A program made the position numbers and the translations under genes. A DNA stretch of 61,718 nt, filler included, from Sphacelaria rigidula (Eukaryota), in assembly GCA_964200075.2 (NCBI GenBank). It is 4 parts of 4 records of this genome, joined end to end, with 100 filler letters (N's around TTAATTAATTAA, not from the genome) between each part and the next. Parts side by side here need not be neighbours in the genome. Positions count along the whole stretch, not along the records: positions 46,372 to 61,718 come from CAXNAA020001787.1; 3 more parts are not named here. The stretch is one strand, 5' to 3'. Every line of letters starts with the position of its first letter. Position 1 is the stretch's first letter. The notes beneath the pieces were generated by a model that made no database searches, was not told where the DNA came from, and saw only the letters and a program-made list of their open reading frames with translations. Of the stretch, positions 1 to 61,718 are shown one piece after another.

Positions 1-13698: not shown

Positions 13699-15290
13699 CC
13701 GATGCTTGGTCTTGCACGAGTCGTACTCCGGGGAACTTATCCGAGGAGCGCACACCGCCCAGCACGAGACCCAACACAGCAAAATATTTTCCTTATCGAG
13801 GGATGGAATATCTCTCAGTCCAGACACCACAGACCCCGGACCACCCAAACACCCCTTCACACCTCACAAGAAAATATCTACGAGCCATCGACGGAAAACC
13901 CTCCAGAACGCAGCATGAAGGTATCTGTAAGCCGCTCCATTAACTACAGGAATGAACTATCCCACAACAGCGTACGAGTTGGGCCAACCAAGAGTGGGCG
14001 TGAACCTCGCTCACGCGACGCACAGCGCGATATCAGGAGTTGGACGCTGAAATTTTGGCAGCAACTTTTTATGATCAAAATGCAGAAGATGACGGGTCCA
14101 GCAAATAAAAAAAAATATATAGGGAAGTTATGGCGATTCGAAATTTTCGGAGAAACTACATAATGCCGTAAGTCCAGGAAAAAAAAGAGAATCTTCAGCT
14201 GGACTCGTGAAGTATCAGATCCTTGGGTGCAGAAATTCTTCCCAAAATTTCAGCTCAAGAGTCGTCGAATTGGGCCGTGCGTTCGCCGTTTTCCGTGACG
14301 CTGCTGCACCCCACTAATACCAAGTGCAGGGTGATTGCTGACGTGAACCCGCCGCATTAAAAGAAAAAAAAACGCAGTCCGATACGCTATCGCTCAACGA
14401 TATCAGACCCACCCTGTACTCTATGCAGTAGAATAACGTCATCGGCAATACGACGCCAATCGAACAGTGGTGCAGTTCTTCGTCATCAGGTAGGTCAGCA
14501 GTTTACAGTGATGTGCTTACATCGGGTTCATTCGGGAAAAACCGGGGAAGCTATGGTGTGAGCAAGCTTCAGCAGCTTTTACGCTGGCCCAGCTCGTACA
14601 TGGACAGCTGATAGTGTGCACTGATTGTTTCCTTATGAAAACCATCCGTAGGCCGGGGGCGCGGTTTTCGGGGGACTCCAAACTCGGCCGCCTCACCGGT
14701 GTGTTGTCAATCACCACATGGGTTCATCTCTCGGACTCGCGAATCAATCCGTACCAATATCTCAGAAACCGTCTACATTCTTACTCCATGTCCCAGATGT
14801 CATTTCAACATGTGAGTCCACTTCATTTCAAGAAGTACAACCTCGTCTGGCAGCCTAAATACTTGACTTTAGAGTACCCCCAACCCCCCCCCCGAAGACA
14901 CCCATGAGGCAGTGTTAACGAAACCCGTCGCTATCTCTGAAAAGTGGCAACACCAGAAAATGAAGCAACTCATTCGAGGTCGTCATCAAAATGCAAGATG
15001 ATCAGTACGCTTCGGGCCGAGCAATCTTAGCAGAATGCAGGTTACCCCGTGCGACTGGCCGGACACGCCACGGCGCTTCGCGCTTGGTGATTGATTTCGA
15101 GCCTGGTCCGGCGAAAACCCGGCGTGCTCCATCCCGGGTATGTAGGGATGCGAGGCCAATGGTCACATGACTACGGCATGCAGATCATGAATACCACCCC
15201 CCTCTCTGTTAGGAGTAGGGACGGTGCTCCGTCTCGAAAGGGATGCGTGGTCAATGGTCACACGACCAAGGTAAGCAACAAAAAAAGTGT

Positions 15291-15329
<39 letters not shown>

Positions 15330-15358
15330 CACCGAGAGGCACCGCCCCCCCCGGACTC

Positions 15359-15459
15359 NNNNNNNNNNNNNNNNNNNNNNNNNNNNNNNNNNNNNNNNNN
15401 NNTTAATTAATTAANNNNNNNNNNNNNNNNNNNNNNNNNNNNNNNNNNNNNNNNNNNNG
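15359..15459. other. Artificial contig-join spacer (N-TTAATTAATTAA-N)
   Basis: Six-frame-stop linker embedded in N runs; same design at ~30817-30915 and ~46272-46371. Confidence 0.95.
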
Positions 15460-18400
15460 AATGTTGGAGGTGTCTCTATTAGGAGTAGGAACGGTGCTTC
15501 GTCTCAAAAGGGATGCGTGGTCGATGGTCACTCGACTAAGGCAAGCAACACATGAGGACGCCCCCCCTCCTTCGCGGAGGACATTTTTTCGAAAATCGTC
15601 GTGATTTTGGTTTGTCAACTTTGTTGCAAGAAGTTGATCAATGAAGACTGTTTTGATTTTTTTATGTTAATTTAGTTGCAAGAAGTTGATCAATAAGCAC
15701 TGACAAAAACCGAAAAGTCTAGTGGGCTTTGCGGGGTTCGTATAATATCTGCTTCTGCTCCTTGCCCGCTCTGTCTCGATGACCTCAGATGCCGGACGTC
15801 AATTCTCGAAAATTGTCCTGATTTATTTTCTTCTCGATATTTTTGTCGCAAACATCTTATCAATAAACACTGACAAAAACCCGAAAAGTCTGATGGGCTT
15901 TGCGGGGTTTATATATTTGCTTCTGCTCTTTACCCGCTCAGTCCCGCAAGGATCTCTCTCCACGGCAGCTGACCGCATCCGCCAACGCTTCGGCAACAAA
16001 CCAGGGGATAGACGACTGGGTGTCTCCCCGCCCCCCGCCCCCTCAAAAACTCAAATTTTTGGTATTGGGGCCTAGGTGTCCAGATCTTGTTATGTCGCTG
16101 CCCCCTGGTGTAACGAGCAACGAGTTACGTGTCTCATCAGTGAGCTGCATACACTTATGCACGTGCCAGGCATACTGCATAGAGGCAGACACGACAGCGT
16201 TAGAGGGACGACGTGTCCAAACGCTCAAACGCTAGCAAGAAGAGCAAACAAGTAGAACCAAGAGACGACATCACGTGACGGTAGTTGGTGCTGTTGTGAA
16301 GATATTTTTCTGTTACTATATTTGTGGCATTACTTTGCTGTCCAGATGCAGTGTTGTTTGCTGGGGGTATCGACCGGAAGTTGCTCATCGCACATGTGTG
16401 GTGTATGGTGTGTAGTGTGTAGTGTGTAGTGGTTGTTTTTTGTGTGCACGGGTGTGGTGCGGCGACACCACTGTTACATGCGCGCCAGATATCTTGAATC
16501 TGGACACAACATGAAAGGATGCTGATTCTGGTATTTAAGAGGACATGTCGCGTGATATCCGCGTCTATATCCGACATAAATTGGGTATATTGGGTATATT
16601 TGGGCAAGATACATAGTATCTGGAATATCTATGCGACAGTATGCGGATATATTGGGTCATTTGGGGGGATATGTTCTCGCATAAGGTTGGCCAAAACATC
16701 TTCAAGTTAGGGCCTGAAAATATATGTATCCTATGCGTATTGGGGGCAATATATTTTCGACCCAGTACTCAATACCGAACTCTATGCACCGCTGATGTGC
16801 CCAAAATTCACAGGTGAGTCATGCAGAAAAGACCTTACTCGAGTTAAACTGAGTTGAGCTGTCTGACGTGTGGAGATTTCACCTTCCGTCACACATCTCC
16901 CCTTGAAAACAAAAAATTGATGAGGCAAACCCTTAGTTAACTGTAGCGAGCCAAATATACTATGGCAGAACAAGAGAAAACAAATCCCCCGAAAATATGA
17001 GTATCCTATAAGTTTTTCTTATATAGGAGATCTCGACAAACCGCAATCTGCTCAATAAATGGATGCAGGCGCGTGTTTCAGGGAGTTGTGCATCCATGTT
17101 TTCGACTAGACGCTAGACGAGCTCACCCTGCTTCCCACTACTCACCACTTCCACTTCCTCATCGATCCGCATCACGGAACACCAGGTGAGAACCTCGATC
17201 TAGTAACCACGGAAGGATAGCAGAGGGCAGCAAACCGTACGGTACATTTTGGGGATCTTGAATCGTCTGATTGTGTCAGACGTTTTCGTGTTGTCCAGGA
17301 AAGGTGACTCGAGTCCATCACTTCTGTTCCACTGTGTGCGCGCCTCGCTCAACTACCCGCGAGTAAGCTGAAATCCAAGTACGGCTGGTGTAAGGCCAGG
17401 CCCGATCAGACTTGAATGTACATTTTCCAACGCACTCTCGCTTGACTTATTACTAGGGGGGTTTTCGACAGGGGGCTCCTACAGTAGGGATGTACAATTC
17501 GTTTCTGGGGCCCCCACTTAGAAGTATCTCGATGACGAACATCTGGGCCTCAACGTGCAGCCTCACAAACGTTTTGGGCGATAAAGTGAACCCCTACCGC
17601 AGACGTACTCGACAACCAACCACTCAATCGATGTCCCCCCCTCCTACCACTGACAATACGCGTGGCCAGAGGGAGACTTTCGCGCCAGATCGCCTCAACC
17701 TGGGATAGAAGGCACGTGGAATCCCTACACAGCCAACAGCTTGAGGAATAAAGGTACGCCTTCAGACGTGTGTCTCAAGGATGGGGGTGAAAAAATTCCT
17801 GGTTAAAGCCGCAGATGGCTCCGTGTGAAAATATTCTCTGGGTGTATTCAATTGACAGACACCGGACTTCGACAGACTGAAGGACTGTGACACAAGTTGC
17901 AAGCATACGAGAAACAGCTTGGTCCAGTTAACACAAACATCAGGCCTACGGGTGTTCACTAGATACGCGCACGCTGGTCCTCCCATCATATATTTTTCGT
18001 TTGGGTAACTCCGACTGGATTCAGGCGTCCACCTTCACTTGTCTAGAATCTGTACTTCCGCCGTATGTTGTGAATTTTGACAATCTGTCAAACAGAAGGT
18101 GGTGAGACTCGACCGACCGTTGTGGGGTTTTTCGTTTTTCTCGTGTCCTATATAGTGGTGTCCACATCTCTTCCATGAGCCTTGCTCCGTACGGTCTCTG
18201 ACAGGAGGTTGGTAGAGGTGACCTTCTTGCCGGCTAGCGGTGAGGACACTTCCCGCTGTCGCTTCTCCTGTCTTGTGCGTGTGTCTGGGTTGCCAAGCCA
18301 ACAACCGTCGGAAAAGATTCGCCAGCGGGTTGATCAGCGGGTTTCTGGACTCCGTTTGCTAGTCACTCACCAGTCTCCGGCTCCCCATCAATTTACGACT

Positions 18401-18953
18401 TCCGGTCAACTTTGAGGACGCAGAATTTTTCGTGTCGCGTTTATGGGACAGTGTGGGCGTACTGAAATCCCATATATTATGACGACGAAGGAGTCGGCTC
18501 TTCTCAGAATCGACAATATAGCACTCGAGTATACCGGGTTTGGTGCCAACATGAAAGTCCTTGAGTTTAGCGTCTCGCTTAGTTACTCGAGTTCAGTGTT
18601 TGTTCGAACTCGTTCAGGCTGCAAATGAACGTCGCAGCAAACCCTCGACGAAGGGGACGTGTATTTAGTACACAGTCGCGACGACCGCACCAGCAACATT
18701 AAACATCAAAGCAGAGAAATCAACACAGCGCGAACTCGCAGAGATGATAACAAACTTCTCCTCGTTGCCAGTTGTCACCCTAGTTTCACATAGGGACGGT
18801 GCCGTGTTGTTGGTTGGCAAGGGGTGAAGGCGCCGTGGGTCAAGCCGTCAATCAACGTGGAAACGCGGCGGAACTACTGACTGTTGGGTGCTATACTCGA
18901 TCCAACTACAGGACTTGAAACGCTGTCGAGGATGCCGAAGTGACATGTGCAGT

Positions 18954-19458
18954 TGTACTGACTGTGCTGTATACGCGACGTAAATGAAGACTTCGCCCTT
19001 ATCAACACTGGCCGTTGACCAATGCCGGTATACGCCTCAGCTCCCTACCTTCTCGATGGACCGCCTAGTTATCCGTATGTTGCGTAATTTCTACAGTAGG
19101 GAGGTATTATCGCGCGCTATCTCGGCGGTGCTCTCCTACTCTGCACCGGTCGTGCAGCATTGTTGGTTGGACTATCCACGCCAAAACAAGTCAGCTGATC
19201 ATTTATCTGGTGACCATCGATGATAAGCTGATCTCTGTTGCCGAAGATCGGCTGATAAGTGCTGCACGAGCGGTGGGGAGTAGGAGAGTACCGCCGAGAT
19301 AGCGCGCGATGAAACCTCGCAAAACACGCGACATACGGACGAGTAGGTGAGTCGCCGAGAACGTGGAGCGCTGAGGGGTCCCACAACAGTGATCGGTCAA
19401 CGACGTCTTGATGAGGGCGAAGTCTGCATTCACGTCACGTATACAACAACGTAGTACA
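18954..19458. repeat. ~500-bp foldback (long imperfect inverted repeat)
   Basis: e.g. ATCGCGCGCTATCTCGGCGGTGCTCTCCTACTC / GAGTAGGAGAGTACCGCCGAGATAGCGCGCGAT and AGACTTCGCCCT / AGGGCGAAGTCT. Confidence 0.85.
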
Positions 19459-20284
19459 GTATATGAATATTCTGTAGGGCTGCGCCTGGTCCTAGTGCCA
19501 CGAGGGATGGCGGAGTTGGTATTTCATGGCAAGGTAGCTGATTTTCGTGCTTCTCGCTCGTGTTGAAATGTACGATCCGGAGCAGCGCGCGGAATTCTCT
19601 GACGCCATTCGCATGTTGTATACTGTTCGCTCTATATCATCGTTTTGAAGTGAGAGGAGGTTTCGGCTTTTTCAAACGTAAAACTCGTGATAAGCAACGG
19701 TTAGTGGCATTATTGGCGGGGCTGATTCATGTATGTGTCGAGTGCCAATGCATGGTTTTCCGAGCTCTTGCGTTTCTTTAACGCGTCTTCCTCGTACCAG
19801 CGCAAAGATGTTGGGCCTACGACGACTTCTGATGGAACCGCACATCTTGCAATTTGCCTGCAAAGCTGGTGGACAAACAGACCGCCCTTGTGTAGTATAT
19901 CATCAAGTGAAAAAGTTGGACGGACAGGATTGGTGCTGACCGCTGTAACAACCACCACAGTTTGAAACCTGTCTACAGATCTGATGGATGAACAAAATGG
20001 CTCCACCGTACAGCAGTGTTATTGCCTGAAAATGTTGGATTGATCGGACTCCAAAATCGCTCCAGTTTGGTTCCTCGTGAGGTGTTTATTCGTATAAAAT
20101 ATGTACTGAATTCAGAACTTTGAAAAACTAGCTTATTATTATGCGCGTGTGTGGCGGGTGTTTGTGTGCGCTTTTTCATCACTTGATGTGTAGACGTGTG
20201 TTGCGTTTCCTTGTCGCGTCTGTCTCGCACCAGCTCAAATATGTGGAACTGACGACTACACTATCAATAACTGCAAGAACCACC

Positions 20285-20364
20285 TGTCAAGGAAGCAAAC
20301 AGTTTACTCATTGACCCAGTGAGTGCTTACTGGTTCAGTGGGTGAACTGTTCGCTTCCTTGACA
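20285..20364. mobile_element. 80-bp fully palindromic element, TGT...ACA ends, 5-bp flanking direct repeat CCACC
   Basis: Two 39-bp arms with 6 mismatches around a 2-nt centre; CCACC at 20280-20284 and 20365-20369. Confidence 0.65.
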
Positions 20365-20506
20365 CCACCTCCACCTGCTTGCCCTCGAATCAGCTCGTCT
20401 TCCGAGGTGGCGGACACGAAAATGTCTCTGTGTTGTAGTTTTTTCGAATGAAGAGTGAGCCTTCACTCAGCTTGGAGAAATATGATGATATTTGGTGCCA
20501 AACACA

Positions 20507-20551
<45 letters not shown>

Positions 20552-22728
20552 TATATATGAATTACGATGAAAAAAATATGAAACCAAGTGAATTTGGGCC
20601 AGCTATTCTCATAGAAGAACACTTTTGATAATGGCACCAGGTGCCGCCGCCTCCTCTCGTGAACAGCGTCGCACTGCCATACTTCGAGCTTTCACGTTAA
20701 ACGCAAGGCCCCTCTCCAACCAGGAGACATACAAAATGGGTCATATATCACTGTATTCGGATACTCTAACGAGAAAAGGCCTGGAGCAAAGAGATTGTTT
20801 CAATCTTATCCAGACTTTATTTCCAACGAAGGAGATCCCGCATCTTTACGCCTGTCTGCAGATGGCGGGTGAAGAGATGAAAGATCGCCCAACTTTAATT
20901 TCAAGTCAGAAGGTCGTGCTGCACACTGGACTTCAGATTCGTCTGGTCTACTTCGAAATAAAGAAGTTAGAGGCTGGGTTGCAAATCAAAGAACACACAC
21001 ACACAATATGTAGATCAAGATCTCCCGGAACCTCTGACAACCCCCTTCGCACGAGAGTTTACGGTCTTCCTTTTTCGTTCTGGTGAAGGTTAGGGTCAGC
21101 CTTGGGGATAATCGTTACGCCCACGAATTTCGCAAATAATAAGGTCAGGTTCGTTTCACGGATTTCGCATTACTTCAAGTCCTTCTTCCTGACATATTTC
21201 ACAACAAGGTCGAAGTGGGGGCGGTCGGGGAGTAAAGTCGTTTCCCTCGCAAATTCGAAATCGAGCTTGGCTGATGCCGCGCTGCGTGCGTTTCTTGAGT
21301 CTCACTGTCATCATTTGGTGGGGTCGTCGTCGTACAACAATAATAATGGCAGTTGGTTCAAGCACCGCCCGTCGCAGCCACGGTGATCACCATGAAACTA
21401 CAGCGACGATACGAATGTTCATGCGTCACGGTCCCTCCAAGACGCACGCTTTGCTCTGATGCTCTCGCGTACTAAACTTGACAAGTCAGCCTTCGACGCG
21501 CGTAGACGACGCGGCGCTCGTCGCACACGAGAGGGTCCCCATTTTCGTCATCTGTACGTAGGAGGTCACCTTGTTTTCCCGTCCACGGGCATTACATGAG
21601 GTAGTCTCATGAAGCCTCCTCGTCTTCACAAAAATGATGACATTCCTCATTGCTGACCGCCCGCCTACCCCCCTACTACACTTTCACATGCATACACTTT
21701 CGGATAGTGTTCCCCCTCAGTCCAAGGGTAGTGGAAACAATTCGCCGTGGACTGTGAACCCATCCCCCCTCCCCCATCCCCGCTTGTGGGTACGAAAAAT
21801 ATACGTACGATCTCTGTTATCTTTCTTGATCTTTTTGTTTTTTGTTTGTAGATGAATTTTATATCTTCACAGCTTTTTTTGGTCGCTCTGTCTATCGTTG
21901 CAAGATACATTTCACTGCTGTGGTCGTTCGATGATTGTGGTGCATTACAATGCATGACAGTATCCACGATGGTGTGGCACAGTAAAAGTGCTTGCTTGTA
22001 TCAATGCAGCGGGGACCAGGCCGAGAAATGCTTGCTATCGTAATCAATGTGTGCACTCTGTAGCATGTGGTTAAGATGGCTGATGAGAACAATCGATCGT
22101 TAGAAGCGCAATACATGGGACACCTCAAAAGCCGAGTTTCTGTTCAGACCCATGGAATGGACTTATCAGGTGCTAGCAATATCACACAGCACCAAAAACA
22201 AAACTGCATCTCCTCTTTACTGTCTTGTGTGCATTCTGGCCCTCAACTACCTCGGCTGACTGGCTCGGAAGAATACACCCGGCCGGAACTTGACACCTCT
22301 ATTGCAACGTTAAGTGCACCCACATTCAGATCAAGTAAATTGCCTCAGCTTGTTTAGAATCAAGTGACTTGGTCCATCTACACTCAGATCAAGTAACTCG
22401 CCTTGATTGATTGCTTTGATTGATTGCCTCAGCTAGTCTAAAACCAAGCGACTCGATTCGTATAGGATATGTGCAGGACCATCCTCACATGGGATTCGGT
22501 ATCCCCCCGCCCCTCACCCCCTGGAGCACCAAGATGATAAAAATGGCGTGGTTAGGGCCCAAATTCACGTTTTCTCTCTGAAATTCTCTCCTTCGTCGTC
22601 GAATGATCATTCTCCCGATATGATGTGCACTGTTCGAATATCGTACATGCCCTTATTTTACGATATTTCCCCGCTCCCCACTCCTCACTCCTCAACCCCC
22701 GGTGGAGCAGCCCTGCGACCAGCCCAGC

Positions 22729-25700
22729 ATGGGTGCCCACAGTATGCACAGTCATCGGTGGCGAAACGCACGGCGGGTGTACAAGAAGACGGCACCGAGC
22801 CCCGGGCCCTTCCTTACAAGGTTGGACACCTACTTCACGTCATGGCTGCTTACGGGGGCAGGCCCCGATGAACCGCGAAATACCAGATACTCGTGGGAAC
22901 CTCGCCGAGCTCCTCGTGGAGCTGCGCCCAGAGTATCCTCTGGGGAGTGTCTTCGTTTCCCCGAGAATCGGGGAAACGAAGCTTTGGGAGGAAGTGGAGC
23001 AGCTTCGAGGGAAAAGCGAACCGTTAGGTTCAACCCCAACGTGCGGGTGAGTGCAAAGACAAGTGTTTGAACGGTGTTGTTGGCGGTGGTGCGAGATGAG
23101 ATCAGCGTGGCGTAGAGCAGTATACGATCGGTATCGTGTGTTGCGGTGTGATGGAGATCTTGCAGCATATGCGATGGTCTCGTGATCGTCCGATGGTATC
23201 GATATCTGCGTTCGTTTGATGTATGTATCGAGGAGGTTTGGCGTTTCTTGAGTCAGCGTCCGCGAGGAAGAGCTGCGTCTAGGGCAGTGGTTCAGTATCA
23301 TTCGGTTTCCATGCACCACCAGCACAGAAGCACGCTGCGGAGCAACCTGTTTTGTTATTGTCCATCCGCTTTCACCAAGAATCTGATTCTACCTAGTTGG
23401 TACTTGCTGGTGATAGCCTAGATTGCTTGGTCATTGTTCGGGACCTCTCCAAGCAGCCCATATGACTTGGTTCGTAGGCGAGCTGATCTCTTCCATACAC
23501 CCCTACGACTCCAGGGTACGTACGGAGTGGTCTCCGCATCACTCCAGAACTCAGTCGCTTCACAGCCTCTTTCCATTTCACCATATCAGTCCGATATTTT
23601 TTATTCACGGTCGACTTGTGCTAACGTCTGGATATCGGTGTGCGTCCTTGCTCAGAGTGCAGTAACATGCTCTCAACACGTGAACCAAGTTCAGTTTCGG
23701 AGGTCTGGCTACGACTGGTAGCTCAATCTCTTGGATTTAGAGTGCCCATCTCTGCCAAACCTCGGACTGAAGACACTTCCCACGATAGCCCCCCCCCAAA
23801 AAGTGCATGATTTGGGGAGGCAAAATCTTCACGTAAATCGAAATGGGAAAAGCCGAGCACAACGAGCAGCTGCGAATTCCTACGCTCGGGTTCATTCTCG
23901 CCGATACCACCCATATGAGGCGCTTCATCCAGCCTGAACCCAAACATCAGGCGCTGTATGGCCATTTTTTTCGTCACACTTTTGGACTGGTTTGGGGGGG
24001 GGGGCTACCGTAGAAAGTGTCTGAAGCAAAAAATCGGTTCGAGGCATGGTGTGCAATTCTTCGCGTATACTTCATCCCGTGTACGAGCTGGACCGGCCTA
24101 GACACGGGCTTAAGCTCTCAAGGTAATATCTCATCGACACAGACGAGTTGAGCCGTAATCCGCACATCGTATTAATAGCCTGATCAAGGAGAAGGTGCTC
24201 TTCTGCTCGAAAGTGTGGGCTATTTATTTTTCGTTGATTACACCCCATGTTGAGTATTTTCTATACCGTACGGAGATAGTGTCCATACTAAAGTCTGTAT
24301 GAAACCCCAAACGATATATACCGCGGGTGATGACAATTCTGGTGTGACCATTCCTTGGAGCACGGGGAAACGATCGGTTCCCTCACCTTCGCCCAATTCG
24401 TCATATATCTCGAGATATGGCGCACATAAGGTCATATACTAACATCCATATGATACGAGCAAAGACACTGTGTGCACTAAATCTGGATATCGCGTCTCTC
24501 TTTTTCAGAGTTGTGCTTCGAAATTCGCATGGAGAATCGCTAGTGCATAATACGATACTGTTCCGAACTCCGTCCGGTGTGGTTTGGCTGAAACGCGCCA
24601 TCTAGGCTCAACTTTGAGAGTTGGGCCTCCAAATTTGGTACGGAGAAAAAAGATAGGACATAATAATACGAAAAATCCCGGACAGGAAGTTTTGTTTTTT
24701 TGTGAGCTGGAGCCATTTTCCTGAAAACTGGGTATTGATTATTGCCATTAAATCATACAAAAACACCCTTCCCGTCCGAGCGTAAGTTTTGTCATTATGC
24801 CCTACGCATTTTCCGCACCAAGATTGAAAGTCCCACTCTCAAAATTGAGTCTAGACGAGGTCTGCATTCCACAAATTCGCGTCTCGGCCGGCCCAGCTCG
24901 TACCGTCTGCTCATTTTTCTGTGATTCATCATGATTATGTTTTTCTACTTTTTGATATACTGTACACTACAGCATCGAATCCGCGGGTGTCATGTGTATT
25001 ATTGTTCGGTTTTCATGTCAGCCTGTTTGTCAAGTACGGTGCCCTTCTCCGAGCAAAAACATGGAACGAGTTTCCTTATTGCTCGAAGTAAGCGTGGAGA
25101 AAGGATAGCGCCCTTCTCGGTGATTCTCGTAGTGGGACCCGGGCTCCTTGGTTGGGTCTCGGGAGGATGTTTCGCAAAAGTGGTGATAACTCAAGTCAGC
25201 TCGCTCTCCCCTCTCCGGGAATGGGTGTGTTGCCCTGAGTCAGCTTAGCCCGTTTCCCGTTCTCCTCGCTTGGTCGTATGACTAGAACTAGCTCGTTCCT
25301 CAGGATGTTCTCGATTGGGTCGTGTGACTGCAGTCAGCTCGTTACTCCCACCAACGCCATCCCCACGAATACGGCAGCGGCGAAGTCGTAAGCACACGAA
25401 TCTCCTCACCAGCACTTCTGGGAGGGCAGCACGTGCACACTGCCAACTGTATCGTATTTCGGAAAACGATGTCATTGGACCACCTATCGTGATGAATGGA
25501 CCCTCGCCTGTAGCAGTATCCACAGCACGTATGTACGTGTATAACATGGGATCTCACCAAATGCGGATGGATTGTTTTTCTTGGGATGAGTCTTGGTAAC
25601 CTTGATGAGCGTCAGAACATTTTCGACGAAACATGCAAATGCACTTTCCGGCCGTGATGTTTGACCTCGCCCATGCTAACAAAAACTATCTTCACCATTT

Positions 25701-27231
25701 GTAAAATCCCGTCTATACAGGGATCACTGCGCCCCAGTGCGGTTGGTGTACATTTGAATGGTCCAACTGTCATCGATAAGGTGGAGAAAATGTGGGGCAA
25801 ATTCTCGATGCCGTGGATATTTTCTTTGAACAAAGTGTTTCATGTCCACATCATCAAAAGCGTCAGGTCGTGAGTAGACAAAAGATACATTGGCCGCGTT
25901 TGTTTGACGAGAGTTGATGCGGTGCGGGAGTGCTGATCCAGTCCGCGAGACCAAAATACCAAGGTGTGCCCCGGGGAGAGATGGGTTGATCCCTTGAGAC
26001 CGCGATCTTGACCCGAGGAAGAGAAGGGATATGGAGCACGACAGAACGCATCCCACAATAATTCGACCTCCGTTCATTTCCATTCAAAACGTTCGCTCGT
26101 TTTCTTCAGAATCCCCTGCTATTACGAGACTATCTCAAGTACGGGTGTTTTTGTTGCCAATCGCTCCGTTGGCTCAGTAGGTAACCACCTTCTGACGGTT
26201 GAGACGTGGGTTCGAATCTAGTTGAAGTAACACGGGTTATCCGGGACATTTTCTCTCATCATGCCCAACAGTAGAGAGCGACTATGTTGCAAGTGCACAA
26301 AGTTCAACTTCACGATCGACGAGGGAATAGGAACCTCTGAACCCTTCTCTCGATAAACAATAAGGCAAGCACCACAGAAGGAAGGTGAGGCGCTGAACCT
26401 AAATAAAAATGCAACAACTCCTGTGATGAACTTCATCCTGTGTGACCCCAGCTGATACGGCGACACACACCGAAAGACGTAGACTGGCGTCCAGATTAGA
26501 TGGGATGCCAACACACACACACACACAAACACATTGGTTTGGATCAGCGAGGCCCCACATCATGGCCGGAGGGTGCGTTTGCGTCGTTTGTCGAAAGTAT
26601 TTCGGTGCTCATGAAGGTTCCCGTGGCCCATCCTCAAAAGCAAACCCATCCGCAACTTGCATACTCCCGAGATATATCCGCTCAATGATGAAAACGTTTT
26701 ATTATTGTGCTCTCCACGACCCTGTCCACCCTCACGCGTCTACCCGCCCGTCTTCCGCAGGTTCGTCCACTGCCGCGAATCCCGGACGAAGCGCCCCCCG
26801 GAGAGGAGTCCAAAACCCCCGATGACGACGGACAAACCGGCGAGCTCTCTTCTCGTCCGGCGCGCTCCCAGCTCGCCCAGGAAGAGATGGAAGCAGTGGC
26901 GGGACTAACCCCGGAAGAAAGGAAGAAGCATTTTGACGAGCGCTGCCGCAAAATTCGGGACCACCGCAGAGTCCTGCTCGGTAAGCAGTATGATGCGCGG
27001 CACCGCGTCTACGCAGATTATACGTGGAACCACTACATGAGGAGGCAGGATCGTCAGCGGGGGGCCAGTCTCTTCCCGAAGAGGCGGGGGAGCTGGGGAT
27101 ACTGCCGGTCGCTATACCCGTCGAGCAACGACCGAAGCACTCCGTTCTGGTGGCCCGTGCCCTGGCATAGGGAGCGCGGGTGGTGGCAGCGGCACATTCC
27201 AGAAGTGCCCTTCGAGGTGGCCGCCTACTAG
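22729..27231 (+). CDS. Two-exon hypothetical protein (~262 aa), exons 22729-23046 and 26761-27231
   Basis: ATG at 22729; strong donor CGG|GTGAGT at 23046; acceptor TCTTCCGCAG|G at 26761; the phase-0 join gives KRTVRFNPNVR|VRPLPRIP; exon 2 is GC-rich and open to TAG. Extra internal or upstream exons cannot be excluded. Confidence 0.6.
23772..24021 (+). mobile_element. 250-bp MITE (family A), intact, TSD TGAA
   Basis: TIR GACACTTCCCACGATAGCCCCCC / GGGGGGCTACCGTAGAAAGTGTC; TGAA on both sides. Confidence 0.88.
26163..26530 (+). mobile_element. tRNA-derived SINE, full-length copy, (CA)n tail
   Basis: A box TGGCTCAGTAGG and B box GGTTCGAATC in the head; body shared with 50574-50775 and 55455-55572/60291-60506; ends in (CA)n. 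Confidence 0.8.
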
Positions 27232-29474
27232 ACTCGAACGACCCACCTCAGACAGCACTTCTGGAGTGTGCTGCTTCCTCCACCCACGCTCCCTGTGTGT
27301 GGTCCACATTTTCTTCTGAGGCTCTGCACTTTGGGAGCCTCTCGACGTCAAACAGCTAGGCCTTGCTAATAGTGTGCAGCGGTCAAGAGAGGCAAGGGCG
27401 GCGGCGAGGGAAACACAAGGCATGATGATCATAATGGCTGTTCTTGTGGTGACGTAGATCGCACTACAGTAGGCCTTGTACACGTTGTGTGTGTCTGTTT
27501 CGCCCTACTTGTAGTCGAGGAGAAATCGTGCGTTCGAATGCCGTGTCTATTTGAAAGGAACCGTGGGGCCCTGCATATGAGGTCATGTTCTGCCTTGTCT
27601 GCGTTTTGGTGAGGCAGCATAGCGACAGTCGCGAGTGGCATCGGTTCTGTTTGTTACTACCGTACTCCGTCTGCGGGAATGGACGAGAAGTGACTAACCA
27701 GTGGGGGGGGGCGGGGGGTGCTCACGATTCTGCATGCCGTAGGCACAATACTATTGACCTCGCGAATAACTAGGGGAGGGTGTCATCATGATCTTGCATG
27801 CCGTAGTCACAAGATCATTGACCTCGCTTCCCTACAAAGCTGGGACGGAGTACGCCGGGGTTTCCCCGAACCATGTTGCAATTACCAAGCGCAAAGAGCC
27901 GTGATGTGTCCAGTGAGACGCGTGAAGGGCGAATAACCAGGGGGGGGGGGGGGGGGGGGGTAAGCGCGCTCCTGGTGTAAACTACGTAGCCTTGCAGATT
28001 GATAATCAATATGTATTTACAAGTTCGTGTGGGTAGGATTGCGCTCGCAGAGGTGGACGTTTGAGAGGAAGAGCACATCTGAATCTCCTTGTGATGGTGA
28101 TGTGTTGAACGTTGTTTTGTGTTGCGATGTGGTCGATGGATGAGAGGCGTTGTACAGGAAGACAATGTTGTCGTGCGTATGATGTGTTGAGTCCTTCGTA
28201 GGAGCCGTGAGTTGATACAGTGTGTGTGTTTGTATTGTGATTACTTATTTATGCGAGTGATGGTTGGGAAGAGGGGAGCAACGCAGCATGTCTCTCCGTG
28301 CGTGCTTGCCTTCGCGAAACGCGGAAGAACGGGAATTTAGCTGGAGGGGTGCAGATTGCTGAAATTCCAAAACGAGTAGATGGTGTGTAGTCTGGTTCTC
28401 CTGGTGGGTGTCGGGTTTGCGAGTGTCGGCGAAGTGGTCACGGTATTTCGTGTGATTCACTTATTGTGTGTGTATATGGTGCTGTTTCCTGTTTTACGTG
28501 TCTCCTTCAAGCATCAGCTGTGGTATGTCCTTGGTTGTACCACGTGCGTTGTTGTGCTGTTGTTCGTTTCGCGTGTATTATGCAATTTGTGTGTGTGCTA
28601 AGTTAGTTGTACCAAGCAGTATAATACGTATTGAAGCCGATGGGTGGAAGTAAGTAGTGAAGCCAATGAACGGGCGGTTGGTGATCGTTCGTGCAAGTTG
28701 TTGGTCCCATGACGGAGGAGTGTGGGTGACAGATTGCGATAGAGTACTGAGGTGAATGCCAAGACGACCGGTTCGAGTGTGAAACGTTCGTTTAACGTTT
28801 CCGTCGGCTGTTCCATTTTCCACGGCGGAAATGTGAAAAACAAAAAATAGGTGCCCTCCTCCCTGAAAAATCGACAGTTCTACGCATTCAACGGTGTTGG
28901 TCCACCTACAACATTTCGTATTATTACCACCTTGTGCCACACCAGCACCGCAAGCATTCAGATCATCATCACTTTAGCCCCAGAAGCACGCGAAGTCACA
29001 CCTGCCCTGCAGCGCCCTTATTTAGGGTGCGGTATCGCGGCTATCTGTCTGTATGAAAGTTGAAGCATTCATTATTGATTCTCGGAGTACCTACTTTCCG
29101 ACGCGAGGACAAAAATATACCTGACCTCGAAAGAAGAGAGGCGCGTCGCTCGTGAAATTTCCGGCAAAGAGACAAATGAACAGTATATATGTTGCACGGA
29201 AACCGTACAAGGGCATGTTGGGTGGGCTACGTCTCACCATGGAGTGTCCGGGTATATTACTGGGGTATTCACTATATCCGTGTTTCCTTAAGTAAATCGG
29301 GTGCGATCTCAATACTCTACCCAGACAGTGGGTAGAGGTAGGTATCATCTCATCCCTTCACCCCAATATTGGGTAGACTTGAGTACGATCTCAATACTCT
29401 GCTCAAGTATTGGGTAATTCGGGTATGACCTAAATGCTGTACACCAAAAGTGGGTGAGTAATCTCAGTAATACC

Positions 29475-29731
29475 GAGTCACCCTACGATGAGGGGGGAGG
29501 GGGTATTTTGGGCCACTTCTTGCGCGAAATTCCAAGTCAAATCGTCCTTGGAAGCAGCAACGGTTGCTCGAACGGGCTTGTTATAGATATATGACGCTCG
29601 TTCATACCGATTGACACCGTTTTGAACCAAATGTAAGCTCACCGCGAGTGTGGCAGGTCGTCTGACACACGTTTGAGCCTGTTTTTTCGTGAAATCGAAT
29701 ACCCTCCGCCCCCCTTATCGTAGGATGACTC
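29475..29731. mobile_element. 257-bp MITE (family B), GAG...CTC termini
   Basis: ~31-bp imperfect TIR GAGTCACCCTACGATGAGGGGGGAGGGGGTA / TACCCTCCGCCCCCCTTATCGTAGGATGACTC; no matching TSD. Confidence 0.75.
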
Positions 29732-29734
29732 TGT

Positions 29735-29907
29735 CGCGACAAAAATGACTATACAGCGCCTCATGTTCGGATTCAGGCTGCATGAAGCGCTTCATATTGG
29801 CGACATTGGCTAGAACGAACACNNNNNNNNNNCATTTCTATTTACGTGAAGATTTTGCCTCCCAAAACCATGCACTTTTGGGGCGGGGGGCTATCGTAGA
29901 AAGTGTC
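29735..29907 (-). mobile_element. MITE family A copy, one end truncated
   Basis: Reverse complement of family A body, ends ...CTATCGTAGAAAGTGTC. Confidence 0.8.
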
Positions 29908-30816
29908 GTATGCTGTCGATACTCTACCCAAGTTCGGGTAGAGTTAGGCTTTGCTTTCTATATTCCACTCAGATATCACGCAGTTGGTGTATATGATCTC
30001 AATGCTCACTCGAATGTTGGGCGAGTAGTGTCAGTAATACCCGGGTATGGAGTATCACTTGGGTATGGCCTCACTACTTTGCCCGATCCCACAGCTCTAC
30101 CCCCAAATATGGACCAATTCGGGTGCGATTTCAATGATCTACCCTACATTGAGAGCTCGAAGTACAAGTTATTGTTCAAACTACCCGGGTTTGGGGCAAA
30201 CCCTACCCGACCTCCCCTTGAAACCGCACAGAAACGGGGGAATCACTCGAAAGTCCATTTCTCTCCCCGTACAGAGGGTGGTGAGAGGGCAAATGAAAAC
30301 CTCCAGAAAACACTCGGGACGTACGAGCTACGGCAGCGATTTGAAATGCCGTTACTCGCTGATAGTCGCGACGCCCGTATCCCGTAACTCACATACCTCG
30401 AGCTTACTCCACACCCCACTGCTGTCGCTTAGTCGTGCTTGCACTTGCCCTTGTATGTCGGCTGCTTCCTACACACTGAGACTCTCGACTGACTCATGCA
30501 CACAGTCACAGCAAATACGTTCCGAAACTGCTTCAAGATACTTCAACCGCACCCCAGATCTAGGGAAAATCTTATCCGCTTCTGCACAAGAGCCCGATTT
30601 GTTTTAAACACAGAATCGAACAGTGTTTTCAGCTGCTTTCGGAATTTGTCACAATATGCACTCCCGCCCCTTCCCCCCCCCCCGGCGTAGGGGGGGGGGG
30701 GGGGCGTACTCATTCGTTGCTTGCCTTAGTCGTTTGACCGGGGGGGATGTACTCATGATCATGCGTGCCATAGTCATCAGACCATTAACCTCGCATCCCT
30801 ACAAAGCCGGGACGGA

Positions 30817-30915
30817 NNNNNNNNNNNNNNNNNNNNNNNNNNNNNNNNNNNNNNNNNNNNTTAATTAATTAANNNNNNNNNNNNNNNNNNNNNNNNNNNN
30901 NNNNNNNNNNNNNNN
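30817..30915. other. Artificial contig-join spacer
   Basis: N-TTAATTAATTAA-N. Confidence 0.95.
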
Positions 30916-31207
30916 NGGGGGGTATCACAGGGGAAGGGGGGCCAACGAGGGGGGGGGCTCCCCGCCTAGCCGGGGCGTCCCCCCCCCCCCCCCCCTTCAT
31001 GCATTCACGGATGTTCACAGCTTTGTGCCGTGGGCTCAGTGCTGCTTAACACGTCGAAGGTGCGGTGTCCTTTCATTAACACGTCGACCGTGGATGACTT
31101 CAGCCGCTGACCAATAAAAATTGAATGTTCAACGATCAGATTTTCCGATTTTTTCATCGTCGCCGAAGGATAACATGCGTGCCGTCTTTTCCATTGTGTC
31201 GTTGCAG

Positions 31208-34200
31208 GTTACTTGACGAGAGAAACAAGGCTCGAGAAAATGCGGCAGGTGCATTTACACAGGAACTAGTTGGAGAAAAAGGCGTTGCTCAAAATGTGGC
31301 AGACGTATCCCCAGAGGGGAAAGAGGTGCGGAGCAGCAGGGTGAATCGTTCGACTATCGACACAGATTTCTCGAGCATTTCTTAACAGTAATTGGAAGAG
31401 AAGTATTCGGGGATAGATGCGCCGTGTACAGTCTCCCTCGTGTCGTCTGGTGAAATCAACTACTATATGCTGCCAGTGTGTCGATTTCAGCGTATGGCGG
31501 GGGTGCATGGGACGCGCGTCGAACGTTGAGCACATGTCGCTCGAGTATCGAATGAGTGTTTTCGGGAGGTGGTTGCATGCCCAAGTCGCTCGGTTGACCT
31601 GCCTTGCATATGTGCTGTTGCTTTCAGTCCAAGACGGGCGGCGGGTCCGTACTCTCTTCCATGTCGAAGATGCTGGAGAAAGTGGGCGAGGGAATGGCTA
31701 TGGCGGTTGGCATCGCAGCCGGTGATCTTACGCTTGAAGAGTTAGAAGAGAAGGTGAATTAGAATCGAATGTCAATCGCCTAGAGCAATATATACTGCCC
31801 TCTGCATGTTCTCGGAAAGCCCTTACATATTGACAAAGCGCGGTAGACTACTGATGATGACGGCTGCGTTTGTGTGCGTGGTTACCGAAAGGTGCCGAAG
31901 CTTTTGGAGAATGTGGACGTCGCTGAGAGCGAATACGTGGCCTCCATCATGGCAGTCAACGGATATACCACAGAGTTTCAACCTGAGCTAGAAGAAAAGC
32001 TCAATCAGCTCCAGGTAAACGTTACATCACGTCTTGAACCCCGATGTGTCGTGCTGAGTTGTCGTTTGAGTAAGTTGTGATGCTGACCTGAGTTCGTTTC
32101 GGCACATATCGTTTGTTACATTTGACATGTCTTCCGTTTTGTCTTGTAACTACATTGGTGCAAGCCCGTTTGTCCTTAAACGCGCACCACCAACTGCATC
32201 CCGAGTGCCACTGAATGTTCAAGAGATCAAGGAGTAGTATAGATGCCACTAGATGAAAGCAGAGGATCCCCTGTTGACCATGTTCGTCCTTCGCCGGCGC
32301 CGCTCTGCAGCTCTTGGAAGAGTCCAGAGTTATGCACGTTCGGGAGGTGCTACTACGACTTGACCAGGCCAGCAAGGGCATGCTAGATTGTCTACTTGGA
32401 TCAGGAGGGCCTCTGGAGGCGCTGGGCGCGTCACTTGCCGAGATCGATAGTGTTGGAGACGCTCGAGAGTTCATTTCGTATGTTCGAAAACGAGCTGGTC
32501 TGGCTCCTGTCCAGGGCGTCGGTGGCCAGTCTCGTATCGAAGCAACGTTGGCGTTTGACGAGGGGGACATGCAACCGCCAAGCGAGGAGGTCCTCGTCGT
32601 GAAGAAGCCGACCTCAGAGAACGGTACATTTGGAGAGCCAAACCTGGACACAGATGGAGCCCGAAAGAGGACATCGTTGGAGATTATGGGCCTCGCAGAA
32701 GATGGAGTGGAACACGCCTTCGAGGCAGCTCGAGATGGAACGGATGAGGCCTCTCGAATGGCGCACGAAATATGCATTTTTCTTTCAGAGGTGATACGCC
32801 GTTGTGAAGGCCGATTCGTGTCGAATGTCTCTTTCCTCTGCCACTGTCACCAGGCAAGGTACAACGGCTATTTTGAGCTGTGCGACTGCTGAGTAGAGGG
32901 ACGATGGTTGACGTTGCATCAAACAGTTCGGTATAGTGATTCACACCTTGGACAGGCCACCAGTGCACCTCCCCCCGTTGTGTCCGGTCTTTTGCTCGTC
33001 CGCCTATCGCAGGTGGTTTCAGTGGAGGAAACCCATGCGCGAGATTTACTGCGTCTTCTCGAAAGGTGAACACTGTTGACAGAATGCGTGGTTGTTGGCA
33101 ACCTCCGGCTACACTGCCGAGTTACTGGTATCATTGCCACCCTACATATCTTCCGTATCTTATAATCGGAAGCACTTTTTCATCACTGCTCCTTGCTGCA
33201 TTACATCAACTGGTATTATGCCGCAACCTCGACGCGGCCTGCTCATTCTGCACCCGACCAATGACAAGGATGAGAGCGTAACCACATGAAGCACGCCAAT
33301 ATTTTCGTTCTGGTTTGCTCTTGTAGGGGCCCTAGGTGCGTGTCTTATATACTTGCGTTGCCTGGAAGGAAACTCTTGTCTAGCGCTTTACATTCGCATG
33401 CTCCGCTGTATTCCATCGGTCGTTCACCAGACACGGTTACGGGAATCGTGTAGCACAGTCAGGGGTGACCGGGCCGCGGGGCAGCATAGACCTTCACGCG
33501 ATCGGCGCTACAATGGAAGACGTCGGCAAGATGGCAATGGCCAACATGTCGGGTATCTCTCCATCCACTTTCATGTGTGCTAAAGCTGTGGTTAACGAGG
33601 GCGAGACATTGAGGAAGGTGCGCCATTCTTGAGTGTCGTGGTCTACCTGCTTTGTTTGCACCGGCACTCGTGCACTTTTGTCGTTTCATGCCCTATTGTT
33701 GTCTTGTCGATACTCTTGGCAGAGAGAGAAGTTGCCGTGCAAGAAGCGAAACGGCGCTCGTACTATTTTGTTTACTGTGATGTTCTTGATGGTCAGGGAT
33801 GGGATTCATCGGCTGTCGAAAAGGCACTCGTTGGGCTGGCGGCACACACAGGCCTGGCGCAAGTTTTAGCCGACGAGTCGTGCCCCTCCGCAAGTAAGGT
33901 GAGCATTCTCACCTTCTCCCATTGTTCTTGTTTGCCTGTGCTTGTTTGGTGGTCCCAAGTTTGCAGAGGCAAATAGGGTAGCAGCAGTAACAATAGCGCT
34001 AAGGATGTGTGGAAAGCCGAAGTCTCCTTCCATGATATGTCAGAAAGCGCTTATAGCATTTGCTCGCCGAGTCACGTTCTCCCCACAAGATACGCGAGTG
34101 GTCGCTCATGCTTATGCCTCGGTGCTCACCCTTCTCCCTCTCCCTGGGTACTGAAAAGAGCAGGTGCACGAGGAAGCGAAGGCGGCTGTGGCACGAGTGT

Positions 34201-35824
34201 CCAAATTGTTCTCCGTGTCACTCAAGCAACTGGCGGCTGCTAAAAGTGCCCACGCAAAAGCCTCTGCTAGGTGAGCAGAAAGAAACAGAGCTTGTCAAGT
34301 TATACCGTGAGCATCTGAACGCTGTCTCGGCCAGCTAACGAAAACCCACCGCTGCCGCATGTTCGACCGTCTCTCGGGCGTGAAGCGGGTTTCACCCCCT
34401 TTTTTTCACAGTCACAGGGATAACTTTCACAATCTTGAGCATCGACGTTTCCTGCACACTCTCAGGTACGAGAAGATCTGTCGAGAAGTGCACGACAAAG
34501 AAGATGCTTTGGCGAAGGCCCGCGTCGATCTCAATACCGAACTCCAGACATCTGGCGCTTCTGTTTCTGTGCCCACTGGCAACCCGTCAGCCGTGGTTGC
34601 ATCTTTGGTGGATACCGCTCATTGCGAAGACGAACTTAACGATATTTCCAACCCATCGAAGCCAAGAAGGAATACATGTGCAAGCGATACTACCGCGAGA
34701 GAGGATGTGTCCAGTGCCCCGTCAAGCCCGCGGCGGGATGCCCCTTGGCTGGAGTCTCTAAGATTGGGCCAGGTGAGCGCGTTCGTGATTTTCATGCACT
34801 AACAATAAATACTGAGCGTTGTAAAAGAGCGTCGTTCTGTAACACGTGAAACGTTATTGATTGCCATCGAAACTCGTGTTGCAGGGGGCCGCCGCTCGCG
34901 TGCAAGCGCTGGAATCGCGACTGGAGTCTCTACACATGGAGAGGGACTCAACAAAACATGCGGTCGAGGATGGCGTGCAAGGGATGGAGTCTGCGCTCGG
35001 CAGAAGTCGTGGAACAGCACGGGATATAGTGCTGACTTTGTTGTCGACAGATGATGTCCGTCAAAAGGATGTAGCGCAGGTGGGGATGCGTCTGTGTAGT
35101 ATATTTCTACGTTTTCCCTGTTGTAGAAAGCACACAGGAATTCGTGCCGCAACATTTCTCCCCACACTTTGCACCGTGTGCCGTATGACGTTTGTGCAAC
35201 AGTCATTGGGGCAAATATATTTTTTGGTGTTGCGGGTTGCATCGCTGCTTATCACTGCCTCATGTGACTGAGCCTCAAGCCCCAACGATGTCAACTAAGG
35301 ACTTTGTACTGAGTTGTGTTTTTTTCATCTGTCAAGTTGCCCTTGCTTGCGCATGACCAATCTTCACCCTCCTGCGCGAACGGCAAAGCAGCTCGCCGTG
35401 GTACATGCACTGCACCGAAAGCCCTCACCGGAATCACGCCCCCGAGGATCTCGTAAGAAATCCCTCTTTTTTTCATGACAATGGTCTGCTCTTCGCCCGC
35501 CGAGTATTCCACTTCCGCGCACGTATATCTTCTGATTGCAAGGTGCTTGACCGCATTCTTGCGGCTTTGGTCGAGACGGCGAAGGCTGTGGCCGCGCAGC
35601 AACGGCGCTTAGACGAGTCCGAAGCGACTTCGAAAATAGACGGAAGAAAGGATGTGGAGGAATTGTTGGAGAGAACTGCCCATCGCGTACCCGTGGAGGC
35701 ACCTTCCGGCGGACTGGATCGTGCTCGTTCGGGACAAGGCGATAGTGTTGGCGAGGCAAGTGATGGAGATTACAGACTACACAGAAATATAAGGCGGAGT
35801 CGAAGTGAAACAGCCGCTGCTCAA
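31208..35824 (+). CDS. Two consecutive F-BAR-like helical domains (first one 5'-truncated)
   Basis: F-BAR C-terminal signature AESEYVASIMAVN...LNQLQ|LLEESRVMHVREVL...IDSVGDAREFI, then a second start GVEHAFEAARDG...EICIFLSE|VVSVEETHARDLLRL, ...W...AAHTGLAQVL, AKSAHAKASAR|YEKICRE, ending IDGRKDVEELL. Recognised by pattern only. Confidence 0.62.
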
Positions 35825-38800
35825 GTGCACATGGTTGGTTACCCAGTCGCCGCCAGATGTTGAGCACCCGTGAACGTGGTTACCCGTGCGTTGTATCTTT
35901 GCAGGTCATGTTTATGGCCTATCACAGCGAGGTTTTGCAGAAGGAGCGCGACCTCCGACGGCGGACTCACCTATCGCCGTTGTCCGGCAAATCCACAGAG
36001 ACTGCCGAGGATGGTGCGGCCGGTTTGAGGCGAGCAGGAGGCGATGGGCAGTCGCCGTTCACAGCAATGGCGGAAGCAGCTCTGGCGCAGGCAAGGAGAC
36101 TCGATCATGTCGCTCACTACCCATCTCCATGATATGGGGTACTTTCATTGCATTTCGGGCTAGGGATCTGCATGGGCGCGCCGTTAGCAAGTTATCCTAA
36201 GATGTCATTTGCTCACCTTTTGGTGGAGCGACCTAGCCACTCGCAGTTTTGAGGTCGCCTGATCTTGCCCGTATTGCAGGACTACAGTACCTTGTACGAC
36301 GTACTATTCAAGCTTGATGTAGTCGCTATGACCATGTTGCCATTGCACCAGTTGCGCCAGCGGTGTTCAGTGGAACGTTTTTATTTGTTCTTGCACAAGT
36401 GCCTTCTCGAGGTTGAGTTCTGTACCGACTGCCATGCGGCGCGTGTCAGTGGTATACCGTGTTCAAGTCACGAATGCCACAACCACGGTGTGACCACCAC
36501 TCTAACCATGTGCACTGTCGTTCGCTCAGGCGCATGCGAAACGTCAGCAGCGACGGACGATATCGAAGCGAACTAGCGAAAGTCCCGCCCAACATAGTAC
36601 TCCACCCAGGAACAAAACACGGAGCATCATGGCTGCAGCAGAGAGTTCATTGACCCCATCGTTAACGGACGGGGAAGGGGGCGCTTTCCCCCGGAATAGG
36701 TGAGCCTTGAATGACTCACCTACACCATATTGCCGACAAAGTATGACTCGTGTGCGTCTGGGCAGTTTGACGGCTCTGATATATTCCGCCTCGCGTCCCT
36801 CGAATTATCCTTGCAGGAGCCGCAGGCGTCGACATTTATCGCGGCATGCAGAGTTCATGGTGGAGTGCCTCAGCGATTCAGAGATTATGGTGTCGCCAAG
36901 GAGCCTGTCCCGGTGGGTGCTGTATTCCCTCCGGTTGTGGCATCAAACCATGAATACCTCGCGAGCTTTGGTGCGGTTAAGCTCTTTCTGTTGCTCTCGT
37001 ATATTATCGCTTGTTTTGTTAACTGGAGCTGTTTTTTTTTTGTGTATGCGGGGTGGTAGGCACGGCGGTGGTTCACTGCATGGCAGTTTCTTCAGAGTAT
37101 CCCGACATGGCTCGGCGCATGGTTCTCGGCATGGTTCAAGAAACGGTTCAAGACACAGTTCGAAGCATGGTAGTGCACAATCATCCCGAAGCAGTTCCAG
37201 GCACGGCAAGCGAACCCCAGACGGTAAGGTGCTTGGTGCTCGAGGAGCCGAACAAGGACTTTCCAAGCGGATCACCCCGACGAGGGAAACGGCACTAGTT
37301 GGGGACGCGTACTCGCATGGTGAGCTGGAGAAAAATGTGATGGATGACTATGGACAAGATCAGGAGTTGCAAAAAAATGCAATTCCAGTCGAGGGAGCAG
37401 TCGTTGCCGAGCAAGCGGAGGAATCGACGCAGGCACACCCGGTGTCAATTTTACGCGAGGCAGACTCTGAACCATTTTTAGTTGGTCCAGCCGCTGACCA
37501 AGCGCCAATGCCCGTGCCGAGTAAATCGGTGGCGATGACGGACACGTCGATTCCGTTGTCTCCTGGGCCGAGGTTGTCCGTCGGCCCGGAATACCGCACC
37601 AAAATGAGCGACAAGGCTATGCAAGGAGTCGCAAGACCAGACAACAGCGATGCTCCCCCCGATATTGATGCAAAGGATGCCTTCCAAACGCAGGCAAACA
37701 GTGTGGATACGACAGAGGACAAACCTAGCGATAACAACACAAAGGCTGCAGCACCGATGCATGGGGATAGAGGAGACTCGGAAGCGGTGACCAGGCAGGG
37801 ACAGTTCGATCAAGTGCACTTCGCACCGATGGCTTCGCCGGAACGCGCCACCTACGCGGAGGTGTGCAGCCCACTATTGTTCGTAAGTTTTGCCCTGCTT
37901 GAAGTTTCGCCTTCATTTCCGGCGTTTATGCCATCATTATTGTATTGTGTTCACCCTCTCTCTTTTGTTCGGTGCGTACCCAGGTTGCAATTGAAGATAC
38001 ATCCTACCCTACAGAGGAGTATGGAATTGTGCCGCTGAAAGGGCGTCCTTCGTTGCACGCACTCAGGCATCGTCTCAGCGACCACCAAGATTCGTTTTCG
38101 TCCAACGGCGAGGTCAGTACGTACCCGACTAGGTGGTATGTGTTCCGGGGCTCGCAGTACAATTGCCTTGGTATCGCTCGAAACCACCCTAGCACGTTGG
38201 TGCTCATGTCATGGTCCTTAGGTTCACCCCAAGCCCAAGCACCCAAAATGAGGAGGGAAGGCACATGCTGGAAAAAGTAGGGCGGGGCACTCGCGATCCA
38301 CGTGGTTGATCGCCACCCTGAGAGGGAGCGCTCTTGACTTAGCAGTGTCGACTGAGTTTGGTTCCTTCCTTGTACCGCTATCCCGCTGCCCTTGATACAG
38401 ATTGGGCTATCAAGTAGCGATGACGAAGGACCTTCACCGGGTAGTCACGAAGACGCGGATCGTGATGGATTTGTCTTCCCTACAGCTGAGCAAACGGGAC
38501 TGAGCCCCCCGACTACACCTGTTCCTCTTCGGGAGTCGTTAGACAATAAGGTGCGTGCAGGATCTGTCGCAGGCACGTGCTTTATGCTCCGAATAGTGGG
38601 AGAATCGACGCAATTAGCATACAAAATCAGTGGAAGATTTGTACTCGACTCCGCGCACAACGAACTTACTTGTATCTGCCTCCCGTTCTTTTGACGTTGT
38701 GCGTGCAAAACTAGACTTTTTTGTTCTGCCAACTGTTCATGAGTCTACAACCTACGCCAACCGCGTGATTCAACCCTGTTCCATGGCGCCTCAGGTCATC

Positions 38801-41800
38801 GAGAGCTACTCATGTGCCCTATATAGCGGTGGTCTACCCCTTCACGGCCGTTTGTCAGTTACCGCCGATACCGCCTCCTTTTCCGGTTGGCGAAATACCA
38901 AGGTGATGCTTCACTGGGTACTTTTCCACCCTCATCAAGCCGGCCGTCCTCGTGCAGGGTGACGAAACCACGTGTACAGCACTGCAGGAGTCCCAGTAGA
39001 TACCGATACTGTTGACAAAGACTTGGTATGTTTTTTTGTGCTGTTTTGTTTTTTGTTCTTCCCTCAGTATGTTGTGATTTTGCGGTCTCTCCGTGCTGTC
39101 GTGTGATGATAGAGAGTTTCGGAAAACGTTTTTTTTGTCATTTCAGAGTGCAAATATCTCAGGACCAGAGCGTAACAAAAAAATATTTTCATCTTCGTTG
39201 AATGTGGTATCCCCTTGACGTTTTTTCGATGAGGTGTTTCTTTTATTCTGGACTCTCTCTGATCCTGAGATACTTGCGCTCTGAAATGAAAAAAAGCGCT
39301 TTCCGAAACTCTCTATTATGTAGTTCGAAGGGGACAAGGTCGCAAATGAATGCATAAATACATGATGGTACCAGAATCTGTGATGATTTATTTGGAAGAC
39401 CGTCGGTAAAAAAGGATATATCTAGTGGGCTGTAAGTTTCTCTTATTTTTCATGGCATTTTTGTTAAGTTCCCGTCCTAGTTACGGTGCACGGTAGCTTA
39501 GTTGTGATCCGTGCGTTTGCAGTTATTAGGGCGTAGAGTGGTACTTTTTTTCTCTCGCATAATGGGCACACAATACCACTGCAAGGTATTCTATCATGAC
39601 GAGAGTTCAAGTGGAGGTACATGAGAGTTATTTCCTCCAAGTGTACATTTATTCTTCTTGTGTCATGCTACTGCCGTTGTTGTTCCTTGATTACTTCGCA
39701 GGGCTGTTAACTTCAAGCACTGTACCATACCAATTAACCCTGCCGCGTCGGAAACTGTGAACAGGTTGTTTTGCCTCTTTCAGAGGTGGAAGCTGTGGAG
39801 AAGACGTCCACGCTTCGAATTGTTCCAAACGCTCTAACGCTCACGAAAAGGTAAGGCTGCGTGGAGACCCATCTCTTCTGGTGGTTTCGATCATCGATCT
39901 CCAATAGCCTCTGACATAGCCCACCGTATTACGTGTCTGGCAACCTACCCGCGGCGAACAAAACGCGCACATTATCTCCACCGGTAATTGGTGGCTGCCC
40001 CCTTAGAAGTGCGCGTCAGCTGGGGGCCCGAATAGCGACCCACATGATGGTTGTGTACGGCGCGTATACCAGCATGCCTTCAACTCAAGTCATACTTGAT
40101 GAACGTGGAACTTATGGCTACCTCTTCTGGCAGGGATGGGGAGAAGATAACCCTAGGCTCGTTTCTTTATCGAGACGACTGCTACACCCTGCTGACGAGA
40201 CTGGTGAATGTCTCCTGTTCTATATCGAGGCTCGGTGGCGGTTCGCCTACGCCTTTTGCGATTGCTGCTGTTTCACCTTGTTCGGATCAAGCTGCTTTTG
40301 GAGAAAACCGAGGCTTGTCGCAGGTGAGAAGATTTTACTTTCATGAACAGCGCTGGCCTGGGAAGCCCACCGAAATTACCGGCAATGCACTGTACTTGAG
40401 ACATTGAAGATGACGTCTCAACATTCCCTCGATCAGGCATGGTGTAGTTTTCGGGCATGGTGCGAGCTCGAACACACTTCGCTGTGTAGTGGCACGATGC
40501 CTCGGGTGTGGGATGGCCACACTGTTACGTCCGGCAACCCTTTCAACCTACCGTGTGCTTATCTTCACGCATGTTACCAGGCGACAGGTAACGCTCGAGA
40601 TGAACCGCCGGAAAGTTCCCTTGACGTGGCGTTCTCCCGAGAAGTAGCTGCGGCGAATGAATTGATCAAAGATAGCTCGGATCCCGTGGTGAATGCGGTC
40701 CTTCCGTGCACGGTAGCGCAGGTATGGGGTTCGCGGTAGAAATAGTGTGCATTCGTTGGGGTTTTGCAGAATCATTTATTTGTGTTGTTGGAACCGGAGT
40801 GTCTGTTATTCTTTCCCAGAGGCACATAGCTGCCAGTCAAGTCTCCACAGACCCTCTGTGATGCCATTACGCAATACTCCATGTGCGACTCTCAGGCGTT
40901 CGCCTGGTTGTGGGGGCCGGAGACCGACTTTTGGGCCGACTTTTTACGCGCTCAAGGAGAGATTGATCTGACGATTACGCAGTGGGAGAGGGCCAAGCAG
41001 GAGTCACATGACTCTTCGCGGAGAGGACGAGAGCTGAAGGACCTGTTTCCAAGGGATACCTTCGACAAACAGCGGCAGCTAACGTTCACACACCCTCGAA
41101 CAGGGTTTGTTGTAGGTGCGTCGTTGTCGTGAAACATCCCCATGGTCGATTAACTTCGAGACCAAAGAATTCGACAGGGAATATTTGGTAATCCCGCGAG
41201 ACTGGTACGGTGTGACCAACAAGAATGCGTGGATGCCGTAGGAGTGTTGGGGGTTGAATGTTGCAGTATTCGGGGTTTAATCTGCCACACACATTCCTAA
41301 TATAAGGGCCATGTTCACGCAAGCCTCTCTTTGCCGCCATTCCGGTAAACTTCAGGTCCGAAACAGGTCTTGACCCGGCAAACACAAGCATATCGAATGG
41401 AACGCCGCCGCTCTGGTCCTGGACGAGTGGGAGGGTTGGAGCCTTTGGATCGGGTGGTGCTGTGCCAGGTATGCCGGTTCTCGGACGGATGTAAACTCAG
41501 TTTTGACCGTGCCGTAACATTTCACCACTACATCCTCACACTGCAGTATCGCATTCTTGTAGTCCGTACCTCTAGTTGCAGAAGGAGCAGGTGAGTCAAC
41601 GGGAGTGTCAACCAAAGTCGTTTGTGTATCGACGGGCGTACGGGGCTTCATGGTGGAATTCAACAATTCGAAATATGTTCGATTTTGATTTTTGTTCGCA
41701 CCCGTCCTACTAGATGACCCAAATGGAGCGAGCACCAATGGCGGATCACTTCACAATTCTAGGCCGAGTCCTGATGATGCGCGAGCCTCCATGTAGAGGG

Positions 41801-43529
41801 TCAAACGGCACACAAGAGCCGCGGTGTCGACTCCTGGTTGAATTCGATGTTGCCTTTCACAAGGTGAGCAGGTGGCTACACACCTTCCCAGATGTACAGT
41901 CTACCGGTTTCTGGCGCTGTGATGCCAAGAATGTCGGTACATGACGGAATGTTAGTGGGAACAGCTGCAGTACTGCTCAGCTCTTTCGGAAACTTTGTAC
42001 CATCAAGTCAGTCATCGTATCTATGATGCTCGGGTGCCGAACAAAAACACTGGTGGAAGCAAAGACGAAGCACAAGCTACGTTTGCAAAAGCAGACAGAC
42101 GATCGCGTACAAAAACAGATGGCGAGGAGTCAATCCGGCCATTCGACAGCACTGCATCTCTGAATTTTCCGACTTGCCCGCTTCGAATCTCTAATGCCGC
42201 ATAAAATGTCAGTTTCAAGAGCTTCCGCTCCCTATTGCAGTGCGTCTCGTTGCTATTTGGTCATTAGCACGGAGGCAGTGAGGCCGTTATCGTACAATGG
42301 GGTCTAACATGACAAAACAGTGCTCTGTAACAGACGCCTGGGAGCCATGCCTCACCAAGCCTCCCCCATCTCCGAAATTGCAACGCGCCACACATATGTT
42401 CCACTGTGGTTTTTCTTCATGTATTTAGTAAAGATTTGCCCAAGGTTGTGTTTTGCTCTCCACACGCACGGTTGGGGGTTTCATTCGATGATGTCGATTC
42501 TTCGAGTCATATGATTCAATTGTATATCAACGTTCGCTTGTTGAAAGTGTCTCGGTTTTTATGGTGATCGCTAGGCCACATGCATCACGTAGTAGACGCA
42601 CGTGTTGTTGCTTGTGTGGGATATTGCACTGTGCACGTCAAGACAGGAGGCGTCCATGATACAAGCGGTATTGATATTTTCGAAACGATAGGTGCTTATT
42701 ATTGTGGGTGTGCGCTTGAAGGAAGTACTGTGCTACCTCCCCTACGCGTCCGTGGGTCTGAAAACATGGTTTCTTAGCGAAGCATCTGGGGAACAGTAGA
42801 AACCTCGATCATGCTCACCGAATTTGTCAGTTTAGAGCTCTCCAGTTCCGATAGGGTTACTACTACAGTAGTTCCAATGTCTTCGCTGCTGACGAGGCCA
42901 AGCATATAGAAGACCGCTGATTGCACCGAGTGAGGATAGAGCCCTTGATCTCAAACTCCCCATCGGTGCTTCCTCCGCTGACCGTTTTCATCACGTTACA
43001 GTCAACAATGCTCAGGGGTGCTATTCGTTCGGGCGCCGCGGACGAATCGGGCACGACGTGGAAGGCATGGCTCCTCGCAGCTGAAAAGCTGGTGGCATAC
43101 CAGCGACATCGCCTTGGGTATCTTGCCGCCAACGGAGGCTCAGCACCAGCTCCTCCGCCGGATGTGTTCGACATTGCCACAAGATTCGTGGTAGAACAAA
43201 TGTCTGCCGTCTCGACGCGTTCCGGTGGGCACGGCGACGCAGACGTCGCAGACAGCAAGCTCAGGGATGCGGTGTTGGTGCAAGATCCTGAGAGAAAAGT
43301 GGACAATGGGCAACTCGCATCGAAGTTGATCCAATCCTTGAAACGGATTGTGGCGTGGGTGCTTAGATTTGCGGAAATTCCGAAGATTTTGATTCTATGC
43401 TGCTTCATGCTTATCTTTGCGCAGCAGCGAGCCATCCGGAAGTTGACAACCCAGGTTGAGGATTTGATGGCGGCGATGAGCGAGCTTCACGACGAAACAA
43501 GAACTTTCAGGATTGAGGGACATTCCTGA
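31208..43529 (+). CDS. Multi-exon gene (5'-partial): tandem F-BAR-like domains + GRAM + VASt (StARkin) + C-terminal TM/coiled coil; LAM/GRAMD1(Aster)/VAD1-like membrane-contact-site sterol transfer protein
   Basis: Hand-spliced exons with AG/GT boundaries and consistent phases: 31208-31325, 31628-31753, 31892-32014, 32311-32790, 33013-33065, 33431-33552, 33723-33898, 34164-34270, 34466-34772, 34885-35079, 35543-35824 (or 35833), 35905-36090 (GC donor), 36530-36699, 36817-36912, 37060-37861, 37984-38112, 38401-38550, 38795-38902, 39765-39850, 40134-40323, 40581-40721, 40896-41115, 41356-41468, 41714-41863, 43002-43529 (TGA). About 1718 codons. First exon starts in phase 2, so upstream exons are missing. 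Confidence 0.8.
38795..40203 (+). CDS. GRAM (PH-like) domain exons of the above gene
   Basis: Spliced peptide VIESYSCALYSGGLPLHGRLSVTADTASFSGWRNTK|VVLPLSEVEAVEKTSTLRIVPNALTLTKR|DGEKITLGSFLYRDDCYTLLTRL fits the GRAMD1/VAD1 GRAM pattern (YSCAL...GRL...F...EK...PNA...SF..RD). Confidence 0.88.
40581..43529 (+). CDS. VASt/StARkin domain followed by TM helix and short coiled coil
   Basis: VLPCTVAQAFAWLWGPETDFWADFL...ITQW...RQLTFTHP...QTQAY...MERAPMADHFTILGR...CRLLVEFDVAFHK|STMLRGAIRSGA...WKAW resembles VASt; then hydrophobic IVAWVLRFAEIPKILILCCFMLIFA and heptad-like IRKLTTQVEDLMAAMSEL. Confidence 0.82.
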
Positions 43530-45542
43530 CGTTTGACTTGGTGACACTGCTCACGAACATTTCTACTACATACTCTGTAACACCCAGAATTGTACGTCTG
43601 CGTGTATGCCCTTCATGTGCGCCTCGCTGCTGTATACCACGACTTGCCAAGTCAAGCGCAGGGTCTTTGTCGTGATGTGATGTACTGTAATATCTCACCT
43701 TGTGTGCGTACATGCATTTTCCTATATTTGACAGAGCGCTTGCCGGGGTCCCAGACTCGCTTTTCTTGTCGTGGCTAGTATGTATCATGTAGTTGATGGA
43801 GTTGAGGGGCGGAAAAAATTCGAAGAAGACGCTGAGATTAGCTCGTGTTGGTCAGCTTGAGTGACCTCCGCAACACAACGGACGAGCATCTTCTACAACC
43901 CACTTTTGCTCTGCGCGAGTAAGGGAGAAATGGCGTTCGGCATCTTGCCTACTGCCATCCACACGCGGTAGGGGGGACGTACTCATGCAGTAGGGGGCAG
44001 GGGGGAGGAGGAGGGGGTCAAGCATTATATTGTACAGGGATAATTTCGAGGTTGTTTAAGGAAGCAGAAAGTCCTCAGAATGGTTCCCAATCCCTGAAAA
44101 GAGATTGGATCTCTGTCAGCGAATTTATTGTAGAAAAATGGTGTCATTTTTAGTAACCTGCCACCCCTTGATCAACTGACTCTCAGAAGCTGATCTCAGG
44201 TCACAGCACGAATCTCGCGCCACTCGATGACTTCATGAGCTCTCTTATGCTCTTTACGCAGCTATAGTCTCCTGCTGCACGCGAAAATCGATTTTCAGTT
44301 CTCGACACACCCTGAACAAATTATTTCATTGCCAAAAAGAGTACTGCGTACAGTATGGGATCCAGTCTAATGCTTTAGACGAAATTGTCTATACTGCACG
44401 CAGTACACTTTTTGACAAAGTAATCCGTTGTCCAGGGTATGGTTCTCAGACGAAACCTGTTGTTGATGGTAAATTGAATACCTACCGGTTGGAATGAAGA
44501 TGTTCCCCATTGCAATCCGTATTCGAAGCTTCAAGCCACAAGCCGTGGGTCCAAAGTTGAAAGTAAACATTGTGCATGCTCAGACGACCAAGAGACGCCG
44601 AATCTCCTGAGATCGAGGCTGAAATTCCAATTTTCAAATTGGTTGTCGTGTCAGGCTATTCCAGATTGATTCGGCACTAGATTTCTGTGACAGAAAACAC
44701 TCTCGTTTTTTCGGAATACTTTAAAAAAAACGAGGAGAACTTTTGAAAAACAATGAGAACATTTCGACAAACTGCTCGAACCATGACGCCATTATATGGA
44801 GTTCAGGTTAGTACACTGAAAGCAATATAACTGTGCAGTGGTGTATAAAGTGCAGAGTACTACACAAAACACAAGACAACATGGCAGTTCTACAGTGTTT
44901 TTTTTCGTTTTGGAGCCTGAAGACGGACTGTATACAGTATTCGTCAGTTTCTCTTGTTGCTCAATTAATCTTGCCGTGGCCGCGAGCGCTGGCGCCGATG
45001 CCAACGGTAGCACCCGTCATCATGCTGAGGGGTGCAAGTAGTACCCTGGCGGTGCAGTATATCCGCACAGTGCTATGCGTTGCTTCTTTCATTGGAGTAT
45101 GGGGTCTGACCCAGCCGGTCGAGCGGTGTATACTGGTGCTGGTTGCGTGCCTTTACCCAGCAGTGCTCGGTATCGCGCAAGTGATGGGTCCGGGTAACAT
45201 GAATTTTTAATTTTTCAACAGTCAAGTGAGACAGCACTGCGTCCTGACTGATACCATATTATGTTACAGCTTGGTTACAGAGAGACGAACACAACAATAC
45301 ACGCATCAAGCAATCTCAGCGGAGACCAAACCGTCTTCGCAAGGTCTAGACACACCTCAGAACAGTGATAGCTGCAGCACATGAGAGCGGAGGTGAGTGT
45401 GTTTGTGCTGCAGTACAGTGAGACACGACAAGTCCTATGTTTTACTTCTTCGGCTGATTTCGAACGAGCCCTGAGTGTTTGCAGGGTGCTGATCTTGAAC
45501 GCTCGGACATAATAGCCCTTCGCGATTTTTTAAAAAAATTTT

Positions 45543-45930
45543 CCCCCAAGATACAGGCAGCCATGACAGCAGCAGAGGCTGCCTTTCACTCCTGCGGGCG
45601 CAACCTGGGGCAAACGCATGCTGTAGCTACAGCACGTTAGCTTTACAAAATGATATCCCACGTGCACGTTGACCGCAGATACAAGCGGTTGCGTGCATGA
45701 TGCGGCGAACTGCATAGGACAGCGCGAGATCAATGCAACACAGGGGTAGGCTGAGGATGTGGCGTTCTGTGGTGTGCTTTGTCACCCTGCACCCTGCCGC
45801 TGTGCAGTGAGCATGCAGGTAGTACCACCGAAGGCGTAACGTCGCGGTTGGTACGCAGTGTCGAACCCATAGCAGCAAACAACATATTTCTTGTACAACA
45901 GACGAGGATGTGTGTTTCAATACCGATGCG
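45543..45930 (+). repeat. Dispersed repeat; inverted copy at ~49990-50402
   Basis: CCCAAGATACAGGCAGCCAT...GGGGCAAACGCATGCTGTAGCT...TTTGTCACCCTGCACCCTGCCGCTGTGCAGTGAGCA is the reverse complement of the 50-kb copy. Confidence 0.85.
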
Positions 45931-46271
45931 CACAGAGTGGGGTCCTTATCTGGAGAAATCTGCACTAACTCGCCCTGTTCTTGTTGAGACATGAATCTCT
46001 TTAGCAGAAAAAGTGCGATCGATTTTTTTCTTGCCTACAAGTATCTGATCGGTACACCGCATTTATGTTCCTCGAAGGCTTCAACTCAAAATTATAATTA
46101 GCGGCGCGCGGAGAAGAATGCAACGAGTGAAAAAACATTTTTTCGATCGAAAACAGAAAACATGCAGTCGAAAGGCACGAAGCGGCACTTGACTCCTATC
46201 TTAGAGACCACCACGCCAAATAACACCCGTTCATAGGACCATGCAAACTCCATCCAACTCATTCTCAGCTA

Positions 46272-46371
46272 NNNNNNNNNNNNNNNNNNNNNNNNNNNNN
46301 NNNNNNNNNNNNNNNTTAATTAATTAANNNNNNNNNNNNNNNNNNNNNNNNNNNNNNNNNNNNNNNNNNNN
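46272..46371. other. Artificial contig-join spacer
   Basis: N-TTAATTAATTAA-N. Confidence 0.95.
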
Positions 46372-47325
46372 TGCAATGAAGGGATGGGACTTCAACCTCA
46401 TATTTTGTTTCAACCCCAAAAATTAGGATCGGCTGTTATAGGTAGTGAGTGTCATGTAGATACAACTTTTTCTTCTCATGGATTGAGCGTTTGATGTGGC
46501 GGGTCTCAGCGATGCTTCCGCATAGTGTGTGGGAGAGAGTATATTTTATTTTCTTCGCTTCATGTTTTTGTACGAGTGTAGTGTAGAAGAGCCCTTTCTC
46601 GTTGAATTTTGAAGCTTCTGGGCGCAATTACATTGTGCCGAGGTGATGTTGATTCAACTGCATAAGGACTCGTCTAGGGTGGGCTAGTGTGATGAAGCTC
46701 AGTGGCGTTGCAATATAATACGATGTGCGGGTCTGTTCGTAAACCCTGGGTTCCGTGACGCGTTGTGTCGCGTTTATTGTTGTCATCATTGTGGCGAGAA
46801 ATTGAGCAATAGCTGGAAGCCATGGCCTCATCTTCCCACTTGCTGGCTTTGCCTTGGTTGCTGGCTTTGCCTTGGTCGCTGACCTAGCTCTGCTACTCTG
46901 GCGCCGTCACTACGCGCTGGTCCTATGGCTGCGCCCCGGCTGTAGTCAGTAAGAGAGCTGCTTATAGATATAATATGATGCTATCAAGCACGTGAGTTCC
47001 CAATCAGCAGTTACATAAAAGAACTTGTGTGTGTATTGTGCTTTGATGAATAGCAATAGGTCGTGCGGTGTGCCCACGTGAGAGCGTGGTTTAGCTGGAA
47101 CCAATGGTATCTCCTGGCATTCGTACTGAGAGATCTCAGCCAATGCTTAAACTACTACATCATTATGATAATTAGCATCGACGATACCTTCGCGAGGACC
47201 CGACTCTAGGACATACACTAGGACATACACAAGAGGACTACTTACATCGGACTACGATCGGACACTACTAGGAGCCACCAACCATCTACGACTACTGAAG
47301 CTCTAGCACCCTCCTTTTGGCTGGC

Positions 47326-47545
47326 GACACTTTCTACGATAGCCCCCCCCCCCAAAAGTGCATGGTTTTGGGAGGCAAAATCTTNNNNNNNNNNCTGGGA
47401 ATTCCCACGCGTGGGTTCGTCCTAGCCAATGTCGCCAATATGAGGCGCTTTCACGTAGCCTGAACCCGAACATCAGGAGCTGTATGGCCATTTTTTTTGT
47501 GACATTTTTAGCTGGTATATGGGGGGGGTTATCGTGGAAAGTGTC
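47326..47545 (+). mobile_element. MITE family A copy, TSD TGGC
   Basis: Same TIRs and internal sequence; TGGC on both sides; internal N gap. Confidence 0.88.
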
Positions 47546-48454
47546 TGGCGCTCGATCTCGTTGGCTCACCGATTTCAGATTTTTACTCCCTTGCTTCCCA
47601 CCAACATGCGTCGGTCGCTACTGATCTTGCTGTTTCTTTTTTCGTTGGAGTCCCCCAGGTAGAAGCTCTGCTCCCTGTTGTACCTCCCGGGTTCCCCCCT
47701 TCGTTTTGCTCGGACGCCCAAGCAATCTGTGCTTCTTCATTGATCGCTAGCACGCAGAAGCAGTTTATGCTCCCGCGTTTCGAAGCAGTTTTTTCTGCTC
47801 CTCGGAGCAGTATATGCTTTTCTTTTTGAGGTGTGGGAGTGTGGGTACGGACGTGTTTCCTCTGGTGTGCCTCAGTAGCCGCTCATGACTTTACGAGTAA
47901 AGAAAAAACTTGGTTTTCGCTGCTTTTGAGGATAAATCTTCGCAGCTGTAATAAAGGTTCGTCTGGGTGGGTTAGTGTCATGAGGAGCATATTAGTCTGT
48001 TTTCATGCCGCCTCAGACTCGTCGATGAGTCCGACTTTATTCATTTTTAGGCTATTTTTATGACTGTAGGTCTGTTTAGAGCCAGATACGAGTGTTCACT
48101 TGTATATAGCAGGGACAGATAAGAAAGCTGACCCCCCGCTCAGCTTCACTTTGCTCCATCCCGACCAAGGAAACTCTCACATCTCGGTGAGACTGATTGA
48201 TTGAGCAAGAGAGATTTAGTACTGAGAGTACTAGGAAGGTTAAGGGTTAAGTAATCAAGCAGAGATACTATCATACCTACGCGTGAAAACAACTCTGATA
48301 CCTTTGGAAAAATATAACAAAGGAACACTGCTAGCGTTTTTCGGTGCGCTGCAGAACTGCTCCACCTCGCAGCCATTTGTTAGGCCTCTTGTTTGATCCT
48401 CTGCCTTGCCCAGTAATGCGTGTTCGCCATACACCCAGCTTAACCCCATCACAT

Positions 48455-48769
48455 TCTTCGTATCCACACCAAATCTTCAGAATATGTTTCCATTTCTTTA
48501 CTTGCTTGTAGCTATTGACAACTACTACACGCCATACCAATTTGGATTGCGATAACCGACATGTGTTGGGGTTCTAGGTGAAAAACCAATTTGGGGGAAT
48601 TTCAGCGATCTGATCGGATCATCTAAATTCCCAAAAATGTCTCTTCATCTAGAACCCCAACATGTCGGTTATCAGGATCCAAACCTCTATGGCGTGTAGC
48701 AGTTGTCAATAGCTACCAGTAGGTGAAGAAGTGGAACTATATTCCGAAGATTTTGTGTGGGTAAGAAGA
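48455..48769. repeat. ~315-bp imperfect palindrome inside a dispersed repeat
   Basis: GTAGCTATTGACAACTACTACACGCCATA / TATGGCGTGTAGCAGTTGTCAATAGCTAC, centre near 48612. Confidence 0.85.
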
Positions 48770-49989
48770 TTTTCATTCTCCGAGTTATCATCCTCAATGA
48801 AAAATCCATCCCTAATTTGTAAAACCCCGTGTTAATGTACGAAAGTGCGATTTTGGGCAAAAACTTGTCCTTCTTTCACCCCGAAATCGAGACAAAAATG
48901 TGCTTTCGCACATACCGTTTGGGGGACCGGAAGACCAGGAAGCTCCCGAAATAATGTTAGGGGGGTCGGGCGGGATGAGGATGAGGTCGTCCATATGAAA
49001 GTCATGCACCATGACTTTAGGTCACGAAAAAGCACTGCATTTGGATCGAACCTCATTCTCTTGTTCAACCTCATAAATGAGAATCCGCTGTTGAAGGCCG
49101 TCCATCTGGATCATGCACAGTTTTTTTAAGTAAAATCTTACCGATGCAACAAATAAAATGGCCCACTCTCGCCGTCTAAGGGTCAAGTCTTCGACGGCGA
49201 GTGGTGATCCATTTGTGAATCGGCATCAGTTTCACTTGAGAAAGAAATGGAAATGATACCGATTCACGTATGGACCAACGCTCGCAGTCGAGAGGTAAAA
49301 GGCCATTGTCGAGAAAAATACGTGCCCGTTCGTGTCCCATCCATCCACCCCAAACCTAGGTCTTTGTTATCATAGATTGCCCTGTGCCCAGGGCGCTTCC
49401 AATTTCGATTCATATCGGTGTTTGTGACGTTGCGGTCGTGGATTGCGGCGGTTGAACCGGAGTGGTCTCGGCTGGGCCCTTGTTAGAAGTGGCTCTAAAA
49501 TTAAGGTCTGCCGGACGCACCCGGGGTATGGTGATGTGTCGTTGCACGGAAGCGTTAAGTTTTATTAAAGCATAAATCGTATTCGTGCTATCGCCGTCGC
49601 CCTACATACGCAAGGGCCCGCAGCGAGCCAAAGCTGAGACGCGAGCCGTTTCCCGGCACATTCCCGCTAGGTCGTCCCACACGAGTCCCAGCCACTACCA
49701 TGTCTGTTTTCAAGTACACGTACAGAACTTGCTTCCCAGTACGCTATAGGCTATAAGTCGCAAACTGCTGTTTCTCGGGCAGACAGGAGACAGTGTCAAG
49801 CGTCAAGCAGCTACACGCTGGGCCGAGGGTCCCCATATCGGGAAATGACAGCACCGCCCCCCTCCAGGTTGCCCAAATCTCATTCTGGGGCCGTAGGAGG
49901 GAAGGGGGAGAGGACCCCCGAGTACTCTATTTGAGGAGGGGGGGTACCCCCCTGATCGATGGATGATGGCGATAGTAGTTGCTGTATGT

Positions 49990-50402
49990 GTGCGCATCGA
50001 TCTTAGAACACACATACACCCATGTACATAGAATATGCTGCTTGCTGCTGTGTTCAACACTGCGTACCAACCGTAGCGTGACGCCTTGGGCGGTACTACC
50101 TGCTCACTGCACAGCGGCAGGGTGCAGGGTGACAAAGCACACCGCAGGACGTCACACCCTTGGTCTATCCCTGCCCTGCATTGTTTCCGCGCTGTCCTAT
50201 GCAGTTCGCCACACCATGAACGCAGCCGTTTGTATCTCCGGCCAGCGTGTACGCGGGATATCACCCCTCGCTACGCGCTTTATCGCTATGCCACATTTTG
50301 TAAAGCTATCCGTGTTACAGCTACAGCATGCGTTTGCCCCAGGTGGCACATACAGGAGTGAAAGACCGCCTCCGCCGGTGTAATGGCTGCCTGTATCTTG
50401 GG
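49990..50402 (-). repeat. Inverted copy of 45543-45930 repeat
   Basis: See partner feature. Confidence 0.85.
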
Positions 50403-50573
50403 CGAAGCTGTATGGTAACACAGCCGCTATGGCGCGAAAGCCACGTGGAACACTCCACACCGTGCAGATTTTTACACACTGTTGTCTCGAAGTGTAGCGT
50501 TGCAGTTACCGATTTCAAGTAAGAGTATTACACAAATTACAGTCGGCAATATACTCTATACTATGCAAAACGA

Positions 50574-50775
50574 TTCGACCTAACGATCGACGAGGGAAAG
50601 GGACTGCTGAGCCCCTCTCGCAATAAAAAAAAAAAGCAAGCACCGCACAAGGAAGGTGGAGAACTGAACCAAACAAAAAAGAAAAAACTCCTGTGTGGCC
50701 TTCCTCTTGTGTGACCCCGGCTGGTGCGCCGACATACACCGAAGGTGGAGGCCGGCGTCCAGAATAGATGGGACG
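50574..50775 (+). mobile_element. 5'-truncated SINE copy, cut just before its CA tail by Gypsy element 1
   Basis: CGATCGACGAGGGAAAGGGACT...CCAGAATAGATGGGACG aligns with 26310-26510. Confidence 0.8.
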
Positions 50776-51043
50776 TGTGACGCAAATATACCGTTACGTT
50801 GAGTTGGGAGTGTGATGATTGGATAATGACTGGGGAGACGGGGATTCTGGAGGATTCTGGGAGTATCCCGGATAATGACCAGGGATTCGGGCATGATACC
50901 CTGCGGGTCGATGAGGCTGTGCCTACAAGGACACTCCGGATAATGAAATGTTGTAAAGCCTGACAGCTGCAACTGAGCCCAGTACGACTGGAGAGTCCCT
51001 CAAACAGCATTGATTCAGCAGTTTTCTCCTGGCTGGCGTCACA
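50776..51043 (+). repeat. Putative 5' LTR of Gypsy element 1 (268 bp)
   Basis: 8-bp perfect terminal inverted repeat with TG...CA ends, starts exactly where the SINE is interrupted; partner LTR absent from the window. Confidence 0.75.
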
Positions 51044-51339
51044 ATATCGATATTAGTGCTGGTACCTAGCAGAAGCTGCTGGAAGAATTTCGGCGGAACA
51101 GTCTGGTAGCTGGGGACAACTTGATTCACCACGGACGCGTGGAGAAGGTTTAAGCTAACGTGGCTGAAGAAAGGTGGCTGGCCTGTGATTGATCCGGACT
51201 AGAGACTTGCTGAAGCTGAGTCCAGCGGGAGTTTGGAGGCTCCTACGACTGTGTGGTGCGGCGACGAAGAAAGGGTGAAGTGTGCCATTCGCGATGGTCC
51301 GCTGGCCTGCGAAAGGTTCGCAGGTAGCCGGCTGCTAGT

Positions 51340-52254
51340 ATGGCGACCGACTCGCGTGCTGCGTGCAGCGTGACGCCCGTAGCTATGCGGGAAGAGTTGC
51401 GACCTCCCCACTATGGGGATAGGTACTCCGAGAGTGCAACTCGCACTTTCCACGTCAAGTACTCTGAGTATAGGGAGCGTATGGAGCACGCTAATGCAGG
51501 GGGTGCTGTGCGACAGCAGGTAGTGTCGATGCCTCAACGAGTGAAAAGGCATGTACAGAGAGTGTTAGCTCGTGTGGAACATGGTGAAAGCACAGTTACC
51601 CCGCCGCAATTGGTTGCGGTGATCATAGAGCATGTTGGGCATGCGGCGGGCGCCGAGGTGAAGCTGACCCAAGCGTCCGCGACCGTGGCGAAAGCGGTCG
51701 CCATGGAGTCCCGGGGAAAGGTGATGCTAGAGCGGGTGGAGCCAACCCTGTCCAATCTGGAGAAGTACTTCGAAAAACTCCAAACGTTCAACTAATATAT
51801 CGTTCTCCCGATTGTGAGTTTATTTCCGGCCCGGCTGCAGTAATCAATGAGGATTTGGTGGAGGGGTTGGCGCCGAAAAAATTAAGCAAGCCATGCTTGT
51901 CGAGTTGCAGCACGAGGCAAATTGGAAGGCCGACCCTTAGCTGGTAATGGACACCGTGTGGCCGAGGCCAAGGGATGGGGGAAGATAGAGGTGTTCGGCC
52001 AGTCGTCCCTCTCCACGTCGAAGTCTTTGCACCACCACGGCTCGAAATCGACCGGCCGCGCCGCGACCATCACTTGCCACCGCTGTGGCCAGGTCGGTCA
52101 TTACGTGCGCGATTGCCCAACGTCTTCCGGTGGGGAGTCTGGGCAGTCTCATGGCGCGCGCCATCAGCATCGTCAGCACAAGGGCAAACGACGAGGTGAT
52201 CGGGGAGGTGGCGACGGCGGATCCTCCGGCGGTGGAGGGTCGCAGTCGAGTTCT

Positions 52255-52287
<33 letters not shown>

Positions 52288-52461
52288 GGATCTGGTTCTG
52301 GGTCCGGCGCCGCCGTAGGTGCTGCTGTTCCGCAACGGGCGGTGCAGGTGGGATCGACTTCTACAGTGTCGAACACTGCGCTGGCGCCGGTGGTGGCCCC
52401 GGTGGCGACGCCGGCAGCAGCGTCAGGCGCGACGCCTGCTAACGCGCTGGTCGGAGTTTAG
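51340..52461 (+). pseudogene. gag: Gag of Gypsy element 1 (interrupted), CCHC knuckle
   Basis: ORFs 51340-51795 and 51922-52461; CHRCGQVGHYVRDC; Gly/Gln-rich tail. Confidence 0.85.
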
Positions 52462-52665
52462 CCACATTTTTGCTGGCTGGGGGTCGTACCCGCCGGCGAT
52501 GCTGCTTGAACCTGCCGGGATGTCTTCACCTGCGCAGCTTGCGCAGCCGTGGCGTTTAGTGGGATTGGCGACTCATCGGTCGGCGGATGAAGGGCCAGTG
52601 GAGTTGCGGACAAGTACGTTCCTGCGAAGCTGTGTCTTCCAAATTAACGGGAGTGTGGAGCTATT

Positions 52666-54150
52666 GTGGTTCGGTCTGTGGTGGATTCTGGCGCCCACTT
52701 CACGAGTCTGCCGGTGCAGATTGTCGAGATGTTGGAGCGCCTTCTCCCGGGTGTGCCGCTACGCATTCCGTTTTCGCTCGGAGCGCGGCAGACGGTCACC
52801 GGGTCGGGTCAGTATGTTTCCGTCACGGAGCGTACTGTTCTGCTGCAGGTGGCCTTCACGACTTCCTGGGGGCCGGCGCCGTTGCCTTCGATCTCGTTCG
52901 TGATCATGACGGGGTCGGACGGCGTCATTCTTCTAGGGTTGCCGACGCTTCAGGATCTTGGAGTCGACTCGTATGCGCGGTTGTGGGACTCCATGACGAC
53001 GCGGATGCCTCCGTCTGGTCCGCATGTGGAGACGCCCGCCTTTTTGGGCTGTCGTCGCGTGAGCTTGTCGGTGGATGTTTTTCAAAAAGCTGAGGGGCAG
53101 GTGACCGAGGAGCGGGATGAGGCGGTGGAACACTTGGTGGAGTGCGGGCCGGAGATTGTCATGGATCCGGCGGAAGAGGAGTTCTCTCGGAAGGTCGCGC
53201 TGGAGGAGAGCGTGACGGACGCTGTGGAGAAAGGCCTCAGCGTCTCAAAAGCGGAGCGCCCGCGCGGCACCTTGCATCGCTGCGTCAACGCGTTTCGTCG
53301 TGCGCTGCGGGATCATCCCCCTGCGCGCGTGGAGCCCACGCGTGTTCAACTAAAACCTGGGCCGTCCACGGTGAAGACGAAGCCGCGGCGGTACGATCCG
53401 GTGAAGTCGAGCTGGTTAGCGTCGTGCATGGCGGCTCTTCTGGCGCTCGGGTTTGTGTTCTGGAACTTGTGGGCGGTGTGATCCAGTCCGGCTATGGCGG
53501 TTCCGAAGAAGGACTCGTTCCGCCTGGTAAGCGACTCCAAGGCCGTGAATGAGCAGGTTGAGAAGTCGCCTGGTGTGATGCCCAACCAAGAGTCGGACAT
53601 GCTTGATCTATTGAGTGCTCGTTTTTTGATAAGTTAGACATCCTCCAAGGTTACTGGCAGATGCCGTTGGCGGAGGAGGTGCAGGAAATTTTCATCATCA
53701 GGACTCCGTTTGGCTTGTTTACCCCGAAGCGAGTGCCGCAAGGCGTGCTGAATGCCACGGCATATTTTCAAGGTATCATGGCAGAACGTTTCGGCGGCTA
53801 AAAATGCAAGATATTAGTGGATGATGTGTTTTTTTTTGCGGACACGGGTGACGAACTTTCGAACACGCTTGATGATATCTTGGCTCGTTCAGAGAGTGTT
53901 GGTTTGTTTGCGGCTGCGCACAAGTGTACCTTTTTCGCTGGTGGACTCGTGTGGTGTGGGAAAGTGTACTCACACGGACGCGTATCTCGTGACCCTGTCA
54001 GATTGAAAGGCTTTTCTGACATGCAGCGCCCGGGGAAGGCCGGAGAACTCATACAATTCCTTCAGGCCGTTAATTGTCTGCGTACCTTGTTGCCGCGTAT
54101 GGCACGAATCTTAGCTCCCTTGCGTTTTTTCCTTGCAGAATTCATGGCGT
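52666..54150 (+). pseudogene. pol: Pol of Gypsy element 1: aspartic protease and reverse transcriptase, with stops/frameshifts
   Basis: VVDSGAHFTSL; SPAMAVPKKDSFRLVSD; KLDILQGYWQMPL...TPFGLFTPKRVPQGVLNATAYFQ; ILVDDV; FLQAVNCLR. Confidence 0.92.
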
Positions 54151-54151
54151 C

Positions 54152-54395
54152 CTGGGTGAAAAAACAATTTTAGCGTCCGATCGGATCATCTAAGTTCCAG
54201 AAAATTCGTTCTTCACCTAGCACCCCGACATTTCGATTATCGAAATCCGAATTTGTATGGCGTGTAGTGGTTGTCAATAGCTACCAGCAAGTGAAGGCCA
54301 TGTTCCGAAGATTTGGTGTGGATACGAAGATTTTCATTCTCCGGTTTCTCATCCCCAATAATTAATCCATCCCCAATTTGTAAAATCCTGTGTTT
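54152..54395 (+). repeat. Second copy of the right arm of the 48.6-kb palindromic repeat, abutting truncated Gypsy element 1
   Basis: GATCGGATCATCTAA...TATGGCGTGTAG...GAAGATTTTCATTCTCCG...AATTTGTAAAA colinear with 48610-48825. Confidence 0.8.
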
Positions 54396-55194
54396 CTGGG
54401 CGAACTGCAGGTGAGGCAATCGCCGAAGTATTAACCTGCAAACTCTGCTCCAGTGCACTGTAAGTTGATATCGCTAGAGGAACACTACCATAACCACCTT
54501 GCCGGCTGCCAGACTATCAGGACGTAGGATTCGCTAGCATCGCTACTGTCTGTATGGAGATGTTGCCCCCTTGTCGGGCACGTGGGGAAGGGTTCGTGGC
54601 AGAACGCAGTGGTCGCGTCAAGCAGCTGCACGCTGGGCGTTCTCACTCAAGACTTCGATTTGGAGGATGATACCAGGAAGGCAGCAGCAATTGCTGTGTG
54701 TCCAGGTGCCTCTAAGAGAAAATTGCTTTTGGTTTCTGTTTGACAAAGTTTTCTCCCAAAAGACGAAATCAGTAGGGCTATTATAAAAAACGCAAAAATT
54801 GAGCCGCAAAAATCGCTCAGTCGAATTTTTACCTGGAGCAGAAGCCAAACTCACCAAGTGAAATTGGAATGTGTTTTGCACACCTCGGACAACAGACCAT
54901 CAATAGTTGCAAGAGTAAGAGATAAATAGGCCGATATACTGTGCAGTGGACTGTTCCCCTTTGCATCCAGAATTTATTTATCTACTACTGCTGTCGATGA
55001 TGTGGTACTGTGTATCTGAGAAGACACATACCCCGATGAAATATGACCTTTTTATCAGGAGTACCCGTACTTTAACTTTGGAGACATATAAAGAGGCCTC
55101 AAAGTTGAAATTCGATGCACTTGCGGGGAAAGGGGACAGTAACCGCCATGTAATGTGGTGTTTTCGTTGTTATCGCTGCCCTCTTTCTTTCCTT

Positions 55195-55337
55195 TCGGAG
55201 GCCGTTGCTTCTGTCTTTTTCTGTTCCTTTCTTTCTTTTTTCTTTTTTTTTGTTTATTATGTTCTATTTATGCTGCTCCTGACCACGGGCTGGATTGTTG
55301 CAATCAGCTTATTATGTGAGATAATCAATCAATCAAT
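55195..55337 (+). mobile_element. LINE/SINE 3' end of a second family (other copy ~6395-6520)
   Basis: TGCTGCTCCTGACCACGGGCTGGATT...GTGAGATAATCAA shared by both loci; (CAAT)n tail. Confidence 0.65.
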
Positions 55338-55454
55338 GTTTGCTACTCCCCGGGTATTGGAGTCATACGCTCGAACGTGAGGTGGACATCCACGGTACAA
55401 CGAACGTAGGTCCCACCACAATGCGGTCAGAATCAATCACTTGTCATAAGTTCG

Positions 55455-55572
55455 CCATAAAATGTGTGCTACGACGGTTGGGTTGTGGATTCGAGTCTCG
55501 GAGCGATCTGAGATTTTTTCTCATGCCCAGTGGTGGAGAGCGACCATGTCGTGGGTACACAAAAATTCGACT
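55455..55572 (+). mobile_element. 5' part of a SINE copy split by Gypsy element 2
   Basis: B-box-like GGATTCGAGTC and TCATGCCCAGTGGTGGAGAGCGACCATG align with 26205-26310. Confidence 0.75.
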
Positions 55573-55830
55573 TGTAGCCTCTGCCAGACGATCTGGACAA
55601 GAGGACTATCCACGAGGGACCCATCCAGTAGCACCGGCCTCGTGCTCGACAAATCCTTTCTTCTCACTTGTTACGATCACGGAGTGATCCTCTACAGACC
55701 ACATCAAGAGCTAAGCAGCAAGGAGCCACACAGAAAAGGGTCATCAGTCCAGGAACACCTGTCCCCTGCCACTGCTCCAACCATGCATGCGGTTGTACTG
55801 AAACCTCCTTCTTGGTACAATTTGGCTACA
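55573..55830 (-). repeat. 3' LTR of Gypsy element 2 (preceded on - strand by GGGGGTGC PPT-like tract; extra partial copy 55831-55909)
   Basis: Direct repeat of 60033-60290. Confidence 0.95.
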
Positions 55831-55988
55831 GCACCCCCAGTCCCCTGCCACTGCTCCAATCATGCATACGATTATACTGAAACCTACGGCTTGGTATCAT
55901 TTGGCTACAGCACCGCCGAAGCGAGTTCAAGACAAACGAACGAGCTTGACAACCAAAACAAATCCAAGGCGAAATCGCATGCGCCAGA

Positions 55989-58560
55989 TCACAAAGAAAT
56001 ACCATACTCCGACGCTAATTTACTGATCAGCGCCCGAGTCAACCGCATTTTACGCAGTCCCTTCAAAACAAATCCAGGCATAGAAGAATGAATCTTGCGA
56101 AGAGACTCCCACGTACGTTCTTCAGCACCGAACCCTCCCCAATCGACCAAAACAATGATATCATCATTGCCATCCTCAGCGACGTGCACCAAAGCATTCA
56201 TCCGGCATTTACCTTGAGCATACGAATGCTGAAATACATATTTTAGTTCCGCAGTGATGTGCAACTGCGAGTCAGCATAGAAACGTAAACGAGCGACACG
56301 GGCAGAGTGCACGGCGCTAGAAATAATGTTTTGCACCGAATACACGTGAGCGTGATCGGCTCTGACCACACGCCACGGACCTGTCCACGTGGACATCAAG
56401 TTTGGCGTCACACCTTGCCTCCGAACACGGGTATACAATACGAGATCGCCAACTGCAAACTTGGGCAACACAGCCTGGTCCTGAGCAAGCTTGCGTTTGG
56501 TCTCGCGAGACACCGCGACAGAAGCTTGCACTTCGTTACAAAACTGCACTTGCTCGTCAACCACGCCCCGAACCTTGTCACGCAACGAAGCAGCATCCAT
56601 GACAACGACGTTCCACTCGTTGCCAGTAACAGGAGCCAGCGCGGAAAACGCTGTACGCGGCGCACGCCCAAACATCACACAATATGGAGTGTTACGGTAG
56701 CGTTCACGGAAAGAAGTATTCAACGCCCACTGAGCGGCTGGCACAACATCAACCCATTCAGACACCGGCCGTCGCTGTTCTGACAAAATAGATCGCAACG
56801 CACGAATGACCTCTTTCACCATGCGTTCACAAGCACCATTCGACCAAGAGGTATACGCAATAGAAAATTGGTGTTGCACCTTCAGCGCATCGCTCAGCTG
56901 CGCGGTCACTCGATTCTTGAAGTGCGTGGCGCTATCACTAACCCAAACACGTGGTACCCCCAGAGATTTGCACCAATGGAGCAAGTGCTTAGCCGTTACC
57001 TCGGCGATACGAGCCTTGGTCGGCTCCAAGCAAACGAAATTGGACAACCATCCATGATAACTAAAGCGTACCGAAAACCATCCTTCTCAGGCAAATTATT
57101 AGCACCTTCAGGTCCGGTACTTCCGACGTACAGAAAATCACAGTGAACTTCACCTGGCGCAGTACCATGCACAGTATCGCCATACAGACGAGGTACAATC
57201 TCACCAGCACGAGTGTCTACACAATGCAAAGACTGGCGAACAAACTCGCGAACGTGGGAGTCCATGTGAAGACAAACACAGTATTCTTTCAAACGAAACA
57301 GAGTCGGCGACACACCACGGTGACCAGCCGACCGCATGTGAGCGCGCACCATCAAAGAGTTTGTAGAGCCTTATCATCCGACGGAATCCACAAAACATCA
57401 CTACTGACAACACGCACGCGAAACAAACCATCGTCAGCCAAAGCAGCTTGACCGAAAGTCGAAGAAAAAGAATGAACACCGTCGTCGCCGACGGTTTTGC
57501 GCTGCGCGGTACGAATGAGATCTAACCAGGGCGGCGAATCATCGGCATCACACGGACTGTACACGGCAACAGAACGAACAGGCACGGTAGGAACCTTCAC
57601 CAAGCGAGACAACAAATTTCCCCAACAGTTTTGCTCTCCAGGAATGTGTTCACTGACATACCTATATTGTTGTTGGGCTCGCAGCAACTCCCGCATATCT
57701 TCTTGGCTTGGCATCACCACCGGAGACTGTTGTACTTGCGCGCTCACCGCCTGATAGTCGCTGACCAAACGGACTGTGTCCCTCTTCGGCACCGCCATCG
57801 CCGGACTCGCCCACACAGCCTGAATACTTCTATCCAACAAACCAAATGCCACAAAAACTGCGATGCATGAAGCAAGCCACACGGCCTTCACCGGATCGCG
57901 GCGACGAGCCAAATTATCGCGCAGACAATGTGCGCCATCAGCGCTTAGGCCCTTCTGCTCGGCCTGCTGCTCGCTATCCTCAAGCGCACGTTCTTTGGCA
58001 CCTCTCTCCTCCACAGGGTCCATGAACATGTCCGACCCCCGATCGACCAAGCGCCCTACCGCTTCATCCGCAGGAGTCTCCTCCTCATTGGCGCTCTGGA
58101 ATGACCGTATGGATACGATCATACGCCTTGAAGCAAGGTAACTGGGGTTTTCCACGCCGGTTTGCACCGGCACAGCACGCGGGCGTAACTTATCCAACGC
58201 CAGTGGATACAGATAAACCCCGAGCTCCTTCATCGTCACCATCCCAAATAGGACCACATTGTCTCTACCGGGCATGACAGCGAAAGTAATGAGCTGCAAC
58301 TGCACAGCCCCCCACGGCGTACGCACGCTAACTGTAATCGGCACCGAATTGTGCGTGACCGTCACGGGAGCACCCGTGGCGGTCTGTGCCGTTTGCGGTC
58401 CGTTTTCGAACGGAATCTAAAGCTGAGCGTTGCCAAACTGCGAAGGTATCTGTTCTAGCAACCCCACACCGATCGACGTGAGCGCGGACCCAGAATCCAG
58501 AATAACGCGGGCCATGAACGAACCTACAGAACCAGCCAAGGCTGACTCTGCGCGTGAGCA
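55989..58560 (-). pseudogene. pol: Pol of Gypsy element 2: protease, RT N-terminus, RNase H end, integrase, chromodomain (frameshifts/stops)
   Basis: Protease VILDSGSALT; WASPAMAVPKRDTVRLVSDY; HIPGEQNCWGNLLSR; AHMRSAGHRG...SLHC; VHCDFL, WVSDSATHF, SNGACERMV; WTGPWRVV; LVDWGGFGAEERTWES. Confidence 0.92.
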
Positions 58561-58799
58561 TTCAGCCTTGCGATCAACAGGTACCACTCCTGCCGAAGAA
58601 CCCTGTTTTGTTCTAAGACTCACCTGACGCCAGGGCTGCCCTCCAGCACTTGGCATCGATGGCTGCGAATCATCGGTCCAACCAGACCAAGTCGTCGAAT
58701 ATGCAGGCGGCGCTATTACAGCCGTCGCAGCAGTAGGGAATGCACCAGACACGGATCCTGCCTGGCCGAGAGATTGCGAGCTCTTCGCTCCACCACTTC

Positions 58800-59839
58800 T
58801 CACCGAAGTATTTGCATTTCCACGTACACTGTCCGCCCCGCTACGGACGAACCATAAGATCCAGAGTCACCACCTGATGACGTAGTGGGAGAAACAGCAG
58901 CGGAGGAACCACCATCCGCCGCCGATTGCTTGCTACCGCGGCCGCCGCGCCCGCGTCCCTGATTGGCGGCCCCGTCCACCGTGACGACCGCCCCGATATC
59001 CTGATGAATCTCGCGCATTGCCCTGTGCAGCGCCTTGATCGCGAGGCTTGGGGCAGTCCTTGATCCTATGTCCGGTGTCGCCGCAGTTGTAACACGCGCG
59101 AGTGGACGACGCTCACGAAGACGGCTGCTGTTTCTGTTGCTGTTGCTGTTTGCGGCGCATACCACCTGCACTTGTTGCAGAATCGCGTCGGCTTTGTGCT
59201 TCAATGAACTTCCACTGGTCGGCCGCCTCAAATATGTTTTTGAACCGTCGGGGTTTTTTTCCAGCCGTCAACATACGTTAGTACACGTCTAACATACGCC
59301 TTGAACTCCGGGGGCGAAATCCCGTCCACCGAAGCTATGGAAACCGACTCGGCTGAGCTTGGCAACCAACTCCTGTCTTCCGCACGGTACATGGCTTGTA
59401 CCGTCAGATTTTCTGAGAAAAACCTTCCCATAGCTAAACTGACCATCATTGCACAGTCCTTGACAGATGTTCTACCGCTGTGTGGCATAATAAGAACTCT
59501 ACGCAGGTCTGCTACAGCCCGCGCAGTGTCATACTTTCCGTCGGTTGTAGTATACCCGGCATGCTGCTTCACAGCATCAAGCAATTCATCGGGGGTCATA
59601 GCCCGACGGTTCTTGTACATATTTTCAAAACACCGATGAATGTATGTAGGGATAAGTTGACCTATGCTCACCCTCCCATGCCTCACAACTCCTGTACTAT
59701 TGGATAAAATCAGCCTCTCTAAATAGTCGAGATAAGCGGCATAAAACCTTTTTGATGCCTCTTCCGTCCACACTTTGCCATACTTAAGCGGTTCTAGTGG
59801 CTCACCCAACACCAGCCGCGCTGCCGCCGCTTGAGCCAT
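58800..59839 (-). pseudogene. gag: Gag of Gypsy element 2 (frameshifted), CCHC zinc knuckle
   Basis: ORF 59228-59839 homologous to gag of element 1 (LEPLKYGKVWTEEASKRFY vs LRPPHYGDRYSESATRTFH); CYNCGDTGHRIKDC at ~59050-59095 in another frame. Confidence 0.85.
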
Positions 59840-60032
59840 GTCGTCTATGCTTCAAACACTTCACGGAGAGACTCTTGCCTGACTTGTGCGTCCTCCAGCT
59901 CACGGAGCGTCCCCCACTGCTGTGCGCTTTAAGCTGGTCTCATCCTGTCTGCGGGCTAAACTGGCTCTAAGCTGCAGCCCACTTTTCTAAGCCAAACTCC
60001 TCTAACAGAGTGCCGAAAGAATATCTAGATAT

Positions 60033-60290
60033 TGTAGCATCTGCCAGACGATCTGGACAGGAGGGCTATCCACGAGGGACTCATCCAGCAGCACTGGCCT
60101 CGTGCTCGACAAGTCATTTCTTCTCACTTGTTACTATCACAGAGTGATCCTCTACAGACCACATCAAGAGCTAAGCAGCAAGGGGCCACACAGATGAGGG
60201 TCATCAATCCAGGATCACCTGTCCCCTGCCACTGCTCCAATCATGCATGCAGTTATACTGAAACCTTCGGCTTGGTATAATTTGGCTACA
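60033..60290 (-). repeat. 5' LTR of Gypsy element 2
   Basis: Direct repeat of 55573-55830, TG...CA termini with 6-bp inverted ends. Confidence 0.95.
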
Positions 60291-60506
60291 GACTTCACGG
60301 TCGACGAGGGAAAGGGACTGCTGGACCCCTCTCGCGATAAAAAAGAAAGGTGAGCACCGCAGAAGGAAGGTGAGGTACTAAAACAAAGCAAAAAAGAAAA
60401 GACTCCTGTGTCGACCTTCCTCCTGTGCAACCCCGGCTGGTGCGCCCACATATACCGAAAGATGTAGAACGGCGTTCAGAATAGATGGGACGACAACACA
60501 CACACA
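60291..60506 (+). mobile_element. 3' part of the SINE copy split by Gypsy element 2
   Basis: Continues exactly after the TSD (GACTTCACGGTCGACGAGGG) to the CA tail. Confidence 0.85.
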
Positions 60507-61622
60507 CTCCCCAAGTATTGGAGTCATACGCTCCAGCGGGAGGTGGACATCCACGGTACAACGAACGGAGGTCCCACCACAATGCGGTCAGATTCAATCA
60601 CTCGTCACAAGTCCGATGCCCGTTCCCCCTCCCCCTCGAAGGAAGGAGGAAACCTGACCCAACACTTACCCCGCAAACGATATCGTGTTCCGATGACCCG
60701 GAGCCTCGGCTAGACCGCCTCGCGGCAGTCATGTGGGGGTAGGCACCTCGAGCGTTCGGAAAGGTTTGCTCAAGGTATTGTGGGAGTTGAACCCACTACT
60801 TGAAAACCCCTCGTTAACTTGGCGCAGCGAACGCGCCACTACTCTGACGAGCTTCGGCCCTAGGTCCGGTTTACGATGTACGATACTAATATCAAGTCAT
60901 TTTGCACTATTAATACAACAACTCTACGAGCTGAGTCACGGTGAACACCCAAAATTGTGTCATCAGCAAATGCCTTCCGCAAAACGCACCCAATAGTCGC
61001 ATATATGATATCATACTGACCGCAATCAACAGACGAAGAGGGTGACATAGCCGAATGTTTGTTTGAGGCCGTAGCAGTGGCGCTATGGTCGAAAATGTGC
61101 CTTCACCAATCAGGCTCTTCGAACTCTTCCGAGATCGAAATTACGAATTCCAAGCCCACTTGTCACCCAATCTCCACATGCTTCAAATCGTAGTAACCGC
61201 CATTGGCATGGGAATCTAACGAGAATAACATATTTAATTTTGAAACGATTACTACGGGGGTCGGATTATACCCGAAACCGTGATGTTTCGGTGATGTCAG
61301 GTGTTGGCGTCGTCTAATTTCCACGAATGATACCCACGAATGACCCAGGGAGCCTCGTGACGGTGTTCGCTATATCTGTCGTAGAAAAGATCAGATCGCC
61401 CTTAAGCTTGGCATTTCCGTAGGTATTGATGCTCCAAATGAAAAAAGTGTATTCTTGACAATATTTCATGGTTTCTCCGTTCTCTACCGGCTTCCGAGGG
61501 TCCCAGTATGAAGACCCCCGTAAGGCGGTAGAGAATGCCCTAAAAGAAAAATAATAAAATGACGCGTCCTGGGACAGTCCAAGGAACACATTAACCAAGT
61601 TTGGTGAAGAAAATCGGAATCC

Positions 61623-61718
61623 GACACTCTCTACGATAGCCCCCCCCCCCCCAAAAAACCAGCTAAAAGTGTCACGAAAAAAAAGGCCATCCAGCGCCAG
61701 ATGTTCAGGTTTACGCTG
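61623..61718 (-). mobile_element. MITE family A copy running off the window end
   Basis: GACACTCTCTACGATAGCCCC TIR followed by reverse-complement body. Confidence 0.8.

Follow-up and report, generated by a model that had tools for sequence, protein, structure and literature searches.

In a clade of Ty3/Gypsy retrotransposons to which a decayed element of Sphacelaria rigidula belongs, and in a second decayed element next to it, the place directly inside the 5' long terminal repeat (LTR), where the primer-binding site (PBS) of the minus strand is expected, is taken by a perfect palindrome that typically has the terminal A of the LTR as its first base. The comparison of these sites supports the view that symmetry, rather than complementarity to a tRNA, is the property conserved at the PBS position. 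The lineage thus probably starts reverse transcription without a tRNA, and the palindrome is most likely a tRNA-independent, self-complementary site for both priming and dimerization, for which a mechanism can be proposed. That the palindrome is the equivalent of a PBS, i.e. the start of the minus strand, in a Ty3/Gypsy lineage, putatively of the chromodomain type, that gave up its tRNA primer, is a judgement that we regard as evenly poised. The more specific idea that this widespread lineage, present in algae and in many uncultured eukaryotes, merges dimerization and priming, with palindromes that pair, a nick in one of them and a 3' end that primes on the partner, is put forward tentatively.

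The two Gypsy elements of the window

The window, i.e. the whole stretch of DNA that was analysed (61,718 nucleotides, filler included), consists of four pieces joined by three artificial spacers of the form N44-TTAATTAATTAA-N44 (15359-15458, 30817-30916 and 46272-46371), and the two elements, both Gypsy, are located in the last piece. Element 1, on the plus strand, begins with a 5' LTR of 268 bp (50776..51043), TGTGACGC...GCGTCACA, the ends of which form an 8-bp inverted repeat (GCGTCACA being positions 51036-51043, the 3' end of the LTR); no 3' LTR of this element remains within the window. Downstream are found the 5' leader (51044..51339, plus strand), bounded by a gag ATG at 51340 that aligns with the N-terminus of the full-length relative P0002, and a decayed gag-protease-RT region (51340..54221, plus strand), which contains frameshifts and is cut off by unrelated sequence after the RT (~54221). 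In tblastn, element 1 matches residues 11-951 of P0002 with 52-68% identity. The junction reads ...ctggctggcgtcaca, then atatcgatatt, agtgc and tggtacctagc, the order from LTR to leader being ...CTGGCTGGCGTCACA, ATATCGATATT, AGTGC and TGGTACCTAGC...; the palindrome AATATCGATATT (51043..51054, plus strand; 12 bp, perfect) has the terminal A of the LTR as its first base.

The end of this LTR at 51043 is founded on more than the 8-bp inverted repeat. Element 1 is inserted in an abundant short repeat (50573..50775, plus strand; self-BLAST copies at 26294-26522 and 60291-60507), which has a summed contig depth ~100x that of its neighbours and loose ends at 50573 and 50743. The repeat is broken exactly between 50775 and 50776, where its last letters, ...GATGGGACG, are followed by the TGTGACGC of element 1; in uninterrupted copies, ...GATGGGACG continues as ACAACACACAC (window 60493-60505). 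The evidence from sequencing runs consists of assembled contigs, in which repeat boundaries are visible and RNA or cDNA ends are not; five runs from two studies, the label being that of an alga or of algae metagenome, match the window, each with less than half of its words, and no RNA run is listed among them. In run X10, 29 contigs carry the ACAACACACAC continuation as a loose end behind 50775, and two contigs match the element 1 locus only from 51031-51032 onward. The LTR boundaries are, therefore, firmer owing to the interruption of the repeat at this point and to the end-to-end alignment with the LTR of element 2.

The other element, element 2, is on the minus strand, with a 5' LTR of 258 bp (60033..60290), TGTAGC...GCTACA, and a 3' LTR (55573..55830, minus strand) that is ~92% identical to it. 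The 3' LTR is preceded by a partial LTR duplication (55829-55910, minus strand) and by a purine-rich tract (55831-55849, minus strand); the target-site duplication, read from the sequence, is AGTC (55569..55572, minus strand, and 60291-60294). The LTR end is fixed by the 3' LTR together with the AGTC duplication. Directly after the 5' LTR comes ATATCTAGATATT, which with the terminal A of the LTR gives the perfect 14-bp palindrome AATATCTAGATATT (60020..60033, minus strand). The region of gag-protease and of integrase with a putative chromodomain (55992..59839, minus strand, with the gag ATG at 59839) was delimited by tblastn, open reading frames and a weak rve match; the integrase is 60% identical to that of P0002, and the RT-RNase H part is deleted internally (residues 758-1099 of P0002 are absent). 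Both elements are, thus, dead, element 1 being truncated and frameshifted and element 2 lacking RT-RNase H. Their open reading frames in the window give matches to RVT_1, rve and CCHC that are weak, the CCHC zinc knuckle and the RVT_1 match being in element 1 and the rve match in element 2.

The assignment to Ty3/Gypsy (Metaviridae) comes through P0002, one of two full-length polyproteins (P0001 and P0002, 70-72% identity) obtained in a search with the protease-RT open reading frame. P0002 has RVT_1 at residues 718-871, RNase H at 954-1100 and integrase at 1205-1376, i.e. the protease, RT, RNase H, integrase order of Gypsy elements, and element 2 itself displays the structural features of the group (TG...CA LTRs, target duplication and polypurine tract). 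The Pfam Chromo model matches residues 1606-1637 of P0002 with 19.0 bits, below the cut-off of 25.1, and a chromodomain motif is visible by eye in P0001, in P0002 and in the integrase open reading frame of element 2. The next-closest representatives among 1.84 billion proteins are only ~40% identical in the RT.

The preliminary description of this DNA had placed the LTR end of element 1 at 51043 and a 12-bp palindrome at the PBS position, and had noted that its arms are identical to those of element 2 with a symmetric TA difference in the centre; coordinates and sequences were reproduced, and the boundary has gained the support of the interrupted repeat and of the LTR alignment. It had also seen no evident similarity between the two LTRs, which does not hold. 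In a global alignment 159 of 282 columns are identical (56%; z 5.8 against 300 shuffles), with similarity at the 5' ends, at the 3' ends and in internal blocks, and the terminal blocks in common are TGTGACGCAAATATACC versus TGTAGCCAAATTATACC and CCTGGCTGGCGTCACA versus TCTGGCAGATGCTACA; on this alignment, the LTRs are homologous. Since LTRs and proteins are both homologous, the common palindrome arms are inherited, and the two palindromes are not independent witnesses. The claim that they lend independent support to a priming or dimerization signal is, thus, lost as far as the two window elements are concerned, while independent support for the conservation of symmetry comes from the broader clade described below, with priming or dimerization as its putative function. 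Within the palindromes the arms are 12/12 identical against the 56% background of the LTRs, and the sole difference is a 2-bp indel (TA) at the exact centre, which keeps the symmetry. For the pattern AATATC-N0-4-GATATT, there are two occurrences in the window and, from 100 shuffles, 0.01 expected. Palindromes alone are not rare, with ~22 distinct perfect ones of at least 12 bp in the 61.7 kb, excluding (TA)n runs and the three artificial spacers; what is non-random is the position, the first base of either palindrome being the last A of a Gypsy LTR.

Junction palindromes across the clade

With an alignment of five ~40%-identical proteins as the query, 80 metagenome loci were fetched, and a tree of the RT-RNase H region (82 rows, FastTree, with local support values only) placed the window element and P0002 in a clade of 19 rows, for which the local support is 100%. 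The main sister subclade on this tree has 56 rows, with 47 loci that bear no PBS label. Perfect palindromes of at least 10 bp starting on the A of a CA were then surveyed, followed by checks of their context, i.e. LTR pairs, a polypurine tract and then TG behind the stop codon of pol, inverted repeats at the termini and, shortly downstream, the start of a gag open reading frame. For most relatives the palindrome was thus sought before the context was validated, and the LTR ends are independently fixed only in element 2, L007, L014, L037 and L038. Within the clade, 11 of the 11 elements that have the LTR/leader junction on their contig (element 1, L007, L009, L010, L011, L012, L014, L016, L017, L021 and L041) carry a perfect palindrome of 10-16 bp on the terminal A of ...[C/T]ACA, that of L007 (16 bp) beginning a base before this A, with the C of the terminal CA. 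The eight rows outside this count are P0002, which is known as a protein only, L008, L013, L015, L018, L019, L020 and L023.

The palindrome AATATCGATATT of element 1 recurs at the same place at the LTR end in L012 and L021, and L014, a close relative of L012, has AATAACGTTATT instead. L009 and L010 share ATTAGCTAAT, while L016 has AGTGAATTCACT, L011 ATTGATCAAT, L017 ATCGCGCGAT, L041 AGTAATTACT and L007 (C)AATAATATATTATT(G). Across the clade, therefore, the palindromes differ by symmetric changes, as exemplified by AATATCGATATT versus AATAACGTTATT, and all are self-complementary. The gag ATG follows 34-240 nt downstream in nine relatives (L007, L009, L010, L012, L014, L016, L017, L021 and L041) and 297 nt downstream in element 1; the contig of L011 ends before gag. 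As for the boundaries, an LTR pair confirms where the LTR of L014 ends, and the LTR end of L007 is matched by the 3' LTR of the sister contig L008, which has the same ...TTTACTACA and then different sequence; in L012, L021, L011 and L017 the pol stop is followed by a polypurine tract, TG...CA and the palindrome. Tabulated over these 11 elements, the sequences at the PBS position are thus all perfect palindromes, none of them is of the TGG type and no TGG is conserved at a fixed distance, which supports the statement of the preliminary description that symmetry and not tRNA complementarity is maintained.

Outside this clade, a second, separate group has a junction palindrome (L037 and L038, in which LTR pairs fix the ends, L029/L036, L040 and L063), and more distant loci with LTR pairs (L026, L033, L050, L057 and L079) have a TGG-type site beside the LTR. 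When only the 11 loci are considered in which the 3' end of the LTR was fixed purely by repeat alignment, four are palindromic (L014, L037, L038 and L061), five are of the TGG type and two are unclear. Two palindrome labels were withdrawn, that of L015, where the candidate falls inside a long open reading frame, and that of L023, where no gag open reading frame lies behind it. L020, L032 and L067 have candidate palindromes only. In L061, TGGGTACCCA stands right after the repeat end, and the locus was given no PBS class.

An ACA-type palindrome of at least 10 bp is found within 320 nt or less upstream of the gag ATG in 14 of 16 elements, against ~0.16 expected from shuffles, the two misses being L007, with the palindrome one base further, and L038, the LTR of which ends in ATA. 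This set, from which element 2 is excluded, was ascertained through palindromes, so that the 11 of 11 within the clade is the fairer figure. In coding spans, 18 of 16,417 CA sites start a palindrome of such kind. Symmetry is, however, not all that is kept: the very same AATATCGATATT is present in elements whose pol is only ~31-33% identical to that of P0002, and nine of 18 elements have arms of the form AATA...TATT, so that there is a preference of sequence beyond pure symmetry. On this pattern, RT, nucleocapsid or an RNA may act as a sequence-specific partner that reads the palindrome beside its self-pairing.

With regard to distribution, a metagenome scan with the two closest proteins as queries and a scan of viral contigs returned no relatives. 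Prokaryote genomes gave a single relative contig of 1,171 bp, inside a bacterial MAG that also holds one further gag-protease fragment, without LTR or leader.

Candidate primers and readings of the palindrome

Priming by a host tRNA would call for a TGG... site no more than a few nt from the 5' LTR end, and element 1, element 2 and 10 clade relatives are free of TGG in the 16 nt next to the LTR end. There are no tRNA genes in the window, and an Rfam scan of the piece with the two elements found no tRNA-like or other relevant RNA. A tRNA site at the junction itself was rejected because the sequences vary among the relatives and yet always stay self-complementary, unlike any tRNA 3' end. The preliminary description had allowed that TGGTACCTAGC (51060..51070, plus strand) could be a displaced PBS, in which case the palindrome would be incidental. 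Like the complement of the ...CCA end of a tRNA, TGGTACCTAGC does start with TGG, but it lies 17 nt past the LTR end, too far to prime, since under the standard strand-transfer scheme priming there would turn those 17 nt into part of both LTRs, and a longer LTR of this kind is at odds with the point where the LTR of element 2 ends. Moreover, TGGTACCTAGC has no counterpart in element 2, which is free of TGG for ~38 nt, or in any relative, the implied acceptor 5' strand of the tRNA would begin with A, and three runs each have one contig that breaks at 51060 and continues from 51168 (51061-51167 being skipped, although other letters may intervene between the two sides). This reading is, therefore, scarcely credible. 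Only slightly more room is left for the palindrome being a site that acts in DNA, bound just inside the LTR by a dimeric protein of the host or of the element, or being a product of chance, which we consider very unlikely. Palindromes are typical of dimeric DNA-binding proteins, and the recurrent AATA...TATT arms hint at sequence-specific recognition; a binding site, however, has no need to start exactly on the terminal base of the LTR, would not be expected to change freely in sequence while keeping perfect symmetry, and would leave the elements without any primer site. Chance is excluded by position and recurrence.

Two readings remain closer to the events of reverse transcription. The palindrome could be only a signal for dimer linkage or packaging, similar to retroviral DIS/PAL sequences, with another primer that has little complementarity or pairs elsewhere. 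Leader palindromes of retroviruses and Ty1 do act in RNA dimerization, monomer folds are predicted to leave the palindrome unpaired or with weak pairing, and homoduplexes of -9 to -16 kcal/mol would be plausible as kissing or extended duplexes (the predicted values are -10.9 kcal/mol for element 1 and -14.0 kcal/mol for element 2, and -6 to -16 kcal/mol overall, the duplexes being AT-rich and modest). Known DIS elements are found, however, in hairpin loops downstream of a separate PBS, whereas here none of the 11 clade members shows another primer site beside its LTR end, and the palindrome sits exactly at the required start of the minus strand, the last base of the LTR included; a role in dimerization or packaging alone is, thus, unlikely, if worth keeping in mind. 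Less probable still is priming in cis, in which the RNA, cut after the palindrome, would snap back or form a hairpin with U5 or the leader, in a GalEa-like manner. In its favour, the last A of the 5' LTR belongs to the palindrome, as it does in GalEa (PMC5445492), and the LTR end can pair with the leader beyond the palindrome in element 2, L007, L040, L038 and L012, such flank pairing having a mean z of -0.56 over 17 elements, which is marginal. Against it, no second arm or complement of the palindrome occurs within 80 nt downstream at one mismatch or less in any of 18 elements (at two mismatches there are two of 18, both in AT-rich sequence), a perfect palindrome of 10-14 nt would give only a 3-5-bp hairpin stem rich in A-U, and local monomer folds around the palindrome are no more stable than those of shuffles (z +0.5). 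Self-priming of the Tf1/sushi type, with a complement of the PBS inside the LTR, is not seen either: a complement of at least 7 nt to the PBS region is found in none of nine complete LTRs, and the longest exact one is of 6 nt or less in all nine, no better than shuffles.

The reading preferred here, i.e. that of a self-complementary site that serves as both primer and dimer site, starts from the rule that in standard LTR reverse transcription the 3' end of the primer pairs at the LTR end or no more than a few bases away from it. A primer obeying this rule would have to pair within the palindrome, and, since the 3' half of the palindrome (...GAUAUU) complements the 5' half (AAUAUC), the simplest primer would be the RNA of the element itself. 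The palindromes of two co-packaged genomic RNAs would pair in an RNA duplex of 10-16 bp, which could also hold the dimer together. A nick would then be made in one strand where the palindrome ends on its 3' side, in analogy to the RNase H cut from which the Tf1 self-primer arises. The new 3'-OH, paired to the ...CA end of the partner, would be extended into U5-R to yield minus-strand strong-stop DNA, and the uncut partner RNA would retain its palindrome for the second strand transfer. As a counterpoint, the nick would sacrifice the genomic RNA in which it is made.

Relation to known ways of starting the minus strand

The start of the minus strand is a defining step of every LTR retroelement. 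To our knowledge, only two such starts are established, host tRNA and the Tf1 self-primer, and a palindrome at the PBS position has been described only once, in the fungal GalEa Copia elements, without a mechanism. If the proposal made here is true, it would add a third start of LTR-element reverse transcription, beside tRNA priming and fold-back priming of the Tf1 type, and may be the same solution as the one reached by GalEa. That a GalEa-like design marks a whole Gypsy clade, with compensatory change that keeps the symmetry, turns it into a general and testable phenomenon, because mutants that break the symmetry and those that compensate for it give clear predictions. In practice, such families will be missed or ranked too low by software for LTR annotation that requires a PBS complementary to a tRNA. 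No description of a palindromic PBS in Ty3/Gypsy was found among the CC-licensed papers of PubMed Central and bioRxiv, and subscription journals may differ.

The canonical, tRNA-primed chromoviruses of Ty3/Gypsy share with the clade described here the TG...CA LTRs, the polypurine tract, the gag-PR-RT-RH-IN(-chromo) order and the 4-bp target duplication, but they have a TGG-type site, which the clade lacks at the LTR end. The DIS and PAL sequences of retroviruses and Ty1 are likewise short palindromes of the 5' leader, through which two genomic RNAs can pair; they lie, however, in hairpin loops or further downstream, beside a separate tRNA PBS, whereas the palindrome here occupies the PBS position itself.

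The Tf1/Tf2, Tf1/sushi and Tcn1 groups resemble the clade in that, in the sections of the two sources that treat them, they are Ty3/Gypsy elements with a chromodomain-type integrase tail, which is putative in the clade, and no tRNA PBS (PMC6317226, PMC5445492). An own-RNA primer, proposed for the clade, is demonstrated for Tf1 according to the same sections (PMC6317226, PMC5445492), where the Tf1 PBS has its partner in the first 11 nt of the transcript, its complement thus being inside the LTR (PMC6317226, PMC5445492), unlike in the nine LTRs examined here. Furthermore, as presented in the part of the GalEa paper concerned with Tf1, the PBS of the latter is not palindromic (PMC5445492), in contrast with that of the clade. 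In plant surveys, as summarized in part of one source, self-priming is assigned to the lineages Tcn1 and TAR, and 6% of the elements have no PBS (PMC6317226).

The closest parallel is, thus, provided by the fungal GalEa Copia elements, in which, from the portion of the report that describes it, a Conserved Hairpin Site is found directly after the 5' LTR, with no PBS of the tRNA type (PMC5445492; 2017, BMC Genomics 18:410), and was proposed by the authors to take over the role of the PBS by an unknown mechanism (PMC5445492). It is plausible to regard the clade as Gypsy elements with a GalEa-like palindromic primer site but without the second hairpin arm, working, as we infer, through the pairing outlined above. 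The two groups are distinct by classification, GalEa being Ty1/Copia and the window elements, by the RT-RNase H-integrase order of P0002, Ty3/Gypsy, so that the latter stand outside the GalEa clade. In the same portion of the report, the GalEa site has a second 9-mer 12-41 nt downstream with which it pairs into a hairpin (PMC5445492), a feature with no equivalent among the 18 elements at the threshold given above. Common to both is that the site becomes palindromic once the final A of the LTR is included, ACTGATCAGT or ACTAATTAGT in the GalEa sequences given there (PMC5445492) versus AATATCGATATT here, and, by comparison with those sequences, the palindromes of the Gypsy clade are longer and more variable.

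Bases following the palindrome and related sequences

In five of the 18 palindrome-bearing elements, namely element 1 (the decayed plus-strand Gypsy; 51055-51057) and the related metagenome loci L012, L016, L040 and L063, the palindrome at the LTR/leader junction is directly followed on its 3′ side by AGT, and in two more by AGC. The GT of this AGT is able to pair with the AC of the LTR-end ...ACA across a bulged A, and the triplet may mark a site of cleavage or lengthen the stem. Arms similar to those of the element palindromes are also found in the perfect palindrome ATATCTCGAGATAT at 24405-24418, where an LTR-like ...ACA context is absent on both strands, and which is probably unrelated to them.

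The algal Gypsy family of the window elements is also encountered in genome G001, a bacterial metagenome-assembled genome labelled Myxococcota, of which two short contigs, C535 (L001/L002) and C454 (L003), encode a reverse transcriptase and a gag-protease (84% and 59% identical, respectively, to those of P0002, a full-length polyprotein relative of both elements); these contigs most likely represent eukaryotic contamination of the bin.

Repeats adjoining the two elements

Both Gypsy elements have inserted, at differing points, into copies of a very abundant short interspersed repeat (50573-50775, 60291-60507 and 26294-26522; also 55345-55571), over which contigs add up to roughly 100 times the depth seen in neighbouring sequence. 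The repeat has a (CA)n-like tail and, since a B-box-like GGTTCGAATC (26210-26220) lies upstream of one copy, may be a tRNA-derived SINE; a tRNA match, sought with Rfam and ARAGORN, was not found.

In element 2, the minus-strand Gypsy, the first 82 bp of the LTR are partially duplicated in tandem at 55829-55910, immediately upstream of the 3′ LTR, so that the polypurine-like tract falls inside the duplicated block. Element 1, in turn, breaks off within 54166-54394, a stretch related to the hairpin repeat at 48598-48833, and the presence of this copy at the cut-off point suggests that a MITE-like insertion may have truncated the element. The long hairpin itself (48541-48683) matches, on both strands, two plant MITE-derived miRNA families, with scores below the gathering scores of both.

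Make-up of the window

Three artificial spacers, each of 44 N, TTAATTAATTAA and 44 N (15359-15458, 30817-30916 and 46272-46371; about 15.4 kb apart), which came up as a 10-copy repeat family in the repeat search, join the four separate pieces of which the window consists; it is not a single continuous locus. Dispersed over the pieces are long G or C homopolymer runs of 16-35 nt (10426-10665, 15290-15330, 49939-49952 and elsewhere), which may be genuine features of the genome or may have been introduced during sequencing or assembly.
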